A DNA stretch of 32,000 nucleotides, taken from the NCBI RefSeq assembly GCF_000354175.2, contig NC_022359.1:1410001-1442000 (forward strand), written 5' to 3'. The notes under the pieces are model-generated. The model did not search any database, was not told the origin of the DNA, and saw only the letters and a program-made list of their open reading frames with translations. A program made the position numbers and the translations under genes. Of the stretch, positions 1 to 32,000 are shown in pieces. Position 1 is the first letter of the stretch; each line of letters starts with the position of its first letter. The stretch comes from Vibrio alginolyticus NBRC 15630 = ATCC 17749 (GTDB taxonomy: Bacteria > Pseudomonadota > Gammaproteobacteria > Enterobacterales > Vibrionaceae).

Positions 1-467
1 GGAATGAAGATCGGTTAGGGTTGACCGTGATCGAACGCCTCGAAGGTATCGTTGTACCGCTCATTCTTAGGGGAAAAAGAATCACTATTACTGGCCACTC
101 TTCAGGTGGCGCGATTGGCAGTGTTTTTGCTGACTATATTGAGAAAAAATACCCAAAAAGCATTAAACGCGTGGTCACTTTCGGACAGCCCGCTGTCGGG
201 GATTGGACGTTTAAGAAACGCTACCGTTTGGGGCACAAAACATACAGGATTTGTTGCGACATCGACATCGTGACCTTTATGCCGCCCGTACCTTTTTTGT
301 ATTGGCATGTAGGCAAAATGCTATGGTTATATAACGGGAGAATATACGAGAACACCCCAACGCTCATACGGCTTGGGCGCTCCTTATTTAGTTGGTTAAT
401 GCGACCGTTCTCTTATCACTTTATGAGTAAATACATTCGCGACAAAGACTTTTTTGATGAACGCTGA
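1..467 (+). CDS. Class-3 lipase family alpha/beta hydrolase, C-terminal part (5' end lies outside the window)
   Basis: Frame 3 is open from nt 3 with no stop before the listed 21..467 ORF, so the gene enters from upstream. GxSxG nucleophile elbow in ITGHSSGGAIGSVFADY, then VVTFGQPAVGD, the usual Lipase_3 layout. Stop at 465-467, followed by hairpin 502-525. Confidence 0.75.
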   Translation, partial: NEDRLGLTVIERLEGIVVPLILRGKRITITGHSSGGAIGSVFADYIEKKYPKSIKRVVTFGQPAVGDWTFKKRYRLGHKTYRICCDIDIVTFMPPVPFLYWHVGKMLWLYNGRIYENTPTLIRLGRSLFSWLMRPFSYHFMSKYIRDKDFFDER

Positions 468-501
468 GTTAAACATCCGAAAGGTATGAAGTATAGACAC
501 G

Positions 502-525
502 AAAAAGCCGGACTTCGCCGGCTTT
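502..525. terminator. Shared (bidirectional) hairpin terminator between the convergent lipase and PspB-like genes
   Basis: aaagccgg-acttcg-ccggcttt: 8-bp stem with a GC core, flanked by A-run and T-run. It sits between stop 467 (+) and stop 542 (-). Confidence 0.6.
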
Positions 526-541
526 ACGATTAAGTGGTGAT

Positions 542-796
542 CTACAGAGAGGCAATTTCTTTTTCAAGTTGATATTTGTTATCTGTGACAATTCGCTCTA
601 ACACTTCAACACGTCGCTTCAAGTCACCAATTTGCTTGTTAAGGTTATCTTGTTCTTCTCGGCTCATCGTATTACGTTCAGATATCTCCAACGCTCTTAC
701 TTCTTTACGATGGTTCAAGATTAACTTTATTATCCCGCCCCCAAATATGGCACCGAACACAATAGCCACAACCAATACATCAGCAATAGATTCCAT
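542..796 (-). CDS. Small single-pass membrane protein, PspB-like (envelope-stress type)
   Basis: 84 aa. N-terminal TM helix VLVVAIVFGAIFGGGIIKLIL, then a charged helical tail SREEQDNLNKQIGDLKRRVEVLERIV. This mirrors the PspB pattern (TM plus S-x-x-E/Q...L...R-I/V..LE.IL). No pspA or pspC nearby. The family call is from remembered E. coli PspB only. Confidence 0.45.
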   Translation of the reverse strand: MESIADVLVVAIVFGAIFGGGIIKLILNHRKEVRALEISERNTMSREEQDNLNKQIGDLKRRVEVLERIVTDNKYQLEKEIASL

Positions 797-926
797 TCTT
801 TATCTTCCTCTAGATTATGCTCAAATATAAGTTACTCATTTGTTGAATGAATATCAAATAACACATTGATTCATTGAAAAGTTTTATCAAGAATTGCCTA
901 CTCTGTATCAAAATCACAGGAATGGA

Positions 927-2450
927 TTATTCAACGCCAACCCAAACCGAGACAGATCCGCCGTTTACTGGGAACTCAGCCCAACCATTCGCATCAGTCC
1001 AAACTTCTTCAGTTCGGATACCCAACTTGTCTACGTAGCGAGCACTTGGTTTACCCGTATACATCCACTTCGAGCCGCCAGGTCCATCACTCATGATCAC
1101 GGCCATTGAATGTCGATGCTTTGCATCACCTTCTCGAGTCCAACCAATTACGTCCCAGTGGTCGAGATAAGAATGTTGTTTGCCATACGCATAATCTTTA
1201 CGCAGTGTTACTAGCTCTTTAATGTAAGGCACTTTGACCATATTGATGTCATGCCCTTTATCACTGTACTGCGCGCCGTAGTAATCTGCATAAAACACGG
1301 ATGGATAACCTTCTTCACGCAATAAGATAAATGCGTAAGCGAGCGGCTTAAACCACCAATCAACCGTCGACTCCAAAGCCTGCAAAGGTTGAGTATCATG
1401 GTTTTCTACTAAGGTTACCGCTTTGACTGGATTGTCCTTCATCAGCGTACCATCCATGATTTGACGCATATCGTAGCTACCACCCGATTTAGACGCATTG
1501 TAGAAGTTCATATGTAACGGTGCGTCGAATAGAGACATGCTGCCAGAAGTTTTGGTGATAAAGTTATGCAGCTGATTCACATCGTAGTTCCAGTACTCTC
1601 CGACCGTGAAAAGTTCTTTCCCTGTTTTCCAACGTAGGTGATCAATCCATTCTTGCAGGTATTGATATTTGATGTGCTTCACCGCGTCCATTCTAAACCC
1701 ATCAACACCCGTCATGTTGATATACCACTCACCCCAGTCTTTCAGCTCTTGCTTCACTTCAGGGTGATCCATGTCTAGATCAGCGTACATAAGGTAATCG
1801 TAGTTGCCTTTTTCCGAGCTAACTTCCCAATCCCATGCCTTACCCTCACCTTTGAATTTGAAGATAGCTTTTTCTTCGCCAGCATCGTCCCAATCCACGC
1901 CATCAAAGTGGTACCACGTCCAATGAAAGTTTGAGTACTTGTCGTTGCGCCCAGGGAAATCAAACTCTACCCACGCTTCAATCCATTTATCACCAAGTTC
2001 AATATTTCGGTTGTTCCAATCTACTCGCTTGGTATCAACCCAAGACTTTCCATCCGCACCACCGCGATGGTTGAACACCACATCGCCATAAATCTGGATA
2101 TTGTTTTTATGGGCAGCATTGATGGCGCTTAGGTACTGATCTTTGGTGCCATACTTGGTGCGCACCGAACCTTTTTGATCAAACTCTCCCAAATCGTACA
2201 TATCATAAACGCCATAACCGACGTCGTTGCTACCACCAGCACCTTTATAGGCGGGTGGTAACCATAACGCAGTAAAGCCGTTATCAGATAGTGCCGACGC
2301 GTTGTTTTCAACTTGTGTCCAGAGTGCACCGTCATTTGGCACATACCAATGGAAATACTGCATCATGGTGCCATTTTGTGCCGCCATTACAGGCGAACTG
2401 AGCAGCAAAGTTAAGGGTAAAAGTGTAGGTTTAAGGTTGAATGTTTTCAT
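927..2450 (-). CDS. Secreted alpha-amylase, GH13 (Bacillus licheniformis/AmyA-like subfamily)
   Basis: 507 aa. Signal peptide MKTFNLKPTLLPLTLLLSSPVMA|AQ. Collinear with remembered B. licheniformis amylase: NGTMMQYFHWY, GDVVFNHRGGAD, DGFRMDAVKHI, FTVGEYW, FVENHDTQP, GWTREGD, VNGGSVSVWV. Confidence 0.95.
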   Translation of the reverse strand: MKTFNLKPTLLPLTLLLSSPVMAAQNGTMMQYFHWYVPNDGALWTQVENNASALSDNGFTALWLPPAYKGAGGSNDVGYGVYDMYDLGEFDQKGSVRTKYGTKDQYLSAINAAHKNNIQIYGDVVFNHRGGADGKSWVDTKRVDWNNRNIELGDKWIEAWVEFDFPGRNDKYSNFHWTWYHFDGVDWDDAGEEKAIFKFKGEGKAWDWEVSSEKGNYDYLMYADLDMDHPEVKQELKDWGEWYINMTGVDGFRMDAVKHIKYQYLQEWIDHLRWKTGKELFTVGEYWNYDVNQLHNFITKTSGSMSLFDAPLHMNFYNASKSGGSYDMRQIMDGTLMKDNPVKAVTLVENHDTQPLQALESTVDWWFKPLAYAFILLREEGYPSVFYADYYGAQYSDKGHDINMVKVPYIKELVTLRKDYAYGKQHSYLDHWDVIGWTREGDAKHRHSMAVIMSDGPGGSKWMYTGKPSARYVDKLGIRTEEVWTDANGWAEFPVNGGSVSVWVGVE

Positions 2451-2720
2451 TATTTTTCTCTCACGTTAAGGACTAGAATCCTCCTTTCTGCATATACGCA
2501 CCAAGCGATACTAACTATGACGCTAGCTAGGTTGCTGCCTGTAATACAAAAAGTTCGGATTACAATCGAAGAGAAACTATCACCAATCACACTATACAAT
2601 TATTGAGTTGTCTAACATTTATAAAATCAATAATTAGCGCGTTAAAAATATTGAATGGTGATCAAAACATGGGAGACTTTAGGAAAGCGCGAAGGGTTAC
2701 GAAAAGGCGGATTAAAAACG

Positions 2721-2747
2721 AAAAAAGCCAGTCATTTAAGACTGGCT
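2721..2747 (-). terminator. Rho-independent terminator of the tRNA-Leu/tRNA-Cys operon
   Basis: Minus strand reads agccagtc-ttaaat-gactggct followed by TTTTTT (plus-strand A-run 2721-2726), 10 nt downstream of the tRNA-Cys 3' end. Confidence 0.75.
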
Positions 2748-2757
2748 TTCGAAATAG

Positions 2758-2831
2758 TGGAGGCGCCTCCCGGAGTCGAACCGAGGTCCACGGATTTGCA
2801 ATCCGCTGCATAGCCACTCTGCCAAGGCGCC
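2758..2831 (-). tRNA. tRNA-Cys (anticodon GCA)
   Basis: Reverse complement: ggcgccttggcagagtggctatgcagcggattGCAaatccgtggacctcggttcgactccgggaggcgcctcca. 74 nt, encoded CCA, anticodon loop tt-GCA-aa, T-arm GGTTCGA. Close to remembered E. coli cysT. Confidence 0.95.
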
Positions 2832-2867
2832 TTTCTGATTTTGTATCTCTGTCACCAAAGATTTTGA

Positions 2868-2954
2868 TGGTGCCCCGGGCCGGACTTGAACCGGCACAGC
2901 GCGAACGCCGAGGGATTTTAAATCCCTTGTGTCTACCAATTCCACCACCAGGGC
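2868..2954 (-). tRNA. tRNA-Leu (anticodon UAA), long variable arm
   Basis: Reverse complement: gccctggtggtggaattggtagacacaagggattTAAaatccctcggcgttcgcgctgtgccggttcaagtccggcccggggcacca. 87 nt, encoded CCA. Nearly collinear with remembered E. coli leuZ. Confidence 0.93.
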
Positions 2955-3019
2955 AACGCAATCATGCGATGGGTTAGACACCATCTGTCTCATCGACCTT
3001 TGCCGTGAGAACGAGGCGT

Positions 3020-3047
3020 ACTTTAACGGATTAATTTATCTGGTCAA
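3020..3047 (-). promoter_or_regulatory. Candidate sigma-70 promoter of the tRNA-Leu/Cys operon
   Basis: Minus strand: AT-rich UP-like gataaaatttattg, then TTGACC, 16 nt (agataaattaatccgt), TAAAGT, then the GC-rich discriminator acgcctcg. It lies about 60 nt upstream of the tRNA-Leu 5' end. A sibling promoter sits at 11517-11544. Confidence 0.5.
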
Positions 3048-3504
3048 CAATAAATTTTATCTTTTTTATTTAAGTGCTTAAAAAGCGATCTGACTAGTAC
3101 ATTTGGCATTCAATTAGACCAATAAGCACCCGTTCCCTTTCATTAGCCCTGAAGTCATACGCATACTAGTGTCCGTAACTGCTTCGAGGTAAACACGCGA
3201 CTATCACGTTATGAACGCTGATCTTTTCACCGCTGTAACATCTGTAACAATTTAATTCCCTACTCTTGGCACGATTGCGTACAGAACATCATATTTTGTT
3301 ACTGATAACTTTATATCGAATGTGGTCGTACCTTTATAAAATCATTGACTTTTTTTATTTTCAAACAAAGCTCAATTCATTATCGAAAATATCAATAAAT
3401 AATGGTACGTTACACGAGTTGCAGTAATTTAATGGACATATATCACATATAAGGATGTGGTTTACTTTGGCGACACAACATAAGAAAAACAAGGTATATC
3501 ACTA

Positions 3505-5136
3505 ATGTCTATCAAGAATCTTTCTATAGCGAAAAAGATATCGCTATCGTTTTTACTCATTGCCATCGTCAACATTGCATTTGGCGTGTTTTTATCTACA
3601 GAGCTCAAAAGCATCAAATCTGAGCTTTTAAACTATACCGATGATACGCTTCCTGCAATGGAAAGGGTCGATTCGATTCGAGATCATTTGTCTCGCTGGC
3701 GCCGAGCTCAATTTGCTGCGTACACTTATGAAGACGCAGACCAAGTCAAAACTAAAATTTCTAACAATATTAGAGAACGCGAAAAGATCACTAGAGAGCT
3801 CAACGCTTACGGTGAAACTATCTGGCCTGGCGAAGAGCAGCAAACTTACCAGCGTCTTATGCGTCAATGGAAAAAGTACTTGGTTACTATGGACCAGTAC
3901 AATGAAGCGATGCTAGCTAACGACAAAAGCAAGGCCCACCCTATTTTGGCGAACTCTTTGTCTGCTTTCGAAGCGGTTGACTCAGAGTTAGGCGAACTAA
4001 TCCGTCTCCTTAAAGAAGCTATGGACAGCAACAAAACTCACATCCTGTCCTCTGTAAATGGATTGAGTAATTCTTCAATTGCAAGTAACGTGATTATTCT
4101 ACTGATCATGGTAGGCATGACATACGTGCTGACTCGCCTAATTTGTGGCCCACTTAAACTTGTTGTTGAGCAAGCAAATGCCATCGCAACAGGTGATCTA
4201 TCAAGTGACATTGACCGTAAAGCAATCGGCAATGATGAGCTTGGTGAACTGGCAGACGCGACCACTAAGATGCAAGATGACTTACGCCAAGTTATCGATA
4301 ACGTGATTGCTGCAGTTACTCAGTTAAGCAGCGCTGTCGAAGAGATGAACCAAATCTCCGATATTTCTGCGTCTGGTATGAAAGATCAACAGCTGCAAAT
4401 TACGCACATCGCAACAGCAATGACAGAAATGAAAGCGGCCGTAGCCGATGTTGCTCGTAACACTGAAGACTCAGCGAACCAAGCTAACGAAGCAAACCGC
4501 CGCACACAACACGGTGTTCGTGAAACCCAAGGTATGGTTGACGCGATTCAAGAAGTTTCAAACGTAATTGGCGCTGCAGGCGATACCGTAGCTGAGCTTG
4601 AACAGCAATCGAATAAAATTAACGTGATCGTGGATGTTATCCGCGACATCGCCGATCAAACCAACCTACTTGCACTTAATGCAGCCATTGAAGCGGCGCG
4701 TGCTGGTGAGTCTGGTCGTGGCTTTGCCGTCGTTGCAGACGAAGTTCGAACTCTTGCCGGCCGTACGCAAGATTCAACGAGTGAAATCACTTCGATCATT
4801 GAGCAGCTACAATCACTTGCAAAAGACGCAAAATCAGCTACTGAACTTTCTAGAACCAGCATCTCAGAATGTGCAGAACAAGGCATTCAATCAAAACAGC
4901 TGATGAGCGACATTGAGCATTCGATTTCGGACATCTCAGACATGGGTGCCCAAATCGCCACGGCTTGTAACCAGCAAGACTCTGTTGCGGAAGAGCTTAA
5001 CCGCAGCATTGAAAACATACATTTGGCATCTCAAGAGGTCTCGCAAGGCTCGGAGCAAACCGCACAGGCGTGCCGCGAACTAAGCCAGCTATCCATTTCT
5101 CTTAAAGATGTAATGAGCCGCTTTAAACTGAGTTAA
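3505..5136 (+). CDS. Methyl-accepting chemotaxis protein (helical periplasmic sensor, HAMP, MA signalling domain)
   Basis: 543 aa. TM1 [19 protein letters not shown], about 150-aa helical periplasmic region, TM2 [18 protein letters not shown]: [27 protein letters not shown]. Invariant hairpin: [38 protein letters not shown]. Confidence 0.95.
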
Positions 5137-5238
5137 ACTCAGTGGGTACCTTAGTAGATATCAAATCAATCCCGATTTGCTTAAATTGAATGTCATCACT
5201 GAGGTATATTTAGGTATATATTAAATCACTATCTTCAT

Positions 5239-5270
5239 AAACGCTCCAAAGCACCACTTGGAGCGTTTTA
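5239..5270 (+). terminator. Hairpin terminator/attenuator after the chemoreceptor gene
   Basis: aaacgctccaa-agcaccac-ttggagcgttt: 11-bp perfect stem followed by ta-ctt. The T-run is short, so it may be leaky. Confidence 0.55.
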
Positions 5271-5337
5271 CTTCGTCAGGTACTTTCCCCAAGTACTCAA
5301 TAACATAACCAATACAAAAAACGCGTACGGAGACTTT

Positions 5338-6567
5338 ATGCGCTTAAATAAAACCTTACTATCACTGACTATCGCTGCTGCAATCGCGGCTCCTGTAATG
5401 CAAGCTACTGCTGCTCCTCTTCAAATTAGCAATACAGCAGCAAAAGCAGAGCAAGTTCAAGGTGCTAACGCTTGGCTAGAAATAAACTTAGGTCAGTTCC
5501 GCGATAATATTGAGCAGTTTAAATCGCACATGGATGGCAAAACGAAAATCTGCGCCGTGATGAAAGCCGACGCATACGGTAATGGTATCGCAGGCCTGAT
5601 GCCGACTATTATCGAACAACAAATTCCTTGCGTTGCCGTTGCAAGTAACGCCGAAGCACAAACTGTTCGCGACAGTGGCTTTAAAGGCCAACTTATGCGT
5701 GTACGCTCAGCGGATATTGGCGAGATTGAAGCCGCAATCGACCTAAATGTCGAAGAGTTGATAGGCACAGCAGAGCAAGCTAAAGCACTGTCTAAACTAG
5801 CCGAGAAAGCTGGTAAAGAAATCAAAGCTCACCTTGCTCTGAACGACGGTGGTATGGGACGTAATGGTGTTGATATGACGACAGAAGCGGGCAAGAAAGA
5901 AGCGCTAAAAATCGCTCAACAAGCTGGCGTAAATATTGTTGGTATCATGACTCATTTCCCTAACTACAATGCAGACGACGTGCGCCAAAAGTTAGCTTCA
6001 TTCAAAGACAGTTCTGCATGGCTGATTAAAGAAGCGAATCTAAAACGCGACAACATTTTACTGCACGTAGCAAACTCTTACACCGCGCTTAATGTTCCTG
6101 AGGCGCAGCTTGATATGGTTCGTCCTGGTGGCGTTTTATACGGAGACTTACCAACTAACCCTGAGTACCCTTCTATCGTGTCTTTCAAAACACGCGTGGC
6201 ATCCGTTCACCACCTGCCAAAAAATAGCACAGTCGGTTACGACAGCAGCTACACAACAAGCAAAGAAAGCTTAATGGCGAACATTCCTGTTGGTTACTCT
6301 GATGGTTATCCACGAAAAATGGGGAATACGGCAGAAGTTCTGATCAATGGCCAACGTGCAAAAGTTGCGGGCGTTGCTTCAATGAACACTACTATGGTAG
6401 ATGTTACAGGTATCAAAGATGTTGAGCCTGGTTCTGAAGTTGTTTTGTTTGGCTCCCAACAAGGCAAAACGATTTCAGCTACTGAGATGGAAAAACACGC
6501 AGAAGTCATCTTCCCTGAACTATACACGGTTTGGGGAAGCGCGAACCCTCGTGTCTACGTAAAATAA
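5338..6567 (+). CDS. bsr: Periplasmic PLP-dependent amino-acid racemase, alanine-racemase fold with signal peptide (Bsr/BsrV-type broad-spectrum racemase)
   Basis: 409 aa. Sec signal [25 protein letters not shown]|AP, which cytoplasmic Alr/DadX lack. PLP-lysine motif [12 protein letters not shown]. Other Alr blocks: [34 protein letters not shown]. The combination of signal peptide and Alr fold defines the Vibrio BsrV family. Broad specificity itself is inferred. Confidence 0.85.
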
Positions 6568-6595
6568 ACCTATTCAGTTATTCGTAACAGAGCGA

Positions 6596-6630
6596 AAAAG
6601 CGAGCCTCGTGCTCGCTTTCTTTCTTATTT
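6596..6630 (+). terminator. Rho-independent terminator after the racemase
   Basis: aaagcgagc-ctcgt-gctcgcttt followed by ctttcttattt. Confidence 0.7.
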
Positions 6631-6878
6631 ACTAATCTGTACTAGCTCGTGATGTTATCAATTAAACAGAGCTTACTATTTCTGTTGTTTTATTCTCCTT
6701 TAGCACTACCAAGCGCGACTCTCTACACTCTGTTTCTTAAAGCCGCTTGGATGGCTCAATTTTATATAGCACTTAGAGTTTGAAAGCCCCTCCAATTGAT
6801 GTTAAACATGAAGTTTACAAAAGAATAACAAACACACTCGTATGGCACTGCCCCTTTGCCTGCTAGCTAGGTATCTCT

Positions 6879-7610
6879 ATGACAGAAAATACTCAACATC
6901 TTCAACGCTCCTCCACTGAGTTGCACGAATTTAATCGGCTTGACGTCTGGAACGGCTTCACCCAACTTTTACCCCTCTCTATGTTCGTGGTCATATTTGG
7001 CCTCGCTTTCGGTGTTGCTGCGGTACAGACTGGACTAGATGTATTTCCCACTATGTTGATGAGCACACTGGTCTTCGCCGGTGCTTCACAATTTGCCACG
7101 TTAGAAATGTGGGGAGCAGAAGTCCCTCTCATTCCAGTTCTTATTACTGTATTTGCTATTAATGCTCGTCACCTCTTGATGGGAGCTACACTTTATCCAT
7201 GGTTACGACAACTCCCACCAACAAAACGTTACGGTGTAATGCTGGTAGCATCAGACGCTAACTGGGCAATGGCACTCAATGCATTTGGTAGAAAAGAACC
7301 AGGCTTTGGCTTGCTTGTTGGTGGCGGCTTAGCGATGTGGTCTTTTTGGATTGTGGGCACCTGGATCGGCATTTATTTTGGTAGCGCAATCAAAGATCCG
7401 GTGGGCCTAGGGCTCGATATGGTTATGGGATGCTTCCTGCTGTCTATGGTGGTGGCCGGGCCGAAAGACTTAAGAATCTTTGCTATTTGGGCCATAGCAG
7501 CAGCCTCTTCTATGTTGGCGTATTGGTATTTGCCAGAGAATAGCCACGTAGTGGTTGGCGCCATTACTGGCGGAGTCTTGGGTGCTTGTTGGAAGGAGAA
7601 GAAAGCATGA
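6879..7610 (+). CDS. azlC: AzlC-family branched-chain amino-acid exporter, large subunit
   Basis: 243 aa, polytopic. AzlC hallmark LVFAGASQFA plus ASDANWA. Its stop overlaps the azlD start (ATGA at 7607-7610). Confidence 0.88.
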   Translation: MTENTQHLQRSSTELHEFNRLDVWNGFTQLLPLSMFVVIFGLAFGVAAVQTGLDVFPTMLMSTLVFAGASQFATLEMWGAEVPLIPVLITVFAINARHLLMGATLYPWLRQLPPTKRYGVMLVASDANWAMALNAFGRKEPGFGLLVGGGLAMWSFWIVGTWIGIYFGSAIKDPVGLGLDMVMGCFLLSMVVAGPKDLRIFAIWAIAAASSMLAYWYLPENSHVVVGAITGGVLGACWKEKKA

Positions 7611-7915
7611 ACATCGAAACAACCTTAGGTGGCACACTGCTTATCATTATCGCTATGGCGTTAGTCACGCTCATAACCCGCTGGGGCGGAGTGTATGTTA
7701 TGTCATTCATTCCAATTAGCGAACGGGTTCAACGTTTCATTACTGCGATGTCAGGCTCCGTATTGGTTGCCCTTTTAGCTCCGCTAGCAGTAGAGGGTGA
7801 TAACGGTGCTAGAGCAGCACTGTTTTCTACTGCCGTTGTCATGTTCATCGTGAAAAAGCCTCTACCCGCAATCGCAGCAGGCATCATCGCCGCCGCTGCA
7901 GTACGTGCTCTTTAG
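7607..7915 (+). CDS. azlD: AzlD-family exporter, small subunit
   Basis: I prefer the ATG at 7607 (MNIETTLGG..., 102 aa) over the listed 7586 start. Reasons: the ATGA overlap with azlC and the SD ggaaggagaag just upstream. Small hydrophobic protein with 3-4 TM helices, as expected for AzlD. Confidence 0.82.
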   Translation: MNIETTLGGTLLIIIAMALVTLITRWGGVYVMSFIPISERVQRFITAMSGSVLVALLAPLAVEGDNGARAALFSTAVVMFIVKKPLPAIAAGIIAAAAVRAL

Positions 7916-7963
7916 TCGTTGTTTCAACGCCGATACCAGTCATCAATAAAAGACCCAAAACAC

Positions 7964-8001
7964 AAAGCCCTGATGTCACAAGTGTCATCAGGGCTTATCT
8001 T
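7964..8001. terminator. Bidirectional terminator between the convergent azlD and dld genes
   Basis: gccctgatg-tcacaagtgt-catcagggc: 9-bp stem at 7967-7994, preceded by aaa and followed by ttatctt. Confidence 0.7.
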
Positions 8002-8055
8002 ATGCTCATCATTTTAACGATGAACAACGATTATTAATCATGGTGAGACAGCACA

Positions 8056-9762
8056 TTACGCACAGCAGTTACAATTGCGCTTATATTTGTCCATTTTACC
8101 AATACCAGGGTTAAAGGTATTGGTTGGGTCTAATTCGTGGTAAAACTTCTGCAACGAGTTTTCGGCTTCATACAAGTGACCCACGTTATGTTCTGCTGGG
8201 TATTTGGCACCACGGCTATTGAGGTGCTCTAGCATCAGCTTTTTCATCAACTTCGTGTCAGTCCCTTTTTTGAAAATGTAATCTTGATGGAAGACGTAAC
8301 ACATAAAGTGACCATAATAGAGCGCTTGAACAAGGTTCTTACTCACCTCTTCAGGCAAAGTTTCTAGCCACTCTTCATCATTACGTCGCAATGCAATATC
8401 AAGTGCAACGATGTCTTCTACGTCTTTTCGGTGAATCGTCTCGTAACGAATTGCTGCACCTGCTGCTGCAAAGCGATGTAAATAAGCTTTTTTACCTTCT
8501 TCCGGCGTACACTCGAAAAAATCACAGTCGTCTTCAACAGCCCAAACTTCTTTGAGGTATTTTTGTGCTTCAGCAATACCACCATCACTCATTTTCAATA
8601 CCAGGTGATGCTCATACTTGTCACGGAAATCCAGCATTCGCTCTGGTAAATGTTGTGGGAACAACTTGCTCGCGTAGTACAAAATGGTGTCTGGCAGATA
8701 TTTACTGACAAACGGGATGCGCTCTAAGAAATTTTCTACCTTAGCTTTAAGTGCGAACATTTTTGGCAGTTTATCTGTGCCTAACAAATCGATGGATAAG
8801 AACACATCCTTGCCGTACTTCTCTGCCATGTTGAAGATATCTCGATGCAAGTATTCTCCCATCTCAGGCAAGTTATCAAACGTAGATAAGAAGTCTTTTC
8901 GCAACTTCGTTAGTTTCGCAGGGTCATTGGTGCCAAGGTAAAAAACCTGCTCTTTTTCGGGCACTGGGTAGCTGTCAACCCGAACGGCAAAAACCCCCAA
9001 CTTACCGGCGCAGCCACTGGCTTCAAATAATCGGCGTTCATCGGCATTAAAGCGAGAAGGAATGTCAGAAGTCACGTCTCGAACACGTTCATCGTATTCT
9101 TTGTCTGACGCCATTCGCTCATCATGAATGATCTTCGCTGGGTCAAAGTTCCCTTCTTGCAGGTTTGTTAGAATTTCTTCTGGCGTTTCACCTAATCCTT
9201 CAATACCAAGGTGGTTTACCAAATGTAACTGGCCTTGCTTATCCACCTGCGCATAGATCGCCAGTTCCGTATAAGCAGGACCACGCTTAACTAGCGCACC
9301 GCCTGAGTTATTGGCGATACCACCGACCACAGTGGCACCTAGCGATGAAGAGCCGATGATAGAATGCGGTGCTCGGTTCACTGCCTTCAACTCTTTCTCC
9401 AAAGAGTGTAAGCTCGCACCAGGCAAGCAAATCGCCTGCTTACCGCCATCTAATAAGTGAATCTTCTTGATTTTGGTAATATTGATCACAACCACATCGC
9501 GATCATAATCATTACCACTCGGAGCCGAGCCCTCTGTTAAACCTGTTTTAGCCGCCTGCATGATAATGATGCAGTTTGCTTCAACACACTGTTTAATAAT
9601 CTTCCATTGTTCTAGAAGAGTGTTAGGAAACACGATAGCAAGCGCATTACCACTACCCGAACGAAACCCCGAGCGGTAATATTTCGTTTTAACCTCGTCG
9701 GTTAGAACATTTTCTTCCCCAACGATGGCTTTAAATTCTTCAATCAGCTGCTTTTGTTTCAT
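8056..9762 (-). CDS. dld: FAD-dependent, quinone-linked respiratory D-lactate dehydrogenase
   Basis: Collinear along its whole length with remembered E. coli Dld: YRSGFRSGSGNALAIVFP, MQAAKTGLTEGS, PHSIIGSS, GCAGKLGVFAVR, HRFAAAGAAIRY, YYGHFMCYVFHQDYI, YPAEHNVGHLY. I start at MKQKQLIEEF (9762, 568 aa). The listed 18-codon extension (MPAAKRCCERS...) has no Dld counterpart. Confidence 0.94.
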   Translation of the reverse strand: MKQKQLIEEFKAIVGEENVLTDEVKTKYYRSGFRSGSGNALAIVFPNTLLEQWKIIKQCVEANCIIIMQAAKTGLTEGSAPSGNDYDRDVVVINITKIKKIHLLDGGKQAICLPGASLHSLEKELKAVNRAPHSIIGSSSLGATVVGGIANNSGGALVKRGPAYTELAIYAQVDKQGQLHLVNHLGIEGLGETPEEILTNLQEGNFDPAKIIHDERMASDKEYDERVRDVTSDIPSRFNADERRLFEASGCAGKLGVFAVRVDSYPVPEKEQVFYLGTNDPAKLTKLRKDFLSTFDNLPEMGEYLHRDIFNMAEKYGKDVFLSIDLLGTDKLPKMFALKAKVENFLERIPFVSKYLPDTILYYASKLFPQHLPERMLDFRDKYEHHLVLKMSDGGIAEAQKYLKEVWAVEDDCDFFECTPEEGKKAYLHRFAAAGAAIRYETIHRKDVEDIVALDIALRRNDEEWLETLPEEVSKNLVQALYYGHFMCYVFHQDYIFKKGTDTKLMKKLMLEHLNSRGAKYPAEHNVGHLYEAENSLQKFYHELDPTNTFNPGIGKMDKYKRNCNCCA

Positions 9763-10106
9763 ATCCGTATCTCTAGTTATTGTACTTCGCTCACAACACC
9801 GCTTAGCGGCAGGCATGGCGTTTGAGCCACTATAAGCAGTCCATTTCTCTGCGTCTATGTCAGACGGGCGAGCAATACGTAATCAATAAACAACAAACAA
9901 AATAATTCTTTATTTTTCTGTCACTTATCTTTCACATTTGAGAAATTTAACGTAAGAAACAGACCGTTTCTTAAAAGAAACAATAGCAAAACCATTTGTT
10001 AACAGTTGTGCGGGGTATCTTGTTATCAATATTAGTGAAGAAAACGAGGAGAAGCGTAAGCCCCTAAATTTAAGAGGATTCTTAGAAATGAAGATGGAAA
10101 CATAAG

Positions 10107-10136
10107 CTCAACACCAATATAACGATCGGTGTTGAG
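10107..10136 (-). terminator. Possible terminator after the LysR gene
   Basis: ctcaacacc / ggtgttgag: 9-bp stem with a 12-nt loop, 9 nt past the stop. The T-run on the minus strand is poor (cttatgttt). Confidence 0.35.
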
Positions 10137-10144
10137 TTATTGGC

Positions 10145-11047
10145 TTAAAATCGATGGTTTTGACTTTGAAAGCTTGAGTATAGATGATCGATAAAAATCT
10201 TAATTTTTTCTGGTTGCTGACGAGTGTAGGGATACACCGCATAAATACCCAAACATTTGGCTGTTTCGTCTTTAAATAACTGAATCAGACTGCCTTGTTT
10301 TAAGTCTTCATAAACCAATACACGCGGTACATAGATGATTCCCAGCCCTAACAGCGCTACATTTCTCAATACAGAAGAATTGTTGGTACAGAGGTTACCG
10401 TCGACGGTGATTTGATATACCTCGTCTCCATCTTTAAACGCCCACTCATGCGCTCCGGTTTCTTGGTAGGAATAGACTAAACAATTGTGTTTAGCCAAGG
10501 CTTGAGGTTGTTTAGGTATGCCATGTTTAGCTAGGTATTGGGGTGACGCGCAAATGATCCAATTCGCATCCACCAGCTTTCTTGCAATCAGACTAGAATC
10601 TGGCAACACACCCGTTCTAATTGCCAAATCAAAACGTTCATTCATGATATCGACGAAACGATTATCTAGATCCATATCGATATTGATGTCTGGGTATTTC
10701 TGATTAAATTCATTAATCACTTGAGGAAGAATTAATTCACCAGAGATAGTAGGCACCGAAATTTTAATGTGTCCAGATAAGTTTTTACCTAAACCCACAA
10801 TGGATTCTTCCGCCGTTGCCACTGCTTGATAAACCGCTTTTGCATGAGTAAAAAACGCTCGTCCTGCTTCAGTCAACGTTAGCGTTCGCGTTGTTCGGTA
10901 GAGAAGCTGTACACCAAGCTCTTGTTCAAGCTTGGCAATCCGTTTACTGACGACCGATTTAGTCAGTGACATATGTCTAGCGGCAGCACTGAATGAACCT
11001 TGCTCGATCAAGTGATAGAAAATGATGTAATCGTCGGTATTTCTCAT
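10145..11047 (-). CDS. LysR-family transcriptional regulator
   Basis: 300 aa. N-terminal wHTH FSAAARHMSLTKSVVSKRIAKLEQELGVQLLYRTTRTLTLTEAG, then a typical LTTR effector domain. Its target is unknown. It is co-directional with dld downstream rather than divergent from any gene. Confidence 0.9.
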   Translation of the reverse strand: MRNTDDYIIFYHLIEQGSFSAAARHMSLTKSVVSKRIAKLEQELGVQLLYRTTRTLTLTEAGRAFFTHAKAVYQAVATAEESIVGLGKNLSGHIKISVPTISGELILPQVINEFNQKYPDINIDMDLDNRFVDIMNERFDLAIRTGVLPDSSLIARKLVDANWIICASPQYLAKHGIPKQPQALAKHNCLVYSYQETGAHEWAFKDGDEVYQITVDGNLCTNNSSVLRNVALLGLGIIYVPRVLVYEDLKQGSLIQLFKDETAKCLGIYAVYPYTRQQPEKIKIFIDHLYSSFQSQNHRF

Positions 11048-11209
11048 GCGTCTTCGTCAAATCCTTTGGAAGCCCGTATTGTAAACTGAAATTGGCTGAG
11101 GTGCGAAGCATCGGGTCACACTTAATATCAGAAACTCGTGACAGAGATGGGGTTGCTAAGCTCACAGGTAATGAAAAAGAGATGGTGTGAATTTATCAGT
11201 CTTCAGATA

Positions 11210-11234
11210 CAAAAAAACCAGCTTTCGCTGGTTT
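11210..11234 (-). terminator. Rho-independent terminator of the tRNA-Cys/tRNA-Gly operon
   Basis: Minus strand aaccagc-gaaa-gctggtt followed by TTTTTTT. Confidence 0.75.
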
Positions 11235-11286
11235 TAAGTTGATGCACTTGGCATCGAGATACCGCCATGGCCATATCTGAATAATT

Positions 11287-11362
11287 TGGAGCGACACACG
11301 AGGTTCGAACTCGTGACCTCAACCTTGGCAAGGTTGCGCTCTACCAACTGAGCTAGTGTCGC
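11287..11362 (-). tRNA. tRNA-Gly (anticodon GCC)
   Basis: Reverse complement: gcgacactagctcagttggtagagcgcaaccttGCCaaggttgaggtcacgagttcgaacctcgtgtgtcgctcca. 76 nt, encoded CCA. Matches the remembered E. coli Gly(GCC) body. Confidence 0.95.
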
Positions 11363-11399
11363 ATTTATTCTCGAAAGCCATTCGCTCTCAAAAGAATAA

Positions 11400-11473
11400 T
11401 GGAGGCGCCTCCCGGAGTCGAACCGAGGTCCACGGATTTGCAATCCGCTGCATAGCCACTCTGCCAAGGCGCC
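11400..11473 (-). tRNA. tRNA-Cys (anticodon GCA), second copy identical to 2758-2831
   Basis: The same 74-nt sequence as the first copy, read directly in both places. Flanks differ immediately outside the tRNA. Confidence 0.95.
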
Positions 11474-11516
11474 TTTTTATTACGCTTCAGGGCTCTACCC
11501 CGTTGCGTTGGTGGCT

Positions 11517-11544
11517 ACTTTACGGATTGAGAGAAGATAGTCAA
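11517..11544 (-). promoter_or_regulatory. Candidate sigma-70 promoter of the tRNA-Cys/Gly operon
   Basis: Minus strand TTGACT, 16 nt (atcttctctcaatccg), TAAAGT, then agccacc. It shares the aatccg(t)TAAAGTa core with the promoter at 3020-3047. It lies about 45 nt upstream of tRNA-Cys. Confidence 0.5.
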
Positions 11545-11677
11545 ACAAAAACATTTCATTTTCTGTTCGTTTGATTTCTTTTAAGTCAATTCGACCAAAG
11601 TTCGATCTTATTGGCTTAAAACGAAGCAATATAAATCTCGCTTTCAGTTCGTTTTGTCCCATGAAACATTAAGGCGT

Positions 11678-13132
11678 TTAATAGTTGCTGACCCTTTTTA
11701 GCAATCTTCCCACAACATTAGGGTGATAAGACCAAGTGTGATCAAACATCGACATTAATGCAGGATTTCCGTATTTCGATAAGCTAATCGCGTGAAAACG
11801 GTTTTTCTTCGCTTTGAGCGCATCCACTTTGGCCAGTAACTCGTCTTGTTGTTTTGGCGCGATAAAGTCGGAAATGACTACCATGTCTGCGTTTTTATAT
11901 TTATCACCGCTCATCAAGTCGATAGATTTAATCAAAGTTGGCTCTAAGTCTGTACCACCATGGAAGCTATAAGTTAGAAAGTCCGCCGCCTCGCGCAGAC
12001 CATCTTGTTTGGTTAGTTCGTAGGTAATGTGTTCCGTAGAAAAAATAATGACATAGCAATCACGTTGCTCCGCTAGTGCGATTTGCATCAGAGCATAAGC
12101 CATGGCTTTGGCGCATTGCTCAGGAAAGCCACTCATGGAACCGGACGCGTCCACACAAACAATGAAGGGGCCTTTTTCGATATCTACCGCTTTATGGTCA
12201 GGTCGGTGAGCTTTAACTTTACGTAACGTGCGCGATTTGCCTTGTGTACGATAGTTCATGAGCCGTTTATCGACTAAGTGTTTATAGAACACAACTTCAA
12301 GTTCAGGATACGCCAAAAACATCGTTTCGTTGGGAAGTAGCTTATTTAGATCATCGCTTTCGTGAATACCAACAATATCATCCGTCGCCTCATCACTTTT
12401 CTCTTCGACCAATTGAAGTTCTTCAGTGGGCGCACGATTTAGTTCAGGATCATTTACTTGCCCCGCCATACGACCGAGTTGCTCCGCAATTTCTTGCAAG
12501 CCTTGGTGCTTCTTCAGAAACTCAGCATGGCGTTTCATCACCGTTAAGTCTGTTTTACTCAACTTGGCAGATGCCATATCCCACAGGCGCCCTACACTTT
12601 CAGCATCACCCGACTCCGTGACTTTATCCATATTACGCATGGTTTCCATACGTTGATACAGGTCTTTCAGCACCTTTTCTTTATTGGCTTCAAGCTCGCT
12701 TACTTGCGCTTGTTTTATTGCATCGGTGAGGCTTTGGTACCATTGATCACAAAAGTAATGTGGGAACATAGGGTTATTCATCCCTTTGTTCTTTTCCATC
12801 ATTCGGCGAGCTTGCATGTAAAACGCAGAGTGCCATTCCAGCTTTTTAATCACATCTTCGATGTTTTCAAAAAACGCCTCTTCATCCCAGTGAATGACCT
12901 CTTGATATAAAGACAGCTCTTGTTGGAAACGCTCTGTCTCACATACCTTGGTGATCCGTTTTTTAACGCTGCCTCGCCACTTTAACAAGTGACCTTTGAC
13001 CGAAGATTTAACGCCTCGGTTTTCTGCCATCATCATGACTTGTGAACGCGCCATCAAATCATTAACTGCGCTATCGATGATGCCAGAGTCGGCCACCATC
13101 AGCGCGAGGTTAAGTCCGTCTGCACCTAGCAT
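11678..13132 (-). CDS. viaA: ViaA, VWA-domain partner of the RavA ATPase
   Basis: 484 aa. C-terminal VWA/MIDAS domain [23 protein letters not shown] ... GGTDL ... VVISDF, collinear with remembered E. coli ViaA ([40 protein letters not shown]). Begins 9 nt after the ravA stop. Confidence 0.9.
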   Translation of the reverse strand: [484 protein letters not shown]

Positions 13133-13141
13133 GTCGTCTCC

Positions 13142-14803
13142 TTATGAGAAAAACTGATGTAAGTTTTTAAAGCGTTGGATAACTTTTTCACTTTCTGCTT
13201 GGATTGATTCAAGTCTCTGACTAACCTGTTGTAGACTCGACTCCATTAGGCGGGGTAGTTCAGGATCAACAAAGCTATGCGGAAGCGCATCATGAAAGTT
13301 CGCTTTCACCTTGCGCATATGGTGTTCTGCCTCACTAAGCTGATTTACGGCTTTTTCGCTCTGCGTTAACCACTTTTGGTAAAGCTCTACATCCAAGCCC
13401 TCTTGAGTCACTAGGCTAACCAAAATGCCTCGATTCGCGATATCACGGATAGCTAGGTTATTCGCCGCGTCAATGTCAAATCGTAAACGGCACATGTTGG
13501 TGTTTTGATTGACGTAACCATACACATCACCGCTTCCCTCTTTAATGACTCGATCTAACTCATCTTTGGGTACATAAACCCAGCGGCTATCACCTTTTTC
13601 TGATTCTGAAACCGACATGTTGCTTTGCAAGACAACCAATTTAACTAAGTTAACGGCTGCGCCAACTTTGTACATCTTGGCTTTAGAGGTATCAAAGCGC
13701 ATGGTTTCTTTACGCAAAATACCCGTTGCCGCTTCAGACGTTAACGTCATGCGGTAGGCATCTTCAAGTTCATGTTGAACATCAACCAAAGACTCTCGGC
13801 AGTACTCAATTTCCTGCTCCGCGTCTTGTTGATCAAATGCATGTTTTAAGGCGAACTCTTGAACCACTTCACGTACCACATCTCGCGATTCAGGACTGTT
13901 CCATAAACAATCTTGCAGCAGTAGAAGGTCAAGCGGATTGATTTCATCGCGACCATTAAAAAACGCGCTCGCTTTTAACAACTTCACGGCTTTCTTCCAG
14001 CGGCGGTCAGAGACATACATGTCGGTCTTGGCCACATCATCAAACTGAGCTTCAACTTTGGCTTCTAACATCGTTTTAAGCTGGAAAAGCTTTTCGAATG
14101 CATTGTCGGTTAACGTCAATTTGTCGAGCTGTTGTTGCCATTGATGATATTCTTCATCAGTTATAGCTAGGCCTTCTGGTACTTGTGCCTCTTGCGATGT
14201 GCCCACAGTCAACATCGACTTAAAGTTTTGTTTATTCTGAATTCGATTCACAAACACACGCACCAACATACGGTCGTAGAGCGCATCCAATCCACTATCT
14301 TCATCGGGTAATTCATTGGAAGCCGATACCAACAAGCGCATTGGCACACGCTCGATATCGCTGCCATTTTTGAATGTTTTCTCATTAACCACTGTCAGCA
14401 ATGTATTAAGAATTGCAGGGCCCGCCTTCCAGATTTCATCCAAAAATACGACTTGTGCAGTTGGCAAATACCCTTTAGTTAAGCGAACATAACGGCCGTT
14501 GTCTTTTAGCTCTTGGATACTCAGTGGCCCAAACACCTCTTCAGGGGTTGAGAAGCGCGTCATCAGGTATTCGAAGTAACTGCTGTTATCGAACGCTTGG
14601 ATGAGTCGTTTGGCAATTAAGCTTTTTGCAATACCAGGGGGACCTAAAAGAAAAACACTTTCACCAGCAAGTGCAGCAAGAAGGCAGAGCTTGATCGTAT
14701 GTTCACGCTCATAAACGCCATCCGTTAACGCTTTCGCCAATTTATTGATGCGTTCTGAGAGAAGCGCTTTTTCGGCATTTGAGGCAAATAAGGTTTGTGT
14801 CAT
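13142..14803 (-). CDS. ravA: RavA, MoxR-class AAA+ ATPase
   Basis: 553 aa. Walker A GESVFLLGPPGIAKS, Walker B VVFLDEIWKAGPAILNTLL, SDRRWKK, all collinear with remembered E. coli RavA. Confidence 0.93.
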   Translation of the reverse strand: MTQTLFASNAEKALLSERINKLAKALTDGVYEREHTIKLCLLAALAGESVFLLGPPGIAKSLIAKRLIQAFDNSSYFEYLMTRFSTPEEVFGPLSIQELKDNGRYVRLTKGYLPTAQVVFLDEIWKAGPAILNTLLTVVNEKTFKNGSDIERVPMRLLVSASNELPDEDSGLDALYDRMLVRVFVNRIQNKQNFKSMLTVGTSQEAQVPEGLAITDEEYHQWQQQLDKLTLTDNAFEKLFQLKTMLEAKVEAQFDDVAKTDMYVSDRRWKKAVKLLKASAFFNGRDEINPLDLLLLQDCLWNSPESRDVVREVVQEFALKHAFDQQDAEQEIEYCRESLVDVQHELEDAYRMTLTSEAATGILRKETMRFDTSKAKMYKVGAAVNLVKLVVLQSNMSVSESEKGDSRWVYVPKDELDRVIKEGSGDVYGYVNQNTNMCRLRFDIDAANNLAIRDIANRGILVSLVTQEGLDVELYQKWLTQSEKAVNQLSEAEHHMRKVKANFHDALPHSFVDPELPRLMESSLQQVSQRLESIQAESEKVIQRFKNLHQFFS

Positions 14804-15072
14804 ACGTTCTCCGGCTGCTGAAGTAGTATTGCGTTAACATTTTTATACACTTGTTATGACTTTGTTACAAATGTATTTTGTCGAATTCCCCTTATAGCAG
14901 ATGCTTTTCCCCTTCTTGACGAAGCAATCAAAGTTTCCATTTATGAGACATTGCTCACTTAAAGTGCAAACGCTTTCGTCGTGTTGCAGTATTTTTTGCT
15001 TTTGTTTCCCACCATTTGTGGTTAATGTCGAAAAACGTCAAAAATGCGGTAACAGCTAGGGTTCATAACTGC

Positions 15073-15588
15073 ATGAGCAAGATAATTCATAAATGGAAGC
15101 AAATTTCTCTGATTGAAGAAGACGTTATGCTTCCTACAGGACAGGCAATTACGCACACCACAATCCATCATCCGGGTGCTGCGGTGATTCTCCCTATTAC
15201 AGCGGAGGGTGAGATTGTCCTTGTCCACCAATTTCGGCCTTCACTTAATAAATGGCTATTGGAACTTCCTGCTGGTACCAGGGAAGGCAACGAAGAGCCA
15301 CTCTGCTGCGCCAAAAGAGAGTTAGAGGAAGAAACTGGGTTTAGTGCAGAGAAATTCACGTCTCTCGGCCAAGTCACCCCTCTTGCCGGATTTTGTGATG
15401 AGATACAGTATCTATTTGTTGCCGAAAAGCTCAACAAAACAAACCGTTACGAGTGCGATGAAGACGAAGTGATTGAGGTCGTCACCTTGTCAATCAAGCA
15501 ACTCGAAGAAAAGATTGTCGATGGCACGATCACCGATGCCAAAACGATCGCTTGCTTAAGCAAAGCGCGCCTTTGCGGATATATTTAG
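15073..15588 (+). CDS. NUDIX hydrolase (ADP-ribose/nucleoside-diphosphate-sugar pyrophosphatase-like)
   Basis: Nudix box GTREGNEEPLCCAKRELEEETGF (GX5EX7REUXEEXGU). The start is uncertain. The listed ORF opens with TTG at 15016, and ATGs occur at 15025 and 15073. I chose 15073 (MSKIIHKWKQ..., 171 aa) by length comparison with NudF-type proteins. Confidence 0.8.
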   Translation: MSKIIHKWKQISLIEEDVMLPTGQAITHTTIHHPGAAVILPITAEGEIVLVHQFRPSLNKWLLELPAGTREGNEEPLCCAKRELEEETGFSAEKFTSLGQVTPLAGFCDEIQYLFVAEKLNKTNRYECDEDEVIEVVTLSIKQLEEKIVDGTITDAKTIACLSKARLCGYI

Positions 15589-15610
15589 GACTTTGACCAA
15601 GGAGACATTC

Positions 15611-16615
15611 ATGGATTTTCGATCAGATACCGTTACACAGCCCACCCAAGCCATGCGAGAAGCCATGTTTAAGGCCCCCGTTGGGGATGATGTTTATGGT
15701 GATGACCCTACGGTCAATGAGCTTGAAAAATTTGCTGCGCAGCTTGCTGGTTTCGAAGCAGCTTTGTTTACCACTTCAGGCACTCAAGCCAATCTGCTCG
15801 GTTTAATGGCGCATTGCGAGCGGGGAGATGAATATCTATGTGGGCAACAAGCACATAACTACAAATACGAAGCTGGTGGCGCGGCGGTTTTGGGATCAAT
15901 TCAACCTCAACCAGTCGAAAATAACCCAGATGGCACGCTACCATTTGATAAACTGGCTGCTGCGATTAAACCAGATGATTGTCACTTTGCTCGCACTAAG
16001 CTTCTCAGCTTAGAAAACACAATTAATGGTAAAGTACTACCTCTGTCTTACTTAGCAGAAGCACGTGACTTCGTGAATAAACATAACTTGCAGGTGCATC
16101 TAGATGGCGCTCGCGTTTTTAACGCAGCCGTTGCACTTGATGTTCCGGTAAAAGAGATCGGTCAGTACTTTGATTCAATGACGATCTGTCTGTCGAAAGG
16201 TCTGGCTGCCCCTGTTGGCTCGCTACTGCTTGGTAGCAAAGACTACATCGCAAAAGCACGTCGCTTAAGAAAGATGGTCGGCGGTGGTATGCGTCAAGCG
16301 GGTATTCTTGCCGCAGCAGGCAAACTTGCCCTTACCGAACAAGTGGAACAGCTAAAACAAGATCACATCAACGCAAAAACCTTAGCGGAAGGTTTAGCAG
16401 AACTGCCTGGTTTTTCAGTCAACCCTGAATTTGTTCAAACGAACATCGTGTTCGCGAAGCTTGATCCTCAAGTGGACATAGTAAGTATCGCTGCGAAACT
16501 AAAGGAACAAAACATCACGATAACCCCTGGAAATCCAATTCGTTTTGTAACTCATAAAGATATTTCAGCGAAAGACATCGACACTTTCTTATCAAGTATA
16601 AAATCTCTACTTTAA
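15611..16615 (+). CDS. ltaE: Low-specificity L-threonine aldolase (PLP-dependent)
   Basis: Starts at MDFRSDTVTQP (E. coli LtaE begins MIDLRSDTVT), with SD aaggaga 6 nt upstream. The listed TTG at 15593 is an over-extension. Other motifs: GTQANL, LENT, HLDGAR, and the PLS-lysine region SICLSKGL-like (MTICLSKGLAAP). Confidence 0.9.
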   Translation: MDFRSDTVTQPTQAMREAMFKAPVGDDVYGDDPTVNELEKFAAQLAGFEAALFTTSGTQANLLGLMAHCERGDEYLCGQQAHNYKYEAGGAAVLGSIQPQPVENNPDGTLPFDKLAAAIKPDDCHFARTKLLSLENTINGKVLPLSYLAEARDFVNKHNLQVHLDGARVFNAAVALDVPVKEIGQYFDSMTICLSKGLAAPVGSLLLGSKDYIAKARRLRKMVGGGMRQAGILAAAGKLALTEQVEQLKQDHINAKTLAEGLAELPGFSVNPEFVQTNIVFAKLDPQVDIVSIAAKLKEQNITITPGNPIRFVTHKDISAKDIDTFLSSIKSLL

Positions 16616-16632
16616 TTTGATTTTGATCATTG

Positions 16633-16659
16633 AGCTTCCCCTAAGGGGAAGCTTTATTG
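16633..16659 (+). terminator. Rho-independent terminator after ltaE
   Basis: agcttcccc-taa-ggggaagct: 9-bp stem followed by ttattgt. Confidence 0.7.
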
Positions 16660-16693
16660 TATCGGCATGATTTTTAGCGAATAGATAACCTCC

Positions 16694-17014
16694 ATGCTCA
16701 GATTTGTACTTCTAATCTCTTTTATTTTCTCTTCCGCTATCCATGCCGAGCCGTTTGGTGATGCTGATAAAGGTAAAATCAAATCACCTAGCTGTTTCTA
16801 TTGTCACGGTGTTACAGGCATCGCAACGAACAACACCTATCCAAGCCTTGCTGGTCAAAATGCTCAGTACCTTTACAATGCAATGAAATCTTATCAAGCC
16901 GGTGAGCGTAAAGGGCCACTTGCAGAAATGATGGCAGCACAGTTAAAAATGTTAAATGATGAAGACCTTCGTGATGTCGCTGCTTTTTATGCAGAACAGA
17001 CAGAAATCAAGTAA
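16694..17014 (+). CDS. Periplasmic class-I monohaem c-type cytochrome (c553/c4-half-like)
   Basis: 106 aa. Signal peptide MLRFVLLISFIFSSAIHA|EP. Single haem motif CFYCH. YPSLAGQ and a distal Met region (LAEMMAAQL) typical of small class-I cytochromes. Confidence 0.85.
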   Translation: MLRFVLLISFIFSSAIHAEPFGDADKGKIKSPSCFYCHGVTGIATNNTYPSLAGQNAQYLYNAMKSYQAGERKGPLAEMMAAQLKMLNDEDLRDVAAFYAEQTEIK

Positions 17015-17225
17015 TTAGATCACCTGTAGATGACTATGAAAGCTCGTGAATCATCCAAACTCAACGCATATTGAAACATTAACCCAACACTTGACCACAA
17101 AACAATCAAATTAACTTCACTTCAAATATTTGATGAATTTATAGTTCAACATAAGCATTAATATTGACTTTTTATTCTATTTTATCGATATTTCATGCTT
17201 TATTGAATTTGACGTGAAGTAAGTT

Positions 17226-18758
17226 ATGTCTCACACACATGCGCAACCAGCAGACTCGGTTGCTACCCCTAAGTCGTGGCAGATGCCAGATACCCTCATT
17301 TTGATCTTCATTGTTGGTATTCTTGCTGCGATTCTTACCTACTTAATTCCTGCTGGTCATTTTGATAGCCAACAGGTGACCTACATGGTCGACGGTGCAG
17401 AAAAAACTCGCACAGTTATCGATCCTTCTTCTTTCTCTTATGCAACCGACGAAAACGGTGAATTGGTTTACAACAAGGTTGGCCTGTTTGCTTCTGGTGG
17501 TGGCATTGGTCTGATGAACTTCCCTTTCGAAGGGCTAGTTTCTGGCTCTAAATGGGGCAGCGCAATCGGCGTGATTATGTTCATGTTGGTTATCGGCGGT
17601 GCTTTCGGCGTTGTAATGCGCACAGGCACAATCGATAACGGTATCCTGCGCCTTATCGATAAGACCAAAGGTAACGAAGCGCTATTCATTCCAGTGCTAT
17701 TTTTGCTGTTCTCGCTAGGCGGTGCGGTATTTGGTATGGGTGAAGAAGCCGTAGCATTTGCGATTATTATCGCGCCGCTTATGGTTCGCCTTGGTTATGA
17801 TGGTATCACTACGGTAATGGTTACCTATGTTGCGACTCAAATTGGCTTTGCTACTTCTTGGATGAACCCTTTCTCCGTCGCTATTGCGCAAGGCATTGCG
17901 GGTGTACCTGTTTTATCCGGCATGACAGTACGCATGGGGTTATGGGCTGGCTTTACGTTAATCGGTATCGCTTTCACAATGATCTACGCCGCTCGTGTGA
18001 AGTCAAATCCTAAACTTTCTTACAGCCATCGCACAGACCAGTATTTCCGTCAGCAAGAGCTTGGCAATCAAGATTCTCGTTGGAACCTAGGTGACACACT
18101 CGTTATCCTTACGGTTATTGCGACCACGGTGTGGGTCGTTTGGGGCGTAGTCGCTAACGCATGGTACATCCCAGAAATCGCGTCTCAATTTTTCACTATG
18201 GGCTTTGTTGTCGCGATCATCGGTACGATTTTTCGCCTGAACGGTATGACGCTAAACTGCGCAGCTGATGCATTTAAAGAAGGTGCAGCTATTATGCTTG
18301 CACCTGCCCTATTAGTGGGTTGTGCAAAAGGTGTATTGTTGATCCTTGGTGGTGGTACAACTGATGAAGCGAGTGTACTGAATTCAATTCTAAACAGTGC
18401 TGGCGGCGTAATTAGCGGGCTTCCTGACGTGGCTGCGGCATGGTTAATGTATGTATTCCAATCTATCTTCAACTTCTTCGTCACTTCAGGATCCGGACAA
18501 GCGGCACTAACGATGCCTCTACTGGCCCCTCTGGCAGACATTGCAGGAGTTACGCGCCAAGTGGCAGTTTTGTCATTCCAACTTGGCGATGGCTTTACTA
18601 ACGTTATCGTCCCTACTTCGGCATCTCTCATGGCAACGCTTGGTGTCTGCCGTATCGACTGGGGTGACTGGGCAAAATTCTGCTGGCGATTTATTCTATT
18701 ACTCTTTACCCTATCAAGTATCGTCGTTATCGCAGCTCATATTATGGGTTTTGCGTAA
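17226..18758 (+). CDS. YfcC / DcuC-superfamily membrane carrier (putative amino-acid or acyl-amino-acid transporter)
   Basis: 510 aa, polytopic. N-terminal signature MPDTLILIFIVGILAAILTYLIPAGHFD is typical of YfcC-family proteins. Substrate not inferable. Confidence 0.8.
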   Translation: MSHTHAQPADSVATPKSWQMPDTLILIFIVGILAAILTYLIPAGHFDSQQVTYMVDGAEKTRTVIDPSSFSYATDENGELVYNKVGLFASGGGIGLMNFPFEGLVSGSKWGSAIGVIMFMLVIGGAFGVVMRTGTIDNGILRLIDKTKGNEALFIPVLFLLFSLGGAVFGMGEEAVAFAIIIAPLMVRLGYDGITTVMVTYVATQIGFATSWMNPFSVAIAQGIAGVPVLSGMTVRMGLWAGFTLIGIAFTMIYAARVKSNPKLSYSHRTDQYFRQQELGNQDSRWNLGDTLVILTVIATTVWVVWGVVANAWYIPEIASQFFTMGFVVAIIGTIFRLNGMTLNCAADAFKEGAAIMLAPALLVGCAKGVLLILGGGTTDEASVLNSILNSAGGVISGLPDVAAAWLMYVFQSIFNFFVTSGSGQAALTMPLLAPLADIAGVTRQVAVLSFQLGDGFTNVIVPTSASLMATLGVCRIDWGDWAKFCWRFILLLFTLSSIVVIAAHIMGFA

Positions 18759-18778
18759 AACGAAGCCAATTGGTAATT

Positions 18779-18810
18779 AAGGCGAGACATGTTCTCGCCT
18801 TATTAATATT
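18779..18810 (+). terminator. Hairpin terminator/attenuator between the carrier and the AstE/AspA-family gene
   Basis: aaggcgaga-catgt-tctcgcctt: 9-bp stem followed by attaatatt. Confidence 0.55.
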
Positions 18811-18868
18811 CATGGTATGACGACGCTAAGGTTTTAGATTAGCTTATGGTTTTGGAGTGGTAACTTTA

Positions 18869-19864
18869 ATGGCAACACAATTTCTCGATGACGTGATTCA
18901 AGGTCATCAAGTGATTCAATCTCTCAATGTAGCAGACCTAAATTCGGGCGAGCATAAGTTTTGGTTTCGCATCGCAACGAATGCTCTCTCTCAGTGGCAA
19001 CACCTACCTGTGCTAGTGTTCAAAGGTGAAAAACCTGGCAAGAAGATCATGATTACCGCAGGGGTTCATGGTGATGAGTACAATGGTGTGTTAGCAGCGC
19101 AGAAAACTGCTCGAGAGCTCATCGGCACTGAAGTCGCTGGTACTGTCACTATTGTTCCAACCATTAACATGCCAGGTATGCTAAACCACAGCCGCGATTT
19201 CTATTCCGCAGATCCTGATGCGTCTCCTGCAAACTTAAACCGCTTTTTTCCTGGTGACCAAAACGGCAATGAGGCCCAACGTTACTTATATGCATTGTGG
19301 AATGATTTGCTCAAGCCAAATGCTGATTTAGCCATTGACCTTCACACTCAAACCAGTGGTGCGGCCTATCCACTTTACGTGTTTGCAGATTTCCGAATCG
19401 AGCAATCATTAGAAATGGCTCGTCTCATTAATCCTGATGCGATTTTAAATGATCCTGGAGATGCTGGCGTCCTTGAAACGGTTTGGAATAACCATGGTGT
19501 CCCAAGTATTACTGTTGAAGTAGGTATGGGGCGATACACCGAGCAAGAACTTATCAGTCGAACTGTAACAGGCATTTTTAATGTGCTGAAAAAGCATAGC
19601 ATTGTTGAAGGTGATATGGACCCTATTACGTCATGCTTGGAAGGAAACGAAATCGTCAGTGTGAAAGCGACACACGGCGGCTTTGTACTGCCTCATGTCA
19701 GTTTGATGAATTTTGTCGAGCAAGGCCAACTTCTTGCGATTCAATACGACAGCTTTGGCGCTGAGATTAAACGCTACACCGCCCCAACAAACGGCACAGT
19801 ACTTAGCCACAATGTTGAATCTATTCGAGCACCAGGTTCCCTGATCGTTCGTTTGATTAAGTAA
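18869..19864 (+). CDS. Succinylglutamate desuccinylase/aspartoacylase (AstE/AspA, M14-like) family zinc hydrolase
   Basis: Zinc motif ITAGVHGDEYNG (HxxE), NRFFPG, and a later DLHT histidine, the family's standard triad layout. I prefer the ATG at 18869 (MATQFLDD..., 331 aa) to the listed GTG at 18857. Confidence 0.82.
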   Translation: MATQFLDDVIQGHQVIQSLNVADLNSGEHKFWFRIATNALSQWQHLPVLVFKGEKPGKKIMITAGVHGDEYNGVLAAQKTARELIGTEVAGTVTIVPTINMPGMLNHSRDFYSADPDASPANLNRFFPGDQNGNEAQRYLYALWNDLLKPNADLAIDLHTQTSGAAYPLYVFADFRIEQSLEMARLINPDAILNDPGDAGVLETVWNNHGVPSITVEVGMGRYTEQELISRTVTGIFNVLKKHSIVEGDMDPITSCLEGNEIVSVKATHGGFVLPHVSLMNFVEQGQLLAIQYDSFGAEIKRYTAPTNGTVLSHNVESIRAPGSLIVRLIK

Positions 19865-19920
19865 ACCATAACCGTTTGTTGATAGAGCAACCTTTCGACG
19901 CTCACTCAAATTTATATAAG

Positions 19921-19963
19921 CCCCATCACGAGTAATCACAAATGATGGGGCTATGTCCATTTT
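19921..19963 (+). terminator. Possible terminator after the AstE/AspA-family gene
   Basis: ccccatca / tgatgggg: 8-bp stem but a 14-nt loop. The T-run (ccatttt) is displaced. Confidence 0.3.
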
Positions 19964-20071
19964 GACCACATTAAGTTACGCCGTAACAAATTACTGTTAA
20001 GCGAAATGACAAACTGAGCTCTTAATTAGGAAGCTTCCCCTCTGTCCGCTTTTTCAGCCACGCTGATGAAC

Positions 20072-20605
20072 TTAAAGCTGTCTTTGTTTCTCTTGTTCAA
20101 CAAAAATGAGCTCGTCGATAGCGAAACCTTTCTCTTTAGCTACGTACTTAAAGCGCTCCACTACTTTCTCATCAACGTTAGGCGTTCTAGACAATAGCCA
20201 CAAATAGTCGTGGTTGTAACCGGAAACAAACGCATAGTCATAGTTTTCACCTAGCTCAAAAACAATGTAAGAAGAGTATATTGGCCCAAAAAAGGAAACC
20301 TTTAAGTGTCCAACCGTTTTATCTTCAACAAAATAAGCTTTGCCTTCAGCTTCTGACCACTGTCGCTCTTCTTCGGAATATCCACGGTTTATCACCTTAA
20401 CCCCACCATCCTCGCGAACCTGATACTCAGCGGTAACGTTGGATAAGCCTCGCTCAAATGAATGGTCTAGGCGTGCAATTTCGTACCACTTACCTAGATA
20501 TGGCTCTAAATCGAAATTATTGACGGGTTCCACCCCATCCGGCTTCGAAGTACAACCAAATAAAGTTGCAAGTGACAAAAGTAAAAATATTTTTATCGAT
20601 TTCAT
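20072..20605 (-). CDS. blc: Outer-membrane lipoprotein Blc (bacterial lipocalin)
   Basis: 177 aa. Lipobox LATLFG|C. YLGKWYEIARLDHSFERGL, VINRGY, GKAYF, LKVSFFGP, DYLWLLSRTP, collinear with remembered E. coli Blc. Confidence 0.9.
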   Translation of the reverse strand: MKSIKIFLLLSLATLFGCTSKPDGVEPVNNFDLEPYLGKWYEIARLDHSFERGLSNVTAEYQVREDGGVKVINRGYSEEERQWSEAEGKAYFVEDKTVGHLKVSFFGPIYSSYIVFELGENYDYAFVSGYNHDYLWLLSRTPNVDEKVVERFKYVAKEKGFAIDELIFVEQEKQRQL

Positions 20606-20912
20606 ACAACACCTAAATTTTAATTAGTGATTGATTTTACTCTAGAAGATAACAAATCGATCACTAAGCCGCACCATCGCCCTCATAGGTACACATCACA
20701 ATTCTTCATCATCAATAGCGCGCTGAACACCGAAACCTCGTCATCTCAGCAAATCGATAACAAGATTGCTCTATTTTTGACTTACAAGCTGACCATGCTT
20801 GTACATTTTGTCAGCATTTAACCCTATGCATATAGAAACTTTGCACAACATAGACATTCGTAGGCATATCACCCTCCTATAATACGTTGCGTTATAGACA
20901 GAGGTTATTGTT

Positions 20913-21293
20913 ATGAAATTAAAAACAGTGTCAGTTTGTGCACTTTTGGTGTTACTTGCAGGTTGTCAGCAGGAAAAGCCGAGCGCAACGACACAATTAA
21001 CGACCTCGGCAGATGTATGTAATGCACAAGGAAACATGCCAGGTGGGTGGAATGAGTTTAACGCGACCCCTGATGCACAAAAGGCAATGGCCTTTGTTTT
21101 AAAGAAAATGGACACAATAGCGTCGTTTAAACAAATACTGAATGTTCACGCGCAAATCGTTAGCGGCGTCAACTATGCTATTGAGTTTGAATTGGATGAT
21201 GGCTCTGTTTGGAACACGATTGTTTATCGCAACCTCGATGGCGAATATGCGATTACCCAATCGCCAAAAGAAGGCCACTTTTGCGAACAGTAG
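20913..21293 (+). CDS. Small lipoprotein with stefin/cystatin-like fold (putative cysteine-protease inhibitor)
   Basis: 126 aa. Lipobox LLVLLAG|C. The mature part aligns with remembered human stefin A: MPGGWNEF..ATPDAQ vs MIPGGLSEAKPATPEIQ; QIVSGVNYAIEF vs QVVAGTNYYIKV; IVYRNLDGE vs KVFKSLPGQ. SD agagg 7 nt before the ATG, and a perfect TATAAT at 20878-20883. The CDS is solid. The inhibitor function is inferred. Confidence 0.6.
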   Translation: MKLKTVSVCALLVLLAGCQQEKPSATTQLTTSADVCNAQGNMPGGWNEFNATPDAQKAMAFVLKKMDTIASFKQILNVHAQIVSGVNYAIEFELDDGSVWNTIVYRNLDGEYAITQSPKEGHFCEQ

Positions 21294-21303
21294 CGACTTA
21301 GTC

Positions 21304-21330
21304 AGAAAGCCCCAACATTAGGGGCTTTTT
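21304..21330. terminator. Bidirectional terminator between the stefin-like gene and sbcC
   Basis: aaagcccc-aacatta-ggggcttt followed by tt on the plus strand. The complementary hairpin serves sbcC (stop at 21352). Confidence 0.75.
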
Positions 21331-21351
21331 GATCTAACAGTAGTCACTGAA

Positions 21352-24300
21352 TTAGACAGCGAAGCGACATTGAGATTTAATCGACACCGTTGAACCAAGT
21401 CTTGATGGTTCTACATCAATCCTCTGCGCCATTTGTTCTTTCAACTCAGAAACGTGAGAAATAACACCGATCATGCGCCCAGTCTGTTGCAGGTCCACTA
21501 GCGTTTGAATAGCAAGATCTAAAGACTCTGGGTCTAAACTACCGAAGCCCTCATCAATAAATAAAGTGTCTAAACGAATACCGCCACTATAGGATTGCAC
21601 AACATCCGACAAACCAAGTGCCAGAGCAAGCGCTGCCATAAATGATTCACCGCCGGAAAGTGTCGCAACATCACGCGTTTTTCCTGTGTAGCCATCTTCA
21701 ACCATTAAATCTAAGCCGCGACCCGCAGCACCTTTGAAGCCCTCTGTTTTTCGAGCAAGAATATAGCGCCCTTTACTCATAAGGCTTAAACGTTGGGAGG
21801 CCTGAATCAGCACATCATCCAACAGTACACCAAGAACAAAGCGATGTAGGCTAACCCTGCTGCCTGTTTTACCACTAGCAACGTCGTACAACGTACCAAA
21901 GACTTTGTATTCTTCTTCTAACTTACTATTTTTCTCATGCAACACGGCAATATCTTTACGAACCTTTTCAAGACGTTCAAATATTGAGCGTGTGGTATCA
22001 AGTTGATTCCTTACTTCAATATATTGCGCCTGCAGAGTGGTTAACCTGTCATTAAACAACTCTAAATTAGGCCTTTCAAGATCTTTCAATGCATGATTTA
22101 AATCATGTAGTGTTTGCTCAAGCTTGGTTTGTGCCTGTTTGAAGCTGTCTATTTCTTGCTGCCAGGCTTGAAGTTCATCATCTCCCACTCGACTACTTAG
22201 ATAATGGCTTTCATCCTCAAATTTACTCGCCTGTAGTGCCTCATTCCACGCTAATTCTGCTTGGCTAAGTTTTTGCTCTGACTCAGATAACCACTGCTTG
22301 TTCGTCGCTAAGTGACTTTCCGCATTTGATTTCTCCAATATCGCTTGCTGCAAAGCGGTTTGCGCCTTTTCTAAGCCTGTGTTCAAACTCAGAATTTGCT
22401 CTTTTGTCAGCAAAATTTCACGTTCAAGCAAGTCAGCGGAACTGTATTTTGGGTCAATAGAAGCTTGTAATTGAGCCAATTGTTCTTGGTTCGCTTTAAC
22501 GGTTGATTCATTTGCCGCCATTTTATTCTGCAGCTCATGAATTTTATTTTCACCCACGACGCAGCGTTGATTAAGCTGTTCAACGTTCTTTTCTAGCTTT
22601 TCAATATCAATAGCTTGTAGACGTAGGAGTTGAGCATTGATCGCTTGCAAATCATTTTGAACCGTCGAGATCTCAGATGTAGCATACTCACCCAACTCCT
22701 CTTTCAACTGGTTACACTGATTCTGATACTGACTAATGACAACGTTATGTTGTTCTAGCTGATTGCTTAGTTGGTTCAACAAGGTTTGAGCTTCTCGCTC
22801 TTTAGCTCTAGCCGCCTGAACTTGCTCTTTTGTAACGGCTTCTTCAACAAACGTTGCGGGGTTAGGATGCGTTTCGCTACCACACACCGGGCATGCTTCA
22901 CCTGCTTTTAGTCGCTGCGCTAATACTGCCGCTTGAGCGTTGTGCCACTTAAGCTCTATCGTATCAGCGGCTTGTTGACGCTGCATATAGCGCTGACTGG
23001 CTTCGTGTAGTGACTGCTGCTTGCCTACAGTTAGCGCATTGAGTTTAGAGAGCTCTAAAGTAAGATCATGCAGCTTTTGTAGATCCTGTAACAGCCGTTG
23101 TTTTTGTTTTATTTCCGCATCGATGCTGCCAATAAGCGCAACATCAACTCGTGCTTTCTCTAGCTCCTTCTGTCCCTGCTGGGCCTGTAACGTTAACTTA
23201 TCTTTTAGTTCTATGTACTGTTTTAACGTTGCTTCAAATTGTTGTTTTTGTTGATAACCCGCCGTTATTTTACTTTCCAAATTGTCTTTCTCGACCAACT
23301 TGTTTTTCATACTTTCAAGCTGATACTGCAGTTGCGTTAACTGCGGGACCTTTGCCGCTGCCTCTTTTGCACTTTGCTGCAAGTTTTCTTGTTCTCTCGC
23401 AACGACATTAGCTTTTTCGAGACTCTCTTCCAAAGCTACGATTTTTTGCCTAAGCTCTTGCGTTTGAGCTTTTGCATTTTGTAATGAGATGTAGGGCAAC
23501 TCTATCTTATTGGCATTTTTAGCGTTTTCTAATTGCTGTTGACGAGCTTTTATCGAATCTGCGTGTTCTAGATGCAGCTTGAGTGCGCTTTCTGCTTGCT
23601 CTCGTTTCGAAAACTCTCCATTCAAGGTTTCCGCTTTTTGCAATTCAGATTTAGCAGTATTGAGCTTATCTAACGCTGCTTGCTCATTCTTTTTATCAGA
23701 CTCTAATTGCTTAGTTACTTGTTCCAGTTGTTGTAATAGTTCTTGTTCAGAACTCGCTTCTGCAACTTGTAAAGCACCTCGAATTTGATTATCAAATTCG
23801 CCTTTCGCTTTACTAATTGCACTCGCTTTATCTTTGAGCGCGTACTCAATTTTTTTATATATGTCAGTTTGAAAGAGCTGGCCAAAAATTTCTTCACGCT
23901 CTTTAGAGCTAGCAAGCAACAGTTCTCGGAATTTTCCTTGAGGCAACACCATAACTTGACGAAATTGAGTTTCATTCAAGCCAATAATATTGCTAACTTC
24001 AGTTTTAACCTGAGTCGTCTTGCTGGTGATAAGCGTTTCAGTCTCACCGAGTTCATAAAGAGCCGCAGTGTGCTTTTTAATCGTCATCCCTTCACCACGG
24101 GCCTTGGGCGCTTCCTGCTCAGGGGATCGAACAACTCGGTATTGTTTGCCGTGTAACGAAAATTCGAGAACTACTTCGGTTGGTAAGTCTTGCGCGGATA
24201 AGTCACACCGCATCTGAATACCTTGTCGCTCATTACCTGTGGTTTCACCATAAAGGGCGAAGCAAATGGCATCTAAGATCGACGTTTTACCGGAACCTGT

Positions 24301-24408
24301 AGGACCATTAATCAAAAATAGAGGGTTACTGCCAAGCTTCTCAAAATGAATGATTTCAGTTTTTGCAAACGGACCAAAGGCTTGCATGGTTAGTTTAATT
24401 GGTTTCAT
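21352..24408 (-). CDS. sbcC: SbcC, SMC-like ATPase subunit of the SbcCD hairpin/DSB nuclease
   Basis: 1018 aa. N-terminal Walker A FLINGPTGSGKTSILDAICFALYG, very long coiled coil with a central zinc hook CPVCGS. C-terminal signature LSGGESF and Walker B LFIDEGFGSLD. Confidence 0.93.
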   Translation of the reverse strand: MKPIKLTMQAFGPFAKTEIIHFEKLGSNPLFLINGPTGSGKTSILDAICFALYGETTGNERQGIQMRCDLSAQDLPTEVVLEFSLHGKQYRVVRSPEQEAPKARGEGMTIKKHTAALYELGETETLITSKTTQVKTEVSNIIGLNETQFRQVMVLPQGKFRELLLASSKEREEIFGQLFQTDIYKKIEYALKDKASAISKAKGEFDNQIRGALQVAEASSEQELLQQLEQVTKQLESDKKNEQAALDKLNTAKSELQKAETLNGEFSKREQAESALKLHLEHADSIKARQQQLENAKNANKIELPYISLQNAKAQTQELRQKIVALEESLEKANVVAREQENLQQSAKEAAAKVPQLTQLQYQLESMKNKLVEKDNLESKITAGYQQKQQFEATLKQYIELKDKLTLQAQQGQKELEKARVDVALIGSIDAEIKQKQRLLQDLQKLHDLTLELSKLNALTVGKQQSLHEASQRYMQRQQAADTIELKWHNAQAAVLAQRLKAGEACPVCGSETHPNPATFVEEAVTKEQVQAARAKEREAQTLLNQLSNQLEQHNVVISQYQNQCNQLKEELGEYATSEISTVQNDLQAINAQLLRLQAIDIEKLEKNVEQLNQRCVVGENKIHELQNKMAANESTVKANQEQLAQLQASIDPKYSSADLLEREILLTKEQILSLNTGLEKAQTALQQAILEKSNAESHLATNKQWLSESEQKLSQAELAWNEALQASKFEDESHYLSSRVGDDELQAWQQEIDSFKQAQTKLEQTLHDLNHALKDLERPNLELFNDRLTTLQAQYIEVRNQLDTTRSIFERLEKVRKDIAVLHEKNSKLEEEYKVFGTLYDVASGKTGSRVSLHRFVLGVLLDDVLIQASQRLSLMSKGRYILARKTEGFKGAAGRGLDLMVEDGYTGKTRDVATLSGGESFMAALALALGLSDVVQSYSGGIRLDTLFIDEGFGSLDPESLDLAIQTLVDLQQTGRMIGVISHVSELKEQMAQRIDVEPSRLGSTVSIKSQCRFAV

Positions 24409-24417
24409 CTTTGGTCC

Positions 24418-25551
24418 CTATTGCTGTGATAATTGCTTAATAATGTCAGTAACAGCTTGCTCTTGCTCTTTAGACAACTGGCTATCTTGCGCCTCAATAA
24501 AAAAATCTCGGAACATATCAATTTCGCTTCGCGCCAACTTTGCTTGCGCCATTTCCTGCTCTACCCCAATTAACATGCCAGGTTTCTCAAGGTGTAAAAC
24601 GTTTGGATACACTGAACGAAGTTTTTCCATTGGGTTTAAAATCGCATGTTTATCCATCAAACGAACTAACAAATAATCTTCATTCTTGGGGTCTGTTTTC
24701 CCTTGCTCAATAACTTTATCCAGCTCGCCCTCTACAATACGCATTTCATGAGGAGCCGTAAGATCAATATGCTTTGCAGAAACGAATCCTTTCTTGTCCA
24801 GTTCAACTAACGTGAAACCTTTTCTCTGGTTCTGTTCACCAAAGCTATACTTCATGAGAGAGCCAGAGTAACGGATATGCTCTGCGCCTTTCTTTTGAGG
24901 CTGATGCAAATGACCAAGTGCGACGTAGTCAAAATCTAAGAAGTGTTCATGACTCACGCGATCAGAACCACCAATAGATAATGGTCGTTCAGAGTCTGAC
25001 TCGATAGCCCCATCAACAAAACAGTGACTCACGAGCACGCGCTTTTGCTTAGAGATAAAGCGCTCTTTAATTTGCTCAACAAGCAATTGATGAGCCTCAT
25101 CATGAGTGGATACCGAGGCTTTGTAGGCAAACCTGACCTGTTCAGGGTCGTTATAAGGCATACCATAAAACGCGACCTCGTCCGCAGAGTCCGTTTTTAT
25201 GATTATGGGAGTGAGCATATCTTCAAAGTTGCTAACAATATGGAGACCTGCATTTTTCATTTGCTCTGAGCCGAAACCTAGCCTTTCTGCACCATCATGG
25301 TTGCCAGATATAAATATCATTGGTGTTTCTAACTCGGTACAAATGCGTTTCACGACTCGATCTAACAGTTCTATTGCAACCGTTGGTGGCACCGAACGGT
25401 CATAGATATCTCCCGCCACTACAACTGCATCGACGGGGTTGCGTTCAATATAGTTAATCAGTTGTTCGAGTACTGCTTGTTGATCTTCGAGTAGTGATAC
25501 GTTGTGGAATTGTCGACCAAGATGCCAATCTGAGGTGTGGATAAACTTCAT
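24418..25551 (-). CDS. sbcD: SbcD, Mre11-type nuclease subunit
   Basis: 377 aa. Calcineurin-like phosphoesterase motifs HTSDWHLG, AGDIYD, GNHD, GHLH. Its stop lies 9 nt before the sbcC start. Confidence 0.93.
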   Translation of the reverse strand: MKFIHTSDWHLGRQFHNVSLLEDQQAVLEQLINYIERNPVDAVVVAGDIYDRSVPPTVAIELLDRVVKRICTELETPMIFISGNHDGAERLGFGSEQMKNAGLHIVSNFEDMLTPIIIKTDSADEVAFYGMPYNDPEQVRFAYKASVSTHDEAHQLLVEQIKERFISKQKRVLVSHCFVDGAIESDSERPLSIGGSDRVSHEHFLDFDYVALGHLHQPQKKGAEHIRYSGSLMKYSFGEQNQRKGFTLVELDKKGFVSAKHIDLTAPHEMRIVEGELDKVIEQGKTDPKNEDYLLVRLMDKHAILNPMEKLRSVYPNVLHLEKPGMLIGVEQEMAQAKLARSEIDMFRDFFIEAQDSQLSKEQEQAVTDIIKQLSQQ

Positions 25552-25909
25552 TCGAATTCACTTTCCGCCAATTCTATGAGTAGGCTTGCTTCTGTCAGAG
25601 TCCATGTACCGTTTATAAAAAGGAATGCGTCACGGGTGGGATCTCGAACAAGCCAAAACTCAAGTTATTTTATATCGGTAAGGATATCTTGAGTCGAACA
25701 GCTTTTCATGTGGTTTGTGTTCTATGGCTGGCTATTTAATCAGAAAGCGAGAAGAACACTGTAAAAACGCGGTGAGCAAAGCTATTTTGAAAAGCAAGCT
25801 GCGCCTAGTCATTGTCCAAACATCATTAAAGGGCCAGTTTCGAGTCAATCCCCCATAACATTTGCATCACTAAAACCTCAGCTACTAGAAGGAAAAGCAA
25901 TAGCCAGAC

Positions 25910-26749
25910 CTATTCGCTACGCCAATTGTATATTACTCCTACCGCATAGCCATCTGGCTCGATGTCGGCTTGCAAAACGTGAAAGTCTGGGCAGGGGCTG
26001 CTTCTTTGAAGCTCATCAATCACTAACGCTTTTAAAACTCCGCCACATGCACCCAATCCGCCAAGTTTTATATCAACAAATTGATACTGAGTTTGATCGG
26101 TCACCCACGGAGACAAGAATTGCATTGAGTTTAACCATTGCGGCTCTTCCTCATTAACGGATAAATACAATTGACTGAGTGGATGTTCACAACTTACTCC
26201 TAATTGCTTAAACACCTTGTCCACGGCGATGCGTTGTTGTTTGGCATCTAAATCAATTCGAACAACATCAGGCACAAGACCTGAATGTCGAAAAAAACAC
26301 TTGGTTAAAATGATAGAGCTTTGAGGTTCGACATGCCCTTCTACATCGCTCGTAACCTCTATAGCCAGTATCCAAGTCGCTTGCGTTTCATTAACTTCAC
26401 GATTTATCCGATTTAGTGCCATCAAAAATGCAGCTTGGCCATAAGGATAAAAGTAAATTTCAGTATTGACAGTTTGGCCAACGAAAATAGAAAGCTCGCT
26501 TATCAATGCTTTAAGCAAGCTTTTGTCTACCGAAGATGGTAAAAGAACACAGAGATTCCCTTTGATATCAACTTGCTCAAGACTCTCGCGCTCAGAGCGC
26601 ACGAGGCTTAATATATGCTCATCTATTGATTGAGCAAAGTCAGGGGGTCGGATTTCCTCGGACAATCTAAAAGAATCATCAGCTATCTCGCGAACGGTGT
26701 GTGAACGGCCATTAAAGGATAGAAGATGCGTTTGAAATGCGAGTGGCAT
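25910..26749 (-). CDS. Hypothetical protein, last gene of the hcp-vgrG-PAAR operon (candidate T6SS cargo/adaptor; family unknown)
   Basis: 279-aa intact ORF. Its ATG (26749-26747) directly follows the PAAR stop TAG (26752-26750). No signal peptide or TM segment. I recognise no diagnostic motif. Confidence refers to it being a real gene, not to any function. Confidence 0.8.
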   Translation of the reverse strand: MPLAFQTHLLSFNGRSHTVREIADDSFRLSEEIRPPDFAQSIDEHILSLVRSERESLEQVDIKGNLCVLLPSSVDKSLLKALISELSIFVGQTVNTEIYFYPYGQAAFLMALNRINREVNETQATWILAIEVTSDVEGHVEPQSSIILTKCFFRHSGLVPDVVRIDLDAKQQRIAVDKVFKQLGVSCEHPLSQLYLSVNEEEPQWLNSMQFLSPWVTDQTQYQFVDIKLGGLGACGGVLKALVIDELQRSSPCPDFHVLQADIEPDGYAVGVIYNWRSE

Positions 26750-27040
26750 CTAGCCTCCGATTAAAACCGTAGGCATACCAGATAGAATTTTGCCACCATG
26801 AGACGTTGAATCGCCGACTCTTGCGGCTGGTTTACCGTTGATTGTTACGCTAGAAGAACCTGCTGAGATACTATCCGGAGGACCGATACAAATAAGCTTG
26901 TCGCCTTGTCTTGCCGCAGGTATCCCGCCAATCGTTACGTTTGGTGAACCAACAACGACGGGACCACCGACATGCGGTATCTTTCCTGTTTTTTTAGGGC
27001 AAAGATGAAAGCTGCCCAAAATTGCGGCTGGTTTACCCAC
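26750..27040 (-). CDS. PAAR-domain T6SS spike-tip protein (stand-alone, no extension)
   Basis: 96 aa. Three PAAR-like repeats: GKPAAILGS, GIPAARQGD, GKPAARVGD. GTG start preceded by SD TAAGGTGA, whose TAA is the vgrG stop. Confidence 0.92.
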   Translation of the reverse strand: MGKPAAILGSFHLCPKKTGKIPHVGGPVVVGSPNVTIGGIPAARQGDKLICIGPPDSISAGSSSVTINGKPAARVGDSTSHGGKILSGMPTVLIGG

Positions 27041-27051
27041 TTTAAATCACC

Positions 27052-28887
27052 TTAGTTCAATGAAATTTGCCCAGCTTTAAGAGCAATAGCTGAGCCGTTA
27101 ATGGATATTTTATTACCTTTGATATTGATTTCTCCAGAGCTAGACATCTGAATAGAAGCACCACCTACTTTGATCTCGACGCTCTTTCCTGCATTAAAAG
27201 ACAGTACTTCACCCGTTTCATTCGAAAAGTTTTTACCTACTTTCAAGCTCGCGTTCTGACCAACCTCTTGATTAACATCATTGGTCACTTTTTCGGTTTT
27301 ACTGTTTTCAACGGCGATATCAACACAGTCTTCAACTAGCATTTGGAACAGTTTTTCAGCATGAAGATAAATGTGCTCTTCACCAGGCTTATCATCGAAG
27401 CGCAACTCATTAAAATTGGATGTACCTTTTTGTACAGAGCGTGATTTATAACCACTCTGAGAACTTTGCTCTGGTAAAGCGTAAGGAGGGAGTTGACTAC
27501 CGTTATATAGTGACCCCGTAACGATTGGTTGATCAGGGTCTCCGTTGACAAACTCGACGATGACCTCTTGTCCGACTCTAGGGTGAAACACCGACCCCCA
27601 TCCGTTACCTGCGATATTTTGCGCAACACGAATCCAACATGAACTATTTACATCGTATTTACCAACACGGTCCCAGTGAAACTGAACTTTGATACGGCCA
27701 TGTTTGTCTATGTAAATTTCACCATCTTTGTTCCCCGTAACTATTGCAGTTTGCAAACCTTTCATCTGAGGTTTCGGATAGTTAACTGAAGGACGAAGGA
27801 TTGTCTTTGAGTCAACACAACTAAACGAGACTTTGACACCTTGCGCACCGGTGCCACCTTGACCAGTCTGGTTATAAACAGCAGCAGACAAAAAAACAGA
27901 AGACAGTACATATTCTTTGCCAACTCGAGATTTATCTTCATGTTTTTTAAACTTGAAGCACTTGCCTACGCTGAATGTTCTGCACGTAGCCTCGCCACGA
28001 CACAAATATGCATTTTGCTGTAGTGCTTCTATTGCATGCGTGTTTCTCAGTGCGTATTGATCATTGCTCTCCATTTCACCCATGTATTCAAAATACTCGC
28101 TTTCAGGCACTGTAAAAAAATCACTTTCACCCTTTGCAGTATTTTTAGGATTCGAAGAAGGCTTGAGCATGTTATAGCCTGACTTTTGACTCGCTTTAGT
28201 AGTCAGAATTTGCGTTTCATGCCAAGAAGAAATGTGGCTAGATTTCGCCGTACCTGTATCAAAATCGACTAAAAACTCAGTACCCGGCTTATAAAAACTG
28301 ATGTCATCAAAAATATTGAGCGTATGGGCAGACTTAGTATGTGTAAAACAAAATGATAGCCCCTCTTCCGATAACAGACGTCGAACAAATTCAAGATCTG
28401 ATTCTTCATATTGTACTTTGTACGTGTATTTAGGATAGGACTTGGTTAGCTCAAAACTAAAGGCAACACTATGCTCCGATAGTACTTCAGAGATAATTTC
28501 CTTTATATCTTTATGCTGAAATATTCTGCAATTTTTTCGATATTCAGCGAAACGTAATTTAGGCTCTATTAATAATTCTATGTTTTTATAATTTTCGCCT
28601 TTATGTGTATTAGAAACCCTTTTCCCTTCTAATCTTGCAGCAGAAACGTAACCATGCATATAACGAGGATTTGAAGAAACATCCTCATTATTTTCAAGGG
28701 TAATGGTAACTTCCTTACCAATAATTTCGTTTAACTCACTTCGTTGATCATTAAAGTAAGCTTTAGCACGCAATGAAAAAAGTTCTGAGATCTCTTCTTT
28801 ATACTCAAACGAGTTTAGTATGATGGCATCTTTACCGAATGGGGAAGAAATTCGGATGAAATTGTTATCTTGAGTTGCTCTTTTCAT
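27052..28887 (-). CDS. vgrG: VgrG (TssI) T6SS spike protein, core only
   Basis: 611 aa. gp27-like N-terminal region, then the gp5 OB-fold block RVAQNIAGNGWGSVFHPRVGQEVIVEFVNGDPDQPIVTGSLYN, NELRFDDKPGEEHIYLHAEK, and terminal beta-helix repeats. It ends at the helix with no effector domain. Confidence 0.93.
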   Translation of the reverse strand: MKRATQDNNFIRISSPFGKDAIILNSFEYKEEISELFSLRAKAYFNDQRSELNEIIGKEVTITLENNEDVSSNPRYMHGYVSAARLEGKRVSNTHKGENYKNIELLIEPKLRFAEYRKNCRIFQHKDIKEIISEVLSEHSVAFSFELTKSYPKYTYKVQYEESDLEFVRRLLSEEGLSFCFTHTKSAHTLNIFDDISFYKPGTEFLVDFDTGTAKSSHISSWHETQILTTKASQKSGYNMLKPSSNPKNTAKGESDFFTVPESEYFEYMGEMESNDQYALRNTHAIEALQQNAYLCRGEATCRTFSVGKCFKFKKHEDKSRVGKEYVLSSVFLSAAVYNQTGQGGTGAQGVKVSFSCVDSKTILRPSVNYPKPQMKGLQTAIVTGNKDGEIYIDKHGRIKVQFHWDRVGKYDVNSSCWIRVAQNIAGNGWGSVFHPRVGQEVIVEFVNGDPDQPIVTGSLYNGSQLPPYALPEQSSQSGYKSRSVQKGTSNFNELRFDDKPGEEHIYLHAEKLFQMLVEDCVDIAVENSKTEKVTNDVNQEVGQNASLKVGKNFSNETGEVLSFNAGKSVEIKVGGASIQMSSSGEINIKGNKISINGSAIALKAGQISLN

Positions 28888-28901
28888 TAAATACTTCTTT
28901 C

Positions 28902-28930
28902 AAAAAAATGCGGAGGAATACTCCCCCGCA
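28902..28930 (-). terminator. Intrinsic terminator/attenuator between hcp and vgrG
   Basis: Minus strand, 6 nt after the hcp stop: TGCGGGGG-AGTATT-CCTCCGCA (8 bp, one G-U pair) followed by TTTTTTT. The vgrG ATG is 15 nt further on. Confidence 0.65.
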
Positions 28931-28936
28931 TGAAAA

Positions 28937-29416
28937 TTACATTTGTTGACCTTTAACACCGCTGTAGCCGTATACCAATGGAGCAGAAGTGTTGTTCTTA
29001 TCGTCAGTAGGAGTCACTGTCATCATCATTTCTGTGTAAGAAATTGTGATAGTTTCAACTGGACGATCGTCTTGGATAGAAACTGAGTAGTTAGAAATCA
29101 TCGCATCAGTCAGTTCGATCTTCATGATCTCTTCAACCTTCTCACCCTGCTTAGTAATATGGAAAACCGCTGGTTTACCTTTACCAATCGTCGCTTCTTT
29201 AAATAAGTCAGGAGAAGAACGGTCTTGAAGTTTAGTGATAGTCAAATCATATAGACGAGTAGCGCTCGCTTCACGGTCCATCGCTGTACCAGTGTATGAT
29301 GAGATCTCACGACCTACACTCCAATCTACAGATAGTAGTGTAATCAAATCTTTGTATTGCTCGGCTGTTGCCTCACCCTTAATATCTGCGTATTTAAGAT
29401 ACGTATTAGACTGCAT
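28937..29416 (-). CDS. hcp: Hcp (TssD) T6SS tube protein, Hcp1-type
   Basis: 159 aa. YLKYADIKGEATAEQYKD...LLSVDWSV...DLTITKLQDRSSPDLFKEA parallels remembered P. aeruginosa Hcp1 (FIKIGDVKGESKDKTHAEEIDVLAWSWG...DLSFTKYIDKSTPNLMMAC). Strong SD aggaga 6 nt upstream of the ATG. Confidence 0.9.
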   Translation of the reverse strand: MQSNTYLKYADIKGEATAEQYKDLITLLSVDWSVGREISSYTGTAMDREASATRLYDLTITKLQDRSSPDLFKEATIGKGKPAVFHITKQGEKVEEIMKIELTDAMISNYSVSIQDDRPVETITISYTEMMMTVTPTDDKNNTSAPLVYGYSGVKGQQM

Positions 29417-29624
29417 GCTAATCTCCTATAGCATTATTAATTGACATATATCGTAGTAATTTAATTATCTGACGTTTGGTGATAATTAGTGATTAATGTA
29501 TCAAAAACTTCATTTTAAATACGCCCTGTTATATCTTTAAATAAGATTTAATTTAAGCGTTTTTTATAAAAAATAATAGTTAATATGAACCAACTCCCAA
29601 TTATTATTGAGAGTGTAAAGGATG

Positions 29625-32000
29625 TTAAACTATTGAGACATCAAGTCCACTAGTTGTACCTTTAACAATAATTTCATCAAACGTCTTATCATTAAGAATT
29701 GCATGCAATATTTCATGAGAAATCTTCGGAAGCAATGTATTTTCTATGGTTGTTTGTACCACACGCGCACCACTGCCAGACTCATTGCTATTGTCTACAA
29801 TATCATTAATTAGTTCCTCATCAAAAAACAGGTCAGCGTTATAGTGCTTACGAATACGAGTCGTAATTTTATCCAACTTTAATTTTGTTATTTCTATCAA
29901 TACTTTTCTTGATAGAGGCAAATAAGGTAATACGTTCACACGCCCTAAAAATGCAGGTTTAAAGTCGACCAACAAATCATCGCGTAAAGCATCTTTTAGT
30001 GCTGACGGCTCAGGAGATAAATCAGGATCAGAATACAAAGACATCGTCGTTTCGGTCCCTGTGTTCGCGGTCATAATAATAATAGTGTTTTTAAAGTCTA
30101 TATCTCGACCTTCACCGTCTTTAATTGAGCCTTTATCAAACACCTGATAAAAAATATCTTGAACACCAGGGTGCGCTTTTTCCATTTCATCGAGGAGAAT
30201 TACACTATAAGGTTTACGTCTAACAGCTTCAGTCAGTACACCTCCTTCTCCATAACCGACATAACCAGGAGGAGAACCTAATAGCAATGAGACTTTATGC
30301 TCTTCCTTAAATTCCGACATATTGATAGTCGTGACATTTTCTTCACTACCATAGACTTTCTCTGCAATCGCCAAAGCCGATTCGGTTTTACCCACTCCGC
30401 TTGGTCCGGTTAGGAGAAATACACCATTTGGTCGTGTCTCATCCGTGAGCTGCGCACTCGCGGTTTTTATCACTTCAGACATGAGCTCTAAAGCGTGATC
30501 CTGCCCGACAACTCGCTTACACAAACTTTCTTTCAAACCCAATACTGCTTGGATTTCATCATCCTGAAGTTTACCTAGCGGTATACCGGTCCAATCCGAA
30601 ATAACTTCTGCGATTAGCGCTTCATTTACATGCGAAAAAACTAAGGGCTGTGAGTTAGCGGAAAGGTTATTTTCAAGCTCTTGTAACTTGTCTCTAGCAG
30701 TTTCAGAACCCTCCTGGATTATTTGGGTTCTAAGTGACTTAGCTTCATTTACCCATTCTTTTTCTTTTTCCCAAAGTACTTCTAATTCAATAATGTCATT
30801 AGATAGCGCATCAATCTCTTTTCGGACACCTTGCAGCTGCACATCAAGAGATGCTCCTAGCCGACTCTCTTGGCTAAGATGCTCATACTCAGCTTGCTTT
30901 GCTTTAAGTTTGTTTCTTTTCGCATCTAGGCCTCCCGGTGTAGATGACTGACTTAACGCAACTCGAGAACAGGCCGTATCCAAAACAGAAACCGCTTTAT
31001 CTGGCAGTTGACGACCATTAATGTATCGAGCTGACAGTTGGACCGCTGCATTGAGAGCTTGGTTAGTGATATGAACATCGTGGTGTTGTGCCATTACATC
31101 AAGTAAGCCTCGTAACATTTCGATCGCGAGTTCAGGGGCAGGCTCATCAACCTTTACGACTTGAAAACGCCTAGTTAAAGCTGCATCTTTTTCAAAATAC
31201 TTTTTATACTCTGCCCACGTTGTTGCTGCGATCGTTCTGAGTTCACCTCTCGCTAATGCTGGCTTCAGAATATTCGCCGCATCACCTTGGCCCGCTTGCC
31301 CACCACCGCCAATTAGGCCATGAGCTTCATCAATGAACAATATAATAGGCTGTGGAGCGTCGTTTACTTCCTTAACAAGGTTCTTAAGCCTGTTTTCAAA
31401 CTCACCTTTCATGCCTGCGCCGGCTTGCAGTAACGCCAAATCCAGAGACTTAATTGCCACATTTTGCAGAGCGGGAGGTACATCGCCATCAATGATCTTT
31501 TGCGCCAAACCTTCAACAACGGCTGTTTTTCCAACACCAGCTTCTCCCGTAAGAATCGGGTTGTTTTGTCGGCGTCTTAATAAAATATCGATCATTAGGC
31601 GAATTTCATTATCTCTACCAATCACCGGATCTATTTTACCTTCCCTAGCTTGCTCAGTAAGGTCTGTTGTAAATTGATTCAAGGCGGAATTCGCGTTTGA
31701 CTGCGCTAAGTCATTCGATCTTGATTGAGGCGCATTACTTTCTTTAAAGTTCAATAAGCGAGATGGTTCTATCTTGTTTAGTTCAGGACTAATCGAACCA
31801 GCCATGTTGACTAACGTATCATCAGACAAGTAGGCAAATAAAAGATGGATGCACCCCAACTGTTCTTGATTGAATTCAATGGTTGCAGACAACAAGGCAT
31901 TTTGCATAACAGTCACCGTATGAGCTGATAGCCCAGGCACCGACTGGCATCCTGTTTTGTATTTTTCTAATGCCTTTTGAATATCGGTTTCAACCTTGAT
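29625..32000 (-). CDS. clpV: ClpV (TssH) T6SS AAA+ sheath-recycling ATPase; N-terminus outside the window
   Basis: The listed ORF (GTG at 31940) is an artefact. The frame stays open to nt 32000 (IKVETDIQKALEKYKTGCQSVPGLS...). Two AAA modules: Walker A GEAGVGKTAVVEGLA with Walker B ILFIDEAH, and Walker A GPSGVGKTESALAIA with Walker B ILLDEMEKAH. Middle-domain coiled coil present. Confidence 0.93.
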   Translation of the reverse strand: MKVETDIQKALEKYKTGCQSVPGLSAHTVTVMQNALLSATIEFNQEQLGCIHLLFAYLSDDTLVNMAGSISPELNKIEPSRLLNFKESNAPQSRSNDLAQSNANSALNQFTTDLTEQAREGKIDPVIGRDNEIRLMIDILLRRRQNNPILTGEAGVGKTAVVEGLAQKIIDGDVPPALQNVAIKSLDLALLQAGAGMKGEFENRLKNLVKEVNDAPQPIILFIDEAHGLIGGGGQAGQGDAANILKPALARGELRTIAATTWAEYKKYFEKDAALTRRFQVVKVDEPAPELAIEMLRGLLDVMAQHHDVHITNQALNAAVQLSARYINGRQLPDKAVSVLDTACSRVALSQSSTPGGLDAKRNKLKAKQAEYEHLSQESRLGASLDVQLQGVRKEIDALSNDIIELEVLWEKEKEWVNEAKSLRTQIIQEGSETARDKLQELENNLSANSQPLVFSHVNEALIAEVISDWTGIPLGKLQDDEIQAVLGLKESLCKRVVGQDHALELMSEVIKTASAQLTDETRPNGVFLLTGPSGVGKTESALAIAEKVYGSEENVTTINMSEFKEEHKVSLLLGSPPGYVGYGEGGVLTEAVRRKPYSVILLDEMEKAHPGVQDIFYQVFDKGSIKDGEGRDIDFKNTIIIMTANTGTETTMSLYSDPDLSPEPSALKDALRDDLLVDFKPAFLGRVNVLPYLPLSRKVLIEITKLKLDKITTRIRKHYNADLFFDEELINDIVDNSNESGSGARVVQTTIENTLLPKISHEILHAILNDKTFDEIIVKGTTSGLDVSIV

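Follow-up and report, generated by a model that had tools for sequence, protein, structure and literature searches.

A ketosynthase-fold protein resembling a pseudo-enzyme at the tail of the Vibrio alginolyticus T6SS2 hcp2-vgrG2-PAAR2 operon: a candidate adaptor for PAAR-less Rhs effectors

The closest described counterpart of the gene analyzed here is VPA1024 of V. parahaemolyticus RIMD 2210633, which closes the T6SS2 operon VPA1027-1024. [quoted passage not shown] A second set of thiolase-like genes, IPR040771, occurs in vgrG1b/DUF2169 clusters of synteny type A, where proteins with a thiolase fold and an unexplained role are encoded between VgrG and the spike-tip effector. Hosts of this arrangement are P. 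aeruginosa, P. fluorescens, Proteus mirabilis (Pef) and S. fredii, and VP1399 probably belongs to it as well (PMC11883445, PMC11872809, PMC10734457). In the P. mirabilis thiolase-like cluster, transposon hits in each gene abolish killing by the cluster effector (PMC11883445). The adaptor families DUF4123 (Tap-1/TEC), DUF1795 (Eag), DUF2169 and DUF2875 (Tla3) are also encoded between the spike genes and the cargo effector. Established adaptors are not found in supernatants, have no immunity partner and co-diverge with their neighbors, all of which holds as well for X, our working name for the 279-aa gene studied here.

The payloads of T6SS2 have been approached by proteomics. Besides VgrG2, the T6SS2 secretome of V. 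alginolyticus 12G01 contained six proteins whose genes lie outside the cluster, the Rhs toxin Va18287 among them (PMC4549250), and the secretomes of two V. parahaemolyticus strains contained Hcp2, VgrG2, PAAR2 and effectors that were all encoded outside the cluster, with the VPA1024-type protein absent (PMC9980498).

The window, that is, the whole stretch of 32,000 nucleotides that was analyzed, holds the V. alginolyticus T6SS2 locus, with X in the same slot as VPA1024 in the order hcp2-vgrG2-PAAR2-X. Its features are as follows.

25552 to 25909, no strand: non-coding spacer of 358 bp between X and sbcD, the site of an Rhs effector gene and one or more small ORFs in related genomes.
25910 to 26749, minus strand: X, which looks like a thiolase/KAS III-fold pseudo-enzyme, a VPA1024-type T6SS2 accessory protein.
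26750 to 27040, minus strand: PAAR2, 96 aa, a bare PAAR domain (PF05488, PAAR_motif, E=2.9e-28).
27052 to 28887, minus strand: VgrG2, 611 aa, without a C-terminal toxin extension (Phage_GPD, Phage_base_V, Gp5_trimer_C; TIGR03361, E=5e-170).
28908 to 28931, minus strand: terminator-like hairpin between hcp2 and vgrG2 from a pattern scan only (10-bp stem, 6 GC pairs, T-run).
28937 to 29416, minus strand: Hcp2, 159 aa, upstream of vgrG2 (PF05638, E=1.2e-32).
29625 to 31940, minus strand: ClpV2 (TssH), an ORF at the position where homologous loci have an 855-aa ClpV.

Since the ClpV homologs have 855 aa, the true start of ClpV2 probably lies past the window end, and the hairpin could possibly act as an attenuator that sets the Hcp:spike ratio. 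VgrG2 and PAAR2 showed only the domain matches listed above, in keeping with the preliminary description, which had credited neither with a toxin extension. We regard X as the positional counterpart of VPA1024, with orthology resting on position, fold and partial sequence. Va07588 corresponds to VPA1026 (PMC4549250), and V12G01_07598 corresponds to X by gene order in 12G01. The V. parahaemolyticus-like assembly L013 has the gene order of the window, with the sbcD-sbcC pair after X in both, and X shares 44% identity (E = 1e-21) with TOM50917.1, a partial protein from V. parahaemolyticus. The V. parahaemolyticus-type counterpart is only about 33-45% identical to X, compared with 100% for Hcp2 and 90% for PAAR.

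X has an ATG start in the ORF list of the window, and the PAAR2 stop abuts this start with no spacer (TAG ATG, within ...GGA GGC TAG ATG CCA CTC... on the minus strand). The last PAAR2 Gly-Gly codons (GGA GGC) double as the GGAGG Shine-Dalgarno sequence for X, 4 nt ahead of its ATG; both the contiguity of the two genes and the translational coupling remarked upon in the preliminary description are thus borne out. The same abutting junction recurs in L001, L005, L008 and L009. Earlier remarks that the protein is acidic, has no transmembrane segment and fits no known family hold equally well: its pI is 4.8, no hydrophobic segment was found (top Kyte-Doolittle 19-residue mean, 1.34), and searches of Pfam (E<=1), NCBIfam and PADLOC gave no match. 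phmmer and hmmsearch against PDB sequences returned nothing usable, and tblastn against plasmids returned no match. The adaptor families suggested for a profile check, DUF4123, DUF1795, DUF2169 and DUF2875, were matched neither by X at E<=1 nor by 19 family members at E<=5.

X is identical to V. alginolyticus proteins (exact match) and belongs to a 90%-identity cluster of 197 sequences, in which full-length V. alginolyticus sequences make up most of the members listed. Its conservation across 21 clusters, a dN/dS of 0.24 and a confidently predicted structure (AlphaFold2 pLDDT, 89.4) establish it as a genuine gene. PntB spans the membrane several times, is about 460 aa long and has a PNTB domain. 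The RefSeq name of X, 'NAD/NADP transhydrogenase subunit beta' (PntB), is a propagated misannotation; we reject it because X matches no Pfam or NCBIfam model, has only 279 aa and lacks any hydrophobic segment, and a replacement is due.

The X family comprises 21 clusters at 50% identity, mostly from Vibrionaceae. Our genome scan for relatives, with clade-specific search patterns, yielded V. diabolicus only, and a word-index homolog search, which is insensitive, returned 2, 3 and 1 proteins. The gene lies at the end of a T6SS cluster of one and the same type, directly after PAAR or, where PAAR is absent, directly after VgrG, in all 12 lineages compared (window, L001/L002, L003, L004, L005/6 and L008-L015). 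A PAAR-less effector gene encoding DUF6531, YD-shell and RHS regions follows X directly in seven of these lineages (L005, L008, L009, L010, L011, L014 and L015), its start falling anywhere from 10 nt ahead of the X stop codon to 15 nt past it. The N-terminal and core regions of these Rhs proteins are homologous between loci, and their C-terminal toxin domains are unrelated. At least one small ORF follows rhs in each of the six loci whose contig reaches past it; some of these ORFs fall into immunity-type families (Imm49, Tsi6), others match nothing in Pfam, and we presume them to be immunity genes. Genes for T6SS adaptors are classically found just where X stands in these loci, between the spike genes and rhs.

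No rhs gene adjoins X in the remaining 5 of 12 lineages (the window clade, L004, L013, Corallincola L003 and L012). The neighbors of X in the window are VgrG, PAAR and sbcD. In agreement with what had been described, the 358-bp spacer contains no ORF of more than 38 aa and no immunity-like ORF on the operon strand. We sought Rhs relics in it and found none; all that it has in common with the X-sbcD region of V. harveyi L005, where about 6.5 kb accommodate rhs and, among other genes, a small ORF, is a 40-bp element.

A likeness to thiolase or ketoacyl-synthase folds without a catalytic set, faint in the sequence, became clear in the structure prediction. With a 19-sequence alignment, AlphaFold2 modeled X at pLDDT 89.4 and pTM 0.90; the larger alignment was required, as three sequences gave a pLDDT of 39.7. 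Foldseek searches of the model against PDB returned 623 matches at E<=1e-3, the best being KAS III, type II/III PKS and related thiolase-fold chains (prob 1.0, E 1.5e-8, TM about 0.55), and the model has the duplicated five-layer alpha-beta-alpha-beta-alpha architecture of the thiolase superfamily. X shares the overall fold of KAS III/FabH and type III PKS at 7-14% identity and, at 279 aa, is shorter than KAS III and its relatives (310-400 aa).

Active enzymes of this superfamily have a conserved nucleophilic Cys at the N-terminal end of helix N-alpha-3 and, in their C-terminal half, a His paired with Asn or with a second His. In the X-family alignment no column is >=60% Cys, His or Asn, and no Ser nucleophile is conserved either; this gives X the appearance of a pseudo-enzyme. 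With the active-site register taken from the model secondary structure and motif matching, residue 105, the likely catalytic-Cys position at the N-terminus of helix 104-122, is Q/E/N/S/H/R in the family and never Cys, and the positions corresponding to Cys, His and Asn would be Q/R, variable and Leu (residue 232). The YPYG-x-AAFLMAL and G-x-LGACGG-V-x-x-AL segments of X resemble C-AGFTYAL and GNTSAAS-V-x-x-AL of FabH. Aligned to E. coli FabH by hhalign, the X family gave a nonsignificant local match in the register predicted by the motifs, which we take as no more than a consistency check. X belongs to a small, fast-evolving family that has kept the thiolase/ketosynthase fold and lost the catalytic residues, and its model looks like a catalytically dead ketosynthase-fold protein. 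Its most conserved motifs, PYG (102-104) and G-x-LG (230-233), appear to sit at active-site-equivalent helix N-termini, and W205 is also invariant; such conservation could mean that X binds a ligand rather than a protein.

We propose, at roughly even confidence, that X is a cytoplasmic, non-secreted accessory of the T6SS2 spike, most likely an adaptor or chaperone for a PAAR-less DUF6531-Rhs cargo effector; both the adaptor role and the Rhs specificity we infer. In this scenario, X would be made together with PAAR2 through translational coupling and would hold or present the Rhs effector for loading on VgrG2-PAAR2 ahead of firing. The partner class would be T2Rhs/RhsP, in V. alginolyticus Va18287. 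In the V. alginolyticus/V. parahaemolyticus clade, a homologous Rhs effector is encoded elsewhere in the genome and X stays at the tail of the hcp2-vgrG2-PAAR2 operon; this would account for the lack of a toxin or immunity gene behind X in the window. Consistent with a partnership of this kind, X diverges rapidly, and its pairwise identity follows that of VgrG and of Rhs residues 151-700 and not that of Hcp (15 non-independent pairs). Hypervariability of the VgrG C-terminus, a possible adaptor-docking signal, was not seen; VgrG diverges mostly between residues 50 and 300 and is conserved at its very C-terminal end. PMC9980498 cites Tang et al. 2022 as reporting that T2Rhs-Nuc uses a VIR region of its own to bind VgrG2, and an adaptor may consequently not be needed.

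It is a more tentative proposal still that X and its relatives constitute an unrecognized class of T6SS adaptor built on a dead ketosynthase fold and dedicated to loading PAAR-less DUF6531-Rhs proteins onto VgrG2-PAAR2. The described systems differ from X in several respects. The DUF2169 fold has been described as novel, and that of X is a thiolase fold; DUF2169 co-occurs with a DUF4150/PIPY tip, whereas the tip beside X is a canonical PAAR_motif. Partners of DUF1795 (EagR/EagT) have prePAAR and N-terminal TM helices, while the X-adjacent Rhs has a soluble start followed by DUF6531 and no PAAR. The IPR040771 type A genes neighbor DUF2169, an OB-fold protein, DUF4150/PIPY and HEAT repeats, as opposed to the canonical PAAR and PAAR-less DUF6531-Rhs of X, and no sequence relationship between the two sets was detected, as none of the 19 family members matched a Pfam thiolase-like model at E<=5.

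X might instead assemble or stabilize VgrG2-PAAR2 as a general chaperone, independently of any effector and in the manner of DUF2169, which is needed for VgrG1 secretion (PMC11883445). Tight coupling to PAAR, by abutting codons and a Shine-Dalgarno sequence within PAAR in the window and in L001, L005, L008 and L009, fits such a role, as do the presence of X in clusters without an adjacent Rhs and the correlation of X and VgrG identities (r = 0.72-0.87, 15 non-independent pairs). However, X survives intact where the neighboring PAAR gene has been lost (L004, which retains a remnant, L010 and L014), and canonical PAAR domains bind VgrG unaided (PMC11883445). Between the window and V. diabolicus, Hcp and PAAR are 100% identical at the amino acid level, SbcD is 96% identical and X only 73%, a divergence that would not be expected of a protein whose partner PAAR has not changed. 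For these reasons we consider a general chaperone unlikely.

That X is itself secreted as a cargo effector, either anti-eukaryotic or with an immunity gene elsewhere, is improbable. The preliminary description had reasoned that any payload must be X, as the sole unassigned gene of the operon. This argument fails, since the T6SS2 payloads found by proteomics in 12G01 all lie outside the cluster (PMC4549250). In the available part of the V. alginolyticus secretome tables, V12G01_07598 has no entry and Hcp2 and VgrG2 are abundant; with the two V. parahaemolyticus strains, X is thus missing from the T6SS2-dependent secreted proteins reported there for three strains. This absence is negative evidence: effectors can escape secretome proteomics (PMC9980498), and PAAR2 is likewise missing from that part of the V. 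alginolyticus tables. X does lie at the tail of a spike operon and is fast-evolving, acidic and soluble, as an effector might be, but it has no toxin domain or conserved catalytic residues, no immunity-like ORF follows it, and its position is fixed in 12/12 lineages, where the adjacent actual toxin gene varies at its C-terminus. Sister lineages carry the toxin and presumed immunity gene directly downstream of X, and the lack of an immunity gene after X here is accounted for if X is not a toxin. Among the three options originally listed, an adaptor or tip-cap is therefore favored, and the evidence argues against an anti-eukaryotic effector and against an effector with a distant immunity gene.

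An active, non-canonical enzyme of the thiolase superfamily, for example, an acyltransferase modifying a spike component or effector, or a maker of a small molecule, seems very improbable. The fold is confident, the invariant P102-Y103-G104, L232-G233 and W205 would cluster at the active-site-equivalent helix N-termini, and the link of polyketide and fatty-acid chemistry to T6SS has been called 'enigmatic' (PMC10734457). Nevertheless, a Cys, His, Asn or Ser nucleophile is conserved nowhere in the family, the probable Cys position is mostly Arg or another polar residue, and the 279-aa protein lacks the usual substrate-binding insertions. A weak ACP_syn_III match came from just 1 of 19 members (E = 0.012), and neither the window nor the homologous loci contain ACP, CoA-ligase, other lipid-metabolism, fatty-acid or polyketide genes near X. 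Least probable of all is a decaying, functionless remnant left in V. alginolyticus after loss of an adjacent rhs module: no rhs adjoins X in the window, its dN/dS against V. diabolicus is raised (0.24, compared with 0.036 for SbcD) and it is split across three reading frames in L013, but that dN/dS still indicates purifying selection, the L013 frameshifts may be assembly errors, the ORF is intact in the 197-sequence cluster, and an Rhs protein secreted by T6SS2 is encoded at another site of the V. alginolyticus genome.

Essentially all V. parahaemolyticus strains possess T6SS2, as does V. alginolyticus, and in V. parahaemolyticus the system needs an Rhs effector for firing whose gene is far from the cluster; VPA1024, or X, is the only gene of that cluster reported without an assigned role. 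Should X be a loading factor for this Rhs, as we propose, it would be a fifth, structurally distinct adaptor family, in which an enzyme fold has been recruited as a secretion chaperone, and it would supply what is missing from the 'Rhs loading checkpoint' on which T6SS2 firing hinges in V. parahaemolyticus and V. alginolyticus. Such a role might also unify the X family mechanistically with the thiolase-like genes of the vgrG1b/DUF2169 clusters in Pseudomonas, Proteus and rhizobia, and it would offer a way into the thiolase-like genes found repeatedly, and without explanation, beside the spike genes of other T6SS types.

In our analysis, the best-supported reading of X, the 279-aa open reading frame that follows the PAAR gene, is that of a putative non-secreted, non-catalytic accessory of the T6SS2 spike that would be made together with PAAR2. 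The exact X protein is encoded in many V. alginolyticus genomes, which places the window at the tail of the V. alginolyticus T6SS2 cluster on chromosome 2, with the following genes:

29625-31940, minus strand, ClpV (5' end outside the window)
28937-29416, minus strand, Hcp (Hcp2)
27052-28887, minus strand, VgrG (VgrG2), 611 aa
26750-27040, minus strand, PAAR (PAAR2), 96 aa
25910-26749, minus strand, X, 279 aa
24418-25551, sbcD, separated from X by a 358-bp gap
21352-24408, sbcC, beyond sbcD

The preliminary description had read this locus as a PAAR stop and X start without spacer, a VgrG and PAAR without toxin extensions, and noncoding DNA up to sbcD, and each point holds. The junction is GGA GGC TAG ATG, in which the last two Gly codons of PAAR provide the GGAGG Shine-Dalgarno sequence of X; Pfam and NCBIfam detect only core domains in VgrG and PAAR; and the spacer contains no open reading frame longer than 38 aa on the operon strand. 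A terminator-like hairpin between hcp2 and vgrG2 (28908-28931, minus strand; 10-bp stem with 6 GC pairs, then a T-run) may be an attenuator permitting an excess of Hcp over the spike genes. Past sbcC lie a lipoprotein (20072-20605, minus strand), which by eye we take to be lipocalin-like, and a small secreted protein (20913-21293, plus strand), whose counterpart on a V. parahaemolyticus-like contig (L013) has a weak Pfam match to cystatin; both appear to have no T6SS connection.

Whether relatives of X always accompany a T6SS spike can be answered from the neighborhoods: in all 12 lineages examined, X lies directly after PAAR, or after VgrG where PAAR is gone, at the end of one cluster type with the common order TssF-TssG-ClpV-Hcp-VgrG-PAAR-X. 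Of these lineages, seven (V. harveyi L005/6, L008, V. cidicii L009, V. nigripulchritudo L010, Photobacterium L011 and L014, and L015) have as their next gene one for a large Rhs effector with DUF6531, YD-shell, and RHS but no PAAR, and the start of this gene ranges from 10 nt upstream to 15 nt downstream of the X stop codon. These Rhs proteins have N-terminal and core regions in common and carry unrelated C-terminal toxins. One or more small open reading frames follow rhs in all six lineages with a contig reaching past it; some match the immunity-type families Imm49 and Tsi6, and those of L005 and L014 have no Pfam match. In V. harveyi the rhs module sits exactly in the X-sbcD interval, and the only sequence that this interval has in common with its 358-bp V. 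alginolyticus equivalent is an element of about 40 bp. Located 5' of sbcD within the spacer (window 25681-25721; L004 1115-1152), the element occurs twice in V. harveyi L005 (15520-15559 and 17229-17267), flanking part of an inserted block 3' of rhs that comprises a GAD-like gene and two open reading frames; it may be the scar of a junction or of recombination, or else a regulatory site.

The PAAR gene beside X is gone in three lineages: L004 (150-270, with about the last 10 codons left), V. nigripulchritudo L010 (7935-8001, where vgrG is split as well), and L014 (6890-7001). All three retain an intact X, and L010 and L014 also an intact downstream rhs. That X persists where the adjoining PAAR gene is deleted weakens the alternative of a general VgrG-PAAR chaperone. 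Two other loci are interrupted. In V. diabolicus L001 (CCKK01000002, 7862-9698), four single-base indels divide vgrG2 into four open reading frames, while the remainder of the 10.6-kb alignment with the window is essentially gap-free; the break reflects either pseudogenization or errors in the sequencing of that assembly. On L013 (2738-3578), X extends over three reading frames (78, 156, and 77 aa), through either two frameshifts or assembly errors.

Published experiments bear on whether X is itself secreted. The antibacterial T6SS2 of V. alginolyticus 12G01 secretes VgrG2 (Va07588) together with six proteins whose genes lie outside the cluster, including the VP1517 homolog Va18287, an Rhs nuclease (PMC4549250). 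From the 12G01 gene order (07578, ClpV; 07583, Hcp2; 07588, VgrG2; 07608, SbcC), X is V12G01_07598, for which the accessible part of the secretome tables has no entry; Hcp2 and VgrG2 are abundant there, and the small PAAR2 is likewise absent. The V. parahaemolyticus BB22OP and RIMD secretomes contain Hcp2, VgrG2, and, in BB22OP only, PAAR2, and all of their effectors are encoded outside the cluster (PMC9980498). Among the options first entertained, that of an effector therefore loses ground, both from the secretome data and because X is devoid of any toxin feature, and that of an adaptor fits best.

X had also been described as acidic, without a membrane segment, and of no familiar family. Its pI is 4.8, it has no hydrophobic segment, and it matches nothing in Pfam, NCBIfam, or PADLOC, nor any PDB sequence by sequence search. 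When 1.8 billion representative proteins were searched exhaustively with a profile, only 21 clusters were recovered, from Vibrio (alginolyticus, diabolicus/antiquarius, harveyi, hyugaensis, rotiferianus, cidicii/navarrensis, nigripulchritudo, tapetis, and nereis), Photobacterium, Agarivorans, and Corallincola. RefSeq and UniRef name the family NAD/NADP transhydrogenase subunit beta, and some entries 3-oxoacyl-ACP synthase. The former (PntB) is rejected, as X lacks both a PNTB domain and a membrane segment and has only 279 aa, and the name appears to be a propagated misannotation.

AlphaFold2 yielded no usable model from 3 sequences (pLDDT 39.7); the model used came from a 19-sequence family alignment (pLDDT 89.4, pTM 0.90). 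The faint thiolase resemblance noticed from sequence is borne out by this model: Foldseek returned 623 PDB matches at E ≤ 1e-3, and every chain among the best 50 belongs to the thiolase superfamily (KAS III/FabH, type II and type III polyketide synthases, PqsD, OleA, and ChlB3; E ~1e-8, probability 1.0, TM ~0.55, identity 7 to 14%). The missing Cys-His-His set proves to be a family trait, with no conserved Cys, His, or Asn in the alignment, where M1, P102, G104, G157, and W205 are invariant and P71, Y103, L232, and G233 nearly so. Considering the strand at 98-101 and the helix at 104-122 in the model, together with the alignment of the motif YPYG-x-AAFLMAL with C-AGFTYAL of FabH, residue 105, which is Q, E, N, S, H, or R within the family, appears to occupy the catalytic-Cys position, and in the same inferred register L232 appears to be the catalytic-Asn equivalent. 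An hhalign comparison with FabH gave this register with a nonsignificant score. X is best described, on its modeled fold, as a minimal thiolase-fold pseudo-enzyme, and the lack of a conserved nucleophile weakens the alternative of a noncanonical enzyme.

Of the genes in the operon, X evolves fastest. Amino acid identities to the window are 100% for Hcp, 100% for PAAR, 73% for X, and 96% for SbcD in V. diabolicus, and 99% for Hcp, 71% for VgrG, 84% for PAAR, 38% for X, and 86% for SbcD in V. harveyi. In the V. diabolicus comparison, X has a dN of 0.141 and its neighbors have values of 0 to 0.045, and the dN/dS of 0.24 for X indicates a protein under purifying selection; this ratio and the intact open reading frames in many V. 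alginolyticus genomes argue against a decaying relic. Two X alleles bearing the V. alginolyticus label are only about 41% identical (P0085 versus P0024/P0025), which points to allele replacement at the locus, within or between close species. Across the six loci with both X and Rhs, which give few and nonindependent pairs, X identity correlates with that of VgrG (r = 0.87; 0.72 without one close pair) and of Rhs residues 151 to 700 (r = 0.94; 0.81) and does not track Hcp (r = -0.17; 0.29). From such sequence comparisons, these few pairs suggest that VgrG-X-Rhs is a co-inherited or coevolving module.

As a spike accessory, X would most probably be an adaptor or chaperone serving the PAAR-less DUF6531-Rhs effector, whose gene lies at another genomic site in V. 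alginolyticus and V. parahaemolyticus. Such a role accounts for the fixed position of X and the Rhs adjacency in sister lineages, for a protein without toxin domain, catalytic residues, or immunity gene, and for its absence from the secretomes and rapid co-divergence. What counts against it is that an adjacent rhs is absent in 5 of the 12 lineages. The conserved V. parahaemolyticus T2Rhs-Nuc (VP1517) is needed for Hcp2 secretion and is reported to bind VgrG2 via a VIR region (PMC9980498); given this reported direct RhsP-VgrG2 contact, an adaptor may be dispensable.

By analogy, the proposed mode of working most resembles that of the T6SS adaptor families DUF4123, DUF1795, DUF2169, and DUF2875, yet neither X nor the 19 family members match any of them in Pfam, so membership, raised at the outset, is not what we find. 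The IPR040771 "thiolase-like" genes of vgrG1b/DUF2169 clusters have the fold in common with X but differ in gene company and have no detectable sequence similarity to it; in a Proteus cluster holding one, every gene is needed for effector delivery (PMC11883445). The closest published relative is VPA1024, the final gene of the V. parahaemolyticus operon VPA1027-1024, for which AlphaFold models gave a duplicated thiolase-like fold and whose T6SS link "remains enigmatic" (PMC10734457). X shares 44% identity with a fragment from V. parahaemolyticus, and gene order on L013 is as in the window. While the fold of this counterpart is all that has been published, what is new here for X is its systematic linkage to Rhs, its lost catalytic residues, and its pattern of evolution.
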